Shown: in pieces, positions 1 through 64,000 of the stretch | How positions within the stretch are numbered: position 1 is the stretch's first letter | How the letters are laid out: every line of letters begins with the position of its first letter | Origin: a virus | Taxonomy: Duplodnaviria > Caudoviricetes | Strand: one strand, 5' to 3' | Length of the DNA stretch: 64,000 bases | Virus record (IMG/VR): IMGVR_UViG_3300037067_009374 | Coordinates: 27,076 to 91,075 of that record | Program-made: the position numbers and the translations under genes | Notes under the pieces: generated by a model | What the model saw: the letters and a program-made list of their open reading frames with translations, nothing else | What the model was told of the DNA's origin: nothing | The model's database searches: none

Positions 1-762
1 TTTCTCCTTAGAAATCTTTTCGATATTCATAACCTGAGAAATATCTTTACAAGGAATATAATGAATCTCACCCTTTCTTGTCTCTGTATCAAAGATAAAA
101 ATACAAGGTTTATGATCCATTTGATCTGATTTTTGTCTCATTAAAGAACCAGTATTAAGTAGCCATGTATTTTTTTCATAATCTTGTGCTACAACTGTTT
201 TATGATTATCTCCAGATACTATAAGATCAAAATCATTATCCCTTAAAAACTTTCTTGCACTATCATAATTCTCTTGACCATACCATATCTTTTCAGAGAT
301 CATCATAGAATGGATAATAAGAATATTAAATGCTTCTGGATCTTCTATTTCAGGAATGGGATCATTCCATCCAGCACCATAAATATGAATTCCTTCTTCT
401 GGTTCGAACATATCACCATAAGTTAATAGTTGGATTGATTTAGCTGCTGAGAATGTCATGATAGGAGTATTTTCAAGATCATTTGAATGATACCTCATAT
501 CATGTTGACCTGCTACATCTATTCCCATTACTCCTTTTTCTTTCCAATTGAGGAAAAGATCAATGTATCTTTGAGTAATAGAATAAGGCAATGTGGCAGA
601 GTTGGTCAAGTCCCCTGCTCTTAAAATATAAGGAATTTGATTGTGATAAGCAAAATTATAAACATAATCACATTTCCTGAATAATTCTGCTTCAAAATCA
701 TCTACTCTATTTTTAGGTGGTGTTGATCTTAAATGCCAATCCGAAGTACATAAGAATTTCAT
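1..762 (-). CDS. Mre11/SbcD-like metallophosphoesterase nuclease (runs off the window end)
   Basis: Not in the ORF track. Hand translation from ATG 762 gives MKFLCTSDWHLRS..., followed by AGDL, AGQHD and SGDNH metallophosphoesterase motifs; adjacent to the Rad50-like gene. Confidence 0.85.
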   Translation of the reverse strand, partial: MKFLCTSDWHLRSTPPKNRVDDFEAELFRKCDYVYNFAYHNQIPYILRAGDLTNSATLPYSITQRYIDLFLNWKEKGVMGIDVAGQHDMRYHSNDLENTPIMTFSAAKSIQLLTYGDMFEPEEGIHIYGAGWNDPIPEIEDPEAFNILIIHSMMISEKIWYGQENYDSARKFLRDNDFDLIVSGDNHKTVVAQDYEKNTWLLNTGSLMRQKSDQMDHKPCIFIFDTETRKGEIHYIPCKDISQVMNIEKISKEK

Positions 763-922
763 TTCTTCTCCACTGTATAAGTTATTCCTCTTTCATCTAT
801 ATTGGCTCCTACCATTTTTTCATTTTCTTTTATCTCCCCAACATTTTTAAAAAGTTGTTCTAATCTTTCCCATGAGATAAATCCTACTACTCCAGTATTA
901 GATCGTCCAATTAATATTTTCA

Positions 923-2056
923 TCAGAAAGGTGCCTTTCCACTTTTAACATCATCAGGTAAATTGCAAGTAATCTCAAAAATGGGGCAGGTATCAACAGA
1001 ACTGAGCAAATTTTGCAGTTGGGATTTTTTATTTTTAATGATATCTTGGTTGTCGTGGATTTTAGTTCTCAGTCTTGATACTTGCTCTGATACATTTTTA
1101 ACTTTATCTTTCAAGGAAACTATCATTCCACGCTTCTCAATAAGCAATTCTATGTCGTTCAGAACTGCTTTTGACTTCAAAAATTCATGTTTCTTTTTGA
1201 TGTTCTCTTTTAGTCTTTGGACATTCTTTAAAAGTGTCCTGATATTTTGAACAGATATGGTTAAAGTATTCTTCTTGTTTAGAAGTTCCTCAACTTCTAT
1301 CAATATTGGTTTACATTTTAACCATTCATTATTATCAGTTATCCTTTCCTTTAAAAGAGTAATTGAAGTAGAAATCTCTTGCACCTTTGAAACTTTAGAT
1401 TCAATGCCAATTCTTCTATTGATTAGTTCGTCAATTCCTAAGAACAGTGGTTCTATAGAATCTAAATAAGAAAGGTTCTTTACTTCTTTTTCAGCATCAG
1501 TGAGGGATTGTTTTGTTTCTCTCAGTTTTGTGGTTATTTCATCAACAAACCTTTTAACATTATCAGATACTTTGTCGATAATAGTTAGGCCACAAAACTC
1601 ATTTAACTTTTTTGCCACTTCTCCTGGTGATGTGTGTTTGCTTAAAAGGAATCTATCATCTTCTTGGCCCTGAATATTTATTTCATCTATCCGAGATATA
1701 TCAAAAATCTCTTCTGGTACATCGGAACGTAAAGCTTCTAACATACCAACATCATTACCATTTGCATATCTGTACCCATTTATTGCATTTTCACCGGTTG
1801 CTTCGTTTCTTTCTCTGCATATAGAACCATTATCAAATATAATTTCCACTGATGATGTATCTTTTTTATTAACTGGATATGTTATAGGTCGAAAACTTAA
1901 ACCACGAAGATTATTGAGGAAACACCACTCGATTCCACTTTGAATCACAGACTTGCCGTTTCCTGTAGAACCTGCTATCACATTCAAGCCAGGATCAAGT
2001 TCTAGTTCAGAATCTTTATGGCTTGCAAAGTTTTTAAGTTTGATTTTTTTTACCAT
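923..2056 (-). CDS. Rad50/SbcC-like ATPase, N-terminal half only
   Basis: IKLKNFASH, Walker A GSTGNGKS, Q-loop, coiled coil and a terminal CPIFEITC; no signature motif or Walker B. Confidence 0.8.
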   Translation of the reverse strand: MVKKIKLKNFASHKDSELELDPGLNVIAGSTGNGKSVIQSGIEWCFLNNLRGLSFRPITYPVNKKDTSSVEIIFDNGSICRERNEATGENAINGYRYANGNDVGMLEALRSDVPEEIFDISRIDEINIQGQEDDRFLLSKHTSPGEVAKKLNEFCGLTIIDKVSDNVKRFVDEITTKLRETKQSLTDAEKEVKNLSYLDSIEPLFLGIDELINRRIGIESKVSKVQEISTSITLLKERITDNNEWLKCKPILIEVEELLNKKNTLTISVQNIRTLLKNVQRLKENIKKKHEFLKSKAVLNDIELLIEKRGMIVSLKDKVKNVSEQVSRLRTKIHDNQDIIKNKKSQLQNLLSSVDTCPIFEITCNLPDDVKSGKAPF

Positions 2057-2194
2057 ATTTTATTGTTCTCCAAAAATAGTAACAAGGTTCTCCACGAAAA
2101 CAAATAGTTAATATCCATCTAAATGGGAAAAGAAAATCTACTGATCTTTGATTTATTCGGATAGGTTTCCACCATTTTATATCATCTACTGTTC

Positions 2195-2749
2195 TCATAC
2201 TTGTCCTTGAATTTTTCGTGAATAAAAAAGAGTGATTAAAATAGCATCACTACGACCATCAAATATTCCTCCTCTTGGTCCTCTCAAAAAAAGTTTTGGA
2301 AAAAGATTTTCTGCTTTTCTACAACTATCCCCTTTAGTATCTCTACCAATCGAAAAGTGCTTCTGCCATTCTTTCGGGGTTGTTTCTTCATAACTTATGC
2401 CAAGAGCATCAAGAGCCATCAAGACTTCACCATATTGTTTACCAGTGTTGAATCCTGATATTGCACTTTGATCGGGCATGGCTTGTTGCTTTTCAATACA
2501 ACATAAACATTGATAAGGTTTAGATTTATCAGAGGATATTATTTCATCAAGAAGTTCCAATAACTTTTTTCTGTCTATAAAAACTTTTGTTTGGATTACT
2601 TTTTTTGGAGTAATAGATCGTTTGGATCTAACTTCTTTCTTGGTTTCAAATGTTGGTAGATCATGAACATCATAAGATCCATCTGAATGAATTACTCCAA
2701 TAGCCCCTTTTTGTCCTGGGTCAATTCCAATTATGATCATTATAGCCAT
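2195..2749 (-). CDS. RuvC-like Holliday junction resolvase
   Basis: IIGIDPG...IEKQ...P.EWQK...DGRSDA motifs. Confidence 0.85.
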   Translation of the reverse strand: MAIMIIIGIDPGQKGAIGVIHSDGSYDVHDLPTFETKKEVRSKRSITPKKVIQTKVFIDRKKLLELLDEIISSDKSKPYQCLCCIEKQQAMPDQSAISGFNTGKQYGEVLMALDALGISYEETTPKEWQKHFSIGRDTKGDSCRKAENLFPKLFLRGPRGGIFDGRSDAILITLFYSRKIQGQV

Positions 2750-2909
2750 CCTGTAGTTAATTTAAACACCCAATAAAGTAAATAAATAACTGTGAATGTT
2801 GGTAAGTAAAATAATGCTGAAAAATCGTAAGGTTTATCACTTTGTTTAAGTGACCAATAAAGACTAAATATATATAGTATAGTTACTATGCCCCAAATTG
2901 GAACTGTCA

Positions 2910-3809
2910 TTATCTCATCCCCAATAAGTTTCGCCATTCAATAAGTCTTTCGGCTTTAAGAAAAGAATAAAAGCCATACTTTTCACACATATTTTCAAAG
3001 TTTTTCAGATAGAATACTTCATCATTATCAATAGTTGGAACTATTGTACCTTCAAAAGGAAGTATTACAAGCTTCTTATTACGTTCGATTATTTGCTTGC
3101 CCCATTCAGATAAGATCGCAACATATGTTTCTCTGCTTCTTGGTAGCTTACCAAGAACATATTTTATTGCTGTCTTTACCCCTACATTTTCAATACCTTT
3201 TACATAATCAGTATTACAACCAGATATTGCTAAGACTTCACCCCATTTATCAGGTTGTATTCCAAATTTATCATAGAAATCTTTATCTGTAGTTTTCTCC
3301 TTTGTTTTATGATCGTAAAGGAAAACATCAGGTGATAATAGTTGAAAAAGGTCATGATCATTTCCCATTATTGCGATCTTTTCCTTTTTAGCATAAAGAT
3401 CACTATGCATTGTTAATGCAGCTAAAATATCATCAGATTCATACCCATCCTGACAAAAGATATTTTTAAATCCCATTGAAGGTAAAACATCATCTTTGAT
3501 TGTAGCAAATTGACCATAACAAATGTTGTTATAAATCAAGTCTTCCTCAGTAAGTTTGTTTTTGTCTTTTCTGTTCGCTTTGTATTCTGGATACATCATG
3601 TATCTTTTTGAAGTTCTTGAATCCCAACAAAAAATAAGCTTCCTTGATTTAAATTTCTTTATGAAACTTCCAATCTGTTGGAGAAAAACATATATTACTC
3701 CCGTGTTTATGTTTTCATGTTTAAGTCCCATACCTTTCATTGAATGTTTAGCAGTATTGGCAATGTAGTTGCAATCTACTATTATTGTGAGCTTATAATT
3801 TCCCACCAT
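2910..3809 (-). CDS. 5'-3' exonuclease / flap endonuclease (RNase H-like)
   Basis: YPEYKANR, GYESDD, DHDLFQL and the H3TH motif D.VKGIENVGVKTA. Confidence 0.9.
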   Translation of the reverse strand: MVGNYKLTIIVDCNYIANTAKHSMKGMGLKHENINTGVIYVFLQQIGSFIKKFKSRKLIFCWDSRTSKRYMMYPEYKANRKDKNKLTEEDLIYNNICYGQFATIKDDVLPSMGFKNIFCQDGYESDDILAALTMHSDLYAKKEKIAIMGNDHDLFQLLSPDVFLYDHKTKEKTTDKDFYDKFGIQPDKWGEVLAISGCNTDYVKGIENVGVKTAIKYVLGKLPRSRETYVAILSEWGKQIIERNKKLVILPFEGTIVPTIDNDEVFYLKNFENMCEKYGFYSFLKAERLIEWRNLLGMR

Positions 3810-4687
3810 ACTTTCCTTTCCACTGTTCTATTGGTTCAGCATCAATAGAAATTTTATCAATTCTATGATCATTTGAATGAAAAACAAATACATGAGCTAC
3901 AACCATTTTATATTTATCTTGAAATCCATTCAATATTTCTTGTATATGGTTTTCAAATATTTCTTTATCCATACTTATTCTCCTAATTTATTCCAAATAA
4001 TACAAGCAAAATGAGCTAATTTTAACATATCTTCTTTTGCTTGTTCCGGACCTCTTTGTGTTGTTCCTATTCTATTTACATAAGCTTTCATATGGGCTTT
4101 AAGATCAGGTATTGACCAATTATTTAAATCATTATCTGGATCAGAAGTTGGATATTGTTTATCACAATATTCTGTAAGGTGTCTTATAACTTTTGGTTCA
4201 AATTTCTTCCATTTTTCATACCTATCCCAAGGTTTCATTTACTACCCCTCATTCCATTAAAGATCCATAGCTTTTAGATGGTTCAGTTTTTTCGACTATT
4301 CCATAATATTCTCTCATTGCTTGTGCTGTTTCATCTTGAGATTCAAATCCATAAACTAATTGTCCATCTTTTGAAAAACACCAACCTCTTGGACTAAAAT
4401 AATATACTAGATCAACAGTTTTAGATTTATCTACCATTTTTTCCTTCCCATTTAATCATAATAGGACATGAATGTTCATGATAGGGAACAAGACAAACTG
4501 CCCACATTCCAACATATCGTGGTATTCCTTTAAAATGTTCACGTAAAGAATTTTCAAAAGCATCATAAATAAGTGTATTTCTATACCCAATCCATTTCAC
4601 TGCTTCAGTAGCATACCATTTACCTGATTCTTTAAAAAAGTCAACTCGTACCATTGATTCATCAATTGAATATCCCATATTAAACTC

Positions 4688-5785
4688 CTACCATTTAGAT
4701 ACCCTCTTTATTCTAGCTTCTTCCATCATAGTATCCCATCTTGCTTGAATCATATCAAGTAAAACAACATATTGATCAGGGTTTTGCTCGAAGAAAGGGA
4801 CAATACATTTTTCACCTTGACCCATATTTTCTGTTCCCCATTTGTACCAACTCCCATTCGGAACAATTATTCCTGTTTCAAGAGCAAAGTCCACAGCACT
4901 ACCAATATAATCTATACCGTAACCTGCTATTATATTAAATCGAGTAGTTTTTGATGGAAGTGCAGCATGATTCTTTTCTACATCTATTTCTATTTCAAAC
5001 CCTTGGATCATACCATTATCATGTTTCATTTCACCTTTTTGGTATAACCAATAGATTATTTCACAAGAATGATCAAGAGCATTACCCCCTGATCTTACAT
5101 ACTTTCTTTCCCAAGGTTTCCTGCCTACGTTATCTCTTATTTGAGATACAATATGGAATATACAATTAGAATCTTTGATCAGCTTTGTATTCTCAGCATG
5201 AAAGAAATTTGATAATACAGAAGGTATTCCTACTTTATAATCCTGTTGTTCAATACCTTTCTTTGCATTCTTTTTGATTTCTCTAGCATTATCAAGGCGA
5301 TCAAGAGCATCAAGGATAAGCAAAATGGTATCATATTTTCCTTTCTTCTCAGAGAGTAGATTAATTGACCAATTACAAAACTGTTCAATTGTGTTTGAAT
5401 GTTCCCATATTATATCGTTTATTGGTAAATGATTTTCTGCTGCAAGTTGATAATTGAATTTATTTTCAGGTTCGTTTACAGCTATAAGAACTTTCTTACC
5501 TTGTTTCTTACCTTCTCCATAAAATATATTATTTGCAAGCTCACACCACATCAATGTTTTACCAGTAGTTTGTCCTCCCACCCCATTTATGATTTTACCT
5601 TTCGGAAATCCATTATGAACATTTCCAGATAGAGCAAGGTTAAGAGTAGGACACCCTGATGTTACCCATTGTATTTGTTCTGGTACTATGATTTGATGTT
5701 GGGATTTGTCTTGGACATGTTCTACCACTGTTTGAGCATCATCAGATGGGGGTTTTCTTCTAACCATCACCATTGGTTCTGTCAT
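4688..5785 (-). CDS. RecA/UvsX-like recombinase
   Basis: SGCPTLNLAL, GFPKGKI, Walker A GGQTTGKT, SQIRDNVG, SGGNAL, VEKN, GSWY. Confidence 0.9.
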   Translation of the reverse strand: MTEPMVMVRRKPPSDDAQTVVEHVQDKSQHQIIVPEQIQWVTSGCPTLNLALSGNVHNGFPKGKIINGVGGQTTGKTLMWCELANNIFYGEGKKQGKKVLIAVNEPENKFNYQLAAENHLPINDIIWEHSNTIEQFCNWSINLLSEKKGKYDTILLILDALDRLDNAREIKKNAKKGIEQQDYKVGIPSVLSNFFHAENTKLIKDSNCIFHIVSQIRDNVGRKPWERKYVRSGGNALDHSCEIIYWLYQKGEMKHDNGMIQGFEIEIDVEKNHAALPSKTTRFNIIAGYGIDYIGSAVDFALETGIIVPNGSWYKWGTENMGQGEKCIVPFFEQNPDQYVVLLDMIQARWDTMMEEARIKRVSKW

Positions 5786-5800
5786 TTTATCACCTCATAT

Positions 5801-6736
5801 TTAATCCATCCAAATTCCGTTGTATTGTGCTCTCAAAAAAGGAAGTCTATTTGCTTTATCACATTCAAGACAATACCAATATTTATAAAGAGGGTCAATT
5901 TCATACCAACCAAAACGCAGCATTTTTGCACCACAACATCCACAAGTGGGATTATTGGATTGTATCTCTTGTAAAAATTTTGATACATATCCTGTTTTGC
6001 GTCTTCGCAATTCAGCTAATTCCCATACATAACTATAGATGTGCAAACCTTTTGAAACACCAATTGTTTCACCAGGATCAACACCTATTTGTTCTGCCAT
6101 ATGTTCTTTCAAGCATTGTATCCCACCAAAATTTGCTGGTAATCCCCCCCATAAATCCCATGATCTAAAATAAGTCGTGAAATGCAATTTTCCATCTTGA
6201 ATACGAGTATCAATCAATTGAAGACAAGGAGGATCTTTTAAAAGCATATCCCCTGGTTGTGCAATACTCATACACAATTGATTATTTCGAATCTTGCCTG
6301 TTTTGTATTTGTCGATCACATATTGTACCTGATCAAAATTACATCTTTTTATATAATGTTCATATTTATCAGGATCAACTGGATTTGCTCTATTTAATCT
6401 TTGGCCGTATGTATAGTCTTCCTCTGATTTCTTTTCAGATGACATTAAATATAATACATAGGGATCACCTTCAAATCCTTCACCACCTTCAATATAACCT
6501 GGTGCAACGGGATTGGGAATCCCTGCATTTTTCATATCATCTGGAAGTTCTGGTTCAAATGGTCTTATTTCTGGATGGAGTATTTGAATAATCACAAAAT
6601 CAAATTCTAATCTGTAATCTCCTGAATAAGAACCTTCATCAATTTTAAACACCTTTCCATTATCCATGATAGACATTATCAATTGATGCCAAGCATCTGG
6701 AATTGTTGTTGCTTTAATTGAAACTATATTCAACAT
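5801..6736 (-). CDS. thyA: Thymidylate synthase (ThyA fold) with C-terminal Cys-rich extension
   Basis: YTYGQR, DPPCLQ (catalytic Cys), FRSWD...LPAN, GLHIY. Confidence 0.85.
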   Translation of the reverse strand: MLNIVSIKATTIPDAWHQLIMSIMDNGKVFKIDEGSYSGDYRLEFDFVIIQILHPEIRPFEPELPDDMKNAGIPNPVAPGYIEGGEGFEGDPYVLYLMSSEKKSEEDYTYGQRLNRANPVDPDKYEHYIKRCNFDQVQYVIDKYKTGKIRNNQLCMSIAQPGDMLLKDPPCLQLIDTRIQDGKLHFTTYFRSWDLWGGLPANFGGIQCLKEHMAEQIGVDPGETIGVSKGLHIYSYVWELAELRRRKTGYVSKFLQEIQSNNPTCGCCGAKMLRFGWYEIDPLYKYWYCLECDKANRLPFLRAQYNGIWMD

Positions 6737-6760
6737 TTAAAGCTCCTTAAAAAGAAAACT

Positions 6761-6895
6761 GTGATGGGGTGGGACTTGAACCCACAAATTTTAATGAATA
6801 ATTGACTGGAGGGCGAAACCCACAATGGGTATCTATATTCATTAAAACATAGTATGGGATAGGGATACTATACATTACCATTATGCTACCCATCA
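6761..6895 (-). ncRNA. tRNA-like RNA with non-canonical anticodon loop and ~60-nt extra arm
   Basis: Acceptor stem TGATGGG/CCCATCA, U8-A9, D arm GCAT-AATGGTA-ATGT, T arm GTGGG-TTCAAGT-CCCAC; 12-bp extra stem TTTTAATGAATA/TATTCATTAAAA. Confidence 0.75.
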
Positions 6896-6993
6896 CAGTT
6901 TAATATAGCAGGAAAAGTAACTAATGCCCCTCATGAAGTGATTACTGTAAGCCGTCAACTCTCACTTACACTAGCACTTTTCCTACTAACTGT

Positions 6994-8106
6994 TTAACCT
7001 CTTCGTCTTCTTGCAATAGGTGCAGAAGCAGTTTGTGTTGGTGTAGTTTCTACAGGTTTTGCTTCTTGTGTTGATGTTTCAACAGGTTGTGTTACAACTT
7101 CAGCAGGTTTGCTGCCTTGCAATTCTTGCTGCCTTGCTGCACAAGCATCCCAAACAGAACATTTACCACAGAAACTTATCTTCTGACAATCTGCACCAAA
7201 TATACCCCCAAAAGGACATGTGGGAATTGAAGCTTGTTTCTGTTCTTGTTCTGTAAATGCTTGACCAGGTTCAGGTCTATTTTCTTGTGAAGATATCTGT
7301 GCAGTAGGTTGTTGAGTAGTAGGAACACTATAAGTAGCAGTACTACCAGCATCTCTTGGAGTTTGTTTCCAATCTTCATAAACTTCATCAAAGGTTGGAA
7401 TGTGAATGATCATTTCAAGAGATATAGCTTTCGCCATTATTTCTGCAGGAAGTGGCATTCTACGATCAACAAATTCATGGTTAATGTACTCTGTATCTGT
7501 AACACCTTTACCACTTCTTTCAAAGTAGATTCTTTTCCCATGTTGTGCATCAGGGGACATCCAAATACGCGACCCACCTTCAATAGGTATTTGAGCACGG
7601 CGTTGGATAGTCTTCTCAAAAATATGGTAAGAACAATCCCACAACTGAACACCTTTCGCTTCTTGTTCGGCTGGCATATGAGACCAAATATTATAAAGAT
7701 TTCTTCTCTTTGGTTTATTTGTATCAAGAAGTGTCTTACTAGGATTCTGTTTGAGCTTTTCGGCATCAAGATCATCACAAATAGGACATTTTTGTCCTAA
7801 TGTTCTTGCAAGACAAAGCCTTCTTTTTTCAAGAGGGCCAATTTTTTCGTGTTGGTAAAATTCAATCGTATAATGCCATTTACCTTGTTCTTTATTGAAA
7901 TGGAGATTTGTTGCTACAATAAATGGTATAACATCAATAAGATATTTACCTGCAGGAGTCTTGAAAAAATCTGGAGTTCCTTGAGGAAGGGGGTCAATAA
8001 ACAACCCCTGCCATTTAAGATTTGAACCTTTTTCAAGTCTATCAAATCCTTCGTTTTGTGCCTCGATTAATTGTTTAAGGATTTCGTCTTGCGATGCATC
8101 GTACAT
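6994..8106 (-). CDS. Single-stranded DNA-binding protein (gp32-like)
   Basis: H...CLAR...CPICD zinc motif, GVQLWD, low-complexity tail; replication-module context. Confidence 0.7.
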   Translation of the reverse strand: MYDASQDEILKQLIEAQNEGFDRLEKGSNLKWQGLFIDPLPQGTPDFFKTPAGKYLIDVIPFIVATNLHFNKEQGKWHYTIEFYQHEKIGPLEKRRLCLARTLGQKCPICDDLDAEKLKQNPSKTLLDTNKPKRRNLYNIWSHMPAEQEAKGVQLWDCSYHIFEKTIQRRAQIPIEGGSRIWMSPDAQHGKRIYFERSGKGVTDTEYINHEFVDRRMPLPAEIMAKAISLEMIIHIPTFDEVYEDWKQTPRDAGSTATYSVPTTQQPTAQISSQENRPEPGQAFTEQEQKQASIPTCPFGGIFGADCQKISFCGKCSVWDACAARQQELQGSKPAEVVTQPVETSTQEAKPVETTPTQTASAPIARRRRG

Positions 8107-8226
8107 TCTTCACCCCTCTCGAAAGATTTTTTCTCTTCAAAGTAAGCTCTGCAAATTGACCTTGTACAAAGCTTGATAATAATCGTAGGTATTGTACAAA
8201 TACCAACACCAATACAAAACAAGATT

Positions 8227-8721
8227 TTATGCATTGCGTTTTTGATATTGCTCCATATGAGCATCTAATTCATCCTCTTGATTTGGGATACCATCTCTGA
8301 TTTCTCTTGATATCCTTTGTGCATCACCATATTTATAAACCCAGAGTGATGTAAGACCTTGACATGCTGCTCGTCTTTGGAACTTCATTGCATCTTTTGC
8401 TTCAGCAAGTATCTTGGATGTTCTTATTGCATCTGCCCACACTTCAGAAGCTATCTTATATTTTTCATTCATTCTGATAGCCATTTTAACCATTGCTTCA
8501 GTAAGTTTTTCAGGAAGGCTAAAATCTTCTGGACTACTTCTTATCTCTGCTTCTATTTGTGATTCTATAATTTTATAGTTTTGTTCTGCCATTTTTAATT
8601 CATAATCAGCTTGCGCTGATTTCTCTGCCCATTTCATAGCAAGAGGACCATTACGATTCCATTCTTTGTCTAAGTTACATGGATCTACAAATAAATCTTC
8701 TTGATATTCATTTTCTGCCAT
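8227..8721 (-). CDS. Putative UvsY-like recombination mediator
   Basis: Helical protein with a KLTEAMVK motif, located between SSB and clamp loader. Confidence 0.5.
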   Translation of the reverse strand: MAENEYQEDLFVDPCNLDKEWNRNGPLAMKWAEKSAQADYELKMAEQNYKIIESQIEAEIRSSPEDFSLPEKLTEAMVKMAIRMNEKYKIASEVWADAIRTSKILAEAKDAMKFQRRAACQGLTSLWVYKYGDAQRISREIRDGIPNQEDELDAHMEQYQKRNA

Positions 8722-8781
8722 TTATATTCTCTCCTTTCATTATATATGATAGCATATTATAATGAAATTTTTGTAGAAAAC

Positions 8782-9807
8782 TTACACCTGACAAGCAGTG
8801 TAACAACTCATAATAAGTCCAGCATAACCAGAATCATAGTAATTGTTCCAGAACATTTTAGTCATCATTGCAACACGAATATGATCTGGTGTATTTGTAA
8901 GTACCTTTGTAAGATAAGTCATTACTCCGCGTCTAACTTTTTCTGGATCAGATTGACCTTTTGAATCTTTTACTTGAGCAAGAACCTTTACCATTGATTG
9001 CCATTTATCTTCCTTTGTTTTGTTGCTCAATAAAACATCACAAATATCTTTTACTGAAGCTTCACCAAGAAATGTTTGATCAATGGTTTCAATTGCTTGT
9101 TTTTCATCTTGTATATCTATTACTTTATCAAGGAGTTTTATTGCGTTTCTTGGTGATCCTTCACAATTAGCTACTATCTTTTGAATGATAGCAATGGGGA
9201 AGTTTTTCAAAACAAAATCTATGTCAGGGATAAAATTTTTATCGTCACTCCATTCAAGTTCTTCAGCAAGAATAGTGGCAATAACTTCAGATATTTCATC
9301 CCCTGATAATGTTCCCATACTAAATGTTGTACATCTTGATCGTACAGTTTCTGGAAGTTTCTCTGGATCAGTTGTACAAAGAATAAACCAAACATGAGAA
9401 GGGGGTTCTTCCATCGGTTTCAATAAACACTCGAAGAAATCCTTGGTTGCCCGGTGAATTTCATCGAGCATATAAACAATAGCAGAACCTACTTGAGGTG
9501 CATACATGTATTCATCTTTAATAGCTCTTGCGTTGTCAATACCTCTTGCATCTCCAATATTGTATTCTCTGAAGTCAGGGTTGTAGTCTACTTCGTCATT
9601 GAAAGCTCCAAGATGTTTTGCTATGATTCTGGCAATTGTCGTCTTCCCGGTTCCTTTTGGTCCCATAAGTAAGATACATTTTGGTATCTTATCTTTTGGT
9701 CTTTCCATTATGAGCTTTAGGGCATCTACTGTATGTTTATTTCCAACAACTTCATTAAAATTTCTTGGTCTATATGCTACTGCTAAGTCAGCCATATTAT
9801 CCCCCAA
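8782..9807 (-). CDS. DnaX-like AAA+ clamp loader
   Basis: YRPRNFNEVVGN, GPKGTGKTT, LDEIH, LLKPMEEPP, TVRSRC, GSPRNA. Confidence 0.92.
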   Translation of the reverse strand: MGDNMADLAVAYRPRNFNEVVGNKHTVDALKLIMERPKDKIPKCILLMGPKGTGKTTIARIIAKHLGAFNDEVDYNPDFREYNIGDARGIDNARAIKDEYMYAPQVGSAIVYMLDEIHRATKDFFECLLKPMEEPPSHVWFILCTTDPEKLPETVRSRCTTFSMGTLSGDEISEVIATILAEELEWSDDKNFIPDIDFVLKNFPIAIIQKIVANCEGSPRNAIKLLDKVIDIQDEKQAIETIDQTFLGEASVKDICDVLLSNKTKEDKWQSMVKVLAQVKDSKGQSDPEKVRRGVMTYLTKVLTNTPDHIRVAMMTKMFWNNYYDSGYAGLIMSCYTACQV

Positions 9808-10196
9808 TAATAGATTTTAATACACTGTAGAATATATCTCCTTGATCTACAAATATTTTTGTATAATCATCAGGAATAAATTGATCATCTGCATCTAATT
9901 TATCCTGTCTAAAAAGTTGGTATTCTTTTCCTAATTTAAAACTATTAAGTTCTTTCCCTGTAGTTTGATGTGGAGTGAAACGTATTTTTTTGTCTACAAT
10001 TATTCGGGATGCATTAGTAAAAGAATTTTGTTTATATTTACTACAAAATGGTTTATTATCTTTCATTGGAATTATACTTATTTCTTTAAATTGACAATTT
10101 TCACCTTCATTGAATTTACAATCAATAACTTTGCATTCATTTATAAATGTTCCCATTCCAATTGATCTTACTTTTCCTAAAATTGATTCTTCCATT

Positions 10197-20989: not shown

Positions 20990-21643
20990 TTACTCTAAAT
21001 TTAAAAACTTGTGAAGTTGTACATTTATGTAAGCATCACCAAAACCAATTGTTGATAAGTCGTTTATCAACAATTGAATATTACTTGCAAATCTACTACC
21101 TCTCAACGGGGAGAATGCAAACCTAACAAGCTTATTTGATAGCCTTATTATGTTTGCAAAATCTACAGCTACTTGGTAATCAAAGTTATCTTTTATGACA
21201 AACTTGATGAAGTCACATTTCCTTAAACTTTTAAAAGCATCCATAATCATATGATGTTCCATATCTGAAGATGGAAGTTTATAATCTACAATAAATGATC
21301 CAACTGAATTACCAAATGGTACAATTGATCCATTTGTTTCAATAGAAACATCTATTTCCTCTTGATATAATCTGCTTGTCAATTCGAATACATTATCTTG
21401 AAGTAATGGCTCACCACCAGTTATTGTAACTTTATTGACTTTTCTGTTTTTAATTTTTTCCATTATACTATCAATGGACATAGTTATACCATTTTTTGAA
21501 TCTCTGGCTGTAGGAGAATCGCAATAAGTGCAAGAGAGATAACAACCCGCAAGGCGAATAAATGTAGACAATCTCCCTTGACCAAAAGCAGATACTTCAC
21601 CATCTATAGAAGTAAATATAGAATGAACATTCAAAGTTTTCAT
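20990..21643 (-). CDS. queE: 7-carboxy-7-deazaguanine synthase (radical SAM)
   Basis: IF.SIDGE, FIRLAGCYLSCTYCD, ITGGEPLLQ, IETNG, QLHK. Confidence 0.95.
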   Translation of the reverse strand: MKTLNVHSIFTSIDGEVSAFGQGRLSTFIRLAGCYLSCTYCDSPTARDSKNGITMSIDSIMEKIKNRKVNKVTITGGEPLLQDNVFELTSRLYQEEIDVSIETNGSIVPFGNSVGSFIVDYKLPSSDMEHHMIMDAFKSLRKCDFIKFVIKDNFDYQVAVDFANIIRLSNKLVRFAFSPLRGSRFASNIQLLINDLSTIGFGDAYINVQLHKFLNLE

Positions 21644-22011
21644 TTAAGTAAACCTTCCCTTTCCCATGATGCAGAGCAATTACTTGTTTCGAATAGTACT
21701 ACTTTCATAAGACCAATTGATATTTCTTCGAAAAGGGAAAAAAGTTCATTTACTATCCACACTACTATTCTTTCTGCTGTAGGGACAGGAAAAATGTCAT
21801 TTAGATATTTATGATCTAAAACAACAAGGATATTTTTTTGAACAATATCCTTAAATTCAGAAAAATCTAGTACCATTCCATCTGGTAATACTGTTCCGGA
21901 AATTGATACCTCGAGTTTATAAGAATGTCCATGAATGTTAGCACATTTTCCTGGATGATTTTCTAGCTTATGTGCTGCTTCAAACTCAAAGTGTCTTGTA
22001 ATTGTTATCAT
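21640..22011 (-). CDS. queD: 6-carboxy-tetrahydropterin synthase
   Basis: FEAAH, C..IHGHSY, GMVLDF, LDHKYLN, PTAE, ET. Confidence 0.95.
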   Translation of the reverse strand: MITITRHFEFEAAHKLENHPGKCANIHGHSYKLEVSISGTVLPDGMVLDFSEFKDIVQKNILVVLDHKYLNDIFPVPTAERIVVWIVNELFSLFEEISIGLMKVVLFETSNCSASWEREGLLK

Positions 22012-22208
22012 ATATTTGTCCTTCCAATTTGGAAAGCATCACTAGCAATACAACTCTTATTACTTTCCTCTCTAAATTCAAAAAATTCTTGCTTTACTTC
22101 AGCAGGCCAATCTTTGAAAGGTCCCCATTCAATAAAAAGCTTTTTCCTCTCTTCAATGATCTTTTCTACATTCCCGCATAAACACATAATTTTCCCCTTT
22201 CTTGATGA

Positions 22209-22964
22209 TTAGAAGTTATTAATAACATAAAATATCCGTGCCCCAAAGATTAATTGGCTTCCACTGGTATAGTGTACGTTGTCAAGATATCTAGTAAGTC
22301 CTGAATTAGACACGATACGACATTGTTCATCCTCCTTACAGAAATCTTCTTGTGCTTGAGCTACATTAAAAACATATGTGTATGGAACTTCAAACACATC
22401 AGTTGGCACAATGAGTATCGGGATAGTTGTCCCCAAATGCCCACGTATGCCCGCTACCATATCTTGAAGATTGTCCTTGTAAGCCACTGCTTTGTTTACA
22501 TCTACAGTGTCTCCTTCCCCTTGCAACCATATAAAAGCTTTGTAGGTAACTTCTCGTTGACCTACTACCCAGTCGATAATAGCTAACAGTCTATCATAGT
22601 ACACGCAATCCCTACACCACTGTTCTGCAAGGTTGGTCCCCCCCATACTTAACCGTATAACTATGTGGTCATCATTTGGGTAATTCACACCGAGTTGATA
22701 AGCTAGTAGAACCTCGGGTCCAAAATTTTGTTGGTTTGCAAAGTTATAATATCGACTTATCCAACTGAAGTTGGGATAATCGGATTCTACCCAGTATTCC
22801 ACATTATCGGGCACATTCTGACACCAGCCAGGAACATCCGCAGGGGAACCAGACATGGTATTGCTCTGCCCAGCTATTATCCACACCTTTGTTGCCGCGA
22901 TACCAGTAGTAGGTATCATGAGCAACACTAACACATAAATTATCATCCTGCTTATGGTCTTCAT
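22209..22964 (-). CDS. Secreted SGNH/SASA (sialate O-acetylesterase-like) esterase
   Basis: Signal peptide from ATG 22964 (SD AGGAG); AGQSN, FGPE, GGTNL, WLQGEGD, DNVHY. Confidence 0.82.
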   Translation of the reverse strand: MKTISRMIIYVLVLLMIPTTGIAATKVWIIAGQSNTMSGSPADVPGWCQNVPDNVEYWVESDYPNFSWISRYYNFANQQNFGPEVLLAYQLGVNYPNDDHIVIRLSMGGTNLAEQWCRDCVYYDRLLAIIDWVVGQREVTYKAFIWLQGEGDTVDVNKAVAYKDNLQDMVAGIRGHLGTTIPILIVPTDVFEVPYTYVFNVAQAQEDFCKEDEQCRIVSNSGLTRYLDNVHYTSGSQLIFGARIFYVINNF

Positions 22965-22965
22965 T

Positions 22966-23592
22966 TTATCTCTCCTTTTTATTGCAAAATTCCTCGGGTT
23001 CGTCCGGCACGATTCGGACCTTCGCGGCTTGTGACTTAAGTGAATCCCACACTTCGTCCTCATTTACAGATTCAGCCTTGATATATATTCCACCACGCGT
23101 CATCAATACGAACAGATGTCGCTTCCCGTTTTGTCGGTAGTGATTTATGCATCCTACATCCCAGTCTTGCAGACTGGGTGAGTTCCACGCATCAAGCCTG
23201 CCCTGGAGCGCGGCAAGTTCGGCTTCAACCTTCTCCTTCGCCAGCTTACTCTGCCCGGCGTGGTGAAGAAACTGCTCGTTCTCGTACCCGCAGCACTCAA
23301 GCTTGTGCTGGGTATCGGCGAGTTCCTGTTTCGCGGCTTCATGGGCGGTACGTTCGGCGATTAATTCGCCTTCGCATTCCACTGCAAGAACTTGTTCAGC
23401 CTTAAACCATCGCCAGTTATCATCCGCTCTTGCGTTTGCCTCGTCCCGTTCGCGGGTGAAAGCAGCGAGTTGGTTGTGGAGACGGCGGATCTCGGCCACA
23501 ACCTCCTTGAACTGGGACGCCCACGGTTCATAGTGGTAGCCGAAGTTTTCGCAAATTTGCTGCAATCTCGCTTCATCCATCGGTTCAGGCAT
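22966..23592 (-). CDS. Hypothetical coiled-coil protein in a GC-rich patch
   Basis: Intact ORF with SD; visibly GC-richer than its flanks. Confidence 0.65.
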   Translation of the reverse strand: MPEPMDEARLQQICENFGYHYEPWASQFKEVVAEIRRLHNQLAAFTRERDEANARADDNWRWFKAEQVLAVECEGELIAERTAHEAAKQELADTQHKLECCGYENEQFLHHAGQSKLAKEKVEAELAALQGRLDAWNSPSLQDWDVGCINHYRQNGKRHLFVLMTRGGIYIKAESVNEDEVWDSLKSQAAKVRIVPDEPEEFCNKKER

Positions 23593-23593
23593 C

Positions 23594-25123
23594 TCATTTC
23601 CCTCCTCTTACAATCATCGAATCAAGGTTAACTTGTCCAATATTCAAATTTTGCAATACGTAACAATCATCCTCTTCATCATAATAATCGTGTCGATGAA
23701 TAATTGTACCAACTCTAATAATTCCCAATCTTTTATCCTCTGCTGTTTGATTAATTGTTATGCCTGCATCTACATGTCCAAGTATAGCTCTGGCACGACC
23801 TATATTATCTTGCTTTAATTTTGGTAGATATAAAGCGTTGCTTGTGATCTGAGATGGTGCAATAAGCAGATAATTCTTTTCTGATGCTCTACCAACTATC
23901 TGCATCCATGTTTCATTTATTGATTCCCAGTCTTGCTTTTTATTATGAGATGGAATAGTTATTTCAGGATAATCCCAAATAAGCACTCTATATTTAAATC
24001 CAAGTACATGTTCAAGAATATCTAAATCCCTAAATGCATCATCAACAGATGCACCAAATCTAGGATAGCAGATAATTCTTAGATTATCATCCCCCATGAA
24101 CTTCCCATATTCTCTTACTTTTCCATAAACTGTATCATAAGAAAAAGATGGTCTTTCATATGATTCATACCAGTGTGCTCTTTCATAAGCTCTTGGATCA
24201 TTTGTTCTACACCATGTACATTTACGATAAGGAAGATCAGGGGAATATTGAGGAATATTCCCCTCTTCATTCAACAATGTATGGGCATTAGTTCTTTCTG
24301 CTCTATTGCACAAACCATTTTGATTTAGCTTGCAATCAAAAGAAGGGTAAACAAATACTCCCCCTTCTTTATCACCTGCTATAATTCTTTTATACAACCT
24401 TTTATTCATGTCCCTTTTTTTCATTTCAAAAGACATTACAGCAGTAGGAATATTTTGAGAGGAAGTAATAAAAGCAAACTCATTACAAAGATTAGTTTTA
24501 CCTTTCTTGTAACCTGCTGCTACAAGAATAGACCATCCGAAATCAAGTCCCCCTATAAATTCACCAAGATCACCTGGTAACTTAACTGGTCTATCTTCTC
24601 GTTCAAAAGCATCTACAATTTGAGAAGGATCAAAAGGATTGTACCAACCCGAAGATATTTTACTTATCTTTTTAACACCATTTATTTCTGCATCTGCATC
24701 TTCAACTCTATCCTGATCACAGTAAGCAAGAGCATTTTTTGCCCTTATTTCGATCTCTCGCTTTTTGAAGTATCTTAGAGCTTGTGTCAGAAGATATTCT
24801 TCGTTGAAATAAACGAGGTTTTCATATTCCCTTGATATGGAAGATAAGAAGATGCTTAACAACTCAGCTTCATCTTTCCTTAGTGCTTCCTTCTTACTTT
24901 CAAAGATTTGTTGAATGTTAAGTTTTGGTGCCTCGTTATAAGCAGCATAATAATTTTCTATCCAACTTGATATTGTCTTAGCATACTCTGCTTTGAAATA
25001 AGCAGGTTCAATACAGTGTAGGGTATTTCTTAGAAAGTCTGTGCTTACAATCATACCTGTTATGATCTGTTTCTCGATTGAAGCATCTATTATATAGCGG
25101 TCTAGCCCCTCTTCGAACGCCAT
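23594..25123 (-). CDS. Replicative DnaB-like (SF4) helicase
   Basis: Walker A AAGYKKGKT, SFEM, IWDY, PSQ, HVD...INQ. Confidence 0.78.
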   Translation of the reverse strand: MAFEEGLDRYIIDASIEKQIITGMIVSTDFLRNTLHCIEPAYFKAEYAKTISSWIENYYAAYNEAPKLNIQQIFESKKEALRKDEAELLSIFLSSISREYENLVYFNEEYLLTQALRYFKKREIEIRAKNALAYCDQDRVEDADAEINGVKKISKISSGWYNPFDPSQIVDAFEREDRPVKLPGDLGEFIGGLDFGWSILVAAGYKKGKTNLCNEFAFITSSQNIPTAVMSFEMKKRDMNKRLYKRIIAGDKEGGVFVYPSFDCKLNQNGLCNRAERTNAHTLLNEEGNIPQYSPDLPYRKCTWCRTNDPRAYERAHWYESYERPSFSYDTVYGKVREYGKFMGDDNLRIICYPRFGASVDDAFRDLDILEHVLGFKYRVLIWDYPEITIPSHNKKQDWESINETWMQIVGRASEKNYLLIAPSQITSNALYLPKLKQDNIGRARAILGHVDAGITINQTAEDKRLGIIRVGTIIHRHDYYDEEDDCYVLQNLNIGQVNLDSMIVRGGK

Positions 25124-25396
25124 ATTATTTATGCTCCTTATCTGTTTGTAATTCTTTTAATTGTGTTTCAAGGGAATTACTAAGTCCTTGAACATACACA
25201 TCTGAAGATGCTTTGAGTATATCCACTACATTATTTAAAGAATAAACAAATAGATCAAAATCAACGTCACTACCACATTGATTACAATGTGGTTCTTTAG
25301 AAGAGGAATATTCTGCGATTCTCACAATATGTTTGCCTGATTTTGTTTTAGGGCACCCACTTGATCCTTCAACAATAATATCCATATTTATGCTCC

Positions 25397-26899
25397 TTAT
25401 CTGTAGATTGAGAAGTGTTCTTGTCCATTACCTTCCCCTTTCAAATAATTATTAGCAGCAAGATAAGCTGGAAGTCTTCTACTAAAAGTAAGATCAGAAC
25501 AAAAGAAACCAGGTGTTATATCTGCTATACTTGTTCGCATAGACTTGGTTTCTTGTTCAATAGCTAACCACAACAAATCAACTTGCTTATTAACATCTTT
25601 TGCAATCCCTGATACCTTTTTACTATTCACTTCAAAAAAAGTACTCAGTTTTGAGGCAGCTAATATAAACTTACTCCTCTCAGGAGTAGTTGGTTCATAT
25701 TCAAAACCTTTTAAAACTTCTTTTTTATACTTGCCTATAATCAGAGTAGTAATGTTTGGGTTGTAGTCAATTTCTTTTTCTCTTACAGGTTTAGGTTCAT
25801 TACTTAACATTGTTATGAACAGAGATTTAGATTTAGAATAGGGATTATAAAGAAAGTCGTGAATAGTTATCTTTTCAAGGTAAGATTTATTTAGGGGGTA
25901 ATAATCAGGAGACATTGATAGCTTTAATCTATTGACTGATGATATGAAGTCTGGTAGAGTATAAGATTTAACAGGAAATTCTGTGTCTTTGAAAATATTA
26001 CCGGTTATGAGATTCTTTAAAGCTTTCACTGTATAAGAAAACTGATTAGTTCCATTATGTGATACTTTAAAGCCATTAGATTCCCAAACAGCAATAAATG
26101 GTTTAATTGTTTCTGGGACAAAAGTAGTTGATGGTTTTTTATTATTTTTTGATTTTTCTGCTTGAGTTTCTTTTAGATCAGTATTACATTCGTTTATGTA
26201 AGATTTCTCCCTAGCCCCCACAGACCCCCGAACTGTTGGGGGCTTTTCTTTTTTATTTTCTTCATTTTGATTTTGGTCATCAGAGCTTTGCTTTTCAGAG
26301 TTTTTAATTCTCTTCGAGGGGAGAACGAAGTCCTTCTGGACTTCTTGTTCATTATCTTTTTTTGTCTTTATAAAAAAAGATAATGAACTTTTATTTACTT
26401 CTTCTTTCTGCTTATCTTTTTTGCTAATACCCCTTATCTTTTCTGATAACCCCCCTTCCCCATCCGCTTCATTAAATACTCCATCTTTACACTGTAAGAA
26501 TGCTTTTGATATATTATCAAGAACAACAAAATTCCCTGAGTTAATTATTTCATTTATTAAAATTACAACCTTTGAATATCTTTCATGGAAAGTATCATCA
26601 ACAAATATTTGGCGCTCTGTTTCTTGGGTTTGATTATTTTTTTGTATATATTTTATTGTGATGTATTTGAAGTCAAGGAGATTTTTAATTGATAGAGAAA
26701 CCTTAGTTGGGATTTGATTTGTAAAGTTACCTAAATAACGATTTGAAGCAAAACAACCTCTTCTACCTGATTTTGCAAGATTGTTTATAAATCCAAATAA
26801 TAGTTTCTCTGTTGAAGAGATATGAGGATTGAATAAAACTTCTCCAGGAATATAGACACCAATAAAACCAGGTCGAACTTGATTGTTTTCTTCTACCAT
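25397..26899 (-). CDS. Putative replication initiator / HTH DNA-binding protein
   Basis: N-terminal IP.EVL...EKLLFG...GCFASNRYL, typical of phage replisome-organiser wHTH domains. Confidence 0.6.
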   Translation of the reverse strand: MVEENNQVRPGFIGVYIPGEVLFNPHISSTEKLLFGFINNLAKSGRRGCFASNRYLGNFTNQIPTKVSLSIKNLLDFKYITIKYIQKNNQTQETERQIFVDDTFHERYSKVVILINEIINSGNFVVLDNISKAFLQCKDGVFNEADGEGGLSEKIRGISKKDKQKEEVNKSSLSFFIKTKKDNEQEVQKDFVLPSKRIKNSEKQSSDDQNQNEENKKEKPPTVRGSVGAREKSYINECNTDLKETQAEKSKNNKKPSTTFVPETIKPFIAVWESNGFKVSHNGTNQFSYTVKALKNLITGNIFKDTEFPVKSYTLPDFISSVNRLKLSMSPDYYPLNKSYLEKITIHDFLYNPYSKSKSLFITMLSNEPKPVREKEIDYNPNITTLIIGKYKKEVLKGFEYEPTTPERSKFILAASKLSTFFEVNSKKVSGIAKDVNKQVDLLWLAIEQETKSMRTSIADITPGFFCSDLTFSRRLPAYLAANNYLKGEGNGQEHFSIYR

Positions 26900-28128
26900 T
26901 TTCTTTTCCCTCTGGAATCTGTATTTATAGATGAGTATTTTGGAAAAGTTAACAAATTACTTGTTTGTTTCAGAGGGATTGTGTTGAATGAAACATATTT
27001 CTTATTATTCCCCCGAATAAATAGAGTAGACATTAAGCATGATACATCTTTTAAAAGAAAATTTTATAAAAAACCGTTAGAAAAATAATATCTTGATTGT
27101 GCTTATATCCCACTCAATAGAAAACATCTATTTATGTGGAATAGTTGATCTGTTGCTCTGCAAGTGGATTCATCACAGATTTTGATAGTACATTTTTTGC
27201 ATGACTTGGCCCAAACAATATTAGGGGAATGAAAAGAAATTATTTTCACCATGAAAGCAGAAGGGGTCATTAAAGTTCGGACAATTACTTTTCTTCCAAC
27301 TCTTATTTTTTCTCCACGATCATTGATTGCTTCTGTCATTTGGGATACATCAATTTCTTTCATTGAATTTCCTTCCTTGTATATTGTTTTTTCTCATAAG
27401 ATTTAAGGTCAAGCAACAAAGGTCCATCTACTATCTTAGCAAGGTTATACTGATCTTTACCAATTCTAGCCCTGATAGCAGTTTGGGATTTTTTGAGTAT
27501 TTCTGACGCCTCTTCGATAGTTACCCATGTACCAGGAGGTAATTTAGACTTATTTCTGTACAGTTTTGCTTTCGAATATATTCCCATGACCGGTTCCCTC
27601 TTTTCTTTATTAAGAATTTTTGTCCATCTTTCATATGCCCAACCTTTCTTTGGTTTTTTTGGCATACGGAAAGGTTTCTTTTTTACTATCTTTGGTTGTA
27701 TTTCCTCCTTGGACAAAGGTTTCCTTTTCGATCTTCTTATTAAAGGAAGTATGATTATAACAGGTGATTCTTGTTTAATCATTATAGGTTTTGTTTCTTC
27801 TACTTTTTTCTTCTTTAGTGGTTTTGCAGCACATTTATCATCACAATAAAACTCTTTTACATTATCTGGAGCACCTGTCACATCAAGGAACATTCCACAT
27901 CTTTTGCATAGTTCAACACGCATTTTACACCTGTTTCATATGGTCTTCAACTAAATTCATTAAGATACCTTTCGCTCCTGGGTCACATGGACAGGCTACA
28001 TGTAAGCCGTAAACTGATATTATTTCTTTGCACAGTTTATTTCCTTCTTTAGCATTTTTAATTATTTCATCTTTGTTTGCTTTAAGGTAATCATAAACTT
28101 GTTCCATTGAATTTATACAGATCATTTT

Positions 28129-29061
28129 TCACCTCCCAAATATATCCTTTCTAAGGTATTTTACTTCATCATCATTCAATTCATCAGGATCATCTTTTGG
28201 AATAGAATATCTTATCACTCGCTTTATAAGCGGAGCAAGTTGCCAAGCAAGTTTATCTGCTCTTGCTTGAGCTAAGTCACCAGCATCATAAAGAATTACA
28301 GCAGTAGTAAGTTTTTTAGCTAAAATAAGTAATTGAGCGGTAGTAAACTCTACTCCAAATGTTGCAAGAGCCCCATCACCAATACGCCATTGATCAAATG
28401 TGCCTTCAACAATTGCTCCAGTTGTCCCAGTTAAATCATCTATGCCGTAAACACATTCTTTGGAAAACATGATAGATTCAGCTTGTGACAGTGCAAGGTA
28501 TGATTCTTCTGCAAGCTCAGTAACATCTTTAGCAATAAAAGTTACCATCTTACCTTCTTGATATACAGGTATAATTATTCTGTATTTGTATTTCCCTGTA
28601 TATCCACAAGCATAAAGATCATATTTGTCGATCACATATTCTGGATCGTATCTCCTTTTCTTTAAAAAGTTTAGATGGCAATCAAGAAACTCTTTTGAAA
28701 ACTCTGGTAATATAATACTGCTATTTGGATCTTTTCTTATGATTGGTCTTTCTCTCATAAGATGAATTAATGAACGATCTTGGTACTTTTCAATGATACT
28801 TATTATTCGATCATGGCTACATCTTTCTATTATTTTGATTAGATCATAGATATTCCCTTTCTTGCCACATCTCCAACATGATATGAAGTTTCTTTGGAAA
28901 CGTGAATCGCTCATGTTTATTCCAAGGTGAGTTTCGGGGTCATCCTTACAGAATGGACAAGCCACACCTATCCAGTTAGAAGAAACATCTTTACCCTCAG
29001 TTCTGTAAGGAATTCCCCTCTTTATCAAGTATGATAAAGTATCAAAGGTTTCAATGTTCAT
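28129..29061 (-). CDS. DNA primase (Zn finger + TOPRIM)
   Basis: CPFC...CWRCG, RIIIP, VEG.FD, YD, DPDE; start probably at 29061. Confidence 0.88.
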   Translation of the reverse strand: MNIETFDTLSYLIKRGIPYRTEGKDVSSNWIGVACPFCKDDPETHLGINMSDSRFQRNFISCWRCGKKGNIYDLIKIIERCSHDRIISIIEKYQDRSLIHLMRERPIIRKDPNSSIILPEFSKEFLDCHLNFLKKRRYDPEYVIDKYDLYACGYTGKYKYRIIIPVYQEGKMVTFIAKDVTELAEESYLALSQAESIMFSKECVYGIDDLTGTTGAIVEGTFDQWRIGDGALATFGVEFTTAQLLILAKKLTTAVILYDAGDLAQARADKLAWQLAPLIKRVIRYSIPKDDPDELNDDEVKYLRKDIFGR

Positions 29062-30085
29062 CTTTAATCTTTTGGCATTTATCACATAAATCATCATGTG
29101 GTGGAATAGGTTCATTACAAATGTCACAAGGTCTACAGTGATCGTGACAATACCCAGGTATTAAATCTGGTTCATCACATCTATACTGAACACCATTTAG
29201 ATATACAATAGCTTTACATGTCATATTTATTTTATCTTCCTTTCACAGTGTGGACTCACATTAACTTCTTTTAAATACATTTCACTTACCCATAATGGGT
29301 ATTGTTCTGGATAAAGGCAAATTTCCATGATGTGAATGTTGTGGTTGTGTTTTTGTAAATACAAGACAGAAGCTAACCCCCCATTCTGCTTCTGTTGCCT
29401 CTTTATTATATTTCTTGATAAGTTCAGGTGTCCGCGGTTTGATATAGAATGAATTAGACTTGTGACATTGCCCACATAAACAATCAATTAGATACATCAA
29501 CTGTTCAACTGGTGGACATTTCCCTGGTTCACGATGATCCCCATATTTCATGCACAGCATTATTTTTTTATTCTCCTTTCATAAGTCAACAAAGTTTGAT
29601 CATTATTGTTTTGGTAATTAAAGTCAAAAGTAATTATTTCTTTTATTCCATTTTCTCTCCCATCTTCCCCTATAAATTGACTACATTCATCTCTTTTGTT
29701 TATTGTTTGTTTCCAATAAAAAGAGTTTCCTTTCTTTTTACACTTTTCACTAAGAAAATTGTTCAACATACGCGGTATTACTACATTTTCTTCGTTAAAT
29801 TGCCATTGACCTTTAGAATGATAAGGTGGTCCAAGCACAGTTCTGCAATATCTATCAAGATGATATTTAGCTTCCTCTTCAGTTTCGTAAGGACCACATG
29901 TATGATAAGCTTCATCATACATAAACCATTTTCCATTTTCTTTATATGGATTCTTTAAAGGCTCGTTCTTCATTTATTTTTTCCTCTCTCCTAGAAGTAT
30001 TTGTCATACATCTGCAAAGACTTATAATCATTACTCCTATAAATATACCAATAATAAGTCCGATAATGAATGTCATTTCCCCCTC

Positions 30086-30877
30086 TCAATCTATTCTCAT
30101 TAAAGCTTCAAGTTCATCAATGTCTTTTTGAGTAAGTCCTTCTCCATTATTAGCTAGAGCAAGGAATTCAACAAGCTTTGCACGGTAATCAGCATCTCTT
30201 TCATCCCAGTCAAGAAATAGTTTTAAACAATTAAACGGTGGTAACCAATAACCTTTTCGTGCATATTTCATGCATCGAAGGGTAGAAGATATAGGACAAT
30301 GAATATTTTTCAATCGAAGTATTCTTGCTCCTTCATCATGTATGAAATCAGCATCGACAAGAGCAAGAGTATGGTCAAGTAATCCTGCTCTTATCACTGT
30401 AAAATCAAAGTTAGTAAGTATTTCTTCCATTGAGCCGAATGATACTACTCTACCTTCTTTCAAAGGTTTTATCAATTGTATTGGGGGTGAAGCAAAGAAA
30501 GGATGATCTGAACTTGTTGGTCTTTGGTAGGTGATTGAAATATCATTTTCATGTTTTATGGTTAGAGCAATGTCAGTTCTTTTGAAAAGTTTTTTTACTT
30601 TTTCAAATACCTCTTCATTCATGCAGTAAATATCAACATCACTTGCTGGGGATGGATCGTGTCTTGGTGAGCACATGTAACGAACATATCCGCCACAAAT
30701 AAAAGCATCTCTCTTAATTTCTTTCTTTAGTTCATTGTGGAGTTGTTCAATCTCTGTAAATCCTCTGAATACTAGAACTTTTTCAAATCCTTCTTTTGAT
30801 ACATATTTAGGTTTCTTTCTTTCTTCTTTTTCTGGCTCTTCTGATGGAGTAAGTTCAGTGTCATTAAGATTGGTCAT
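30086..30877 (-). CDS. Pol-beta-superfamily nucleotidyltransferase (CCA/poly(A) polymerase head-like)
   Basis: FICGGYVR...DVDIY...FDFT...R..KY. Confidence 0.7.
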   Translation of the reverse strand: MTNLNDTELTPSEEPEKEERKKPKYVSKEGFEKVLVFRGFTEIEQLHNELKKEIKRDAFICGGYVRYMCSPRHDPSPASDVDIYCMNEEVFEKVKKLFKRTDIALTIKHENDISITYQRPTSSDHPFFASPPIQLIKPLKEGRVVSFGSMEEILTNFDFTVIRAGLLDHTLALVDADFIHDEGARILRLKNIHCPISSTLRCMKYARKGYWLPPFNCLKLFLDWDERDADYRAKLVEFLALANNGEGLTQKDIDELEALMRID

Positions 30878-31295
30878 GCTTTTTCTCCTCTTCAATTTCT
30901 TGTTTAATTGCAATTTTTACTTTGGATTCAATGTCATCATAAATCTTTCGAGCTAATTGGTTCCTCCAACTTGTTCTTGTCCATGTTTGTACATTCGTTA
31001 TAATACCAATGTATTTTTTAATTACTTTCAAGGTCAATAGAGATTTTTTGTTCCCACTTTCATATGTTCTAAAAAAGAAAGGTCCAAAATGAGATTCGTA
31101 AATACAGAGTCTTTCATAGAACTCCATATAATTTGTAGCAGTTATTCCTCTCATTTTAACTGCCAAACAAGCTTGTATCACACCTGTTGTAACTTCTTTT
31201 AATTTACCTTTACCATTGTACAGTTTTTTGTAGTTGTTAACTTTTTGTAGATTCCAACTAAGAGACATAATTACACCTCATAACTTTTCTATCTT

Positions 31296-31712
31296 TTATT
31301 TCCATAATTCTGCATGTTTTTTGATTAGTTTGATCACTGTTAAATATTCATGGTAATTTTTGTCATCTTTAGATTTTTTTCTTAAAGCTTTTTTAAATTC
31401 AGATAAAGTATTTTTGAAACACCCTGTTTGTATTACAATTTCCTTCTCTGTAAAGAATGCAATTAAGTTATCTTGTCTGGAACCTATTGGATTTATTTGT
31501 AATATAGGTCTATTTGTTTTTAATTTTCCAAATTTTCCTAAATCAGCCCATCGCAAATCCGCTCCTTGCAAATCCACTCTTTGCAAATTAGCTCCTTGCA
31601 AATTAGCCTCTCGCAGATCAGCCTCTCGCAGATTAGCCCCTTCACCATCTTCTTTACCATTCAACCAAAGTTCATGCTTCCTCAATACTTCTTGTAATTC
31701 TTCTACTTTCAT
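31296..31712 (-). CDS. Pentapeptide-repeat protein
   Basis: ANLRE/ADLRE/ANLQG repeats; C-terminal TGCF motif. Confidence 0.88.
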   Translation of the reverse strand: MKVEELQEVLRKHELWLNGKEDGEGANLREADLREANLQGANLQRVDLQGADLRWADLGKFGKLKTNRPILQINPIGSRQDNLIAFFTEKEIVIQTGCFKNTLSEFKKALRKKSKDDKNYHEYLTVIKLIKKHAELWK

Positions 31713-31871
31713 TTTTTCTCCTTTTAAAATTAGATTTTATAGCATAGATATGTTAACAATGTACCACTACACAAAAATACAAAAGCTTGTATTAAATAAC
31801 CTTGATTAGAGAAAGGTAATGATATAACAATAGCTATAATTAAGATTATGAAATGTATTATTGTTTTCATA

Positions 31872-33380
31872 TTATTTTTCTTTTCTCCTTTTAATAAATT
31901 CCTTAATACTCATAAACTCCCAACCTTCATTCATGTAGGTACTTAGTCTTTCACCAAAATGAGAAGTAAGGAAGTAGTGGCTATTGTCAAAGTAATCAAC
32001 AATTAATACCTCTGACTTTTCACTTGTCTTCCTCAATCCTCTACCAGCAGTCTGTAAAGTCTGAATTTCTTCTTTACTACTAGAAGCATTTATCATCACA
32101 TCAAGAGAAGGAATATTGATTCCTTCTCGCCAAACTACGTTTGCGATGATACACTTGACTTCTTTCTTTTTCATAGATTCCTTCAAAGTATCTCGATTTT
32201 CAGTAGAAATAGCTCCTTTTATAAAAGGTACAAAGCAATTCAATTTATCCCTTAACATCCTTTGCAATTGCTCACCATGATCTATATTGGTAACAAATAC
32301 CAAAACAGATAGATCATTTGCTACAAGTTCAGCAGCATCGTTTACCTTTAACAAATTTGCTGCTTCATTGAACTTTACACCATGCTCATAGACTTCTGGG
32401 TACTTTCGGAGATTCTTTACGTGAGCAGAGAAAGGGACTTTACGAATACAAATTCTTGGTTCTGCAAGCAATTCTAAATTACTTCCTTCTTGGATAGTAA
32501 ACTCAGCAAGAACAGGACCAAGAAAAGATTCCATTGCTAATCTTTTTCTTGTGTAATCTTTTGGTACAGTAGCAGTTAAACCAATTCTTACTGGTGCATT
32601 GAGTTTAGTTAAGATTTCTGCATATTCCCCATTGAAGGAACTTAGATGGTGGCTTTCATCACAAATAACCACATCAAATTTATCAGTTATAGAATCTCCT
32701 AATTCTTCTACAATTCTTGCCATCGTTTGTCTTGTAGACAACCAGATTTTAGCTTCTCTCCTTTGTTTTTTAGTTCCATACATTTCAGTAAAATCAAAAC
32801 ACTTGAAGTCCCTCATATCATCTGCAAGTTGAGAGATAAGTCCTGTAGTATGGGCAAGAAAAAGAATATTTGAATCTAGGTGTGAATACATCAATCCCAT
32901 TGCAAGTAATGATTTTCCCATACCTGTAAAGCCTTGTAGAATGCCTCTTTTGTAGAGACAAGCACGATTAATATGATATATTTGGTCTTCTCTTAACTTT
33001 TCAAATTTTCTTCCATCAGAAAAAGTTACTTGGGGAAGTTCAGGGAACTGGAATTTTGGATAGATAGGAATAGTATCACAATTATACAAGTAACCTTTTT
33101 CTTTGCAAAACTTTTTCAATCTTGGTAAAAGACCTGTATATATTCCTATCAAATTAGACCCGAACTTTTTTGTTTTTACAAATACAGGATATTTCTGTTC
33201 TATAAACTCCTTATTAAAGGTTCCTTGTTTAACTCTTATATCATTGAAATAGAGACAATCTGTAAATACATCCAGATCATTTCTATCTCCAACTGCCCAA
33301 ATATTATTAATTATCCTAATATTGATCTTACGTAAGTTTTCGCTTCCTTTATTGTTTCCCTCAGTATTCCCTCCGTCCAT
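31872..33380 (-). CDS. Superfamily 2 DExH helicase (UvsW-like)
   Basis: TGMGKS, DESHH, GLTAT, EGINIP, QTAGRGLR. Confidence 0.92.
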   Translation of the reverse strand: MDGGNTEGNNKGSENLRKINIRIINNIWAVGDRNDLDVFTDCLYFNDIRVKQGTFNKEFIEQKYPVFVKTKKFGSNLIGIYTGLLPRLKKFCKEKGYLYNCDTIPIYPKFQFPELPQVTFSDGRKFEKLREDQIYHINRACLYKRGILQGFTGMGKSLLAMGLMYSHLDSNILFLAHTTGLISQLADDMRDFKCFDFTEMYGTKKQRREAKIWLSTRQTMARIVEELGDSITDKFDVVICDESHHLSSFNGEYAEILTKLNAPVRIGLTATVPKDYTRKRLAMESFLGPVLAEFTIQEGSNLELLAEPRICIRKVPFSAHVKNLRKYPEVYEHGVKFNEAANLLKVNDAAELVANDLSVLVFVTNIDHGEQLQRMLRDKLNCFVPFIKGAISTENRDTLKESMKKKEVKCIIANVVWREGINIPSLDVMINASSSKEEIQTLQTAGRGLRKTSEKSEVLIVDYFDNSHYFLTSHFGERLSTYMNEGWEFMSIKEFIKRRKEK

Positions 33381-36300
33381 CTCATCTCCTTTTTTGCCAT
33401 CTGAAAGATTTTTGTTGGTGTGATATTTTGTGTTGGATATGTTTTCATTGAAAATTCAATCAAAGACTTAGCCCTTCGTGAGAGGTGCTTATCAGTTTTA
33501 CCATTTGCTGCTTCATGTCTCATTAATGTTTCTTCAGGGTTCAAATAAGAACTTTCAAGGTTGTCTGTTTTGTAAATAAAACAATCATTATAGAGGATAT
33601 TATAAGCATCTTCAATTCCTTCTTTACATCTATTTTCTTTCATGATACTTTTCTCCTCATAGGTATGATTATTCCATTTTCTACTGGTGGCCTATACCCC
33701 CTTCTACCACTTACCACACAATCTCCTTGATAACAAGTTTTTGGACAGTCAGTGTGTTTTGTTTTTTGTCTATGAAGACACAAAATTTGGTTTATTCTAA
33801 TATGATTTTCAGTACACCAAAAGAATTTACCAGGAGTGTAATAAGAACACGCAGGGTTATTTGCTTGAATGAAATCTTTTGAAAATGGACATTTTCTTTT
33901 ATGAACCCATACTGCTTTTTCCCCATCCCCTCCTATGTTTTCTCTCATTCTGAATTTAGTTGGAACTTCCTCGTAGTAAGTACAATACTCACATAATTTT
34001 TCTCCCATAATTGTCTCCTTTTGTTAGTAGTAAGACACAAGGAAGAGCACTATTTCTAATGCTCGACCTTCTATCTACTACCTATAAGATTTGATCTTTT
34101 TCAATAATTCTATTATGTTTTTTACTTCTATTTCCTCTTCGTCAGAATCAATTTGAAAAGATTCAATTGGAATTTCTGTAATTGTTTCAAAATCATAATC
34201 CCATCTAGGATCACAAACTATTGATCCTAGATATCCTTCAAGATTAGTTTGGAGGAGTTTCATTTCCTTTGAAGTAAGTTGTATAGTAAATATTTCTGAC
34301 ATAGTTTTCCCTTTCTTTGATTTTGTTGTTTTGGGATTGTGTATAGAATTGATACTCTATAGAATATCACACTATATAAAAGTTTTTGCTAAAAAAGTAT
34401 TTGGAATCAACTTTTTCCTTCTGCTTTCTCTATTGCTTTCCTGAGCAATTTTGAAACAACAAATGCTGGATTATCAGTGGGATTAAGATTTTTGCCAATA
34501 ATCAGTTATTACTCTTGAAGCATAATTGTATCCATCATATCTACAGATGGTTGGAGTAGTTTTTTCCATTCCTTTAACTGATGGATGTGCAGGTCCATTT
34601 ATCGCTTTGATATGACCTATACTTCCATTATAATCTTTTGCCCAAGGTCCTGGTGTATGTTTCATTTAAACCACCTCCACATTCTTGAAGTAAAGTTGAT
34701 AAGTTTCTTTGGATCTTGTAGTACAATATTAAATCTTTCTTGATTCTCCTTTCCTAAGTTTTCATAAACTTTTATCATGGTAGAAATTGTAAACGTATCA
34801 ATGATAACTCCCTTAAGCATTACTTCGTTCGGTGCAATAGAAATGTATCTTTTTTCTTCGACATGTTTCCTCAGTAGATCAATGGTCAAAGACTCAATAG
34901 GTATCCCATTCTTACATTCTAGTTCTAATTCTTCAATAAATTCCTCATGTAGCTCTTCTGCTATTTTATGAGCTTTATCATCCATGCACACTCTCCTTTT
35001 TATTGATTAACTCCATTTGCTTCACTGTGACGATAAATTCTTTTGTTGTGATTTTTTCTGTTACCGGTATAAACTTACCTTCTTTGTCTGTTATTTCTAT
35101 AACCTGAACTTTTCCCCCTTTAAAAAATTCAAGTGCCCAAGCTCCTGGATTATAAGTAAAATCTTGTAGAACACATTCTGTTGATTTGTCCATAATTCTG
35201 GCAAGCTTGTAGAATGCTAGTTTAGCATCTGTCTTACTAATCATATGACGCTCCTTTACTTCTTACTCAAGGAAATCAAATAGATTAACTTCTTTAATTG
35301 ATTTCCTTCTCATAGGAATAACAACTTTTTCGGGTTCTTTATTCTTCCCTTTTAATTCTGTTGCAATTTGGTTCAAAGCTTGAATGTGAGATTCTGGAAA
35401 AAAGTTGTGTGGTTCTTTTCTACTGTTTGCTTGATCCACAAGCATAAAGAAATGTCATTCTGCCATTGCTTGAGCTTGAAATCTTGCCCATTCTAATGGG
35501 GTGTCCATTTATATTTACTCCTTCTTTTGGAATAACAAATCCGAGAAACACATGAACATTTTTCCAGTTCCAAATTCTGCTAAAGTTCTCAAATCTTTGT
35601 TCAAAATCGTGTGTGGACCTGAATAATATTCAGATTCCCGTAAAGAGTAATCAATAATGAAAATCTCATCTCCTTCTTTTAGGTTATCCCATAAAACTTG
35701 TTCAAGCCATGATTCTGGTTTTTCATACTGAATCGCTTCAGTTTCCATAGTTCTCCTTTCTCATCCAAGGTTAATTGCAAGTAACAATGCCAAATAGCAT
35801 AGTTCTCAGTCTATGCTATTATGGTATTATTAATTGCTTGTGTTAAGCCATCTATTCTGATATTTCTTTTTGTGTGCTTTATATCCAATTACATAGCCGA
35901 CACAAAACGAAAAACACATTAAGGATACACCTATCAATAATACAAATCCATCAACTGTTACTGGATGTATCATTCTTTTCTCCCTTATTCAGGAATTGTT
36001 TGAATAATAACAGGTTGCACTAACACTTTTTTCTTAAACATCTCGTTGGTATTTTCTCTGAGAAATTTTGCTCTTGCCTTACAATCTTCTAAGGCAAGAG
36101 GTTCTTTATCAGGATTTGGAAAAGTCATAGAATCTAATCTATGTTCACAACCTTCCCACAACACATCATTCCTTATGTTGTGGATGATAATGCAACAACA
36201 ATATTTAGAATATACCTTTTCATTCATTATACCACCCTCCCACTCATCTGATGAACATTACGACCACCACAAGAAATCTTCGGATCAGCTTTGTAAGCCC

Positions 36301-37302
36301 AATTCAATCTGTACCAAAAGTATCATCTTGACATTGTTGACAGAAACCAGAAATTCTATACTCCTTCACAGAAATTTCATTTCTAAACCCACCAACTTCT
36401 TTTTTACACCAAACACAAATTTTCTTTTTGTGAGCATCTTGCCTTGAAATACCTGTTTGTGAGGTAAGTAAATCATCAATTTCTTTTGCTTTTGGAGTAG
36501 TAGTAATAATGTTTTCTTTAACGAGAGGGAGAAACTCAGCATTCAATGGGAGTCTATCATAGAAGTGTTCAGGAATTTCTCCTTGATGCCATAAGTTTCT
36601 TGTTTCAACTTCTCTTCCATCAAAGAATCCAACAATGAATTTATTCCCACCATAACCGAGCCACCTTAAACTTCCAGTAGTTACTGGACCAATTATGTAA
36701 TGATGGGGTTTTCCATACATATTAGATGCTCTGACAGTATTTGGATCGTCTTTTACAGCAATTACTTCTATCCAAAAATTACAATTGAAGCAAAGTTTTT
36801 GGTCATAGAGTTTCTGGTTGATTTCGTGAAACCACGAAAGTGTTTCTACTTTCCCACACTCGTGGCATGTTACTTTTTCTCCCATTAAGGATGATCCATC
36901 AATAGATTTTTCTGCCATTTTAATTCTCCCTTTCTCTTGTTTTGAATTGTTATTATTTATTCACCTGATAAATGTAATTCATACCGATTTTAGCAGTAGT
37001 AAATCTGCCTGAAGTATTGTTCCATACATCTACATACTGTTGTACCTCTTCCAGAGAAAAGACACCATCTCCAAAAAGGTCACTAACTTCTTTGAGGGAA
37101 AGGCTAAATAGTTCTTCTTTTTCTTTTTGATTCATGATTTCCCTTTTCTCAGTTGAAGGTTAATTATATACCCTAAGAACACAATTTGTGTAAATGCAAC
37201 ATATTGACCTTTCAATTGATCTACATGGTGCACGTAAGACAAAAGAGGAAACTTGATTATAGGTTTATCAACTTCCTTTATTTTTATCATTTCTCTCTCC
37301 TC

Positions 37303-38058
37303 TCAGTTAAGTTTCTTTTGATTTCCAATTTCTTGTCTCGGTGTTCCGTTTAATGGTTGGGAAAGATTCACTTTCTTACCTTCTTCTACCCCATGAACGT
37401 AAGCACTTCTATTACCTTTCAGTTGCACCCCCTGTGATTTTATTAGTTTTGGAAAATGTTCTGCTGTAAATTCTTTTACAGCTTGATCCTTGACAACTAC
37501 AAGGGCTTTACAGTCTGAAATAACATTCCTCTTATCATACATCTTCCTCAATCGTTCACATATTGATGATACCATTCCGTGAGCAAAGTTATTCCTTTCA
37601 TTAAGATTTGAATACGAAGAAGTACTCATTCTTCCTATAGTCCTTCGCAGATATTTGTGAAGCCAAATACTTATTTCAACGTCTGCCTTGAACCCCATAA
37701 AACATAATGACCATTCCATTCTGACATTGTTTTTGTCAAGTGAAGGATATGGCTTATTAACAAGCTTCACATCAAATGCTTTGGATATACCATTTGCAAG
37801 TACAGATTCCCACAAATCTCGCCTCTTACCCATTCCAGGAATGTCTTCCCTAACAAGATTTTCTCTTATCTTACCAGGTTTGTTATTTCCATTCTCTGAA
37901 ATGTCAGCCATTGATAGTGAAAACTTCTCCATCAATTCTGCTGCTTTGTCCATTGCTGATACTGCTTCATTCTCATTTGGACTTGTAGCAAGAGCAAGTA
38001 ATTTCTGGAGTTTACTCACCATTTTTGCTTGTTCTTCTTTGGATAGTCTTTCAGTCAT
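37303..38058 (-). CDS. DUF2786-like domain protein
   Basis: KLQKLLALATSPNENEA..A..KA..LM; start 38058 has an SD. Confidence 0.75.
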   Translation of the reverse strand: MTERLSKEEQAKMVSKLQKLLALATSPNENEAVSAMDKAAELMEKFSLSMADISENGNNKPGKIRENLVREDIPGMGKRRDLWESVLANGISKAFDVKLVNKPYPSLDKNNVRMEWSLCFMGFKADVEISIWLHKYLRRTIGRMSTSSYSNLNERNNFAHGMVSSICERLRKMYDKRNVISDCKALVVVKDQAVKEFTAEHFPKLIKSQGVQLKGNRSAYVHGVEEGKKVNLSQPLNGTPRQEIGNQKKLN

Positions 38059-38407
38059 GTTTTCTCCTTCTCTCTTGTTAAAGGTTAAGTTCAATGTTTA
38101 TTAGTACAAGGAAAGGGACTCAATTTCGAATCCCTTTACCTTCTACTAATAAGTTATTAAGTTACAAAGATAACATCTTCCTTTTCAGGATTTGTATTAC
38201 CCCTACAGGAACACAATCATAGAAAAAATCATAATACTCTTGAGCTGCTTTTTCTGCATCTGGAAGTTTATCGTCAGACTGAAGATGGAAAGGATAAGTT
38301 TCCACGATTGGAATAAACTTTTGATATTTTCCATCAATTGTACTGCCCAGATTATCTCCAATCGCCAGCTTGAATGTTTTTTCTTTTACCATGTTTTCTC
38401 TCCTCTC

Positions 38408-39193
38408 TTAATAATGAAGTTTTCCTTCAGTCACGATAGTTTGTTTCACAAAACCATGCTTCACAAAATACTTCACATTTTTACTATCAGTGATATAAGT
38501 CCTGATAGTAATTTCTTTGATTCCAGGAAACTGTTCCATTGTTGTATCAAGGATTTCTTTCTGAGTATGTGTGCCTTCAGTTATCAATCCCTCTATGAAC
38601 TTAACTTTTTCGTATCCAGCACCTTTAACTCTTTTTGTACCAGAAGTAGTTGGGGTTGAAGTAGAAACAACCTTTTTCACTTTCTTCGGACCTTTTGTCT
38701 TAATTGTGCAATAAGCATACGACTTTGGATAATCAACTTTACAAGCTTCACAAGCAGGATCAGTTACATCTTGCTTTCCATACACATCACAAGGCATGTC
38801 AGATCCTTCACCTTGCCATGCATCAGCAATTTCATTTTCATTTGTACCTTCCTCTTTCACTTCCTCTTTCACTTCTCCCTGCTTCGCTTGTTCAGCTTCA
38901 GCTTTTTCCTCTTCAGGATACTTGCCAAAATTTCTTGTTATTCCATCAGTATCAACTTCAGGTTGAGTATTAACTCCTTCTGTTACAACTTTTTCAGCTT
39001 CAGGTTCAACAATTTTTGCATCAGATTTAGTATCTGCATTTCTTTTGATTAATACCTTTGCTTCTACGATTGCAGCAATAGCTGCCTCTTTTTCTATCTT
39101 GAACTCCTTTTTAAGGGTTGTGATAACTTTGGATTCTTTCATAGAATCCAACAACTCGACTGCACGATTAGCCATAACTTGTTCTACCGTCAT
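38408..39193 (-). CDS. Acidic protein with Cys cluster and the shared C-terminal helical domain
   Basis: C...ACEAC...YC; C-terminal KFIEGLITEGTHTQKEI...TYITDSKN; start 39193 has an SD. Confidence 0.7.
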   Translation of the reverse strand: MTVEQVMANRAVELLDSMKESKVITTLKKEFKIEKEAAIAAIVEAKVLIKRNADTKSDAKIVEPEAEKVVTEGVNTQPEVDTDGITRNFGKYPEEEKAEAEQAKQGEVKEEVKEEGTNENEIADAWQGEGSDMPCDVYGKQDVTDPACEACKVDYPKSYAYCTIKTKGPKKVKKVVSTSTPTTSGTKRVKGAGYEKVKFIEGLITEGTHTQKEILDTTMEQFPGIKEITIRTYITDSKNVKYFVKHGFVKQTIVTEGKLHY

Positions 39194-39292
39194 TTGATTC
39201 TCCTCTTTTCTCTCTTGGTTAAGGTTTATTACTACTGACACACAGGTACAAGGAAGTGCTCTAAAAAAGAGCACAACCTTCTAACTGCGTTT

Positions 39293-40168
39293 TTAGTGTA
39301 CTGTCATCCTGTTCAGGTAAATGTTGTTAAAAGTTTTTGCTACATGAGGTTCAACATCAGCTTTCCTCATCTCACTTTCAATGTTGTGGGTTACATATTG
39401 AGAAACAACATTGTGAAATCCCCAAAGAGTAAGTTCCTCACGCTCAAGAGTAGCAGGCAACAAGATTTGTGTACCTGCTTCAGGTAAAGCTTCAATCTTT
39501 TCTTTCTCATTTGGAGAGAAAGGTAATGCATCCCAGATTTCGTCGTAAACTTCTTGTCCAATCTGAGTCTCAGCCCATTTCTTCCAAATCTCGTTTTGTT
39601 CAGAAAAAGCGATTAGGGTTTCTTTCATAGCATTAATTGCACTATCCAAATCCAGTGTAGAAATATGGCGATTAATGTAGTTGAACTGTTTTCCTTTTAC
39701 AGGAATCATTGCTCCATTCGAGCAAATCTTCCTGAACACACCACCATCGCCACGAACTTTCCATTGGAGATCATAACTTGATCTGAATACGATTGTTGGA
39801 ATTACTTCATCACCAACATTTACCTCTCTCATCATTTCTGGAAAGTTGACAGTTAATTTCATCTTTGCTCCAGAATATGGCAAAGATATGCCAAGTTCCG
39901 GTATACCATATTCTGGTACTGCTAGACAAGCATCATGAACCTGCTTGACAATCTCTTCATGCCGAACAAGTTTGTACTCGTCACTGGCGATTGAAAACAG
40001 ATTGTCAGTATCATAGTCCACAATGCCAAATCTGCCTTCAGCAAGAATCTTTTCTCTGCGACCGAAGAAAATTGGAACCTTTCCTGTATTTGGAAATTTA
40101 CGATCAGGAAAAAGTTCAGAACAAAGATCCTTTGCTGCATTAAGATACTCCACAGTTCCGATTTCCAT
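39293..40168 (-). CDS. DUF932/DUF945-family early protein
   Basis: S..YKLVRHEE, SYD, FRKICSNG, H, TLWGFHN...YVTH. Confidence 0.75.
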   Translation of the reverse strand: MEIGTVEYLNAAKDLCSELFPDRKFPNTGKVPIFFGRREKILAEGRFGIVDYDTDNLFSIASDEYKLVRHEEIVKQVHDACLAVPEYGIPELGISLPYSGAKMKLTVNFPEMMREVNVGDEVIPTIVFRSSYDLQWKVRGDGGVFRKICSNGAMIPVKGKQFNYINRHISTLDLDSAINAMKETLIAFSEQNEIWKKWAETQIGQEVYDEIWDALPFSPNEKEKIEALPEAGTQILLPATLEREELTLWGFHNVVSQYVTHNIESEMRKADVEPHVAKTFNNIYLNRMTVH

Positions 40169-40268
40169 GATTTTCTCCCTTCTCTCAAGTTGAATTGTTC
40201 ACTTCAATAAGTTCACAGTTATAAGGAAAGAGACTCAGAATAGAATCTCTAACCTTATATCTGTTACT

Positions 40269-40574
40269 TTATAAAGGACTTACATCTGTTCTATATTCAC
40301 AGAACAGATCACTTATAGCCATTTTACGAATGAATTCCACAGATTCTTTCACACCACCAGAACAGTTTGTAGTGTCAAACCTTACTACGTGTGCAATAAC
40401 TTGAGCAACTATCCTGTCATCAACTTTCATGATGAAAGATCCACACCATAAAGGTAGACAAGAAAAATCAAGATTAGCTCCTTGCAGATCAGCCCCTTGC
40501 AGATCAGCCCCTTCACCATCTTCTTTACCATTCAACCAAAGTTCATGCTTCCTCAATACTTCTTGTAAATTCAT
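40269..40574 (-). CDS. Pentapeptide-repeat protein
   Basis: ADLQG repeats, DFSCLPLWCGS; N-terminus identical to that of 31296-31712. Confidence 0.85.
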   Translation of the reverse strand: MNLQEVLRKHELWLNGKEDGEGADLQGADLQGANLDFSCLPLWCGSFIMKVDDRIVAQVIAHVVRFDTTNCSGGVKESVEFIRKMAISDLFCEYRTDVSPL

Positions 40575-41386
40575 TTTTTCTCTCCTTCTCTCTTGTAATG
40601 AAGTTGTGAGTTAAAAGCAGTATTGCCCTATCATCAGATTGACACAAGAACTAGGAGGTTTATGCTTTCCTCCTAGAATTTCTGTCAACATGAGTTTTAC
40701 TTCATATTCGTAATCCAGAAATGCTTAAATCATTCTCCATTTAATTGTAGTAGAAAACATGTCCAAAAAACAGTCAATCTCTTCCGTAGTTCCAGTAGCA
40801 TAGTACCAACAATGATCTATGATGCTATACCATTTAATCTTGAACAACTTATTCTTTTTCATTTTCATTTCTCCTTTTCTCTTGTGTTGTGATTAAATGA
40901 CCAATTATTGTCTACTCAAATAGAATGGACAATAACCCAACATTTAATTCTTGTGAAATTCCATGTAAGTATAGATTGAAATACCGTTGTAATATGCCAA
41001 ATCTTTTAAATAAGAAAACTCTTTGCTAAGACAATCCTCATTGAACATTCTTGCTCCATTTTTCTTGATATATTCCTTAAGCTTTTTCTTCTCAGTTTTA
41101 CCTAATTTCCTAATAGTTAGATTCATTTCATTTCTCCTTTTCTCTCGTTTAGAATAAGTTCACCAAAAACACTTTGCTTTGCAGTAAAGAAACCAAAATA
41201 TCGTGCAAAACACCCAAATTCGCAGTATAAAGTGTGCTTTTTCAGTCAGTAGCCATAATTCAGCATCACATTCTCTTAACCTATAAATGTCAAAAGAACA
41301 CAATTCAGAATAAGCTAAATAACTGAAAATATTAGCTTTTTAACTGTAATTGTATCTCTTTTCTCAATTGATACTATTAACATCAT

Positions 41387-41428
41387 AAAGCAGTCAGATA
41401 AACAGAATCAAGAGTTTATCTGACTGCT
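41387..41428 (-). terminator. Intrinsic terminator-like hairpin after ORF 41436-41870
   Basis: 15-bp stem AGCAGTCAGATAAAC/GTTTATCTGACTGCT with a short U run on the minus strand. Confidence 0.6.
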
Positions 41429-41435
41429 ATAGCTG

Positions 41436-41870
41436 CTAATAGTGAAGTATGTTGCGTGCGTTTGTCAAAGTCAGCGCGTCAAACTTGTGCACTCTGAAGT
41501 ATCGCTCATTTTTCGAATCAGTGATATACGTGCGTACTGTGATGACAGCGAGATCATTGAACGCTTGACAAGTAAGCGCGACAACTTCTTTTTGAGTGTA
41601 TCGCGCTTGACTGATAAGAGATTCGATAAACTTTACACAAGAGTGCTTATCAGACTTTGCACGTTTGACTTTGTTGCTCTTGTCGAGTCTGATAGTTGAA
41701 ACATCGACATTATGACGAATCGCTCGACGCTCTGCTATACGTTGCAGAGTGCTTTTCTTTTCTTCAACTACTTCGCGTTGAACGTAAGCACGTGCGTTTC
41801 TGTCAGTCAAAAGCTCTTCAATCGAAGCGTTTTCGACGTTAACAACTCTTTTACGAAGTATTGTTTTCAT
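41436..41870 (-). CDS. Early protein with no Gly/Pro/Trp; paralog of the C-terminal domain of 38408-39193
   Basis: KFIESLISQARYTQKEV...TVRTYITDSKN...LHY. Confidence 0.85.
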   Translation of the reverse strand: MKTILRKRVVNVENASIEELLTDRNARAYVQREVVEEKKSTLQRIAERRAIRHNVDVSTIRLDKSNKVKRAKSDKHSCVKFIESLISQARYTQKEVVALTCQAFNDLAVITVRTYITDSKNERYFRVHKFDALTLTNARNILHY

Positions 41871-41898
41871 TGTTTTCTCTCTTTCTCTTGATTAGAAG

Positions 41899-42090
41899 TT
41901 AATTGCGTGAAAATCGTTTTCTCGTCTTTTTCTTAACGTCTTTCTCACACTCATCACAGTAGTAACTAGAACTATCTTTCAAATCTTTTCTGCATATTGC
42001 ACAAGTAACAGAATCAAAGCGTTTAAAGAACTTACTTGAATTATAAAACTTGTTTCTCTTACGTAAAACTACATTACATATCATAAGCAC
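41899..42090 (-). CDS. Small basic CxxC-CxxC zinc-finger protein (no Gly/Pro/Trp)
   Basis: CAIC...CDEC; purine-rich upstream sequence. Confidence 0.6.
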   Translation of the reverse strand: MLMICNVVLRKRNKFYNSSKFFKRFDSVTCAICRKDLKDSSSYYCDECEKDVKKKTRKRFSRN

Positions 42091-42159
42091 TCATTTCTTT
42101 AATTGTTCAAAGCATTTTTAATTCTTATCTCTTATCTAATGAGAGTGCAAAAGAATGAA

Positions 42160-42333
42160 TTAGTGTTTGATTGCATCACACACAAAGTTTTTCAGCAGAA
42201 TAAAGTGAATTTCTCTGCTATTCTTTTCTATCAATTCGCGTGCAAAAGATACTTGTCTATTTTCTGCTATCATGTTTCTAAGCATTTTATTTTGATGTTT
42301 AAGTAAATCAATTTTCAAAGTGTCATCATTCAT
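42160..42333 (-). CDS. 57-aa early protein enclosed by inverted repeats
   Basis: Below the ORF-track cutoff. MNDDTLKIDLLKHQNKMLRNMIAENRQVSFARELIEKNSREIHFILLKNFVCDAIKH; SD-like GAAAGTGAG. Confidence 0.65.
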   Translation of the reverse strand: MNDDTLKIDLLKHQNKMLRNMIAENRQVSFARELIEKNSREIHFILLKNFVCDAIKH

Positions 42334-42447
42334 TGTATTTGCTCACTTTCATAGCACTCTCATTAAAAAAGAGATAAGACAAAAACACTTGTCTTATTCA
42401 ACTATAAATCTAATCAGTCTCTTATTTATGCATAGCACAAAAAGAAA

Positions 42448-42663
42448 TTAAATCAGACATTCTTTTGCAGAAAACATACAATCTCTAGATTCAATCAAGT
42501 AAGCTTCTAAATCTTGATAAACATCTTCTGACATTTCGCAATCGTCATTACTTGCACTTGTCAAAAGATTTTCTCTTCTTGCGCGTCTTATATCGCTTAA
42601 TAGTGTTGCAATATCATTTCTTAACTCTTCAGTTTGTTCGTAAAACAATTGTTTTGTTATCAT
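42448..42663 (-). CDS. 71-aa acidic helical early protein enclosed by inverted repeats
   Basis: Likely start 42663 (MITKQLF...) after GAAATGAG. Confidence 0.7.
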   Translation of the reverse strand: MITKQLFYEQTEELRNDIATLLSDIRRARRENLLTSASNDDCEMSEDVYQDLEAYLIESRDCMFSAKECLI

Positions 42664-42690
42664 ACTAAACTCATTTCTAGTGCTATGCAT

Positions 42691-42724
42691 AAAAAAGAGA
42701 CTGACTAAAAGTACAGTCAGTCTC
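42691..42724 (-). terminator. Terminator-like hairpin plus U6 upstream of ORF 42448-42663
   Basis: GAGACTGACT/AGTCAGTCTC stem followed by U6 on the minus strand. Confidence 0.65.
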
Positions 42725-42751
42725 AATTTTCAAGAGAAAAGAGAAAAGAGA

Positions 42752-43450
42752 AAACTTAATAGACGAACAAGAGTTAAGAAAAACTCTCTTGTTATATGAT
42801 TTAATCTCTTGTCTATCATCGAATATTGAAGTTTGTTGTGCACTCACTTCTTACGTTCTATACATGCTTAGTCTAAATTATCAGCTCTTACACTGATTCA
42901 AGTTCGCATGTAATTTTCATGCTTTTTCAGAGCATCAGTACAAAGCAAAAACTATTGATACTTTGCACTAGAACAGAACAAATAGACAAGAAAAGCACTA
43001 GCTTTCTATTCGCATTGTACTAACTATGCTTTTACTCGCATAGCATCAGCACAAGAGAACAAAACGCTTGTCAGTCTATTAAGTTTAAGTTGTCAATTTC
43101 GCATATCTGATTATCAGATAGCTACTTCGAAAGTAGTTTGCACTTGTTCACGCTTGCATTTCAGCTAACTGTTAGACTCAAATGAAAATGTCTTAGTCTA
43201 CTCGACATTGCAATCTACATGACTTGCTACTTTGACTCGTCAGCATCTACACTATGCTGACAGTAGCAATCAAAGCATTCTCAGTCTAACTATTCGCGCT
43301 TACTCTGCTTGTCTACTATCATCAGCAGTCAAACGATAGCGTCAAGTGCGTCTAGTTTGTCTCTGTCAGAGCTTGCTCTGTCTCGCGATTGCACTCTGAG
43401 AGTCTCTCGCTATATGCGAGTACAAGAGTAATCACATGCAAAAGTTGTAC
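42752..43450 (-). ncRNA. Candidate large structured non-coding RNA
   Basis: No ORF of 60 aa or more; nested long-range stems 42752-42764/43074-43086 and 42807-42816/42982-42991, plus many local hairpins. Confidence 0.5.
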
Positions 43451-43894
43451 TTAATTTGATTACTTTATTCTCAAAATTAACTTAACTTATTGAATTGATT
43501 AAAAGAAGAATAAGATTTAAAACACAATTGTCTCAAGATAGATGATACAATTATGTGATTAAAAAGACACAAAAATAAAAGAGTTATTATTAAAAGAAGA
43601 ATAAGATGTTAAAATAACTTTGTTATAACATAGTGTTACTAAAAAGATACAATGTTACTAAAAAGATAAGCAGAGTATAGCAGAGCAAACAAAGCACTCT
43701 CAGCATAGCGTCAAATAGCGTCTACAACGTGTCTAATTTTTGATTTAAGACACTTTCAGCATAGAGCACGAAGAAACACACACACAGAGCATAGCAGAGC
43801 AAACAAAGCACTCTAAGAACATACTCTATTAATGAAGTATAGATTAAGATCTTTTGCAAACTTAATCATACTAGTTTAGTTAAGATTAAGTTAC

Positions 43895-44235
43895 TGACAA
43901 TTATTGTCACCTAATCAGTTCAATATGAAACAAAGCAAAAACGATTGTGAAGAAACAAAACATTGATTTTAAAGCGTCTAATAAGCGTTTTTAGCAAGGC
44001 AAAAGTCAAAACGTATGTAACTACGTCTTAGCATGAGATCGTCGATTGACTAGTCATTCTTAGATTTAACAAAGTCAATAAAATCAATAAGTTAAAAAAT
44101 AGCGTTTTGTACAATATTCTACAAAACACTGACAATTATTGTCACCTAAGTAAAAACACTGACAATTAGCGTCACTGAAACAAGCAAGACACATATGTTG
44201 CAGTTTGTTGCATACGCTAGTGACAAAATATGTCA
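43895..44235. repeat. Four TGACA-N5-TGTCA palindromic boxes
   Basis: 43895-43909, 44130-44144, 44160-44174 (one mismatch), 44221-44235. Confidence 0.75.
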
Positions 44236-45027
44236 GTGTATCAAGATAATATGAGACAATAATGAGACAGACTTGAGACATGTATCAGTCATGAGACAGT
44301 GAGACAATAATGTGAGACAGAGTGTTTTGTATGTAGTGTAGTTGAGTAGAGTAGTGATAAGAGAGCAGGATAAAAGAGTATGGATGTTATGTGTAGTGCT
44401 ATTTGTGTAGAGCGGAGCGATATATCATGAGGAGCAGTAGTATGCTGGAGCATTATACATATGTACGTAGGATACATATGATTATATACTGTTCAATTAG
44501 CACAGGATATATGTGCATAGCATGTTCAATATACAAATAATGAGCGATAGTGTAATCATATCATATGCATATGATATGATATTACATACAGTAGTTTATC
44601 AGACGTTGACGAGAAAAGCTAATGAAATCAATTACTTAGCCCCCTCGCTCTATCTCAAACGATTTGTTGTGTTGCTCGCATGGGGGTACCCACCACAAAA
44701 TTTTTTCCAAATAAAGTGAATGTTGCTTAAAGGTCCAGAAAAATTTTTTCCAAATAAAGTCAAAGTAGAGATTACCTCCAGAACATTTTAAATATAAAAC
44801 ATAAACCTTAATACAATTTTTAAGTATTCTTTTCTTTTACTACACTACTGTCAAACCCTCATTTCATAACCATTAAATATATCTCCAGAAATTTTCAATA
44901 TAAACAGACTTACTTTTGGGTATTGTTCCTTTATTAACCTTTAAATTTCTATTTTTTCTGGAGACTAATAAATATTAAGGGAATCACTGTTCATCATTAC
45001 TGAATGAGAACCATAACTTTGAAAATG

Positions 45028-45068
45028 AAAAGGTTTATACAGTAGACAATATCCTGTATAAACCTTTT
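45028..45068. terminator. Bidirectional terminator-like hairpin
   Basis: AAAAGGTTTATACAG / CTGTATAAACCTTTT. Confidence 0.7.
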
Positions 45069-45133
45069 GAATTTTTATGTGTTTAGCTTCTTACTCAGAG
45101 TAGTCTAAAACATACAAATCTCTGTTGATTTTT

Positions 45134-45162
45134 TTGCAATATTTATAAGAGGGAATTATAAT
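45134..45162 (+). promoter_or_regulatory. Sigma70-type promoter
   Basis: TTGCAA-17 bp-TATAAT. Confidence 0.55.
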
Positions 45163-46366
45163 GAGGTTAAGCTGAAAAGAAACCTAAACAATACTGATAA
45201 AGTATTTCTTTTGGGTGGATATTACATGTATACTTAATCCAAAGTAAGTTGTTATGTCTGGGAGATAATCTATTTGTGAAAGGCGTTTTACATGGTCTTG
45301 AAGCTTTTTATAGAGAAAGGTTGATAGGAATATTGTGGTGGGGTTTTTATCTTGGAGTATTAACTGGTTGATTCTTTCTCTGATTATAGTCTCCAATGCA
45401 ACTCCAAAGAAGGTTGGTTGAGGTTTTTTAATGTATCTGTAATATGATGTGAGTACGTTTCTTGTCGGCATTTTATTTGCTTTCTGAGAGTTTAAGGGAT
45501 ATATGTTCCTTAGTTTGGATCATGCTTTTCGATACAATGTACATGTGCATAGTAATCTCTTTTTCCTGATGTGCAAGAGACATAAACTTCTTTTTCTTTC
45601 TTTTGGATAGGTTGGTTACAATAATGACAAATGTGGACAGGTTTGTAATCGTTATGTTTATGAAAAGGATGATTGTAAAGGGATATTGTCATTACTTAAT
45701 CCTTAAGGAAGAATAAGAAATAAATGGCATAAGATACACCTTGTAGCAGAATATTTATGAGTATCCAAATAAATATTTCTTTTAAGGACGCATTAATCAT
45801 CTCCAAATCTTTCTTTGTATTTAATTTCTGCTTGGACAAGCTTTAGAGCGGTGTTGGCAAAATTTTGACAGAACCATTCTTGCTCTGTAAGCCATTTAAG
45901 GTACCATAATGGACAATCTTCAATACCAACACCTTTAAATTTGCTTTTTTCAAATGGAATGACCCACACTGAATCTGCCATTATTTCTCCTAACTTTTTG
46001 TAAGTTACCACGATTATTCCACATTTTTAATGTCATCAGTATGCCACGGAGTGGACAATCTTCAGTTTTACACCCTAATTTCTTTGGAGTATTTTGAGAG
46101 TAAGCTGGTTCTTGCCCACACCATGGACATTTTTTCATACATGTGCTCCTATCATTTAAGCAAGTTCTCTGGTGTTTCATCTTCCAGTACAGCAATACGA
46201 TTTGGTCTGATATACTCCTCTGCTACAAATGCAAGAATATCTTGTCCAGGAATTGATATTTGATTTATTCTTTCCTCCTTACAATTATCATTCAAGATTG
46301 TTACATCTCCAGAGAAATCAGGATTAAACCAAAACACTGTTCCTTTTGGCGCTTTATAGGTATGGC

Positions 46367-46726
46367 TCATGCATGTACCCCTGCTACTTTATTGTTTTTT
46401 GAACGGTAAGCGAAAGATGTTGGAAGTGATCTAATATATTCACCACGAGACATCCATCTACAATTATCTGGTGAGAAATCTTTATTCTCATCAAGTCTCC
46501 CAAGTATTGCACCCCCTTCAGGTAATTTGCCCATATCATCTAAAAAGTTCCGGAAAGACTCTAACCATCTTTTACATACTTTGATTCCTCTACCCCCATA
46601 GAGATCATATCTTATGTAATGTAGATTGTAACACTTGTTTTTCATACCGTAATATAAACGGTATTCAGCAGATTCGATTCCCCCAATAGTATGTCCATGA
46701 ATTACTCCTTTCCCGTTTCTTGCCAT
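46367..46726 (-). CDS. HNH-type homing endonuclease-like protein (possibly degenerate)
   Basis: YGGRGIKVCKRW..F.NFL.DMG...FSPDNCRW. Confidence 0.75.
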   Translation of the reverse strand: MARNGKGVIHGHTIGGIESAEYRLYYGMKNKCYNLHYIRYDLYGGRGIKVCKRWLESFRNFLDDMGKLPEGGAILGRLDENKDFSPDNCRWMSRGEYIRSLPTSFAYRSKNNKVAGVHA

Positions 46727-46892
46727 TCCATCTCTCCCTTTTTAGTAGGTTAATTATTGATTAATATGCTATTATTAATCATAATAGCATATTATGAAAA
46801 TCCTTTTGCACTTTTTTGATTGACTTTTAAAAATTTAGGATAGATTCTTAAATATTATAAAACCAAGTAAATTTAATTTAAGGAGATTTGAA

Positions 46893-47495
46893 ATGGCTAA
46901 AGGAAACCCCCTACCCGTTACTTATGAAGTTAAAGCGGGCAAATTAAACTTCTTTGCTGGTACGTATAAAGGCAAAGCTCTTTTTTCTTGGGATATTGTA
47001 GCTTCTTGTACAGGGGACAAGTGTCCTGCTTATCTTCGTTGTCCATTTGATGATAAAGATGGTAAAAAGGATAGGTGTGTAGTTCAGTTAAAATATGTTA
47101 AGGCAGCAGGTATGATGATGTTTAAAAATTATGCTAAGGTGTTGTCTTCATTCCAGTTATATGCTTTTGGTCTTCATGTAATGCCTCTTATAGCTGCACT
47201 GATAAAATTGAAATTGATTGAAATTGGTTTGGGAGTTGAAGATATAGTACAAGTAGGAAAAACAAAGTACATACATCCTGTGTTTAGGGAAATAAGAGAA
47301 ACTATTAGAGCAATATATTCCACTTGCAGAGAAGTAGGGATAGATCCAAAAACTTTGATAGGTGCATTAAACAAACCAAAGAATGATATATTTGAACTTG
47401 ATCAAAGTGACTATGTAACAGAATTAATGGGAGAAACAGATTCTCCAACTTCTCCTCAAAGTTTTAATTTTAAATCCCCTTCACAAAAAGAGTAA
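46893..47495 (+). CDS. Putative terminase small subunit
   Basis: First gene of the late operon, directly before TerL; YIHPV motif. Confidence 0.5.
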   Translation: MAKGNPLPVTYEVKAGKLNFFAGTYKGKALFSWDIVASCTGDKCPAYLRCPFDDKDGKKDRCVVQLKYVKAAGMMMFKNYAKVLSSFQLYAFGLHVMPLIAALIKLKLIEIGLGVEDIVQVGKTKYIHPVFREIRETIRAIYSTCREVGIDPKTLIGALNKPKNDIFELDQSDYVTELMGETDSPTSPQSFNFKSPSQKE

Positions 47496-47498
47496 TTT

Positions 47499-49391
47499 AT
47501 GTCAGTCCTTCCCATAAAAAGACGCCGAGTATCAACAGAACAAATCAAAGAAGAGAAACCTATAGGCAGAATAGCAAAATACAGGCAAGGCGCTGAAGGG
47601 TTTATATCCTGGTGTAATGAAAATGTAAGAATCAAGATATATCCAGAAGGTTCAGACATTGCTCAATGGTGTCCTATGAGCGAATTACCAGATACCCCTA
47701 ATCCGGAAACTGGTCGTAGTTATAGGGACATGTGGCTGTTTCAACAGGATCTAGTACGAGAAGCTCTTAAAATGGAAAACGGAAGGTTCATTTACCGACT
47801 TCTTGTTTTTTGTTGGATGCGTGGTGAAGGCAAATCATTACTCGCTTGTCTTATTCAATTATGGAAGTTCTTTTGTTGGCCCAAACAAGATATTGTTCTT
47901 GGTGCAAACAGCAAAGACCAGATTAAGTTTGTCCACTTTGATGTTATGTCTGATATAGTTCAACATTCTCCTGAATTATTGAAAATAGTAAAACAAAGAA
48001 ATGTTCAGCAAAAATCTATTCAAATAAAAGATAATAGTGGTCGTGTAGTAAGTACAATTCGTGCCCTGTCAAGCTTTTCAGGTATTGTATCAAACATTAC
48101 AGGATACACATTTTCTGAAATGTTCTCTATGAAAAATCCAAAGTTCTTTGTAGAGCTTGACGGTTCTATTCGTACAATATCTAATGCTTTAGGGGTGATA
48201 GACTCTACTGTATCCCCAAAACAACATCCATTGTATACAATGTGGAAAGACAAAGTAGAGAATAAACCAGGTACTGAAGGAATATTTTATTCGTACAGGT
48301 ATTCCGAAACTGGTGATAATAAAGATTGGTGGAATCCAAACATGACACAAAAGGAACTTGAGGGCTATAGAATCAAGTTTCCTTTTGGTGAATTTGAAAA
48401 ATTCTTTAAAAATTTGTGGTCAGCAGGTAAAATAAGGATATTCACCGATGAAATGATCGAAGCAATTTCCATTTATACTGTTGATGGGGCACTTGGTTGC
48501 CAAAATACTTTGATTGAATTACTTGAAGAAAAACATAGAATACTTAAACAAATCAGTGACCTTGGAATGAGGAATGTAGATGCCTTAGCTAGTAATGAAT
48601 CTCTTCTTGATGATATTGAAAAGAGATTCGGCAGAATAGCTAAAATCTATCAAATGCAAGATGCTTGGAATAGCAGACCTGCTACAATAGAAGAATTGAA
48701 TAAGCTTGGTACTTTATACGATACTAACTGGTCAATATTAGTTGGGATTGATCGTGCAGATCCAATGAAAACTCGTTCAAGTGCAAGAACTATGGTAACT
48801 TGTCTTGCAAAAGGTCTTCCTGGTTCTAAATCTAATCCATTTCAATTTTATGGAGAAGAAAATGTACCAAATTATTTGTATATAAGACTCCATCTTGCTG
48901 ATGTAACAGATCATTCTTTGGAAGGAATCAAAGAATTATTGAATCAATATCATGTAGAATATGATGGGATTGATTCAATTGGTGGAGAAAGATGGGGATT
49001 ATGGGATTTAGCACCCTGGGCAGAGGAAAGAAATATATCTTTTGATCTATTATTTCCCACTTATGATAGGCAAAGGTCTGCATTTGGTGAATTTTACTCT
49101 TCTGTATCAAAGGGATTGTTTAAATCTGCTCCTACAGGTATTCCTGGATCAAAATCAAGTGATATTCAGATAGAAGAAATGGAATTATTTGATCATGACG
49201 CACAAATAAAGTGGTTTGGTTCTCCTGAAAAAGAAGAAAAAGGTGGTGTGCAAGATGATTCCATCTTTGCAACAGGCTGGTCAATGTATTCAGGTAGAAA
49301 TCTGGGGGTAGAAAACTTCAAAGAACGTGGAAGTACTTCTCTTATCTTTGGTATATTCATTCAAGAAAAAGATGTTTTAGGAAAATATTAA
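47499..49391 (+). CDS. Terminase large subunit
   Basis: Walker A RGEGKS, ANSKDQ, nuclease motif VGIDRA...QDD; position before the portal gene. Confidence 0.85.
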   Translation: MSVLPIKRRRVSTEQIKEEKPIGRIAKYRQGAEGFISWCNENVRIKIYPEGSDIAQWCPMSELPDTPNPETGRSYRDMWLFQQDLVREALKMENGRFIYRLLVFCWMRGEGKSLLACLIQLWKFFCWPKQDIVLGANSKDQIKFVHFDVMSDIVQHSPELLKIVKQRNVQQKSIQIKDNSGRVVSTIRALSSFSGIVSNITGYTFSEMFSMKNPKFFVELDGSIRTISNALGVIDSTVSPKQHPLYTMWKDKVENKPGTEGIFYSYRYSETGDNKDWWNPNMTQKELEGYRIKFPFGEFEKFFKNLWSAGKIRIFTDEMIEAISIYTVDGALGCQNTLIELLEEKHRILKQISDLGMRNVDALASNESLLDDIEKRFGRIAKIYQMQDAWNSRPATIEELNKLGTLYDTNWSILVGIDRADPMKTRSSARTMVTCLAKGLPGSKSNPFQFYGEENVPNYLYIRLHLADVTDHSLEGIKELLNQYHVEYDGIDSIGGERWGLWDLAPWAEERNISFDLLFPTYDRQRSAFGEFYSSVSKGLFKSAPTGIPGSKSSDIQIEEMELFDHDAQIKWFGSPEKEEKGGVQDDSIFATGWSMYSGRNLGVENFKERGSTSLIFGIFIQEKDVLGKY

Positions 49392-49452
49392 AAACCATTA
49401 GATTGAAGTGGTTTTTCATTGACAATTATGGATAAAATACCTACTTCATCTA

Positions 49453-51159
49453 ATGGTATTGAATAATTCCCCTTCATTTCAGGAGTTCAATGTGCCAGAT
49501 CAAGAGTTGCTAAAGCAGCTTGAATCTATTCCAGATGAAGTTCTAAAGCATCTTGCTTTCTCTGTGCCTTGGCAATATTCTACAATGGTAAATTCCTATG
49601 ACGAACCAACTGATCTTCGATATACTTCCAAAGAAACATTCGCTGATGACCGTGAGACATTGCAAAAAGCTTGCTGGGAAAAATTTCATGATAATCCTCA
49701 TGTAAATACTTCTGTTCGTGGTCAAATAGGTCGTTTAACTGGTCTAGGATTCGAGTTCTCCTCTGAAATTGAAGAAATCCAAACTGCCATTGATGAAATA
49801 TACTATGATTTTCGTAATCGCCTATATGACATGTGGCCAAAGTTCATCGGTAGAAATTTTATTGAAGGGGAATTATTCAATTGTTTGACTTGTCATGAGG
49901 ATGGATTTATAGAAGTTGATTTTGTTGATCCAAGTGACATAAATGGGGCAGAAGTAGATGGAGTTATTTATCATCCTACTAAAGCTTCAATGCCTCTTGT
50001 TTATGAAATAAAGATGCAAACAGGAAATGGTCAATATAGAAATGTGCAGATACCTTCGATATATGTAGCTTACGATCCAAAACTTATTAACGTAGCTTCT
50101 CAAAGCGCAAGTTTTAGCTGGGATATGCTTAAATTTGCAAAAAGTGCAAATTCCAAGTTCAAAGCACTTGGTGGATATTACAGATTTATTACTCATTGGG
50201 ATAAATCTTTAATGTCCAAAAGGAACACCTCCCATCTTAGAACTGTTTTAAGATGGTTAAATATATATGAACAACTGAAATTTTACGAAGTGGACCATAA
50301 AAAGTCTGCTGGAGCTTTTGTTTGGGTAGCTCAGTTTGAAGATTGGAAGAGTTACCGTTTATTTTTGGCAATGACAGATGCAGAAAAACAAAAAACTGGT
50401 TTAGGTGGCAAATATACACCAGGTAGTAGGTTGTTTCTTCCACCAGGTATAAAACTTGAAGCTGTAAATCCAAAACTTCCAAATATTACCGAGTCTGATA
50501 CTGATATCTTGCACATGATAACATCTGGTCTCAATGAACCAGAAGACGTTTCAACAGGTCAATCAAAAGGTACTTTTGCTAGTGTAAAGGCTAGTAGAGG
50601 TCCAATGAGTGATAGAACCTCTGATGAGGTAGCATATCATGATCGTTATGCAAGATATGACTTTTGGAAACCTATATTTTTCCTAAAATCTGCAATATCT
50701 GATTTTCCGAAAGAATTTTCTGTTAAAGAAGTGGTTGGGTTTAATAAAACTAAACCTATTGAAAAAGAAGTAAAGAAGAAACCTGAAGACCTTATAGAAA
50801 TTGCGTATCCCACCTCTGATACTGCTGATACTGAAACGAAGGCTAGAGCATGGCTTGGGGTTAAACATGGTAGTACGAATGATACTCTTGGTATTAGTAA
50901 TAAGACAATTGCACAGAAAATGGGGGTACAGAATTACTATAAGGAAAGATTAAGGTTAGAAACAGAAAAAATTCGTTATCCTGAACTTCAAGTTGCTATT
51001 GATCAGGAGATGTTGCAAGAACAAAAATTGAATCAAAAATTACCTGGTCAACCAAATGCTCCTAGCAAACCTGGCCAACAAAAGCCTACTTTGCCTTTGA
51101 AACGTAAACCAACACAACCTCAAAAATCTGAGGATGAGAACAATGCCGACTCCGAATAA
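49453..51159 (+). CDS. Portal protein
   Basis: 568 aa, between TerL and the protease; IEGELF motif. Confidence 0.75.
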   Translation: MVLNNSPSFQEFNVPDQELLKQLESIPDEVLKHLAFSVPWQYSTMVNSYDEPTDLRYTSKETFADDRETLQKACWEKFHDNPHVNTSVRGQIGRLTGLGFEFSSEIEEIQTAIDEIYYDFRNRLYDMWPKFIGRNFIEGELFNCLTCHEDGFIEVDFVDPSDINGAEVDGVIYHPTKASMPLVYEIKMQTGNGQYRNVQIPSIYVAYDPKLINVASQSASFSWDMLKFAKSANSKFKALGGYYRFITHWDKSLMSKRNTSHLRTVLRWLNIYEQLKFYEVDHKKSAGAFVWVAQFEDWKSYRLFLAMTDAEKQKTGLGGKYTPGSRLFLPPGIKLEAVNPKLPNITESDTDILHMITSGLNEPEDVSTGQSKGTFASVKASRGPMSDRTSDEVAYHDRYARYDFWKPIFFLKSAISDFPKEFSVKEVVGFNKTKPIEKEVKKKPEDLIEIAYPTSDTADTETKARAWLGVKHGSTNDTLGISNKTIAQKMGVQNYYKERLRLETEKIRYPELQVAIDQEMLQEQKLNQKLPGQPNAPSKPGQQKPTLPLKRKPTQPQKSEDENNADSE

Positions 51160-52711
51160 AGGTGAGAAAAAGAGTGAATATATGTCCCGTTGTATTAAGC
51201 AAGTAGAAGGTGAAGGTAAAACCCATGATCAAGCTGTTGGAAAATGTGAGGGAATGTGGGCAGATAAGAAGAAAGTAGAAGGTTCTGGGAGTATTCTACT
51301 TGATACTTTTCAGAATACCCCTTGTGCTATAGTCCCTGAAAAGCTTGAAGAAATCAATGCATTTTTGCTTGATCGCCTTGCTTCCGCTCAATTGTCTGAT
51401 CTTGAAGCATATAGAGAAGGCAGAAGTGGGAACAGAGCTTCAGAACATTACAGATTGGAAGATGGAATAGCTCATATCCCTATTTATGGGGTTATGAGTA
51501 AAAGAATGAATATGATGACAGAATTTAGTGGGGGTACTTCTACCCAAGTTCTTAGGGGCCATATCCAAGCAGCGATAGAAGATCCTCAAGTTAAAGGTAT
51601 CTTTCTTGATGTTGACTCACCTGGAGGAGCAGTTGAAGGAACGAAAGAACTTGCAGACTTTATAAAAGCAGCAAGAGAAATTAAGCCAATAGTTGCTTTT
51701 ACAGATGGGTTAATGGCAAGCGCAGCTTATTGGGTCAGTTCTGCTGCATCTGAGATATTTGGCACAGATTTGTCTCAAGCAGGATCAATTGGTGTTGCTG
51801 CTGTTCATAATGATTTTTCTGAGCACCAAAAACAGATGGGGGTGAAGAAGACAAACATTTATGCTGGGAAATATAAAAGAATAGCAAACCAAGATGAACC
51901 ATTGACTGCTGAAGGTAAATCATACATTCAGGAGATGGTTGATGCTTATTACAAGATTTTTGTTGATGATGTAGCTTCAAATCGTGGGGTTTCGTCTGAG
52001 GATACAATGAAAATGGCGGAAGGAAAAGTTTTCATTGGTACTCAAGCGAAAAATGTAGGATTGATTGATCATGTTGGTGAGAGAGAAGCAGCAATTAATA
52101 GACTGCAAGAACTGGTCCAGTTAAAGAAAAAAGGTAAAGGACAAGCAATTGCAGAAGCAGAACTTAATACTGAACAAACAGAAGGAGGTAATATTACTAT
52201 GGATTTGAAAGAACTTAAGGAAAAACATCCCGAACTTGTAAAACAGCTTCAGGAAGAGGCACAAGCTTCTGTAAATGTTCAGATTCAGGATCTGAGCAAT
52301 CGCTTGAATGCTGTAGAGCAAGAGAGTAAAACACTCAAGACAGAGAACATTAAGTTGAAGGAACAGGATATCCTTCGTTCGGAAAGAGAACTCTCAGCAA
52401 GTATTGAGTCTATTTGGTCAAAGAAACTTAATTCGAGCAAGATTCCTTCCCGCAGACATGAAGACCTGAAAAAAGTTGTGAATTCCGACGAATTTGTAAA
52501 AGAAGGTGTTCTTGATGTAACTGGTTTCTCAACTGCTATTGATGCAAAAATCAAAGATTGGGAATCAAGTTTTACACAACCTTCAGTTCTTGGATTTGGA
52601 ACAAGTTCGAAAGAGGTAGATAGTATCGAAGGTGGTTCCGATGATCAAGATCGTGATCTGACTGCTGAGGAAGATGCTATTGTCAAAAGAAATTTGAAAA
52701 TTGCAAAGTAA
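51134..52711 (+). CDS. S49 (SppA-like) prohead protease with scaffold tail
   Basis: DVDSPGG, MASAAYW, GSIGV, AGKYK, GLID; coiled-coil C-terminus with a possible internal start MDLKELK. Confidence 0.92.
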   Translation: MRTMPTPNKGEKKSEYMSRCIKQVEGEGKTHDQAVGKCEGMWADKKKVEGSGSILLDTFQNTPCAIVPEKLEEINAFLLDRLASAQLSDLEAYREGRSGNRASEHYRLEDGIAHIPIYGVMSKRMNMMTEFSGGTSTQVLRGHIQAAIEDPQVKGIFLDVDSPGGAVEGTKELADFIKAAREIKPIVAFTDGLMASAAYWVSSAASEIFGTDLSQAGSIGVAAVHNDFSEHQKQMGVKKTNIYAGKYKRIANQDEPLTAEGKSYIQEMVDAYYKIFVDDVASNRGVSSEDTMKMAEGKVFIGTQAKNVGLIDHVGEREAAINRLQELVQLKKKGKGQAIAEAELNTEQTEGGNITMDLKELKEKHPELVKQLQEEAQASVNVQIQDLSNRLNAVEQESKTLKTENIKLKEQDILRSERELSASIESIWSKKLNSSKIPSRRHEDLKKVVNSDEFVKEGVLDVTGFSTAIDAKIKDWESSFTQPSVLGFGTSSKEVDSIEGGSDDQDRDLTAEEDAIVKRNLKIAK

Positions 52712-52736
52712 TTTGTAGAAAGAGAGGTGATACGTT

Positions 52737-53438
52737 ATGGCAGGTTCGTTGGTAACACATCAGGGTGATACCCCTTATATGTTTACCCAGGAAGGTCAGG
52801 ATTACAAAAGACTTTACAGGAGTAAGCGAGAACTTGCGCTTACTCTTGAAATGTCGCTGATCCCAGGGTATGGTGTAGTTCCTCAAGGTGCTGCTCTTGG
52901 AAAAATTGTTGCTGGTGATAGAGCAGGTTATTGGGCTCCTTATAGCCCAAATCCGAATGAATCAGCAGGTGATCCTGTAAGTTGGGATGGTGCAAGAGCT
53001 TATCTGACAGAAGATTCTGGTACAGGTCAGACTGTTTATGTGATTCTTGATGATTCTTATAAATTTGCAGTAGATGATGTAATAGCAGTTAATTCTGATG
53101 GTGGTACTCCTTATCAACTCACAATTTCTGCTATTGATCGCACCACTTATAAGAACAAAGCAGCTATCACATTTACAGGTACCATTTCTGTGAGCCACAC
53201 TACTGCAAACAATGCTCATATTGCTATTGATACTGAGAATGCTAACACCTACAGCAAGTGTCAAGCGATTCTTGAGTATGCAGTAGATACAGGTGTTGGT
53301 GTCAATGCAAAAGGTGGTCTTGGTGTAAGAATTGTCACCAATGCGATTCTTTTTCAAGGACTGCTTGAAAATGTTGATGATGCTGCTGTAACTGACCTCG
53401 GTGCGACTGAAGATGGTCAATATCTGATCTTGAAGTAA
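52737..53438 (+). CDS. Head decoration protein
   Basis: Between protease and capsid; GAALGKI motif; contains a beta-rich insert. Confidence 0.7.
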   Translation: MAGSLVTHQGDTPYMFTQEGQDYKRLYRSKRELALTLEMSLIPGYGVVPQGAALGKIVAGDRAGYWAPYSPNPNESAGDPVSWDGARAYLTEDSGTGQTVYVILDDSYKFAVDDVIAVNSDGGTPYQLTISAIDRTTYKNKAAITFTGTISVSHTTANNAHIAIDTENANTYSKCQAILEYAVDTGVGVNAKGGLGVRIVTNAILFQGLLENVDDAAVTDLGATEDGQYLILK

Positions 53439-53460
53439 AGAAGGGAGGAGGTGAAAAGAT

Positions 53461-54696
53461 ATGCCTAAAGGCGCTTCTGATATTCCTGATCTGAGACTTG
53501 TGGTGCTCAAAAAGACTATTGAAAGCTACATGACACCACCGAATTTGCATTTTATGAATGCATTCCCTAGTGAGGATAATGAATCTGATTCTATTGAGTG
53601 GGAAAGCATAACTGGTACTCGTGGTCTTACCCCGTTTGCTGCTCCTGGATCACCTGCAAAAGAAACTTCTCTTACAGGTCATGGGGCAGGACGGGCGATG
53701 GCTGCGTACTGGAAAGAAAAACTTTTCTTTGATGAAGCATTTTTGAATAATCTTCGTCAAGTGGGCACACGGCAAGTTTACATGCCTGCTGCACGAAAGA
53801 TTGCTCAAGAAACAAAAAACCTTCGTAACAGGGCAGATCGCAGAAAAGAATGGATGTTCTGCCAGATGATTACTGAAGGTAGTTTTAGCTATGTAGGTCG
53901 TGGGGAAGTTAAAGTATCTGTGGATTATGGTGTTCCTGCTGCACATCTTGTAACTCTTGCTACAGATCGTAAATGGGATAGTGGTGTTAACAGAGATATA
54001 GTGGATGACATTGCAGATGCAAGACTTTATCTCCAGAACAAAGCTGCTGCGAAAGTCACCCATGCTGTTTTCACTTCTGAAATCCTTAAACTTTTGCAGC
54101 AAGATAAAAGTCTCCTTCAAATCATGGCAAATTCAGGATTTGCGGGACAACCTGGAATCAATGCGTTTTTGACCAATCCACTCCCTGCTCTTTCAAATCT
54201 CTTTCAAATACCGAACATGATGGTATATGATGAGATGTACGAAATCAGGGCTTATCTGACTGCAGGAGTTACTGGTGGTTCCACTGTGACTATTTATGTG
54301 GACAACACTGATGACTTTGTAGTTGGTGCTGAACTCACTTTTCATGATGTTTCTGCAAATACTTCAGAAGATTCCACTATTTCTGCTGTATCTCCCGAGA
54401 ATGGTACAGTAACCGTTGATACTGCACCTGTGTCAACATACAAGAAGAGTGAAGACTATGTTTCAATGACCAGAAAGTTCATCTCTGAAGATAAGTTCTC
54501 AATGTATTGTGAACGAATTGAAGGTGATCTTATTGCTGGTTATTACCAGGCTCCTTTTGGTCTTGCTCGTTCATATGGGCTTAAAGTTAGTTCGTGGGAT
54601 GTGAATGATCCTGAAGGTAGATATGTTATGACAGAGAACAAGGGACTCCCTGTTCTTTACCGTCCCAAGGGAATTTACACCCTGACAGTGAAATAA
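53461..54696 (+). CDS. Major capsid protein (lambda gpE-like) with inserted domain
   Basis: PF.APG, RRKEWM..Q, VDYGVP..H, DP.G...GLPV. Confidence 0.88.
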   Translation: MPKGASDIPDLRLVVLKKTIESYMTPPNLHFMNAFPSEDNESDSIEWESITGTRGLTPFAAPGSPAKETSLTGHGAGRAMAAYWKEKLFFDEAFLNNLRQVGTRQVYMPAARKIAQETKNLRNRADRRKEWMFCQMITEGSFSYVGRGEVKVSVDYGVPAAHLVTLATDRKWDSGVNRDIVDDIADARLYLQNKAAAKVTHAVFTSEILKLLQQDKSLLQIMANSGFAGQPGINAFLTNPLPALSNLFQIPNMMVYDEMYEIRAYLTAGVTGGSTVTIYVDNTDDFVVGAELTFHDVSANTSEDSTISAVSPENGTVTVDTAPVSTYKKSEDYVSMTRKFISEDKFSMYCERIEGDLIAGYYQAPFGLARSYGLKVSSWDVNDPEGRYVMTENKGLPVLYRPKGIYTLTVK

Positions 54697-54709
54697 GGGG
54701 GAGGAATCA

Positions 54710-55195
54710 ATGCCTAATCAAAGAAGACCGTATTTTCCATTGCCGGTCAACTTCCCCCAACAAGTAGCTAATGAGGTATTTCCCCCGTTTGTGGGTACTA
54801 TCTCAGGTGAAGTGGCTGTTACTCATAGAGGGATGCCTCTAGGAGTAGCACGTTTTTCAGGCAAAGTGGTTGATGTTTACATGTCAGCACTTGGTTGTGG
54901 GAAACGAGACACCACTGCATATATAAGTGGGGAAGTTGATGTAAAGATCAATGGTACAAGTTGTTTGACAACTACTCCTAGAATTGGTGCAATTTCAGGT
55001 GAATTGTCAGCACAGAAAACGACTTTTGCAAGTGCTGCTGATACTGCTGTAAGAGCTGGTGTTGTTGATCATACTGCAAATTCGTTTAATGAAGGTGATG
55101 TATTCACTTGGGATTTTGTCTACAATGGAGAAACTTCTCCTGCTACTAAGATGAACAATGTTTGCATCATAGTAGAAGTAGAACCTACTAATTAA
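54710..55195 (+). CDS. Probable virion structural protein
   Basis: Beta-rich, directly after the capsid gene, strong SD. Confidence 0.5.
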   Translation: MPNQRRPYFPLPVNFPQQVANEVFPPFVGTISGEVAVTHRGMPLGVARFSGKVVDVYMSALGCGKRDTTAYISGEVDVKINGTSCLTTTPRIGAISGELSAQKTTFASAADTAVRAGVVDHTANSFNEGDVFTWDFVYNGETSPATKMNNVCIIVEVEPTN

Positions 55196-55470
55196 CCAAG
55201 AAAGGAATCGACTATGGAACGTAGAGAAATAGTCGAAGTAAGGTTGCTTAAAGCGTTAAAAACTGGTAAAGGAAAGATTTTAATTCCTGGGATTTATACT
55301 TGTCCAATACCAGTTGATCTTATTCATGAAGTTTCTCAGAATAGGGGCATGGTGGAAGTGAGATATAAGCAAATCACCATGCCCCAAGAACAAACTCAAC
55401 CAGAGACAAAAGAAATAGAGATTCCCAAAGAAATAAAACCTGATGAATCTGTTCTTCGGAGACGGAAAAA

Positions 55471-55929
55471 ATGACTAGCGGTGAGCTAATCACAAGAATC
55501 CAACAAGAACTAAAAGGATTATCTTCTAAGTTTGAAGCAGTAGATTTTACCAATGCTGTTTCAGATGCAGTAGCGGAGACTGGTTGGGCTTTTCCTGTTG
55601 TTGAAACAGATAATGGTTACAAAGTTAAGTGGTTGAAGCAAAGGACAATACGGAATTTGTACTTTATGCTTCGCTCTGAAAGTGCCCACAAGTTCAAAGT
55701 TGAAGGAATCAATCTTCAACATCGTTTTGATCATTATCAAAAATTGATTGAATCTATGGATGAAGAGTGGATTTCCGAAGTTGAACATATGATGCCAGAT
55801 GATGTTTCAGGAATTGCAGGTGTTAAGATTGATGCAGGTTTTGTTTATGAGAAACATACAGGTAGAGATTTAACCTATAGCGAAACTTATCAGAATACAA
55901 CGATTGTCACTCCTTCTGTAGAGGATTAA
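55471..55929 (+). CDS. Probable head-tail adaptor
   Basis: Position, size and helical pattern. Confidence 0.5.
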   Translation: MTSGELITRIQQELKGLSSKFEAVDFTNAVSDAVAETGWAFPVVETDNGYKVKWLKQRTIRNLYFMLRSESAHKFKVEGINLQHRFDHYQKLIESMDEEWISEVEHMMPDDVSGIAGVKIDAGFVYEKHTGRDLTYSETYQNTTIVTPSVED

Positions 55930-55933
55930 TATA

Positions 55934-56560
55934 GTGTCAGTTGGACCTGATATAAAAGAAGTTTTATCTGAAATCGGGTCACCTTTTACTATTATTCGAG
56001 AATCTACAATTTCGGGAGAATATCTTAGACATAAACCAAATAAGCAAGCAATAAAACCTTTCGTTCTTGAGTACTTTCTTGAAACAGAAATAGCTTATGA
56101 TTCAGCGGTTTTACCTGGTGATATAATAAATATTACTTCCCTCAACGCTGATTTTCTTGTCATACATAAACAAGGGAGTGATTTAGAAGGGGAAATATAT
56201 AAGTATGATTGTATTTTGTACAAGTCAAATGTTTCTGGAGAATTACAAAGACCCACAGTAACAGAAATGTCAGGTGAAACTTATTCTCAAACGTATCAAG
56301 AAGTAACTACATGGAATACAATAAAGAGTAGTGCTTATGGTTTATTGACAGAATCGTTATTTGGTAATGAATTAAATGAACAGGACTTCGCTCAATTAAG
56401 TCTCGTAAGAGATGAATTGTATTTGCCAAGCAGTTACGGAATCCAAGTAAATGATAGATATTCTCCCAAAAGCGGAGAATATCTAAAAGTAACTTCTGTA
56501 AAAAGGAGAACATATAGTAGGGTAGATGTCGTAACTGTAGAAGAAGATACTAGACAGTAA
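55934..56560 (+). CDS. Probable head-closure / neck protein
   Basis: Position after the adaptor; beta-rich. Confidence 0.45.
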   Translation: MSVGPDIKEVLSEIGSPFTIIRESTISGEYLRHKPNKQAIKPFVLEYFLETEIAYDSAVLPGDIINITSLNADFLVIHKQGSDLEGEIYKYDCILYKSNVSGELQRPTVTEMSGETYSQTYQEVTTWNTIKSSAYGLLTESLFGNELNEQDFAQLSLVRDELYLPSSYGIQVNDRYSPKSGEYLKVTSVKRRTYSRVDVVTVEEDTRQ

Positions 56561-56603
56561 TTTAATCGCCTTTTGGTGAAATTTATACGTTGGAGGAAGT
56601 CCA

Positions 56604-58694
56604 ATGAAAAAAGTTCTTTTAGTTGGTGACCATCCTTACGCATTCACAGGTAATGGGAACATGATGCGTTCCCTTCTTGGTGAAATTGATTATTCCAGAT
56701 TTGAAGTTACTTGTTTCGGTGTTTCAATTCCCTCAAATGCTCATTACATAAACTCCATAACCCCTGTAAATCTGCCTTATAAACTAATTCCATATACTGC
56801 TTTCAATGATGAACTTTATGGCGGAACTCAAATACTGGAATTGATTTATAATTTTAAATACGATGCAATGGTTATTGTGGGATTAGACATTTGGAGATAT
56901 GGTTATATATTTTCCAGATTAAATGATTATAAGAAAAGACATGATATCCGTTTTTCGGGTATTTTCCCATATGATCTTCCTATGTTGAGATTAGACTGGG
57001 TAGATTGGTTTAATTTTTTTGATATTCCTTGTGTCTACAGTGAATATGGATATAATCTCTTAAAAGACAAAGTATCAAAACTTCAGTATTTTCGTCCCCG
57101 CCTTGCTGATTGCGATCTTTATAAACCTTTATCCCCTGAAGAAAAACTTAAAGCAAAATTTGAATTACAAGGAGGAGAAGAAAACCCTGATTTATTTATT
57201 TTTGGATTTGTTGGAAAGAATCAAGTAAGAAAAGATCCAATAAGATTGCTTAAGGCTTTTGGAGAAATTGTATCACCACAGAAGCCAGAAGCTTATTTAT
57301 ATATGCACACAGATATAAATGGTGTTTTCAATGTTCAATCATTAGTACAAGATTATCAAATTAGAACAGGCACTATTTCTGCTAAAAAGCAAGGTCCAGC
57401 TTTAAATGAAGAGACCATGGCAAAGATTTATAATGGAATTGATTGTTTAGTAAATTGTTCCCTTCAAGAAGGTTTGAGTTGGACAGTATTAAATGCAATG
57501 TTATGCGGAACTCCTATAATAGCTACTGATACAACTGCACAATCAGAACTTGTTAAAGGTGTTGGTAAACTTGTGCCTTGTACAGAACTTTCTTATATTT
57601 CTACAATGACAGCATTTGGTCAAGCTTATATAGAAGCTTTTGCTTGTTCTTATAAGGATTTATCTCAAGCAATGATTGAAATGCTTGAAATGTCAAAGGA
57701 AGAACGATACGAGATTGGAGTAAAGGGAATAGAAAAAGCTCAAGATTGGTTAGATGGATGTTCAAGTATAAATGCTTTACTTGAAAATCTAACTCCTACT
57801 AAAATATCTTCCAGTAAAAATATAAAGAAAAAGGGTGTATTGTTTGTGCAACACAGTAGTGCTGGTGATGTTCTTATGAGCACCCAGTGTTTTAAAGAGA
57901 TCAAAGAAAGACATAAAGACACTCCTCTTATTTATATGACACAAAGAATCTTCTCTGATATTGTTGAAGGTAATCCATATATTGATGAAATAATAGGCTG
58001 GGATGATACAGCATTAAAGGAATATGAAGTGATATATAATCCACATGGAGAAAAGATTCTCCCTGGTGGTTGGAACAATCTTGATATTACTCTTCATAGC
58101 CTTTACCCCTATTTTTGCAAAGTTGAAGGTGATGATATTTACATTGATTTGAAAGAACCTGATATTGAAATAGTAAATAATGTGTTGGGGGGCAAACTAA
58201 TACGAGATCGAGATATTTGTGTTGTTCATACAACAGGTGGTCAACCACAATATCGAATGTATAAACATCTTGATATAGCTTTGAAAGGTCTTGATTTATT
58301 TGTTATTCAAGTAGGTGGGGGTAATGACTGGCCAGTTCGTTGTGCTGATCTTGATCTTCGTGGTAAACTTACTTGGAGAGAAACAGCTTGGGTAATGTCA
58401 CAAGCAGGTATTGCTATATGTGTAGATAGTTTTCCGATGCATTTAGCCGGAGCTTTAGGAATAAACACAGTGGGAATATTTGGACCTGCACCTGCTAGAG
58501 TAACACAACCCAAAATGCAACATGGGGCAAAATCTATTCTTCTTGAATCAAACAAATTGGATGTGTGTCCAATTACTTCAAACTGTTGGGGTCAGCCAGG
58601 AAAGCAAGTTTGTGCAACACCTTGTATAAATACAATACATCCTGCTAAAGTAAAAAAAGCAATTAAATCTCTTATGGAGAATAAATCATGTTAA
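56604..58694 (+). CDS. Bifunctional GT4-like + GT9-like glycosyltransferase
   Basis: VGKNQ.RK, SLQEGLS...AMLCGTPII (GT4); SAGDVLM, DSFPMHLAGALG...GIFGP (GT9). Confidence 0.88.
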   Translation: MKKVLLVGDHPYAFTGNGNMMRSLLGEIDYSRFEVTCFGVSIPSNAHYINSITPVNLPYKLIPYTAFNDELYGGTQILELIYNFKYDAMVIVGLDIWRYGYIFSRLNDYKKRHDIRFSGIFPYDLPMLRLDWVDWFNFFDIPCVYSEYGYNLLKDKVSKLQYFRPRLADCDLYKPLSPEEKLKAKFELQGGEENPDLFIFGFVGKNQVRKDPIRLLKAFGEIVSPQKPEAYLYMHTDINGVFNVQSLVQDYQIRTGTISAKKQGPALNEETMAKIYNGIDCLVNCSLQEGLSWTVLNAMLCGTPIIATDTTAQSELVKGVGKLVPCTELSYISTMTAFGQAYIEAFACSYKDLSQAMIEMLEMSKEERYEIGVKGIEKAQDWLDGCSSINALLENLTPTKISSSKNIKKKGVLFVQHSSAGDVLMSTQCFKEIKERHKDTPLIYMTQRIFSDIVEGNPYIDEIIGWDDTALKEYEVIYNPHGEKILPGGWNNLDITLHSLYPYFCKVEGDDIYIDLKEPDIEIVNNVLGGKLIRDRDICVVHTTGGQPQYRMYKHLDIALKGLDLFVIQVGGGNDWPVRCADLDLRGKLTWRETAWVMSQAGIAICVDSFPMHLAGALGINTVGIFGPAPARVTQPKMQHGAKSILLESNKLDVCPITSNCWGQPGKQVCATPCINTIHPAKVKKAIKSLMENKSC

Positions 58695-59422
58695 TTCTTA
58701 TGAAGGGACTTAATGAAGAAAGATATGTGCAAAGATGTATTAAGGATTTTCATGATGAAGAGTGGGTAGATAGAGTAATTGTTATTGATGGGGGATCAAC
58801 TGATTATACTGTTCAAGAATTGAAGCAATTTTCAAAGATAGAAGTGTATCAGCACGCTTGGATTGATAGTTTCCATGACATGGAAGTATCACAATCGAAT
58901 ATTGCTTTATCTTACATTCCACATCAGCAAATAGCTATGATCCTTGATTTTGATGAAAGAATGTCACCAGAATTAAAACAGATATTATCTGACATAGATA
59001 AGGGATTGTATCCTTTTGTAACTGATACAATTCATTTTTCTAGGCGTACTATTGAACCTCTTCGTTATGAAGGAACACCTTTTGCAATGATTGGTGATGA
59101 TAGCTGGCCAATTGAATCACATCAAATTGGTCAGTATCCTGATTTTCAATGTAGATTAATAAGGAAGAATTATGAATTAAGATGGGTTAATTCCCCTCAT
59201 CATATTATGATTGGTTCAAAATCTAATGAGAATATAGAAGCAGATATCCTTCATTATGAGAAAGATGATTACAGAGATAGAGAAAGAATTGAGAAAAAAT
59301 GGCTCCGTTCTCAGGTTAGAAGGAAAGAACTTGGTTTATCTTTTGATGTATTTGAAACAAACATAAAACCTGAGTTACATAAATATGCTAACAGTAAATA
59401 TTGGGAATACAATGGAAAGTAA
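58688..59422 (+). CDS. GT2 glycosyltransferase
   Basis: NEE, IDGGSTD.T, LDFDE, PD.Q.RL, HY. Confidence 0.88.
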   Translation: MLILMKGLNEERYVQRCIKDFHDEEWVDRVIVIDGGSTDYTVQELKQFSKIEVYQHAWIDSFHDMEVSQSNIALSYIPHQQIAMILDFDERMSPELKQILSDIDKGLYPFVTDTIHFSRRTIEPLRYEGTPFAMIGDDSWPIESHQIGQYPDFQCRLIRKNYELRWVNSPHHIMIGSKSNENIEADILHYEKDDYRDRERIEKKWLRSQVRRKELGLSFDVFETNIKPELHKYANSKYWEYNGK

Positions 59423-59428
59423 AATATT

Positions 59429-59788
59429 ATGACTGATCGGCGTAGGGTGTGGCTAGAAAAATGGGGGTTAGTTACAGCAATAACAACCATAATATCAGTT
59501 GCTTTGATGGGGATAGCGCAACTTGTAGTAATCTCCAAATGGACAGGTGCCCAAGAGATTAAAACACAAGTTGCATGTGATAGGGTTACGGTAATTGAGC
59601 AACATGTATCATCATTCCCTAATCAATATTATACCAAAAATGAAGCACAGATTCGTTGGGACCAACATATGCGCAAAGAGTCGGAAGAGAGATCGGAGTT
59701 AATTGCCAAGTTTAATAGTATAGATGGAAAGTTGGATGGACTTTATAATCTATTACTGGTTGGTAAGAAGAGAAATGGGAGTTTGTAA
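59429..59788 (+). CDS. Membrane protein with coiled coil (holin-like)
   Basis: N-terminal transmembrane segment. Confidence 0.4.
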   Translation: MTDRRRVWLEKWGLVTAITTIISVALMGIAQLVVISKWTGAQEIKTQVACDRVTVIEQHVSSFPNQYYTKNEAQIRWDQHMRKESEERSELIAKFNSIDGKLDGLYNLLLVGKKRNGSL

Positions 59789-59791
59789 CTA

Positions 59792-60274
59792 ATGGCAGAC
59801 TCATCGAAGAATGATAAATCTATTAGTTGCCATGTAGGCTTTACTTGTGAAAAGTACTATGATGCTAAGATATCTGCGACAAAAGAACTGTTTGAAGCAC
59901 AATTAGGTGAGATAGAACAAAAGACACGGTTAGCAAAAGAGGGAATGGAGTTAAGATTTTCTTCAGTAGTTGAGGCGTTTGATCTAAGGATACGAGAGAT
60001 AGATGCAAAAACACAATTAGCTAAAGACTCCATGGAACTTCGCATGGCTGCTGCTAATGAGATACGAGGGGCCATGAGTGATGCTTCAGCCAAGAATGTA
60101 ACAAAAGAAGAATTTAAAAGTGAACTTAAAATCATAAATGCTGAGATAAAGATATTGAGGGATTTTATGATAGGAGTGAAAGCAATGGCTACCCAGCGCA
60201 GTATGTATGCAGCTATGGTATTGGGGTGTATTGGAATTATACTTTCAGCTATTGCGATAGTGTTACACAAATAA
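59792..60274 (+). CDS. Coiled-coil protein with C-terminal membrane anchor
   Basis: C-terminal hydrophobic helix. Confidence 0.45.
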   Translation: MADSSKNDKSISCHVGFTCEKYYDAKISATKELFEAQLGEIEQKTRLAKEGMELRFSSVVEAFDLRIREIDAKTQLAKDSMELRMAAANEIRGAMSDASAKNVTKEEFKSELKIINAEIKILRDFMIGVKAMATQRSMYAAMVLGCIGIILSAIAIVLHK

Positions 60275-60313
60275 AGATGTAAAGCGATATAAACCTTAAT
60301 GAAAGGGTAAGTT

Positions 60314-60703
60314 ATGAAAAGAAAATATTTTGTTGTGTTAGTAATGTCGTTGATGTTGATTGGTTGTGCCAATACAGGTACAACTACTACATCAGGTGCG
60401 GATGCAGATTTTATTACTAACAGTTATAACGCTTTGTTTATTGCAGGACAATCGTATGATAAAGGAATGACTGCTATTGGTACTATGTACAAAGCAGGCC
60501 AGTTTTCAGAAGAAAATAAAGCAAAAGCAGTTGCTATTGCAACAGTTTACAAAGCAAAATATGAGGAAGCTATAGATTCACTTGTTTTATACTCTAAAAC
60601 TCCGACTGCTGCGAATAAACTTGCAACACAGATAAAAATTGGGGAAGCTACAGCACAGGTAGCAGCTATTACTGCTTTGCAAATTCTTAATACAACGAAG
60701 TAG
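60314..60703 (+). CDS. Lipoprotein
   Basis: Signal peptide with lipobox LIG-C. Confidence 0.7.
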   Translation: MKRKYFVVLVMSLMLIGCANTGTTTTSGADADFITNSYNALFIAGQSYDKGMTAIGTMYKAGQFSEENKAKAVAIATVYKAKYEEAIDSLVLYSKTPTAANKLATQIKIGEATAQVAAITALQILNTTK

Positions 60704-60712
60704 GAGGATTTT

Positions 60713-60880
60713 ATGGAAACATTGATTCCTGTATTGATTCAGTTAGCAGCAACGCAAGGTGTGCCTCTTGTAATCAGTTTGATTGATCTGATTATTAAGA
60801 AGGATATGACTTTTACCGCTGAACAAATTGCAGAATTGAAAGCACTTGTAGCAAAGGACCCAGAAAGTTATTTCAAGTAA
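60713..60880 (+). CDS. Small hydrophobic protein (55 aa)
   Basis: AGGAGG SD; METLIPVLIQLAATQGVPLV...; below the track cutoff. Confidence 0.6.
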   Translation: METLIPVLIQLAATQGVPLVISLIDLIIKKDMTFTAEQIAELKALVAKDPESYFK

Positions 60881-60890
60881 AGGGGATTTT

Positions 60891-61268
60891 ATGGGTTGGT
60901 TTGGTGATTTCCTCAAAATGTTTTATGTTTACAAGGTAGGAGAGTCTGCTGGACGAAAACCGTGGGAAGATAAGACTCTCCTAACAGCTCTTGTATCTTT
61001 TCTTGCTACCATCGTAGCAAAGTATTGGGAATTAGATTTATCTGCTGACGAACAAGCTGGTATTGTTGTGATGTTTACAATCATTGCAAGGTTGTTATCC
61101 CCTCATGTTGGAATCCGTCCCCAGACAACTTTAGAAGTTGTTGAAGGTGTGCCATCTGTAACTGTGTCTGATCCCCAAGTTGGATCGGATGCATCTATAG
61201 AAGCTAAAGCACAACAGGCTGATGAACTTATAAAAAACACGATGGGAAGACAGGATGCAGGACAATGA
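60891..61268 (+). CDS. Two-TM holin-like protein
   Basis: KPWEDKT followed by two hydrophobic helices. Confidence 0.5.
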   Translation: MGWFGDFLKMFYVYKVGESAGRKPWEDKTLLTALVSFLATIVAKYWELDLSADEQAGIVVMFTIIARLLSPHVGIRPQTTLEVVEGVPSVTVSDPQVGSDASIEAKAQQADELIKNTMGRQDAGQ

Positions 61269-61981
61269 TAGATGTTCTTGAGTTGTTGAAAGTGGTGCAG
61301 AAGACACCTGGTGCAATATCAATGACAGAAGCATTTGGGGTATTTGATACCATAATGAATAACCTCAAATGCTCTGTCGGTATTGCTGTAGATTTAGGTT
61401 CTAATGCAGGTAAGTCTTCTTTGGTTGGAACAGCAGCATTGTCTGCTTTGAATCGTATGGATATTTTTCATTGTGTAGACCCTGTTTATGATCTTAATAA
61501 TGAAAAAGAATGGGCAAATACGTTTCAAAAAACAGCAGATAATATGCCTTGGGGAATATGCAGAGAAAAGAATTTTAAGAAGGATCTTTTGAAAAAGTTG
61601 AAAAGTGTTTCTTCGTTGCGTCACACGTTGTATGGAGAAACTTCTTTAACTTATTTAAAGGAATTCCGTTCTTTCAGTTATGTGTTTCTTGATTCAGATG
61701 ACCATCAATTGGAACTTATTATGCAAGAAGTAAAGATGCTGATGGAACAAGTTATGGTTGGTGGTCTTCTTATCTTTCATGATTTTATGGGTAACTATGT
61801 TGCTCCTGGAATAGCATATGAGTATTTAGTTGATTCCGGATACTATGAGCCTGTTCATATTAACTGGGATAAAGCAATTGAGTTTGTGAACAAATATAAC
61901 TTGGAAGAGGACAATGATTCTTGGCATTTTAAACACCTAGAGAACCCAAACTTTGTTGGTTGTTTAAAGAGGATAAAATGA
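61265..61981 (+). CDS. Class I SAM-dependent methyltransferase (Methyltransf_24-like)
   Basis: VDLGSNAGKSS, FLDSDDH, GGLLIFHD. Confidence 0.8.
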   Translation: MIDVLELLKVVQKTPGAISMTEAFGVFDTIMNNLKCSVGIAVDLGSNAGKSSLVGTAALSALNRMDIFHCVDPVYDLNNEKEWANTFQKTADNMPWGICREKNFKKDLLKKLKSVSSLRHTLYGETSLTYLKEFRSFSYVFLDSDDHQLELIMQEVKMLMEQVMVGGLLIFHDFMGNYVAPGIAYEYLVDSGYYEPVHINWDKAIEFVNKYNLEEDNDSWHFKHLENPNFVGCLKRIK

Positions 61982-62279
61982 CAGTTTATGTGTGCAAATC
62001 GTGCGGTCGTGCTGTCAGAGCAGAAGAGAAACCTAACTTTTGTTATGCTGATAGAATGGATTCAATCGAAAATATATCAGATGAAGATGCAGTAAAAATG
62101 GGGATATTCCAAACACCTGAAACATCAATATGGGATTTTGGGATACTGTATGAGTTTCCCCTTGATGTTAGGTTTCATCCCATCACTGGAAAAGAGATAA
62201 AACCTGATTTCATATATAATCCTAGTAAAGGGTTTTATTCTTTAAGTGAACTTCAAGATTCTATTATGGAGAAAGTCCG

Positions 62280-62966
62280 ATGATTTACGATATCAAAGAT
62301 AAATCAGATGGTCGTAATGCTATATTTGAATTTCTCTGCAATAGAAAATTTAAGTCTGTAGTTGATGTTGGTGGTGGGTTGAACATTTGGGCAAGTCCCT
62401 ATGTTACTCATTGTATAGATATCAATCAACCAAAAAAATATGAATGTAAATTTCTTAAGGCAGATATTTCTACTCAGAGAGATTGGGATAATATTCGAAG
62501 TATTGTAGCATTTACTGGCAAGTTTGATTTTTCTATATGTACTCATGTTCTTGAAGATATTGCAAATCCTTCACTTGTTTTGCAAATGTTACCACAGATT
62601 TCTCATATGGGGTTTGTTTCTTTCCCTAGCAAACATGCAGAAATATGTAGAGGTATAGAATGTGGAACTCCTGAAGATCAGGCTGCATGGGGAATAGGTG
62701 GGGGAAAATATCGGGGATATTTTCATCATAGATGGATTCTTACTATTCTTGATTACAAACTTAGGTTGTTTCCAAAATTAAATTTTATTGAATATATAAA
62801 TGGACTTGAATGGGCTACAAGAGAAAATAAAGATGCTCATTTCCATGAACTTTCTTTTTGGTGGAAAGATGATATCCCTTTTGAGATTTTTAATGATGAT
62901 TTCATGGGACCGGATGGTGGAACTTATATGAAGGCTTGGCGAACAGAAATCATAAAGGGATATTAA
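62280..62966 (+). CDS. SAM-dependent methyltransferase-like protein
   Basis: VVDVGGG, FDFSICTHVLEDI.NP, RGYFHHRW. Confidence 0.78.
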   Translation: MIYDIKDKSDGRNAIFEFLCNRKFKSVVDVGGGLNIWASPYVTHCIDINQPKKYECKFLKADISTQRDWDNIRSIVAFTGKFDFSICTHVLEDIANPSLVLQMLPQISHMGFVSFPSKHAEICRGIECGTPEDQAAWGIGGGKYRGYFHHRWILTILDYKLRLFPKLNFIEYINGLEWATRENKDAHFHELSFWWKDDIPFEIFNDDFMGPDGGTYMKAWRTEIIKGY

Positions 62967-62967
62967 A

Positions 62968-63666
62968 ATGATAACCAAAGCAGAAAACAAAATTCTGTTG
63001 CGTGATGAGTGTTTGAGCTTTATCAAAAGTAAAAGATATAAACGAGTACTTGATGTTGGAGGAGCATTGTATCCTTGGGCAAGAGATGTTGTTTCTCACT
63101 ATCTTGATATAAATGATCCTAAAGAAGTCTGTGGACCTGAATTTCATTGTTCTCAATTCCTAAGTTCTACTTTTATTGAGGGTGATATTTGTAGACAAGA
63201 AACATGGGATCGTATGCAGAAATTTGATCCTTTTGATTTTGTTATATGTTCACAGACACTTGAAGACATAAGAGATCCTACTGTAGCATTACGCAATCTT
63301 TCAAAGATAGCAAAACAAGGTTTTATCACTGTACCTGTAAAATATCGTGAACTTAGTTTTGTAGAAATTCGTTCTGTTGAAATACAAAATGAATGGCAAT
63401 TGAAAAGTCCTTATCGAGGATATTTTCATCATCGTTGGATATTTACTATAGATGATGGTAAGTTATATCTTTTTCCAAAACTAAACTTTGTTGAACATAT
63501 ACAAGGTTTAGAAAATGTGCTTGACCAATCTGATAATGGTTGTCAGGAACTTGCTTTCTTTTGGGAAGATTCAATTCCTTTTGAGATTGTAAATGATGAT
63601 TTTCTTGGTCCTAATCCCCCTTCAGTATTTGGATACTATAGAGATTTATTGGAGAAAGGCTTATGA
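62968..63666 (+). CDS. SAM-dependent methyltransferase-like protein (tandem paralog)
   Basis: VLDVGGA, FDFVICSQTLEDIRDP, RGYFHHRW. Confidence 0.78.
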   Translation: MITKAENKILLRDECLSFIKSKRYKRVLDVGGALYPWARDVVSHYLDINDPKEVCGPEFHCSQFLSSTFIEGDICRQETWDRMQKFDPFDFVICSQTLEDIRDPTVALRNLSKIAKQGFITVPVKYRELSFVEIRSVEIQNEWQLKSPYRGYFHHRWIFTIDDGKLYLFPKLNFVEHIQGLENVLDQSDNGCQELAFFWEDSIPFEIVNDDFLGPNPPSVFGYYRDLLEKGL

Positions 63667-64000
63667 TAAGCATTGTGATAAATACTGATACTAGACCTGG
63701 TTTTGATGCATCTACTTCTGTTCAAGGAAAACAGTTTGAAGGTACACGGAATTTGGATTTTTTAGTTGAAAGTATTTGGAACAAATACAACTTTTTTAAG
63801 GATTATCCAAATATTGAGATAATCCAGTTTATTGACGTACATGAAGGTTTCAGTGATTGGAACAGAATAATTAAATCTTGTCCTAAAAAAATGAAGCTTA
63901 TTATTAGTCCACATAATGAACAATATCGTGGTGCGTTTTTCCCAAAATATAATGATTTGAATTATATTCAGGCATTGTCTATGGCTAGGGGAAAATATGT
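63663..64000 (+). CDS. Probable GT2-like glycosyltransferase (partial)
   Basis: MISIVINTDTR... ending ALSMARGKY at the window edge. Confidence 0.5.
   Translation, partial: MISIVINTDTRPGFDASTSVQGKQFEGTRNLDFLVESIWNKYNFFKDYPNIEIIQFIDVHEGFSDWNRIIKSCPKKMKLIISPHNEQYRGAFFPKYNDLNYIQALSMARGKY

What the first reader, a model, noticed from the sequence alone, without database searches (positions are those of the whole stretch)
6761..6895. tRNA-like element with a giant extra arm directly upstream of thyA
Seen: canonical acceptor, D and T arms, but a 9-nt CCCUAUCCC loop in the anticodon position, a ~60-nt extra arm closed by a 12-bp stem, no encoded CCA, and an acceptor stem extendable to 12 bp (6757-6768/6889-6900). 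It ends 25 nt before the thyA start. Inference: not a decoding tRNA; possibly an RNase P/Z mRNA-processing signal, a decoy for anticodon nucleases, or a scaffold for a cargo RNA.
Basis: partly seen in the sequence, partly recalled or inferred. Interest (0 to 1): 0.7.

Follow-up and report, generated by a model that had tools for sequence, protein, structure and literature searches.

The report
Anticodon-less histidine-type tRNA look-alike, phage
Between two replication genes, this uncultured phage keeps a very strongly conserved RNA with the ends and elbow of a histidine tRNA but no usable anticodon; it is one more member of a widespread class of tRNA-shaped phage RNAs whose function I could not establish.

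Summary
On the minus strand, 6895 to 6761, lies a 135-nt cloverleaf with canonical acceptor, D and T arms. It has a 9-nt loop in the anticodon position, a 61-nt extra arm and no CCA. Rfam's tRNA model scores it at 38.2 bits only by skipping 78 nt; ARAGORN finds nothing.

It is a real RNA under selection. In two relatives it is 97-99% identical while the flanking genes are 79-84% identical. Every change keeps the fold, and an overlapping 49-codon frame shows 0 synonymous against 5 non-synonymous changes.

It carries the tRNA-His acceptor mark G-1:C73. Across 79 distinct long-insert tRNA-framed phage RNAs, C73 goes with G-1 in 10 of 11, and other discriminators do so in 1 of 68.

I read it as a non-decoding, tRNA-His-framed RNA, transcribed between the gp32-like and thyA-like genes. 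It is probably cut out by RNase P and RNase Z, which would split the operon message and release a stable RNA. That processing is inferred, not shown. What the conserved insert does is unknown.

This scan has already found the wider class (tRNA-Leu-framed, anticodon-less phage RNAs) in more than 50 other genomes. The closest described relatives are the T4 rnaC/rnaD and T5 RNA1/RNA2 stable RNAs.

The parts
6761..6895 (-). tRNA-framed RNA 'el1', 135 nt, from U1 (6895) to discriminator C73 (6761). G-1 lies at 6896.
   Evidence: Rfam tRNA 38.2 bits spanning 6895-6761. Fold z = -4.85. 97-99% identical in L314 and L315.
6755..6901 (-). Extended acceptor helix of 13 bp (6901-6889 with 6767-6755). It includes the G-1:C73 pair and five further leader-trailer pairs.
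   Evidence: Consensus fold of three sequences, columns 104-116 with 237-249. One G-C to G-U change, none broken.
6850..6870 (-). Hairpin in the anticodon position: 6-7 bp stem and the 9-nt loop CCCUAUCCC (6864-6856).
   Evidence: Loop base 3 is C in the window and L315 and U in L314.
6788..6848 (-). Giant extra arm at the variable-region position. A 13-bp A/U-rich stem encloses 35 nt that hold two mutually exclusive small hairpins sharing one GGG run.
   Evidence: The only changes in relatives fall in a loop of the GUGGG/CCCUC hairpin.
6769..6785 (-). T arm: 5-bp stem with G53:C61 and loop UUCAAGU.
6872..6886 (-). D arm: 4-bp stem and loop AAUGGUA with G18 G19.
   Evidence: G10 to A10 in the relatives turns G-U into A-U.
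6906..6988 (-). Conserved 83-nt long hairpin that starts 6 nt after the gp32-like stop codon and ends 5 nt before the extended acceptor helix.
   Evidence: Consensus fold, columns 17-99. One fully compensatory pair (G-C / A-U) and six one-sided changes, none broken.
6743..6748 (-). Shine-Dalgarno sequence AAGGAG of the thyA-like gene, 12 nt after C73.
   Evidence: Read from the sequence.
5801..6736 (-). thyA-like gene, downstream on the same strand.
   Evidence: Pfam Thymidylat_synt, E = 2.2e-13.
6994..8106 (-). gp32-like single-strand DNA-binding protein gene, upstream on the same strand.
   Evidence: Pfam gp32, E = 2.7e-7.
19268..19423 (-). Sister element 'el2' between queC and folE. It has a tRNA-Leu-type frame, the same overall design, and the same acceptor strings UGAUGGG / CCCAUCAC shifted by one register.

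Best explanation
el1 is a working, non-decoding RNA built on a tRNA frame.
- It keeps everything a cell uses to recognise and trim a tRNA: a 7-bp acceptor stem stacked on a 5-bp T stem, the D-loop/T-loop elbow, and a discriminator base.
- It has the tRNA-His style acceptor end, G-1 paired with C73.
- The anticodon arm is replaced by a hairpin with a 9-nt loop, and the variable region by a 61-nt arm.

It is transcribed as part of the message that runs from the gp32-like gene into the thyA-like gene (inferred). Host RNase P at the 5' side, and RNase Z/BN or exonucleases plus the CCA-adding enzyme at the 3' side, most likely cut it out (inferred). That would have three outcomes:
- the gp32 message would end in the conserved 83-nt hairpin;
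- the thyA-like message would keep a 24-nt leader;
- a stable RNA of about 136 nt would be released.

The conserved insert of the released RNA then does a sequence-specific job that is still unknown.

el1 is a lineage-specific member of the large and varied class of phage tRNA-framed RNAs. The only described examples are T4 rnaC/rnaD and T5 RNA1/RNA2.
For: Shown:
- Cloverleaf with intact tertiary-contact bases (U8, A14, G18 G19, G53:C61, T-loop UUCAAGU). Rfam tRNA 38.2 bits.
- Selection on the RNA. el1 is 97-99% identical, and the whole intergenic stretch 94-95% identical, to two relatives. Their thyA, gp32 and recA genes are 83-84, 80 and 79% identical. el1 is among the best-conserved 135-nt windows in about 38 kb of aligned genome (mean 80.8%, sd 9%).
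- All substitutions in predicted pairs keep the pair: 0 of 91 pairs broken, one compensatory pair.
- The selection is not on a protein. The overlapping 49-codon frame has 0 synonymous and 5 non-synonymous changes. thyA has 80 synonymous and 35 non-synonymous.
- The insert is as conserved as the frame: 3 variable sites in 78 nt, all in loops.
- Class rules point to tRNA-like end processing. Among 79 distinct acceptor stems of long-insert tRNA-framed phage elements, C73 goes with G-1 in 10 of 11 and other discriminators in 1 of 68 (Fisher p = 8e-11). U-1 occurs in 49 of 68 non-C73 elements. Leu-type frames keep A73 in 29 of 34 and C74 in 29 of 34. el1 obeys the C73/G-1 rule.
- No sigma-70-like promoter or intrinsic terminator is predicted on the minus strand between the two genes.
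- el2 has the same layout, between queC and folE.

From established knowledge:
- RNase P, RNase Z and the CCA-adding enzyme read only the acceptor/T-arm half and the elbow.
- U-1 favours bacterial RNase P.
- G-1:C73 shifts RNase P cleavage and is the main HisRS identity mark.
Against: - No expression or end-mapping data exist, so processing is inferred only.
- The leader and trailer pair for six more base pairs (13-bp helix). This would hinder RNase P and Z until the trailer is cut. No other member of the class that I checked has this extension. It could mean that el1 stays in the mRNA as a closed domain.
- Only three near-identical sequences exist, so covariation support for the insert is thin: one-sided changes and loop changes only.
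- The putative host MAG encodes CCA in 32 of 33 tRNA genes parsed, whereas el1 lacks it. The host assignment rests on metagenomic binning alone.
- The function of the insert is unexplained.
Confidence: 0.55

Rival explanations
1. Pure cis-acting processing or stability element, like a plant-mitochondrial t-element. The tRNA shape only directs RNase P/Z cuts, or blocks exonucleases, to set the ends and the stability of the gp32 and thyA-like messages. The excised piece has no job of its own.
For: - It is embedded between two same-strand genes with no predicted promoter or terminator.
- It ends 24 nt before the start codon.
- A conserved hairpin sits just upstream, where a 3' end would form.
- el2 lies in the same kind of place.
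- A precedent exists in t-elements (PMC1920247).
Against: - The 78-nt insert, which RNase P/Z do not need, is as conserved as the frame, unpaired stretches included.
- A ThyA relative at 68% identity has no such element upstream, and most of 80 ThyA-like loci have none. thyA expression therefore does not need it.
- The wider class mostly sits in tRNA clusters or in unrelated contexts with no conserved neighbour.
Confidence: 0.2
2. Histidine-accepting tRNA mimic. After processing to an 8-bp acceptor with G-1 and added CCA, HisRS charges it. The His-RNA (or the binding of HisRS) serves a non-ribosomal purpose.
For: - G-1:C73 is present in el1 and is tightly coupled across the class: 10 of 11 against 1 of 68.
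- This holds even on Leu-type bodies (L126, L187) and across unrelated D arms. That argues for selection on this pair and not simple inheritance.
- From established knowledge, G-1:C73 is the major HisRS determinant and works on minihelices.
- Some class members encode CCA.
Against: - An 8th base pair could be kept for RNase P site choice or for helix stability alone.
- In el1 the pairing runs on to -6:78, unlike a tRNA-His precursor.
- An earlier scan note on another small family reports that a proposed His identity did not hold across relatives (e1-5678589; not tested here).
- No phage enzyme that would use an aminoacyl-RNA was seen among 30 proteins scanned.
Confidence: 0.15
3. A decoding tRNA after all: either an intron-bearing tRNA or an expanded-loop suppressor or frameshifter.
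For: - Full cloverleaf frame.
- The 9-nt loop contains CUA and UAU triplets.
- Other phage elements found here do look like tRNAs with inserts in the anticodon loop (L247 Gln-like, L243 Gly-like).
Against: - The hairpin at the anticodon position is closed and has no U33 or purine-37 context.
- A loop base differs between close relatives.
- There is no group I intron or other Rfam match.
- The extra arm is outside the loop, so removing it would still leave a 9-nt loop.
- The genes read well under table 11, so no suppressor is needed.
- ARAGORN finds nothing.
Confidence: 0.03
4. Decoy or sponge for a host anticodon nuclease or another tRNA-targeting defence.
For: - The tRNA shape.
- Phages are known to counter tRNA-cleaving defences with their own tRNAs (established knowledge).
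Against: - The loop mimics no anticodon loop and is not invariant.
- A decoy for a His-specific nuclease should show GUG. No GUG lies in the insert: the GUG triplets in el1 are in the giant extra arm and the T stem, not in a loop at the anticodon position.
Confidence: 0.04
5. Not an RNA gene. It is either a small protein gene (49 codons, 6747-6896 minus) or a DNA-level site such as an attachment site or a replication origin.
For: - An open frame spans the whole element and stays open in both relatives.
- Conservation alone cannot tell DNA from RNA.
Against: - 0 synonymous against 5 non-synonymous changes, and no Shine-Dalgarno sequence before the frame.
- The substitutions are structure-preserving on the transcribed strand.
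- No integrase lies nearby, and the genome has direct terminal repeats.
Confidence: 0.03

Closest known systems
Phage T4 species 1 and 2 RNAs (rnaC, rnaD) and phage T5 RNA1 and RNA2 ('tRNA-like stable RNA with unknown functions')
   Same: - Phage-encoded RNAs of 119-144 nt.
- A tRNA-type T arm and acceptor-like closing helix around a long non-anticodon middle. T4 rnaC has CCGGG-UUCGAAU-CCCGG and an imperfect acceptor. T5 RNA1 has a Leu-type D arm.
- Function unknown.
   Different: - Those lie in tRNA gene clusters of tRNA-rich phages. el1 lies in a replication-gene operon of a phage with no tRNA genes.
- There is no sequence similarity in the inserts.
- el1 keeps a perfect cloverleaf frame and reaches the Rfam tRNA threshold. 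T4 rnaC/rnaD and T5 RNA1/RNA2 do not at E 0.01.
Canonical bacterial tRNA-His (Rfam RF00005)
   Same: - 7-bp acceptor plus the G-1:C73 pair.
- D and T arms and the elbow bases.
- The tRNA-His of the MAG that holds the related phage contig has the same G-1/C73 layout.
   Different: - No GUG anticodon and no 7-nt loop.
- A 61-nt extra arm.
- No encoded CCA.
- Leader-trailer pairing beyond -1:73.
t-elements of plant mitochondria and the tRNA-punctuation mode of mRNA processing (PMC1920247); mascRNA at the MALAT1 3' end (from memory)
   Same: A tRNA-like fold inside a longer transcript, next to mRNA ends, read by RNase P and RNase Z as a cleavage signal.
   Different: - Processing of el1 is not shown.
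- t-elements are usually degenerate tRNA remnants, whereas el1 has a large insert under strong selection.
The tRNA-Leu-framed, anticodon-less phage RNA family that this scan has found repeatedly (for example el2 of this genome)
   Same: - Constant tRNA frame with the anticodon domain replaced.
- No CCA.
- No conserved neighbour gene.
- el1 and el2 share design and acceptor strings.
   Different: - el1 has a class-I D arm (AAUGGUA loop) and a His-type end, not the Leu-type D arm and A73.
- Its insert has no relative outside its own clade.
tmRNA tRNA-like domain and plant-virus tRNA-like structures that accept histidine (from memory)
   Same: Non-decoding RNAs that keep an acceptor end readable by a synthetase which does not depend on the anticodon.
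   Different: - No G3:U70, no tag reading frame, and no ARAGORN or Rfam tmRNA match.
- Charging of el1 is untested.
YrlA-type Y RNAs with Ro60/Rsr
   Same: A tRNA-mimicking module in a non-coding RNA; phage examples exist. Other tRNA-framed phage RNAs carry a hairpin-ACAGCA module that earlier notes link to Ro60.
   Different: - No TROVE/Ro60 gene in the phage or in the MAG.
- el1 lacks the ACAGCA module and gives no Rfam YrlA match.

Membership tests
tRNA (Rfam RF00005), decoding | Acceptor, D and T arms with the conserved tertiary-contact bases | tested here: met
   Rfam alignment of model positions 1-26 and 44-71 at high posterior probability, 38.2 bits.
tRNA (Rfam RF00005), decoding | 5-bp anticodon stem with a 7-nt loop (U33, anticodon, purine 37) | tested here: not met
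   6-7 bp stem with the 9-nt loop CCCUAUCCC. The model skips 78 nt. ARAGORN finds no gene.
tRNA (Rfam RF00005), decoding | Variable region of 4-5 nt, or an arm of up to about 25 nt | tested here: not met
   61-nt arm closed by 13 bp.
tRNA-His | G-1 paired with discriminator C73 | tested here: met
   G at 6896 and C at 6761, conserved in L314 and L315. The class-wide coupling is 10 of 11 against 1 of 68.
tRNA-His | GUG anticodon | tested here: not met
   No GUG in any loop at the anticodon position.
Intron-bearing tRNA (group I intron in the anticodon loop) | Intron of 200 nt or more with a group I core, inserted in the anticodon loop | tested here: not met
   The insert is 78 nt in all. No Intron_gpI or other Rfam match at E up to 10. 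The extra arm lies outside the loop.
tmRNA | tRNA-Ala-like acceptor (G3:U70), a tag reading frame and pseudoknots | tested here: not met
   A3:U70. No ARAGORN or Rfam tmRNA hit.
tRNA-Sec / allo-tRNA | 8/5 or 9/4 acceptor/T branch with a 6-bp D stem, a long variable arm and a UCA anticodon | tested here: not met
   4-bp D stem with a 7-nt loop, no UCA, and no RF01852 match at E up to 10.
Phage tRNA-like stable RNAs (T4 rnaC/rnaD, T5 RNA1/RNA2 type) | Phage-encoded RNA with tRNA-like acceptor and T arms around a non-anticodon middle | tested here: met
   for el1; for the T4 and T5 RNAs.
Phage tRNA-like stable RNAs (T4 rnaC/rnaD, T5 RNA1/RNA2 type) | Accumulates as a stable processed RNA in infected cells | not testable with these tools
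   No transcript data available.
Phage tRNA-like stable RNAs (T4 rnaC/rnaD, T5 RNA1/RNA2 type) | Lies in the phage's tRNA gene cluster | tested here: not met
   el1 is the only RF00005 match in the 91-kb genome and lies between gp32-like and thyA-like genes.
tRNA-Leu-framed anticodon-less phage RNAs | Leu-type D arm (GGCGGAA..TAGACGC) and A73 | tested here: not met
   el1 has a class-I D arm and C73. el2 meets both.
YrlA-type Y RNA | Ro60/Rsr partner gene and a Ro-binding helix | tested here: not met
   No TROVE match in the phage or the MAG. No Rfam YrlA match.
t-element / tRNA punctuation | RNase P and RNase Z cleavage at the element defines mRNA ends | not testable with these tools
   Only the position and the absence of a predicted promoter or terminator are known.

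The most novel reading that the evidence does not exclude
Phages keep a set of non-decoding RNAs whose tRNA frame preserves exactly those identity marks that synthetases read without the anticodon: G-1:C73 for HisRS, A73 for LeuRS. On this reading el1 is processed out of an operon message, given CCA, and charged with histidine. It then acts outside the ribosome through its conserved insert, for example by delivering or sequestering His-RNA or HisRS.
Probability: 0.15. Interest if true: 0.8.

Novelty: new variant of a known kind. Interest (0 to 1): 0.55.

Why it matters
T4 and T5 have carried 'tRNA-like stable RNAs of unknown function' in their annotations for decades. Metagenomes now show hundreds of such RNAs.

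el1 adds three points:
- One of them sits inside a replication/nucleotide operon of a phage that has no tRNAs at all.
- It is conserved far above the genes around it.
- It obeys a class-wide rule (C73 goes with G-1) which suggests that the acceptor end, and not only the shape, is read by something.

Together these make two simple questions testable on a defined 260-nt fragment: is the element cut out like a tRNA, and is it charged? Natural tRNA scaffolds that carry foreign RNA domains are also of practical interest, because engineered tRNA scaffolds are already used to express RNAs.

Tried and rejected
- Default Rfam run and ARAGORN: nothing found.
- blastn of the region against GenBank phages: no match.
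- Acceptor-plus-extra-arm pattern shared by el1 and el2 in IMG/VR: 5 chance hits with no T arm.
- FolE as a bait for relatives: none.
- ThyA bait in IMG/VR: 80 loci at 52% identity or less. Almost none has a tRNA-like element upstream.
- D-loop/T-arm pattern in IMG/VR: other class-I long-insert elements, but no relative of el1's insert by blastn or nhmmer.
- The same kind of pattern in JGI metagenomes: mostly adjacent tRNA pairs, and no el1 relative.
- Neighbour-gene clustering around 94 Leu-type elements: no conserved partner.
- Complement of the 9-nt loop elsewhere in the window: one site, no more than chance.
- T-arm likeness to the MAG's tRNA-His: tied with a tRNA-Thr, so uninformative.
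- Ro60/Y-RNA idea: no TROVE gene.
- Small-protein idea: rejected on the substitution pattern.
- Pfam scan of 30 early proteins: no RNA ligase, CCA-adding enzyme or other RNA-handling enzyme.
- Three literature searches found no description of this class beyond the T4/T5 annotations. One search was badly worded and uninformative.

Full report
**What is there**

The window is the last 64 kb of a complete 91,075-bp virus record with direct terminal repeats. The finding lies on the minus strand, which is also the coding strand of all neighbouring genes. Read 5' to 3' from 6895 down to 6761, it has these parts:
- a 7-bp acceptor stem, then U8 and A9;
- a 4-bp D stem with loop AAUGGUA;
- a 6-7-bp hairpin with the 9-nt loop CCCUAUCCC, where the anticodon arm belongs;
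- a 61-nt arm closed by 13 A/U-rich base pairs, where the variable region belongs;
- a 5-bp T stem with loop UUCAAGU;
- the 3' acceptor strand and discriminator C73.

AGU follows C73, not CCA. The leader and trailer pair for six more base pairs, giving a 13-bp helix. The element ends 24 nt before the ATG of a distant thymidylate-synthase-family gene (5801-6736). It starts about 100 nt after the stop codon of a gp32-like gene (6994-8106).

The strand must be stated, because the coordinates as given read as the reverse complement.

**Is it more than chance?**

- ARAGORN and the default Rfam run report nothing.
- With sensitive filters, Rfam's tRNA model matches 6895-6761 end to end at 38.2 bits (gathering score 29). 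E = 1.7e-4 for the window and 5.8e-8 in the genome search. The model aligns both flanks at high posterior probability and treats 78 nt as an insertion in place of the anticodon arm.
- The fold is 4.85 sd more stable than shuffles.
- It is the only tRNA-model match in the whole genome.

**Is it functional?**

A search of the large protein collection with the ThyA-like protein found an 87%-identical protein on two NCBI MAG contigs. One of them, a 51-kb contig binned with a Candidatus Cloacimonas MAG, is pure phage and collinear with this genome at about 80% DNA identity.

In both relatives the 257-nt gap between the gp32-like and thyA-like genes is present:

| Region | DNA identity to the relatives |
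|---|---|
| Whole intergenic gap | 94-95% |
| tRNA-like part | 97-99% |
| thyA-like gene | 83-84% |
| gp32-like gene | 80% |
| recA-like gene | 79% |

Across about 38 kb of aligned genome, 135-nt windows average 80.8% identity (sd 9%). el1 is among the handful at 98.5% or more.

The four variable sites inside el1 are:
- G10 to A, which turns G-U into A-U in the D stem;
- C67 to U, which turns G-C into G-U in the acceptor stem;
- one base of the 9-nt loop;
- two loop bases in the extra arm.

In the consensus fold of the whole gap, 0 of 91 pairs is broken in any sequence.

A 49-codon open frame (6747-6896) overlaps the element and stays open in the relatives. Its changes are 0 synonymous and 5 non-synonymous, with no Shine-Dalgarno sequence before it. 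thyA shows 80 synonymous and 35 non-synonymous changes, with two thirds of the differences at third positions. The constraint is therefore on an RNA structure and sequence, not on a peptide.

**A second structured piece**

The first 83 nt of the gap (6906-6988) form a long imperfect hairpin. It has one fully compensatory pair (G-C in the relatives, A-U here) and six one-sided changes, none of which breaks a pair. No sigma-70-like promoter or intrinsic terminator is predicted on the minus strand in the gap. The simplest reading is one transcript: gp32-like gene, hairpin, tRNA-like element, Shine-Dalgarno sequence, thyA-like gene.

**Not a decoding tRNA**

- The hairpin at the anticodon position is closed, with nine loop bases and no U33 or purine-37 context.
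- One loop base differs between close relatives.
- The extra arm lies outside the loop, so no excision would restore a 7-nt loop.
- No intron, tmRNA, tRNA-Sec or other Rfam family matches.
- The genes read well in the standard code.

**The wider class**

The sister element at 19268-19423, between queC and folE, has the D arm, T arm and A73 of a bacterial tRNA-Leu. Of these, 97 have a perfect 7-bp acceptor and 5-bp T stem, with 94 different inserts and no conserved neighbour gene.

Earlier notes of this scan describe the same Leu-framed family in more than 50 other genomes, and they describe el2 itself.

A class-I pattern taken from el1's own D loop and T arm found about 20 further long-insert elements with other frames. 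None has an insert related to el1's. A scan of JGI metagenomes found no el1 relative either. A ThyA relative at 68% identity has an ordinary gene directly upstream and no element.

So el1 is a lineage-specific member of a broad and varied class. It is an accessory, not a fixed part of thyA expression.

The described relatives of the class are T4 rnaC/rnaD and T5 RNA1/RNA2. Both are annotated as stable RNAs of unknown function. T5 RNA1 carries a Leu-type D arm, and T4 rnaC a canonical T arm with an imperfect acceptor.

**A rule at the acceptor end**

I pooled every long-insert element with a perfect frame found here, which gave 79 distinct acceptor stems. I then tabulated the base before position 1 against the discriminator:

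| Discriminator | G at -1 | Other base at -1 |
|---|---|---|
| C73 | 10 | 1 |
| Not C73 | 1 | 67 (U in 49) |

Fisher's exact p = 8e-11.

The C73/G-1 pairs sit on unrelated D arms, including two Leu-type bodies. The coupling is therefore not inherited from a single ancestor. In those elements the pairing stops at -1:73. Leu-type frames keep A73 in 29 of 34 and C74 in 29 of 34 distinct stems.

From established knowledge:
- U-1 and C74 favour bacterial RNase P;
- G-1:C73 shifts the RNase P cut by one base;
- G-1:C73 is the main identity mark for HisRS;
- A73 is the main identity mark for LeuRS, which does not read the anticodon.

el1 has G-1:C73. These rules suggest that the ends of these RNAs are handled as tRNA ends. 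They leave open whether the RNAs are also charged.

**Most likely mechanism**

Shown: a conserved RNA with an intact tRNA top half and a His-type end, in an operon.

Inferred:
- RNase P and RNase Z/BN (or exonucleases plus the CCA-adding enzyme) cut it out.
- That leaves the gp32 message ending in the hairpin and the thyA-like message with a 24-nt leader.
- The excised RNA is stable and acts through its insert.

The conservation of the insert, unpaired parts included, is the main reason to prefer this reading over a bare processing signal.

The main doubt is the 13-bp leader-trailer helix, which would have to be opened or trimmed first. It could instead mean that the domain stays in the message.

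I put 0.55 on this reading, 0.2 on a purely cis-acting t-element-like role (PMC1920247), and 0.15 on charging with histidine. The decoy, decoding-tRNA, peptide and DNA-site readings share the rest.

A Ro60/Y-RNA role was suggested by earlier notes for other tRNA-framed phage RNAs. It finds no support here. Neither the phage nor the MAG has a TROVE gene, and el1 lacks the hairpin-ACAGCA module.

**Verdict**

The element is a new variant of a poorly understood but known kind. Interest is moderate. The class has been seen many times in this scan and its function remains unknown. This copy is unusually well suited to a direct test, and it adds the G-1:C73 rule.

Noticed in passing
window 6906-6988 (minus): An 83-nt long hairpin right after the gp32-like stop codon, conserved in two relatives. 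It has one compensatory pair and six one-sided changes, and no U-run after it. It could be an mRNA 3'-end protector or an RNase III-type site.
   Followed up: partly
window 6747-6896 (minus): A 49-codon open frame covers the whole tRNA-like element and stays open in both relatives. All 5 changes are non-synonymous, so it is very unlikely to be a gene.
   Followed up: yes
L386, L387, L389, L390, L395, L408, L409, L410, L416, L432, L232 (IMG/VR loci): tRNA frames with D arm GTGTAATGGTAGCAC carry one conserved insert: hairpin, ACAGCA, spacer, second hairpin. The stems covary, the discriminators vary, and CCA is often encoded. Earlier scan notes tie this module to phage Ro60 genes.
   Followed up: partly
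79 long-insert tRNA-framed elements in L092-L437: Class-wide end rules: C73 goes with G-1 (10 of 11); other discriminators go with U-1 (49 of 68); Leu-type frames keep A73 and C74 (29 of 34 each) but rarely a full CCA.
   Followed up: yes
L247/L313 and L243/L311: These elements look like real tRNAs with inserts in the anticodon loop. One is Gln(UUG)-like with about 66 nt after position 38. The other is Gly(CCC)-like with about 50 nt on the 5' side of the loop.
   Followed up: no
L072 2903-2976 (= L089 1501-1570): In a 92-kb provirus with a ThyA-like gene 44% identical to this one, the only tRNA-model match is a weak Gly(CCC)-like tRNA (34.5 bits). It has C at position 33 and an encoded CCA, and it ends about 20 nt before that gene's start.
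   Followed up: partly
window 19268-19423 (minus): el2's 9-nt loop AAGUGCACA holds the self-complementary GUGCAC, which could form a loop-loop dimer. el1 and el2 share the strings UGAUGGG and CCCAUCAC at their acceptor ends, shifted by one register.
   Followed up: no
window 10197-13994 (minus): A 1265-aa family-A DNA polymerase with an N-terminal uracil-DNA-glycosylase-superfamily domain and an intein inside the polymerase domain.
   Followed up: no
window 5801-6736 (minus): The ThyA-like protein (311 aa) and its two closest relatives (304-306 aa) carry a C-terminal extension of about 55 residues. The roughly 250-aa relatives at 71% identity or less lack it.
   Followed up: no
L383 202-345 (phage T5 RNA1): T5 RNA1 has a tRNA-Leu-type D arm (GCCGGAATTGGTAGACGGG) and a T arm. 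It therefore looks like an early described member of the Leu-framed class, although Rfam's tRNA model does not reach it at E 0.01.
   Followed up: partly

Follow-up and report, generated by a model that had tools for sequence, protein, structure and literature searches.

The genome of an uncultured phage (91,075 bp, ~91 kb) contains a block from which the dinucleotides GG and CC have been completely removed. This ban is absolute, confined to one place and equal for both words. The block is genuine and has been conserved under selection, and the proteins that it encodes have been recoded to lose glycine, proline and tryptophan. The same genome carries dpdA and que genes for 7-deazaguanine modification of DNA, and what is new here is that the main gene of the block is paralogous to a winged-helix-like family resident in que/dpdA clusters and has become free of Gly and Pro. 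We tentatively read the block as an early control cassette that is kept free of the target of the phage's own DpdA. The window referred to below is the whole stretch of DNA that was analysed, 64,000 nucleotides in length, and its features are collected in Table 1.

Table 1. Position and strand of the features discussed in the text, in coordinates of the window.
Feature	Position	Strand	Details
DpdA-type DNA transglycosylase	16938..17855	-	phrog_887, 1.9e-47
QueF, FolE, QueC, 249-aa TDSKN-domain paralog (20116-20865), QueE, QueD	18157..22011	-	preQ0/preQ1 pathway
288-aa paralog just outside the block	38408..39274	-	normal Gly/Pro content; 46% identity over 76 residues
Left extension	40927..41280	+	GG absent on the + strand only (template strand of the leftward genes)
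Core block	41281..43909		GG/CC absent from both strands; 2,629 bp; 0 observed, 147 expected
Hairpin with 18-bp stem	41386..41431	-	directly downstream of the 144-aa gene
144-aa protein without Gly/Pro/Trp	41436..41870	-	long N-terminal helix and C-terminal winged-helix-like 'TDSKN(P)KY' domain; paralogous to the proteins at 38408-39274 and 20116-20865
61-aa zinc-ribbon-like protein (CxxC...CxxC) lacking Gly/Pro/Trp	41899..42084	-	zinc-ribbon matches sub-threshold only
57-aa ORF without Gly/Pro/Trp	42160..42333	-	flanked by inverted repeat 42123-42148 / 42354-42379
71-aa acidic ORF without Gly/Pro/Trp	42448..42663	-	flanked by inverted repeat 42401-42443 / 42675-42717
Terminator-like hairpin, then T run	42697..42724	-	where the ORF-less region ends
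ORF-less 1.2-kb region	42730..43890	-	many short hairpins
Four operator-like palindromes TGACAAT(N)ATTGTCA	43893..44239		at 43895, 44130, 44160 and 44221, right block edge; 7 matches, 2.1 expected
Tail of the depleted zone	43910..44639		3 GG/CC sites to 44367, then purine-rich GAGACA-type repeats up to the conserved element
Conserved non-coding element	44638..44715	+	CCCCCTCG..TCTATCTC.....GGGGGTACC..AAAATTTTTTCC
Large terminase subunit (TerL)	47499..49391	+	anchor for relatives

Extent and composition of the block

The preliminary description of this DNA had reported GG and CC to be missing from 41282-43910, and the computed count bears this out: the core holds none, where 147 would be expected from its base composition and ~186 from the genome-wide rate (0.071 per bp). 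It is bounded by a CC at 41280-81 and by the next hit at 43910, leaving a gap of 2,630 bp. Dinucleotide counts over the whole 91,075-bp genome found no GG/CC gap longer than 92 bp elsewhere and nothing comparable for the other nine dinucleotide classes, none of which has a gap much above the chance maximum. The trailing depletion to ~44367 was recovered with the same three hits (43910, 43998 and 44145, the next being at 44368), and core and tail together hold 3 sites in 3,087 bp against 219 expected. On the + strand the GG-free gap is wider, running from 40927 to 43998 (3,071 bp), and to the left of 40927 a partial depletion of GG reaches back to about 40108 (6 GG against 17.7 expected).

As had also been described, CG, GC and 4-bp palindromes are still present inside the block, with CG at an observed/expected ratio (o/e) of 1.0, compared with 0.43 in the remainder of the genome, and GC at 1.59. 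Outside the block GG and CC are not depleted (o/e 1.21 and 1.13, respectively). All 16 NGGN contexts are depleted alike, each to 0.02-0.16 of expectation, indicating that the banned word is GG itself, two bases long, and ruling out a longer one. Among k-mers that lack GG and CC, none is markedly missing from the block except GATC (2 observed, 9.3 expected).

Block contents and the TDSKN-domain family

All four genes of the block lie on one strand, and the hairpin behind the 144-aa gene is probably the end of their transcription unit. None of the block proteins matched PHROG or Pfam above threshold, and there were likewise no matches above threshold to T5 A1/A2/dmp-type pre-early genes in these two collections. 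Two patches of the ORF-less region (42730-42806 and 42993-43134) share 77-78% identity with a relative, L007. An Rfam search of 40500-47000 returned only chance-level miRNA matches and none for the ORF-less region.

The domain family to which the 144-aa protein is assigned comprises 170 representatives. The 249-aa protein in the que cluster of this same genome is a paralog of it (hhalign 99%). The four ordinary family members that were examined (P0015, P0018, P0032 and P0017) are all encoded beside QueC/QueE/QueD/FolE/QueF. An AF2 model of the 144-aa protein (pLDDT 85.6) has its secondary structure elements in the order of a winged helix, and the best Foldseek matches were to DNA-binding domains of ArgR, Fur/PerR, BlaI and MotA, at E 0.19 or worse. 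The 'transcriptional activator' genes beside QueE in the phages Iggy and CAjan are not homologs of this family, and the proteins that other subclades (L092, L060 and L016) encode in their blocks have no detectable relation to it.

The effect of the ban on protein sequence is best seen within this family. Fourteen members contain at most one Gly/Pro/Trp residue, and four Gly/Pro columns that are present in 60-81% of the other members have been replaced in all 14 of them, by many different residues. Two of the 14 were checked for their DNA context, and both are encoded in GG/CC-free DNA.

Conservation among relatives and position in the genome

Relatives were found by using TerL as the anchor, which yielded 86 related loci at ~50% TerL identity. 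A scan of related phages for GG-free blocks had been proposed, and it was positive: a GG/CC-depleted block occurs in 37 of the 86 loci, and in 14 of the 16 that extend 5 kb or more upstream. Its length in these relatives is 0.3-3.1 kb, and its distance upstream of the large terminase gene 0.8-4.8 kb. Its presence at the same place in independent assemblies rules out an assembly artefact. One near-complete relative, G007 (98% complete, with dpdA), has no visible block; the contig is broken off 3.6 kb upstream of TerL in this genome. Block genes are not oriented alike in all lineages.

Of all point changes, ~20% would create GG or CC. For a 761-bp stretch, 1,000 simulations of 24% random divergence gained ~31 GG/CC sites, with a minimum of 15; the ortholog of that stretch in L007 has 2, indicating that the ban is maintained by selection.

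The TerL relatives were binned with metagenome-assembled genomes (MAGs) of nine unrelated phyla, which we read as mis-binning, and span 33-50% GC. This spread favours a reader of GG that is carried by the phage. An attempt at host identification through the SASA esterase gave no match to any genome. Searches of 50,697 isolated phages with the block (blastn) and with TerL (tblastn) also found no match, and thus no cultured relative is at hand.

The block had been placed at the upstream end of the early arm, beside a repeat-rich gap before the terminase. This placement needs correction: the block is not at the very head of the leftward arm, and leftward ORFs (45184-46726) as well as the repeat-rich gap separate it from the terminase genes. 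The description of the block as first-injected DNA does fit its position beside a conserved element upstream of these genes. In many relatives the block terminates exactly at this CCCCCTCG element, which in most relatives lies 0.8-1.9 kb upstream of TerL. This is a usual location of cos and pac sites, and the element is a candidate packaging or terminus signal. Folding of the conserved CCCCC...GGGGG element was no better than that of shuffled sequence, and the contig starts of relatives do not pile up there. The 127-bp overlap between the ends of the genome record resembles a circular-assembly artefact.

DNA modification and other readings of the ban

The DpdA-type protein shares 31-38% identity (tblastn) with phage loci, several of them annotated as DpdA, including those of Iggy and CAjan-type phages; the Pfam TGT model (PF01702) did not match it. 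In the neighbouring que cluster, PF01227, PF01242, PF04055, PF06508 and PF14489 all scored above the Pfam cut-offs. The dpdA gene is present in each of the seven most complete genomes that represent the clade (G000, which is the present genome, G001, G002, G005, G006 and G007, 91-100% complete, and G008, 79%). Because block and dpdA are both clade-wide, their co-occurrence counts as a single phylogenetic event.

The connection between block and DpdA that the preliminary description had suggested has real but circumstantial support, from this co-occurrence, from the que-family paralog inside the block and from a depletion of GA at the ends of the Iggy genome. The known DpdA motifs are GA in Iggy (PMC10484667), GA and GGC, with GGT secondary, in CAjan (PMC7544227) and 'GA and/or GG' in PA5oct (PMC12191111). 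A banned word of two bases is of the size of such motifs, and the present phage shares with these systems DpdA together with FolE-QueD-QueE-QueC-QueF. Iggy, which has a direct terminal repeat (DTR) of 1,091 bp, shows a weaker depletion of its own motif at the ends: the last 628 bp of its record (right end) hold 11 GA/TC against 77 expected, a 7-fold depletion, and GA is scarce in the first ~1 kb as well. CAjan differs from the present clade in that a search for a block free of GA/GGC found none, and neither was a motif-free block found in four other dpdA phages (58-72 kb); the rule is thus not general to DpdA phages. Some clade genomes avoid GGCC and CCGG (o/e 0.37-0.65), which would be unexpected if GG were well protected and counts against GG as the modified word. 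Iggy likewise avoids GATC (0.76), making palindrome avoidance a weak test that does not discriminate.

According to our favoured interpretation, the block would be an early control cassette that begins with operators and promoters, continues with a structured leader devoid of ORFs, three small genes and the gene of a winged-helix-like regulator, and ends at terminators. It adjoins a probable packaging or terminus signal, and selection has purged every GG/CC step from it. GG would be the context in which the DpdA of this clade swaps guanine for a 7-deazaguanine of the preQ0/preQ1 type, leaving the cassette as the only part of the virion DNA to stay chemically ordinary. Such a cassette would enter the cell first. 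It could then be used at once by host RNA polymerase and regulators, and during the takeover by its products it may escape those host enzymes whose target is modified DNA. Host defences against 7-deazaguanine DNA early in infection include the END nucleases (PMC12191111) and Dag1/Dag2 (10.1101/2025.10.29.685425). Our literature search found no published evidence that 7-deazaguanine hinders transcription, and no paper describing a motif-free, presumably unmodified cassette or a comparable rule. It is conceivable, although we would not put it as high as even, that phages whose enzymes chemically alter guanine within a motif of two bases maintain a single early control cassette from which this motif is missing and which is thereby exempt from their own modification, and that in this clade the cassette carries, in recoded form, a member of a DNA-binding family otherwise travelling with que/dpdA.

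The early DNA of other phages offers a partial precedent. The first-step-transfer (pre-early) DNA of T5 reportedly lacks EcoRI sites, and both this DNA and the leading end of T7 are described as being without sites for host restriction enzymes. As in those phages, a target word that is kept elsewhere has been purged locally from early genes close to one end of the genome (here a candidate position); the present case differs in that only two bases make up the word, none are left over 2.6 kb and the proteins have been rewritten. A host reader of GG/CC could similarly be the cause, so that the first-entering DNA would offer neither CRISPR PAMs nor GG-containing restriction sites. A two-base PAM is precisely what GG/CC on either strand amounts to (CC for type I-F, NGG for Cas9-type systems), and DNA abutting the conserved element upstream of TerL would be packaged last and ejected first. 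Modell and colleagues reportedly found in 2017 that type II-A spacers are acquired preferentially from the injected end, and T5 is said to be CRISPR-sensitive in its pre-early region only (Strotskaya and colleagues, also 2017). On this account, which we think less likely but still a live rival, the entering end could be neither targeted early nor sampled for spacers until early proteins act. Depletion of PAMs and restriction sites in phages is documented as genome-wide and partial (Kupczok and Bollback 2014, PMC4246573); it shares with the block a selection against a short word read by a defence system, and differs in that the ban here is absolute and confined to one block, with GG/CC slightly above expectation in the remainder. 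A PAM or a GG sensor of the host is also less economical because the relatives are binned with many unrelated phyla and span 33-50% GC, and because GG is not depleted in the rest of the genome; the hosts are probably very diverse, yet one word is banned in all lineages. The varying gene orientation also speaks against such a reader, which leaves the que-family paralogy of the main gene unexplained. If a host factor does read GG/CC, it would be a widespread and undescribed sensor.

An improbable explanation is that the word is read in RNA, the ban keeping early transcripts free of GG/CC, for instance against a toxin that cleaves or modifies RNA, or against internal pauses at Shine-Dalgarno-like sequences. 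The block does coincide with a single transcription unit that starts at operators and promoter and stops at terminators, and the + strand GG-free zone runs over the next leftward gene. In L016 the block is again one unit, on the opposite strand, and the sole GG run retained in its depleted zone is a ribosome-binding site. An equal ban on GG and CC would nevertheless need two separate RNA rules, and the ORF-less and operator DNA obey it as well; no RNase or toxin with both words as its target is known to us. Avoidance of Rho, which reads YC, is ruled out by the normal frequency of UC in the block mRNAs (GA on the + strand, o/e 1.07). Mutation pressure without selection, through a CC-specific deaminase or similar activity repeatedly erasing CC/GG in highly exposed DNA, is very improbable. 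A mild enrichment of AG, CT and TC in the block (o/e 1.28-1.37) would be in keeping with it, but G+C has not been lost (33.3% against 35.4%), CG and GC rise to compensate, the block boundaries are sharp and the common Gly/Pro positions of the protein family were replaced by varied residues. GGs of ribosome-binding sites and hairpins are furthermore retained where they are needed.

If the block does mark the motif that the phage itself modifies, the target of an uncharacterised DNA-modifying enzyme could be read from sequence alone wherever a dinucleotide-free cassette of this kind occurs. Hypermodified phages would then need one unmodified 'ignition' stretch to start infection, and this stretch would be a weak point open to host defences or phage engineers. 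Whichever reader is responsible, selection at the level of DNA can strip three amino acids from whole proteins, and a so far uncharacterised protein family regularly accompanies the 7-deazaguanine genes in phage clusters.

Extent and layout of the GG/CC-free block

Direct counting bore out the claim of the preliminary description that some 2,630 bp lack GG and CC: neither dinucleotide occurs in window positions 41281-43909, a 2,630-bp gap in which base composition predicts 147. The tail described as holding three sites (43910, 43998 and 44145) as far as about 44367 was likewise recovered, with the next site at 44368 and normal GG/CC density beyond, and likelihood-ratio segmentation returned 3,087 bp holding 3 sites vs 219 expected. 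Dinucleotide counts over the whole 91,075-bp genome, as the description had proposed, confirmed the gap as singular; with this area left out, GG/CC gaps reach at most 92 bp, and in the nine other dinucleotide classes no gap goes far past the chance maximum. The block is also, as claimed, not a region of low GC: its G+C content is 33.3% vs 35.4%. CG is at expectation (observed/expected, o/e, 1.0) and GC is enriched (o/e 1.59). GATC is found twice vs 9.3 expected and, GATC apart, no k-mer without GG/CC is markedly missing from the block. In the rest of the genome there is a strong depletion of CpG throughout (o/e 0.43), which relatives of higher G+C, such as the near-complete genome G002, do not show. 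The window spans positions 27076-91075 of the IMG/VR record, whose ends overlap by 127 bp, apparently a trace of circular assembly.

All credible block genes lie on the minus strand (see table). Inverted repeats of 26 nt (92%) and 43 nt (81%) bracket the 57-aa and 71-aa genes, respectively, and each would pair the 5′ with the 3′ untranslated part of its gene's mRNA. Given this layout of genes, hairpins and palindromes, the block looks like one control region with one transcription unit. It had been placed at the upstream end of the early arm, but it does not start the leftward arm, since further leftward ORFs intervene before the terminase genes. The remainder of the window comprises a leftward replication arm, which encodes DNA polymerase, clamp, primase and helicases, and a rightward head module, which encodes a protease and the major capsid protein.

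Features of the block, its surroundings and related loci (window coordinates unless a locus is named)
Feature	Position	Strand	Remark
144-aa protein	41436-41870	-	without Gly, Pro, Trp
61-aa CxxC...CxxC protein	41899-42084	-	without Gly, Pro, Trp
57-aa protein	42160-42333	-	without Gly, Pro, Trp
71-aa acidic protein	42448-42663	-	acidic; without Gly, Pro, Trp
Hairpin of terminator character	41431-41386	-	
Hairpin of terminator character	42724-42697	-	
Inverted repeat, 26 nt	within 42123-42379		
Inverted repeat, 43 nt	within 42401-42717		
1.2-kb stretch without ORFs	upstream of block genes (minus sense)		many short hairpins
Four palindromes TGACAAT(N)ATTGTCA	43895-44235		upstream of ORF-less stretch (minus sense)
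Purine-rich repeat region	between palindromes and conserved element		
Conserved element	~44638-44715; L007:6844-6920; L016:6482-6560		also at many other loci
Leftward ORFs	45184-46726		between block and terminase genes
200-aa ORF, unannotated	46893		terminase region; perhaps terminase small subunit
TerL (large terminase subunit)	47499		
7-deazaguanine cluster, complete	16938-22011		
que-cluster family copies	20116-20865; L193:5537-6325; L197:131-1093; L198:5904-6518	- (window copy)	

Conservation across the clade

TerL matched no isolated phage and had 283 relatives in IMG/VR. The proposed scan of relatives for GG-free blocks was positive in 37 of 86 loci examined, with depleted segments of 0.3-3.1 kb, and in 14 of the 16 loci that reach 5 kb or more upstream of TerL; the distance from block end to TerL is 0.8-4.8 kb (median 1.5 kb). 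Among dinucleotide classes, only GG/CC shows repeated local loss in the loci surveyed. A single block was found in each whole genome: 3,126 bp with 13 GG/CC sites in G001, 1,027 bp with 7 in G002, 713 bp with 1 in G005, 1,016 bp with none in G006 and 1,478 bp with 25 in G008. No block was seen in G007, whose contig ends 3.6 kb upstream of TerL.

Block lineages share approximately 50% TerL identity, and most of their block sequence is unalignable. Of the possible point changes to the block, approximately 20% would introduce GG or CC; random divergence of 24%, simulated over a 761-bp ORF-less stretch, gained about 31 sites (minimum 15 in 1,000 trials). The aligned ortholog at the related locus L007 has two, and purifying selection therefore keeps the block GG/CC-free. 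When the 37 blocks were pooled, all 16 NGGN contexts stood at 0.02-0.16 of expectation, and this uniformity indicates that GG itself, on either strand, is the word read. The orientation of block genes differs among lineages, and those at locus L016 face the conserved element.

A non-coding element (CCCCCTCG..TCTATCTC.....GGGGGTACC..AAATTTTTTCC) is conserved clade-wide, 0.8-2 kb upstream of TerL. The edge of the block coincides exactly with CCCCC(C)TCG..TATCT in many lineages, and in others with the second half of the element, ..CACCA(T/C)AAATTTTTTCC. The element, which folds no better than shuffled sequence, is probably a packaging or terminus signal and a candidate cos/pac site or terminal-repeat boundary; the coincidence of edge and element thus fixes the block to this probable signal.

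Recoded proteins and the 7-deazaguanine gene cluster

A 288-aa paralog of the 144-aa block protein is encoded immediately beyond the block. The two C-termini are 46% identical over the last 76 residues of the block protein, in which the Gly and Pro of the paralog are replaced; the L007 ortholog shares 43% identity with the block protein. When 1.8 billion representatives were searched with a profile, this domain of ~80 residues was found in 170 proteins, with the consensus F..LI.EGKYT.KEI...FP...STI.T.LTDSKNPKYNKF..LV..D..GILSF. Gly, Pro and Trp make up 8% of typical members; of the 67 members aligned, 14 contain no more than one of these residues. Four columns that are commonly Gly or Pro (G in 35, P in 43, P in 34 and G in 32 of the 53 others) are replaced in all fourteen. 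Two of these were checked on their contigs, and both lie in GG/CC-free DNA, of 2.28 kb with one site (L196) and 977 bp with one CCC site (L199). As modelled by AlphaFold (pLDDT 85.6), the 144-aa protein begins with a long helix, after which come three helices and a hairpin; structural comparison ranked winged-helix DNA-binding domains (ArgR, Fur/PerR, BlaI, MotA) highest, although no match was significant.

All four ordinary members looked up (P0015, P0018, P0032 and P0017) sit in 7-deazaguanine clusters, beside QueC, QueE, QueD, FolE or QueF. The genome under study has its own copy, flanked by QueC and QueE (hhalign probability 99%), and the main gene of the block is a recoded paralog of this family that travels with que genes. 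The winged-helix-like C-terminal 'TDSKNPKYNKF' domain marks an uncharacterised family, regular in phage 7-deazaguanine clusters and usually encoded just upstream of QueC; in Pfam it found no family, only a weak DUF7669 match.

The DpdA (7-deazaguanine DNA transglycosylase) of the cluster matches phrog_887 and, by tblastn, is 31-38% identical to phage loci, among them those annotated as DpdA in Iggy and CAjan-type phages. QueF, FolE, QueC, QueE and QueD all exceed Pfam cut-offs, and the presence of QueF predicts a preQ1-type base (PMC10516641). The preliminary description had proposed a scan for co-occurrence with dpdA, and block and dpdA are indeed both clade-wide: dpdA is present in all seven of the most complete genomes (G000, the genome under study, and G001, G002, G005, G006 and G007, 91-100% complete; G008, 79%). 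This is compatible with a link, but counts as one evolutionary event.

Comparison with dpdA phages from outside the clade gave varied results. Iggy is the more informative case: its DpdA has a strict GA motif, and experiments have established terminal repeats of 1,091 bp (PMC10484667). The last 628 bp of the Iggy record (MN029011.1, 59958-60585), immediately upstream of its first leftward gene, hold 11 GA/TC vs 77 expected, a 7-fold depletion, and its first ~1 kb (1-1000), a length matching the terminal repeat, is depleted ~1.5-fold. CAjan (motifs GA, GGC) has no motif-free block, and no GG/CC-poor segment was found in four dpdA phages of 58-72 kb. The unrelated jumbo phage G018 (IMG/VR 3300022698_000267, 273,563 bp; DpdA 34% identical) has three short, modest GG/CC-poor segments near its contig ends (1936-2494, 255994-256324 and 264981-265253), in one of which GA and TG are absent from one strand as well.

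Possible readings of the GG/CC loss

The reading that we put first, tentatively, is that the block is a control cassette free of the phage's own DpdA modification. GG would be the context modified by the clade's own DpdA, and the block would stay unmodified and be first expressed, possibly also first to enter; we infer these steps from the GG ban. The relatives were binned with nine unrelated phyla and themselves range from 33 to 50% GC, and the same word is banned throughout; a phage-borne reader accounts for this more simply than any one host system. GG has the size of known DpdA motifs, and relatives of this DpdA modify GG contexts: GGC and GGT in CAjan (PMC7544227), 'GA and/or GG' in PA5oct (PMC12191111). 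Early in infection 7-deazaguanine DNA is attacked by host END nucleases, against which phage-encoded inhibitors exist (PMC12191111), and by Dag1/Dag2 glycosylases (10.1101/2025.10.29.685425); in the face of such enzymes, it would plainly be useful to have a cassette that is expressed first and is unmodified. The variety of relatives, the size of the word, these DpdA relatives, the que-family paralogy and the host enzymes together place this reading first.

Stealth against CRISPR PAM or restriction reading of GG/CC is rather unlikely, although it would suit the symmetry of GG and CC and the position beside the presumed packaging signal. It does not suit the variety of hosts or the normal GG content elsewhere (o/e 1.13-1.21), and the que-family paralogy would go unexplained. 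A reader acting on RNA is less probable again: the block does coincide with a transcription unit and has a small template-strand extension at 40927-41280, but two separate rules would be required, and we know of no agent that reads both GG and CC in RNA. Avoidance of Rho was rejected here, since UC occurs at normal frequency in the mRNAs of the block. Mutation pressure is very improbable: G+C is unchanged, CG and GC are raised in compensation, and Gly and Pro are replaced by a variety of residues.

In full-text searches of the literature, neither a kb-scale cassette free of a dinucleotide nor a phage region exempt from modification was found to have been described. New here are the clade-wide block survey, the test of NGGN context uniformity, the que-cluster protein family with its recoded copies, the conserved boundary element and the terminal depletion in Iggy.

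Elsewhere in the genome, a SASA-type sialate O-acetylesterase gene (22209-23063), for which no close genome match was found, lies within a G+C island at 22001-24000 (40-46% vs 33-35%), possibly a recent acquisition. The polymerase segments of the 1,265-aa DNA polymerase (10197-13994, minus strand) are interrupted at residues ~682-778 by an HNH endonuclease domain, which may be an inserted homing element or intein.

What the first reader, a model, noticed from the sequence alone, without database searches (positions are those of the whole stretch)
41436..41870. Protein recoded to lose Gly and Pro: paralog evidence that GG-avoidance is under selection
Seen: this 144-aa ORF has no Gly (GGN), Pro (CCN) or Trp (TGG). 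Its C-terminal domain aligns colinearly with the paralog 38408-39193 just outside the zone: KFIEGLITEGTHTQKEILDTTMEQFPGIKEITIRTYITDSKNVKYFVKHGF versus KFIESLISQARYTQKEVVALTCQAFNDLAVITVRTYITDSKNERYFRVHKF. Every Gly/Pro position is substituted (G>S, G>A, P>N, G>D, G>K) while the hydrophobic core is kept. The other three zone ORFs also use only the remaining 17 amino acids. Inference: DNA-level selection overrode protein-level constraint, and the intact frame argues against a sequencing artefact.
Basis: partly seen in the sequence, partly recalled or inferred. Interest (0 to 1): 0.88.

Follow-up and report, generated by a model that had tools for sequence, protein, structure and literature searches.

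The report
Phage gene rewritten without glycine, proline
A small DNA-binding gene of an uncultured gut phage has lost every glycine, proline and tryptophan because it lies in a 2.6-kb first-read block where selection forbids the DNA steps GG and CC; distant relatives show the same, so a DNA-level rule has overridden conserved protein positions, and what reads GG is still unknown.

Summary
ORF 41436-41870 (-) encodes 144 aa with no Gly, Pro or Trp. Its C-terminal 76 aa are a true paralog (46% identity, E 3e-19) of 38408-39193. It is the last gene of a 2,630-bp GG/CC-free block (41280-43910), unique in this 91-kb phage.

A profile search found 234 relatives of the domain. In 136 ordinary members, Gly is kept at 84% in one turn and Pro at 87% in another. 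Eleven members lack Gly/Pro/Trp entirely (Gly to Ala, Pro to Asn/Ser/Lys). Every such member, and two near-free ones, whose DNA I could fetch (7 loci) lies in GG/CC-free or nearly free DNA.

Codon choice is constrained too (P about 5e-5). Window and a 74%-identical ortholog differ at 365 of 1,024 zone positions without creating one GG or CC (P about 1e-35). pN/pS is 0.24 and the predicted winged-helix fold is kept.

New here: the block is a whole promoter-to-terminator unit. A second tier follows where only the mRNA-strand CC (template GG) is banned, giving Pro-free proteins.

The cause is unproven. I favour keeping this unit free of the phage's own 7-deazaguanine modification (about 0.4) over evasion of a host nuclease or Cas9 PAM (about 0.25). 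This scan noted GG/CC-free cassettes before in other phages; I found none in print.

The parts
41436..41870 (-). The finding: 144-aa Gly/Pro/Trp-free protein. It has a helical N-terminal part and a C-terminal winged-helix-like domain (residues about 70-144). It is the last gene of the GG/CC-free unit.
   Evidence: ORF and composition. Orthologs P0002 and P0003 (77% and 74% identity) are also G/P/W-free. pN/pS 0.24. AF2 pLDDT above 90 for residues 75-144. All top VIA-align hits are winged-helix domains, Z 6-8.3.
38408..39193 (-). Ordinary paralog outside the zone (261 aa) with the same C-terminal domain, Gly and Pro retained. It also has an N-terminal three-helix domain, an acidic linker and a Cys-rich stretch.
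   Evidence: BLASTP E 3e-19. Orthologs P0005-P0007 keep the Gly/Pro. AF2 model.
41280..43910 (.). Zone A: 2,630 bp with no GG and no CC on either strand. It holds about 1 kb of ORF-less leader, three small ORFs and the winged-helix gene.
   Evidence: The same block occurs in L001, L004, L005, L012 and L013/L014, and in leaky form in L006.
41899..42090 (-). 63-aa CxxC...CxxC small protein of the zone, without G/P/W.
   Evidence: Weak zinc-ribbon-type Pfam matches below cut-off. A similar ORF is in L006 at 9738-9959.
42160..42333 (-). 57-aa zone ORF without G/P/W.
42448..42663 (-). 71-aa zone ORF (from its ATG) without G/P/W.
41389..41428 (-). 15-bp perfect hairpin followed by a U-rich tail, directly after the stop codon. 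Probable terminator closing the GG/CC-free transcription unit.
   Evidence: Fold -33 kcal/mol, z -5.0. An equivalent hairpin with a different stem sequence occurs in 6 of 7 loci.
40101..41279 (-). Zone B: the mRNA-like strand has normal GG (56) but only 7 CC against 31 expected. Its three small ORFs (47, 60 and 47 aa) have no Pro; the 101-aa pentapeptide-repeat ORF has two.
   Evidence: Same tier elsewhere: L012 (1 CC / 129 GG in 2.1 kb), L006 (10/123), L013 (5/60), L005 (2/27).
43895..44235 (.). Three copies of an operator-like palindrome TGACA-N5-TGTCA (43895, 44130, 44221), overlapping promoter-like hexamers. The only mRNA-strand GGs between 44640 and 41280 sit directly beside two of them.
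   Evidence: The same palindrome occurs at L006 7825.
44640..44690 (-). Conserved boundary element: GGTACCCCC, about 30 nt, then TTTGAGATAGArCGAGGGGG. It marks the upstream limit of the mRNA-strand GG ban. Function unknown (packaging or cos site, or terminator?).
   Evidence: It is nearly identical in L006 7420-7469 within an otherwise diverged spacer. The fold is not significant in the window.
16938..22011 (-). 7-deazaguanine DNA-modification cluster: DpdA homolog 16938-17855, QueF, FolE, QueC, QueE, QueD. Candidate source of the GG-reading activity.
   Evidence: Pfam and PHROG matches. DpdA 31-38% identical to the DpdA of phages Iggy and 9g. QueC also present in the related 90-kb phage.

Best explanation
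SHOWN (about 0.9). The ORF is a real gene under purifying selection. It encodes a small winged-helix protein of a widespread, unnamed phage family. It is the last gene of the first leftward transcription unit (operator-bearing promoters near 44.1 and 43.9 kb, about 1 kb of leader, small genes, then a terminator hairpin). That whole unit is under old and continuing selection against the dinucleotides GG and CC in the nucleic acid itself. This removes GGN, CCN and TGG codons, so the protein was rewritten in a 17-letter alphabet. The turn Gly became Ala and the conserved Pro became Asn, while the predicted fold was kept.

INFERRED (about 0.4; this is the confidence given for the whole statement). 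GG is banned because it is the sequence context in which the phage's own DpdA enzyme swaps guanine for a 7-substituted 7-deazaguanine (a preQ1-type base). A GG-free unit therefore arrives in the next host as plain, unmodified DNA. The host RNA polymerase and regulators can read it at once, and a nuclease that senses the modification would not see it. The template-strand-only ban in the next 1-2 kb (zone B) fits a polymerase that must read the template strand of incoming modified DNA.
For: Recoding by a nucleotide-level ban:
- Paralogy.
- Family columns: Gly 84% and Pro 87% in ordinary members, against Ala and Asn/Ser/Lys in the 11 G/P/W-free members.
- All 7 loci with DNA are GG/CC-free or nearly so.
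- Codon-level test, P 5e-5.
- 365 substitutions with no GG or CC created, P about 1e-35, pN/pS 0.24.
- Same predicted fold in both paralogs.
- Unit bounded by a terminator hairpin in 6 of 7 loci.

Link to the phage's own modification:
- A complete DpdA, FolE, QueD, QueE, QueC, QueF set here, and QueC in the related complete genome.
- Only 179 of 50,697 GenBank phage records carry a DpdA homolog.
- Known DpdAs are motif-specific: GA and GGC in CAjan (PMC7544227), GA in Iggy (PMC10484667).
- 7-substituted 7-deazaguanines inhibit E. coli and B. subtilis RNA polymerase in vitro (PMC4838386).
- Strand-specific zone B.
- The same banned word recurs in lineages down to 18-30% protein identity. This points to a phage-borne or universal reader rather than one host's enzyme.
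Against: - The modification and its sequence context are unknown for this phage.
- Two deazaguanine phages I checked have no comparable block. Iggy (GA motif) has only a 290-bp GA-free stretch at its right end. Dp-1 (preQ1 genes) has none.
- The in-vitro inhibition of RNA polymerase was at initiation, not elongation (PMC4838386).
- The few GGs that are tolerated sit right beside the promoter operators, where a modification should matter most.
- Distant zone-bearing lineages are known only from 1-7 kb contigs, so co-occurrence with dpdA rests on one lineage (searches found no longer contigs).
- Why both strands are cleared in zone A remains unexplained.
Confidence: 0.4

Rival explanations
1. 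Evasion of host defence by first-entering DNA. The unit lies next to the terminase genes, so it is probably packaged last and injected first. It carries no GG or CC so that a host factor needing that dinucleotide cannot act before the downstream anti-defence genes are expressed. Candidates are Cas9-type NGG PAMs, CC PAMs, or a GG-reading nuclease, acting in cleavage or in spacer acquisition.
For: - The layout resembles the early regions of T5 and T7. In T5 only first-step-transfer DNA is sensitive to EcoRI or CRISPR (bioRxiv 10.1101/866236).
- Autographiviridae escape a Type I RM system when the motif is missing from the first-injected region only (PMC12455610).
- The free end of injected phage DNA is a hotspot for type II-A spacer uptake (as summarised in PMC8860600).
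- Downstream genes are of families common in leading or anti-defence regions: pentapeptide repeat, DUF932, DUF2786/DUF7168.
- The nearest QueF relatives point to a Firmicutes gut host, where, from my own knowledge, NGG-type PAMs are common.
- The relative L006 has a leaky zone (13 sites in 3.1 kb), which fits a cost per site.
Against: - The template-strand-only tier (zone B) and the staggered boundaries are not expected for a double-strand PAM or restriction site.
- The same dinucleotide is kept across very divergent lineages, which presumably have different hosts.
- Other palindromic restriction-type words are not avoided and CpG words are enriched.
- A normal-composition leftward gene cluster (45184-46200) lies between the zone and the terminase genes.
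Confidence: 0.25
2. A reader at RNA level. The first transcripts must lack GG and CC (and the next ones CC only) to escape an RNA-binding or RNA-cleaving factor. Examples are a GG-specific endoribonuclease of the RegB type, a GGA-binding CsrA-type repressor, or a C-reading terminator.
For: - The CC-free stretch on the mRNA-like strand starts near the predicted transcription starts and runs through two units.
- Ribosome-binding sites in the zone use GAG or GAGA instead of GGAG.
- The only GG in 2.3 kb of L005 is in this gene's Shine-Dalgarno sequence.
Against: - The mRNA-strand GG ban begins about 0.5 kb upstream of any predicted start (44640).
- UC is not avoided, which argues against Rho's 5'-YC preference.
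- No known factor reads a bare CC in RNA.
Confidence: 0.12
3. A translational cause. Early proteins avoid Gly, Pro and Trp codons so that they do not depend on particular tRNAs, for example tRNAs cut by a host anticodon nuclease.
For: All zone ORFs lack these three amino acids.
Against: About 1 kb of ORF-less DNA, both strands, and codon junctions are equally free of GG and CC. Given the protein sequence, zero GG/CC has P about 5e-5. AGG, CGG, GCC, ACC and TCC codons for other amino acids are absent as well.
Confidence: 0.02
4. No selection on GG/CC. The pattern is an assembly artefact, a one-off hypermutation, or a protein lineage that simply happens to lack Gly and Pro.
For: None found. The monophyly of the G/P/W-free members cannot be rejected (AU p 0.29), so a single ancient origin is possible.
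Against: - The block occurs in independent samples.
- GC content of the zone equals that of the genome (33%), so there was no decay to A+T.
- Synonymous sites are saturated with zero GG or CC created.
- ORFs are intact with pN/pS 0.24.
Confidence: 0.01

Closest known systems
First-step-transfer (pre-early) DNA of phage T5, and the early-injected region of T7-like phages (Murciavirus study, PMC12455610; T5 review, bioRxiv 10.1101/866236)
   Same: A short promoter-proximal block beside the genome's divergence point carries the first genes read. In those phages, only recognition sites in the first-entering DNA matter, and that DNA lacks them.
   Different: Those cases concern specific 4-8 bp or bipartite restriction motifs of one host, with no effect on protein alphabets. 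Here a bare dinucleotide is excluded totally over 2.6 kb, the proteins are rewritten, a strand-specific second tier follows, and entry order is not established.
CRISPR PAM depletion in phage genomes (PMC12174588 for the type I-F CC PAM in Pseudomonas phages; PMC4246573)
   Same: The avoided word is a dinucleotide-sized motif, GG/CC.
   Different: Published depletion is a modest, genome-wide statistical bias. Here the rest of the genome has GG and CC at 1.14-1.19 of expectation and the exclusion is local and absolute.
Motif-specific 7-deazaguanine DNA modification by phage DpdA (CAjan: GA and GGC, PMC7544227; Iggy: GA, PMC10484667; pathway, PMC10516641)
   Same: This phage encodes DpdA plus the preQ1 pathway. 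Such enzymes act on short G-containing contexts, so a GG-free block would stay unmodified.
   Different: No paper I found describes a modification-free block. Iggy and Dp-1 show no multi-kb motif-free zone. The motif here is unknown.
Restriction-site avoidance in prokaryotic viruses (PMC6286503) and GATC avoidance in phiX174 (PMC5014478)
   Same: Selection on DNA words shapes codon choice.
   Different: Those cases change synonymous codons. Here the ban is strong enough to remove three amino acids, including positions conserved at 84-87% in the family.

Membership tests
Unnamed phage C-terminal winged-helix domain family (core motif T-x-x-T-[YFL]-x-[TS]-D-S-K-N-x-K-Y) | Significant profile match over the whole 75-residue domain | tested here: met
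   In the profile search P0001 scores 6e-37. There are 234 members at E <= 1e-3. Pairwise E with the in-genome paralog is 3e-19.
Unnamed phage C-terminal winged-helix domain family (core motif T-x-x-T-[YFL]-x-[TS]-D-S-K-N-x-K-Y) | Near-invariant residues T46, D50, K52, N53, K55, Y56 (domain numbering) | tested here: met
   All are present in the zone copy. These columns are 89-99% conserved in 136 ordinary members and kept in the 11 G/P/W-free ones.
Unnamed phage C-terminal winged-helix domain family (core motif T-x-x-T-[YFL]-x-[TS]-D-S-K-N-x-K-Y) | Conserved turn Gly (column 21, 84%) and Pro (column 37, 87%) | tested here: not met
   The zone copy has Ala and Asn at these columns. This is the recoding itself, shared by all 11 free members. 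It does not argue against homology.
Winged-helix (wHTH) DNA-binding fold | Three helices followed by a beta-hairpin wing | tested here: met
   AF2 gives H75-87, H93-103, H109-120 and a strand at 141-143, with pLDDT 90-96. The paralog has the same order of elements. The top 50 VIA-align hits are winged-helix domains at Z 5.9-8.3 and rmsd 2-3 A over about 60 residues; this Z range is middling. Foldseek gave nothing significant.
Winged-helix (wHTH) DNA-binding fold | Binds DNA (candidate site: the TGACA-N5-TGTCA palindromes) | not testable with these tools
   Inference only. Conserved palindromes lie at the unit's promoters.
First-injected 'leading' region with motif avoidance (T5 FST / T7 type) | Lies at the genome end that enters the cell first | not testable with these tools
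   The contig is a circular assembly with a 127-bp end overlap. The only support is position beside terS/terL.
First-injected 'leading' region with motif avoidance (T5 FST / T7 type) | Lacks the recognition word of an identified host nuclease | tested here: inconclusive
   GG and CC are absent, but the host and its systems are unknown. Common 4- and 6-bp palindromes are present or enriched.
Genome-wide CRISPR PAM depletion | PAM under-represented across the phage genome | tested here: not met
   Outside the zone, GG observed/expected is 1.19 and CC is 1.14.
Phage DpdA / 7-deazaguanine DNA modification system | DpdA (TGT-like transglycosylase) homolog | tested here: met
   16938-17855 matches phrog_887 at 1.9e-47. 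It is 31-38% identical to the annotated DpdA of Iggy, 9g and others.
Phage DpdA / 7-deazaguanine DNA modification system | preQ0/preQ1 synthesis genes FolE, QueD, QueE, QueC, QueF | tested here: met
   Pfam: QueF 9e-29, GTP cyclohydrolase I 1e-42, QueC 6e-67, radical SAM 2e-14. QueD: phrog_2389 at 5e-23.
Phage DpdA / 7-deazaguanine DNA modification system | Modified base present in virion DNA, in a defined sequence context (here predicted: GG) | not testable with these tools
   No reads or chemistry are available.

The most novel reading that the evidence does not exclude
One rule may explain the whole anatomy: no GG on any DNA strand that serves as template for the very first transcripts made from the incoming genome. 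The reason would be that GG is where the phage's own DpdA installs a bulky 7-deazaguanine that the host polymerase reads poorly. Zone A would then be transcribed in both directions (leftward template clean over 43998-40927, rightward template clean over 41280-44640), and zone B in one direction only. The phage would thus keep an unmodified 'boot sector', at the price of a 17-amino-acid alphabet for its first proteins. Other modified phages would keep analogous sectors with other banned words.
Probability: 0.2. Interest if true: 0.92.

Novelty: new variant of a known kind. Interest (0 to 1): 0.84.

Why it matters
This is an unusually clean natural experiment. Two paralogs sit in one genome, one inside and one outside a forbidden-dinucleotide block. 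They show that a constraint on DNA words can override residues conserved at 84-87% in a protein family and impose a reduced amino-acid alphabet for long evolutionary times.

It also flags a conserved, probably first-read transcription unit in a broad group of uncultured gut phages, and implies an unidentified activity that reads GG. Whether that activity is the phage's own base-modifying enzyme or a host defence, identifying it would add a new rule to phage genome design. It would also matter for engineering modified or 'stealth' phage DNA, and for protein design with reduced alphabets.

Tried and rejected
- GenBank phages: no DNA match, no protein match for P0001 or P0125, and only one weak capsid match.
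- IMG/VR: the single-protein scan found nothing. The alignment scan found one related 90-kb phage. Scans with P0125, P0088 and P0019 found nothing, so co-occurrence of zone and dpdA could not be tested in independent lineages.
- Metagenome scan: only four short contigs of ordinary family members.
- Bacterial genome scan: nothing.
- P0087 contig: not on record. P0002 and P0019 contigs gave no DNA.
- Pfam and PHROGs: no family for either paralog. There is only a weak DUF7669 hit in one relative, and two long relatives are HerA-fused. ESM Atlas gave only weak leads.
- Rfam: nothing in 40-47 kb.
- Promoter and terminator consensus scan: not above shuffles.
- Tree of the domain: too few columns. 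Free members fall in at least 2 clusters, but monophyly is not rejected (AU p 0.29), so single versus repeated recoding stays open.
- Shared Chi-like oriented k-mers in the zones: none convincing.
- Fold of the boundary element: not significant in the window.
- Test of the idea that a phage avoids its own modification motif in early DNA: phages Iggy and Dp-1 show no multi-kb zone.
- General palindrome or restriction-site avoidance: rejected.
- tRNA or translation cause, and artefact: rejected (see rival explanations).

Full report
**What the window is.** The window is 64 kb of a 91,075-bp contig with a 127-bp end overlap, that is, a circular assembly. It is a tailed phage. Terminase, protease and major head genes run rightward from 46.9 kb. 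Polymerase, helicases, primase and a 7-deazaguanine cluster run leftward from about 44 kb. It has no close relative among GenBank phages. The nearest QueF sequences come from human-faecal phage contigs and Firmicutes phages, and normal genes use GGAG-type ribosome-binding sites. A low-GC Gram-positive gut host is therefore likely; this is an inference.

**The observation.** ORF 41436-41870 (-) encodes 144 residues with no Gly, Pro or Trp. The phage's own proteome would give this by chance at about 1.4e-8. Its last 76 residues align colinearly with the C-terminus of the 261-aa product of 38408-39193, with 46% identity and E 3e-19. All eight Gly/Pro positions of the paralog's domain are replaced. 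The ORF lies in a 2,630-bp block (41280-43910) with no GG or CC, where about 147 are expected. No other gap in the genome exceeds 223 bp, and the next largest lie next to the block. The three other zone ORFs also lack G/P/W.

**Is it selection?** Four lines of evidence say yes.
- *Orthologs.* Proteins 77% and 74% identical, from other samples, are also G/P/W-free. The DNA of one (L001) is GG/CC-free up to about 200 bp past the gene.
- *Family columns.* An exhaustive profile search with the domain found 234 relatives. Among 136 ordinary representatives, one inter-helix turn has Gly in 84% and another position has Pro in 87%; a third Pro is at 70%. Eleven representatives, down to 18-30% identity with the window protein, lack G/P/W completely. 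They carry Ala (10 of 11) and Asn/Ser/Lys/Ala at those positions.
- *DNA context.* Each free or nearly free member whose DNA could be fetched (window, L001, L004, L005, L013/L014, and with a few leaks L006 and L012) sits in GG/CC-free or nearly free DNA. Ordinary members do not (L002, L003, L008-L011).
- *Nucleotide level.* Re-drawing synonymous codons for this very protein from the phage's codon usage gives on average 12.8 GG/CC, and none in only 5e-5 of trials. Window and L001 differ at 365 of 1,024 aligned zone positions, and 19.8% of possible substitutions would create GG or CC, yet neither sequence has one (P about 1e-35).

The gene itself is constrained: pN is 0.196 against a saturated pS of 0.81. 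AlphaFold2 predicts the same three helices plus hairpin, with pLDDT above 90, for both paralogs. All top structural neighbours are winged-helix domains at Z 6-8.3, a middling range.

Only two of the five substitutions hit family-wide conserved positions. The other three are Gly only within the paralog's own clade.

**Paralog history.** Zone copies (P0001/2/3/8/9, 98% SH-aLRT) and ordinary copies (P0004-7) form separate clades. Both exist in the window phage and in the related 90-kb IMG/VR phage, so the duplication predates their split. Whether all G/P/W-free members share one origin is unresolved (AU p 0.29). In the IMG/VR phage the two paralogs share an NPSEKYG insertion on a 24-nt tract that is 21/24 identical. 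This is best read as a short gene conversion, and it supplies the only Pro and Gly of that zone copy. It shows how GG or CC can re-enter the zone.

**Anatomy beyond the finding.** On the mRNA-like (-) strand, GG is absent from 44640 to 41280, apart from two GGs that abut operator-like palindromes (TGACA-N5-TGTCA at 43895 and 44130; a third copy lies at 44221, and the same motif occurs in L006). CC is absent from 43998 to 40927. The upstream limit is a conserved GGTACCCCC...CGAGGGGG element shared with L006. The downstream limit follows a long perfect hairpin with a U-rich tail, directly after the winged-helix gene. This hairpin is present in 6 of 7 loci with different stem sequences. Zone A is therefore a complete promoter-to-terminator unit.

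A second tier follows (zone B, 41279-40101). There GG is normal (56), but mRNA-strand CC is 7 against 31 expected. The same tier is seen in L012 (1 CC / 129 GG in 2.1 kb), L006 (10/123), L013 (5/60) and L005 (2/27), and its small ORFs are Pro-free or nearly so. Downstream come a pentapeptide-repeat protein, DUF932, the ordinary paralog and DUF2786/DUF7168.

The ban is specific. Common 4- and 6-bp palindromes are present. CpG words are enriched, with CpG observed/expected about 1.0 in the zone against 0.4 elsewhere, and this holds in all loci.

**What reads GG?** This is not shown.

*I favour a link to the phage's own DNA modification (about 0.4).* The phage and its complete relative carry DpdA plus the full preQ1 pathway. 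Only 179 of 50,697 phage records have a DpdA homolog. Known DpdAs act on short G contexts (PMC7544227, PMC10484667). 7-substituted deazaguanines inhibit bacterial RNA polymerases in vitro (PMC4838386). The template-strand-only tier suggests a reading polymerase. Finally, one banned word across very divergent lineages suggests a phage-borne or universal reader.

Against this reading: the motif is unknown. Iggy shows only a 290-bp GA-free end and Dp-1 shows nothing. The in-vitro effect was on initiation. The tolerated GGs sit at the operators.

*The main rival (about 0.25) is evasion of a host GG/CC-dependent system by first-entering DNA.* This is modelled on T5 and T7-like phages (bioRxiv 10.1101/866236; PMC12455610) and on spacer uptake from injected ends (PMC8860600). 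It fits the position beside the terminase genes and the anti-defence-like neighbours. It does not fit the strand asymmetry.

*Other rivals.* An RNA-level reader (about 0.12) is weakened because the GG ban starts upstream of the predicted transcription starts. A translational cause and an artefact are excluded.

**Comparison and novelty.** Motif avoidance in early-injected DNA and PAM depletion are known. Not found in my literature searches are: total local exclusion of a dinucleotide, a two-tier strand-specific structure, conservation across a protein family, and rewriting of conserved Gly and Pro. Earlier notes of this same scan report GG/CC-free or GA/GG-free early cassettes in other phage groups. 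I used them as leads only.

**Verdict.** The phenomenon is wider and more structured than described. Its cause is open and testable.

Noticed in passing
window 40101-41279 (-); L012 4691-6781; L006 10595-12500; L013 953-2242: A second tier follows the GG/CC-free unit. The mRNA-like strand has normal or high GG but almost no CC (template strand without GG). The small proteins encoded there are Pro-free or nearly so, but they do contain Gly and Trp.
   Followed up: partly
window 44640-44690; L006 7420-7469: A conserved element (GGTACCCCC, about 30 nt, then TTTGAGATAGArCGAGGGGG) sits exactly at the upstream border of the mRNA-strand GG ban, in an otherwise diverged spacer. It could be a cos or pac site, or a terminator. 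A second conserved island (TTTTAGACTACTCTGA) lies about 450 bp further upstream.
   Followed up: partly
window 43895-43909, 44130-44144, 44221-44235; L006 7825-7845: An operator-like palindrome TGACA-N5-TGTCA overlaps promoter-like hexamers. The only mRNA-strand GGs in 3.4 kb lie directly 5' of two copies. These palindromes are a candidate binding site for the winged-helix protein.
   Followed up: no
window 41280-43910 and the zones of L001, L004, L005, L006: CpG is at or above expectation in every zone (observed/expected 0.9-1.3), against 0.35-0.63 in flanking phage DNA. GpC is 1.5-2.1. Arg is mostly CGN although AGA is allowed. This is more than renormalisation after removing GG and CC would give.
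   Followed up: partly
L006 10370-10400 and 13255-13285: The zone copy and the ordinary paralog of the related phage share an NPSEKYG insertion that both window copies lack. This is best read as a short gene-conversion tract, and it re-introduced a CCC and a GG into that zone.
   Followed up: partly
window 41340-41440 (-); L001 880-990; L004 732-842; L006 10457-10570; L012 4615-4700; L013 707-820: Terminator-like hairpins of 13-19 bp are built without GG or CC stacks. Their stems differ between loci, so structure is kept while sequence changes. In four loci a conserved TYGAGAAAAGAGA motif follows.
   Followed up: partly
proteins P0021 (819 aa) and P0128 (840 aa): The same C-terminal domain is fused to HerA-type ATPases (PF01935) in some relatives.
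   Followed up: no
L015/L016 (Pseudomonas phage Iggy), 60025-60628: Iggy's DpdA has a published GA motif. Its right genome end, upstream of the leftward genes, is GA-free for 290 bp, with a 200-bp TC-free stretch beside it. These are the largest (GA) and second-largest (TC) such gaps in that genome.
   Followed up: no
window 42850-43870: About 1 kb of the GG/CC-free unit has no plausible ORF and is rich in GC/CG-alternating hairpins. It matches no Rfam family. It may be a leader or a non-coding RNA.
   Followed up: no
window 38408-39193 (-): The ordinary paralog has a confidently predicted N-terminal three-helix domain (residues 1-59), an acidic disordered linker, and a Cys-rich stretch before the winged helix.
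   Followed up: no

Follow-up and report, generated by a model that had tools for sequence, protein, structure and literature searches.

The DNA analysed here, referred to as the window, is a stretch of 64,000 nucleotides that corresponds to bases 27076-91075 of the complete record (91,075 bp; CheckV 100%) of an uncultured phage, with about 33% G+C. The minus strand carries the replication and early genes up to position 46726, and the structural genes, including the terminase gene at 47499-49391, lie on the plus strand from 46893. The minus-strand gene array begins, beside the divergent promoter region, with an HNH endonuclease-like gene (46367-46726; PHROG 3377, E 2e-30).

Within the early genes a block of 2,630 nt (41280-43910) has zero GG or CC dinucleotides, as compared to 66.7 per kb elsewhere, and the same depletion was seen in the relatives L001, L011 and L012 described below. 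The block contains all three of the inverted-repeat brackets that are the subject of this study and looks like one early transcription unit. Near its downstream edge, right after a gene for a protein of 144 aa, there is an 18-bp hairpin (94%) at 41386-41431, at which the early unit probably terminates. The usual SD of this phage is AAGGAGA, and inside the block the SDs are the GG-less variants AGAAAUGAG and GAAAGUGAG. Neither the alignment of relatives nor a consensus scan identified a convincing promoter for the early unit, and a boxA-like antitermination signal had no match at two mismatches or fewer in 41280-43910, with a window-wide count that equals chance.

The GG-free block adjoins a non-coding stretch rich in iterons and palindromes. 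A palindromic operator-like site, GTGAC-N6/7-TTGTCAGTG, is present in three copies (43893-43911, 44127-44146 and 44157-44175), one of which is located exactly at the upstream edge of the block. Direct repeats of GTATCTTTTTAGTAACA-like units, at 43630-43680 and 43545-43570, are found in the non-coding leader and are kept in L011.

Three tandem brackets and their contents

The sequence-only reading of this region had reported a 24-bp inverted repeat with one mismatch around ORF1 (42448-42663) and an interrupted inverted repeat around ORF2 (42160-42333). Repeat scans confirmed both, as the arms of cassette 1 (42414-42438/42680-42704) match at 24 of 25 nt and can be extended to 43 nt at 81%, and those of cassette 2 (42123-42148/42354-42379) match at 24 of 26 nt. 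The scans also revealed a third tandem bracket that was absent from that reading, here called b3 (42752-42775/43063-43086; 21/24 matches), which encloses 287 nt without any ORF conserved among the relatives. The segments enclosed between these 25-bp inverted repeats span 205-287 bp, and the sequence differs from bracket to bracket. The three brackets are the top three long-range inverted repeats across the 91-kb genome, where whole-genome dinucleotide shuffles gave an expectation of 0.125 such repeats vs. the 3 observed, and when only the local GG/CC-free block was shuffled none of 1000 shuffles reached 21 matches. Elsewhere in the window, a perfect 19/19 long-range inverted repeat (49458-49476/49863-49881) lies within the 5' part of a structural gene for 568 aa (49453-51159). 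The parts of the bracketed region are as follows.

43063-43086, minus strand: 5' arm of the b3 closing stem, in the MFE structure of a 1-kb transcript and in a 20-pair consensus stem of three phages
42776-43062, minus strand: interior of b3, a partly conserved multi-stem RNA (alignment, RNAalifold)
42981-42993 / 42805-42817, minus strand: nested long-range stem within b3 (RNAalifold)
42752-42775, minus strand: 3' arm of the b3 closing stem (repeat scans, RNAalifold, 1-kb fold)
42733-42755, minus strand: invariant pyrimidine (CT) tract of 23 nt between b3 and cassette 1, identical in the window, L001 and L011
42691-42724, minus strand: terminator-like hairpin of cassette 1 (10-11 bp) and U6 tract; a terminator scan flags 42724-42697
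42680-42704, minus strand: 5' arm of cassette 1, composed of the hairpin 3' half, U6 and an 11-nt X module; the helix extends to 42718
42670-42678, minus strand: GG-less SD-like motif AGAAAUGAG of ORF1, beginning 2 nt past the arm
42448-42663, minus strand: ORF1, 71 aa from ATG, orphan, acidic (ORF list, searches, structure prediction)
42414-42438, minus strand: 3' arm of cassette 1, in which X' is followed by an A-rich run and by a repeat of the 5' half of the hairpin; helix reaching to 42400
42365-42397, minus strand: hairpin of cassette 2 (9-10 bp, weaker) and U6 tract
42354-42379, minus strand: 5' arm of cassette 2; the helix extends to 42390
42160-42333, minus strand: ORF2, 57 aa, orphan (ORF list, searches, structure prediction)
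42123-42148, minus strand: 3' arm of cassette 2; the helix extends to 42110

The coding cassettes have a common frame. On the 5' side it consists of the terminator-like hairpin, U6, the 11-nt X module and a GG-less SD, and on the 3' side of the ORF a pyrimidine tract comes first, followed by X', a run rich in A and a second copy of the 5' half of the hairpin. In both cassettes the 3' half of the hairpin is also part of the 5' arm, in agreement with what had been noticed from the sequence. Every X' is preceded by a pyrimidine tract and every X is followed by a purine-rich SD, and the AGAAAUGAG-class GG-less motif recurs in all cassettes. The hairpin and U6 ahead of ORF1 have the layout of an intrinsic terminator, with a G+C-containing stem followed directly by the U tract, and form a predicted terminator. 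Hairpin energies are -17.8 kcal/mol for cassette 1 and -9.7 kcal/mol for cassette 2; the L011 homologue of the cassette 2 hairpin has 13 bp and -16.3 kcal/mol. Past the 3' arm of cassette 1, part of hairpin 1 recurs in degenerate form. The final bases of the b3 3' arm are also part of the CT tract, the flanks of which are diverged in the three phages; the tract is anti-SD-like but has no CC, and the purine-rich RBS of the 144-aa gene (~41871-41895) is complementary to it.

ORF1 and ORF2 fill the space between their arms, with an SD-like motif 6-8 nt ahead of the ATG in each. Relatives of the two proteins were not found in Pfam, PHROGs, tblastn against phages, a search of 5.8 billion proteins or the ESM Atlas. 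Rfam returned only two chance-level miRNA matches, and none for the b3 interior. Both proteins are predicted two-helix hairpins (pLDDT 72.6 for ORF1 and 95 for ORF2) that are hydrophilic, charged and predicted to be soluble, and the ORF2 model had no significant structural match in Foldseek. Since an open frame of 47-71 codons is improbable by chance in this AT-rich composition (estimated at ~0.3-2%), the cassette ORFs are very probably translated. Their early position and their hypervariability suggest anti-defence or host-takeover roles.

Frames kept while the enclosed ORFs are exchanged

A scan with the CT tract returned the L001 contig and four other contigs. L001 (IMG/VR, 90 kb, terminase 78% identical) has a non-coding bracket and one coding cassette at the syntenic place, and so does L011 (Logan, 3.9 kb). 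The L012 sequence begins within a cassette, and L013 and L014 are identical to the window. Other searches added little: blastn of the region against GenBank phages and viral-contig searches with the 144-aa and 71-aa proteins gave nothing, a conserved 19-mer scanned against metagenomes matched only twice, by chance, in coding DNA, and a search with the Zn-ribbon protein encoded next to the cassettes recovered only itself. Contigs with the profile matches P0006 and P0009 were too short to reach the cassettes, and L010 and L004 had diverged too far for alignment.

Upstream of the conserved Zn-ribbon gene, each lineage has a different ORF in the slot (57, 60, 52 and 48 aa). These slot ORFs are also dissimilar to ORF1, and the five cassette ORFs are mutually unrelated. 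As judged from these alignments, the comparison shows that the frames were kept while the enclosed ORFs were exchanged between phages. In the three independent assemblies the cassettes have the same orientation.

The arms have changed together. Among the four lineages of the cassette comparison, a thin basis for covariation statistics in which some changes are of common descent, there are three variants of the X module with 3 differing positions, each changed on both sides, and 0 broken pairs. The closing stem of b3 has a 20-pair consensus with 9-10 doubly changed pairs among 3 phages, and the nested stem is conserved. Covariation of the arms in related phages, which had been proposed as a check, was thus found as compensatory changes without a broken pair. 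The L011 arms are a chimera: in both of them the hairpin part corresponds to window cassette 2 and the X part to window cassette 1. Neither X nor X' has a local pairing partner, and the X' that follows an ORF is matched to the X that precedes the same ORF and not to the X of its own intergenic region. This partner specificity across the ORF argues that complementarity is maintained over the gene and does not come from repeated palindromic terminators alone.

Such repeats proved rare in whole-genome scans of the relatives, at 1-2 per genome, and were located at the cassettes. In the distant L008 (terminase 45% identical), a 26/28 bracket (661-688/1252-1279) fits exactly around an orphan ORF of 172 aa (713-1231) that has the same type of SD, AGAAAGUAG, and the bracket stem is present in both the MFE and the centroid structure. 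This ORF proved not to be a homologue of the conserved 144-aa gene.

RNA folding and access to the ribosome-binding site

In the mRNA-sense strand the closing stems of all three brackets were found in the MFE and centroid structures, with fold z-scores of -7.1 (cassette 1), -4.8 (cassette 2) and -5.4 (b3). The three stems coexist when a 1-kb transcript is folded, as helices of 17 (+13 nested), 34 and 36 bp. The arm duplexes have about -35 kcal/mol vs. -10 to -18 kcal/mol for the local hairpins, and arm pair probabilities are 0.89-0.94 (0.59 in L001). In a growing-chain calculation the terminator-like hairpin was the MFE state until the 3' frame had been transcribed; X' then paired with the free 11-nt X module and the hairpin was displaced ten nucleotides later. 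The fold energies and the growing-chain calculation are both in line with the earlier suggestion that the long-range fold competes with the terminator-like hairpin. In the cell, ribosomes translating the ORF and co-transcriptional kinetics could prevent formation of the helix, and the terminator-like hairpins may stop most transcripts ahead of the ORFs.

Sense folds were more stable than antisense folds in 7/7 domains (summed -600 vs. -499 kcal/mol), and antisense z-scores were -4.2 for cassette 1 and -2.6 for b3, as compared to the sense values above. This asymmetry is partly inflated by the preference of RNAalifold for G.U pairs and by a slight excess of G+U in the sense strand, and as a sign of RNA-level pairing it is only suggestive. 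Read in the mRNA sense, the arm positions that are not Watson-Crick are U.G in most cases and A.C in one. From the U.G bias, the better sense folds, the absence of a recombinase gene (no Resolvase or Phage_integrase match in the complete genome), the distinct sequence of each bracket and the single orientation in three assemblies, we conclude that pairing of the arms has been selected at the RNA level, in the minus-strand transcript. Together with the covariation, this bears out the RNA-level action that the sequence-only reading had assumed for that strand.

The central proposal of that reading, that the 3' UTR seals the RBS of its own gene and silences it, did not hold in the models. Mean P(unpaired) from -14 to +3 hardly differed between folds with the 3' frame and folds without it (0.47/0.46, 0.59/0.59, 0.29/0.24 and 0.39/0.39), and the closed form did not raise the cost of opening the SD but lowered it (ddG -0.3, -1.2, -2.4 and -1.1 kcal/mol). 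A wider 30S footprint was harder to open only in L011 (+2.7), where GAGU of the SD region pairs with the 3' side with p ~0.75. The core stems stop 17-21 nt short of the AUG, immediately 5' to the SD. The extra pairing that had been proposed over the SD (AGAAAU/AUUUCU and its counterpart in the other cassette) can be drawn, but it has an occupancy of only ~0.03-0.4 and is inconsistent between the cassettes. Since access to the SD is unchanged or easier in the closed form, the bracket as modelled looks more like an insulator than a seal. Furthermore, b3 closes a domain without a conserved ORF, so the bracket design is not tied to an RBS.

Long-range helices as candidate processing or clamping stems

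Our best explanation is that the brackets form long-range helices of one early polycistronic transcript, which act as processing or end-clamping stems that frame swappable genes, a reading to which we give an even chance of being right. The transcript would be made from the minus strand, with each helix closing one domain: the b3 leader, ORF1 with its RBS, and ORF2 with its RBS. Each helix would have a core of ~25 bp, extended to 34-36 bp in context, with about -35 kcal/mol. During synthesis the local hairpin would fold first, and when the 3' frame emerges X' would take the free X as a toehold, after which the hairpin would be displaced. We consider the arguments for and against a host RNase III-type processing function, an end-clamping function or both to be nearly balanced, on the analogies given below. 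An idealised RNase III substrate has 22 bp (PMC3867540), and the duplex here, of 25-40 bp, is of sufficient length, as the earlier suggestion of an RNase III substrate implied. The complete phage genome encodes no RNase III gene, so RNase III-type processing would need host enzymes. Cleavage of the operon transcript would give messages of one gene each, whose ends are paired and protected, and the helix would insulate each RBS from whichever ORF is inserted. If the cut fell in the X region, the RNA upstream of it could fold back into the terminator-like hairpin, which would cap its 3' end. The frames would also serve as homologous landing pads for the exchange of small early genes.

A more far-reaching version, which we consider rather doubtful, is that of plug-and-play cassettes that work at two levels, where the frames as DNA are landing pads for swapping anti-defence ORFs between co-infecting phages and as RNA close, by way of a toehold that displaces the terminator hairpin, into an RNase III-cut stalk. 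Any ORF would then be released as an insulated, clamped mini-mRNA, and the array would be a recombinase-free functional analogue of integron cassettes that uses the logic of rRNA processing, again a tentative proposition that we would sooner doubt than accept.

Several known systems have features in common with these cassettes. In bacterial rrn operons, RNase III stems flank the 16S and 23S rRNA (PMC8708148; Young and Steitz 1978 cited there). The phage cassettes are similar in that flanks pair over hundreds of nt into a duplex of at least 20 bp and successive products are each placed in a stem of their own. For such a stalk the flank duplex spans at least about two helical turns, and the duplexes found here have 25-36 bp and about -35 kcal/mol. 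They differ in that the products are tiny ORFs and one RNA domain, the block has no boxA-like signal, and cleavage here is only predicted. The early polycistronic mRNA of T7 has five RNase III processing signals (PMC3867540), and there too an early operon is punctuated by dsRNA signals, from which the host enzyme yields single-gene messages with structured ends; the T7 sites are local intergenic hairpins, whereas here the strands flank the gene and the gene is in the loop.

Pairing between the 5' and 3' UTR of the same message is known from icaR of S. aureus, where the duplex is an RNase III substrate (PMC3868564), and from hbs of B. subtilis, where a 14-bp UTR-UTR duplex modulates access of RNase Y (PMC5737220). 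As in these messages, both UTRs of one transcript would pair over a long range, but the icaR 3' UTR covers the SD, which here is predicted to be open (with partial pairing in L011 only), and in contrast to both examples the duplexes are 25-40 bp long, form a tandem array and have frames that are conserved around exchangeable ORFs. The membership in the hok type that the sequence-only reading had favoured is not supported. The tac-fbi interaction of hok/Sok (PMC9841398) is similar in its 5'-3' long-distance interaction, in a metastable early hairpin that is later replaced and in its alternative partners, but the cassette proteins are hydrophilic helical hairpins and not hydrophobic toxins, no overlapping mok-like leader ORF was seen, and the SD is not sequestered in the predicted closed structure. 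As for an antisense RNA, a consensus scan of the plus strand showed only chance-level promoter-like matches. PeSL elements of T4-like phages are direct repeats with a sigma-70 promoter that recombine into mini-circles (PMC2839356, PMC4122927). They share with the frames conserved motifs with a terminator-like stem-loop that flank orphan early genes and mark swap boundaries in a hypervariable region, and they differ from them in that the flanks here are inverted, promoterless and selected to pair with each other; a scan gave no promoter-like site between hairpin and ATG (~45 nt). Invertons differ in that no recombinase is present in the genome here. By analogy, the element would function as a processing stalk of the rRNA type or as a clamp between UTRs, and it lacks defining features of hok, icaR, PeSL and invertons. 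The literature that was searched gave no account of stems that enclose ORFs in tandem in the early operons of phages.

Other explanations of the brackets have to be weighed against this. That the 3' UTR pairs over its own SD in an icaR- or hok-like manner, giving a pulse of translation followed by silencing, RNase III destruction or both, we consider unlikely. The pyrimidine tract and the purine-rich SD do allow 4-6 weak extra pairs, the GAGU pairing in L011 is of this kind, and icaR is a proven precedent where 3'UTR-SD pairing creates an RNase III substrate (PMC3868564). Against these stand the unchanged P(unpaired), the lower cost of SD opening with the 3' frame, a core stem that ends ahead of the SD, the same bracket around a domain without a conserved ORF, and proteins that are not hydrophobic toxins. 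It is quite unlikely, in our judgement, that the pairing has no function and that the arms are left over from PeSL-like recombination between palindromic terminator or regulatory motifs flanking the orphans. Such an origin would fit the conserved frames with swapped ORFs, the chimeric frame of L011, the degenerate copy of hairpin 1 after the cassette 1 3' arm and the behaviour of PeSL motifs in T4-like phages (PMC2839356, PMC4122927), but it does not account for X and X' that have no local partner and are each matched across the ORF, or for compensatory double changes without broken pairs, and the repeats are inverted, not direct, in frames without a promoter-like site.

The hairpins could also be true attenuators that grade expression of the operon, with 3' arms that dismantle them later or are irrelevant. 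A canonical hairpin with U6 does precede ORF1, hairpins of -16 to -18 kcal/mol are present in 3/4 cassettes, and the hairpin is the MFE state before the 3' arm appears. The 3' arm is made ~250 nt after the termination decision and therefore cannot regulate it, so that the attenuation by this arm that had been proposed earlier is kinetically implausible. Such a device also leaves unexplained the selection on X:X', which is outside the hairpin, and no hairpin with a U tract was seen before the 5' arm of the b3 and L008 brackets; we regard it as very unlikely. An element that acts as DNA (an inverton, the terminal inverted repeats of a mini mobile cassette, or an ssDNA or cruciform signal in the first-injected DNA) is highly improbable. 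The geometry, 25-bp inverted repeats around 205-287 bp, is that of invertons, and the location in the GG/CC-free block beside the iteron- and palindrome-rich stretch would suit this explanation. It is contradicted by a genome without a serine or tyrosine recombinase, by the distinct sequence of each bracket, which means that no single recombinase site fits, by the absence of target-site duplications and by the same orientation in three independent assemblies; in addition the strand asymmetry (sense U.G and better sense folds) indicates RNA.

Taken together, we favour the processing or end-clamping stems. If the helices work as inferred, one transcript would express rapidly changing first-strike genes with equal stability and a protected RBS, whatever the sequence of the gene. 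The finding corrects the assumption that all 5'-3' fold-backs are silencers of the hok or icaR kind. If true, it would extend rRNA-style excision by flanking stalks to protein-coding messages, and co-varying arms that bracket an ORF would be a sequence-independent signature of hypervariable early or anti-defence slots in uncultured phages.
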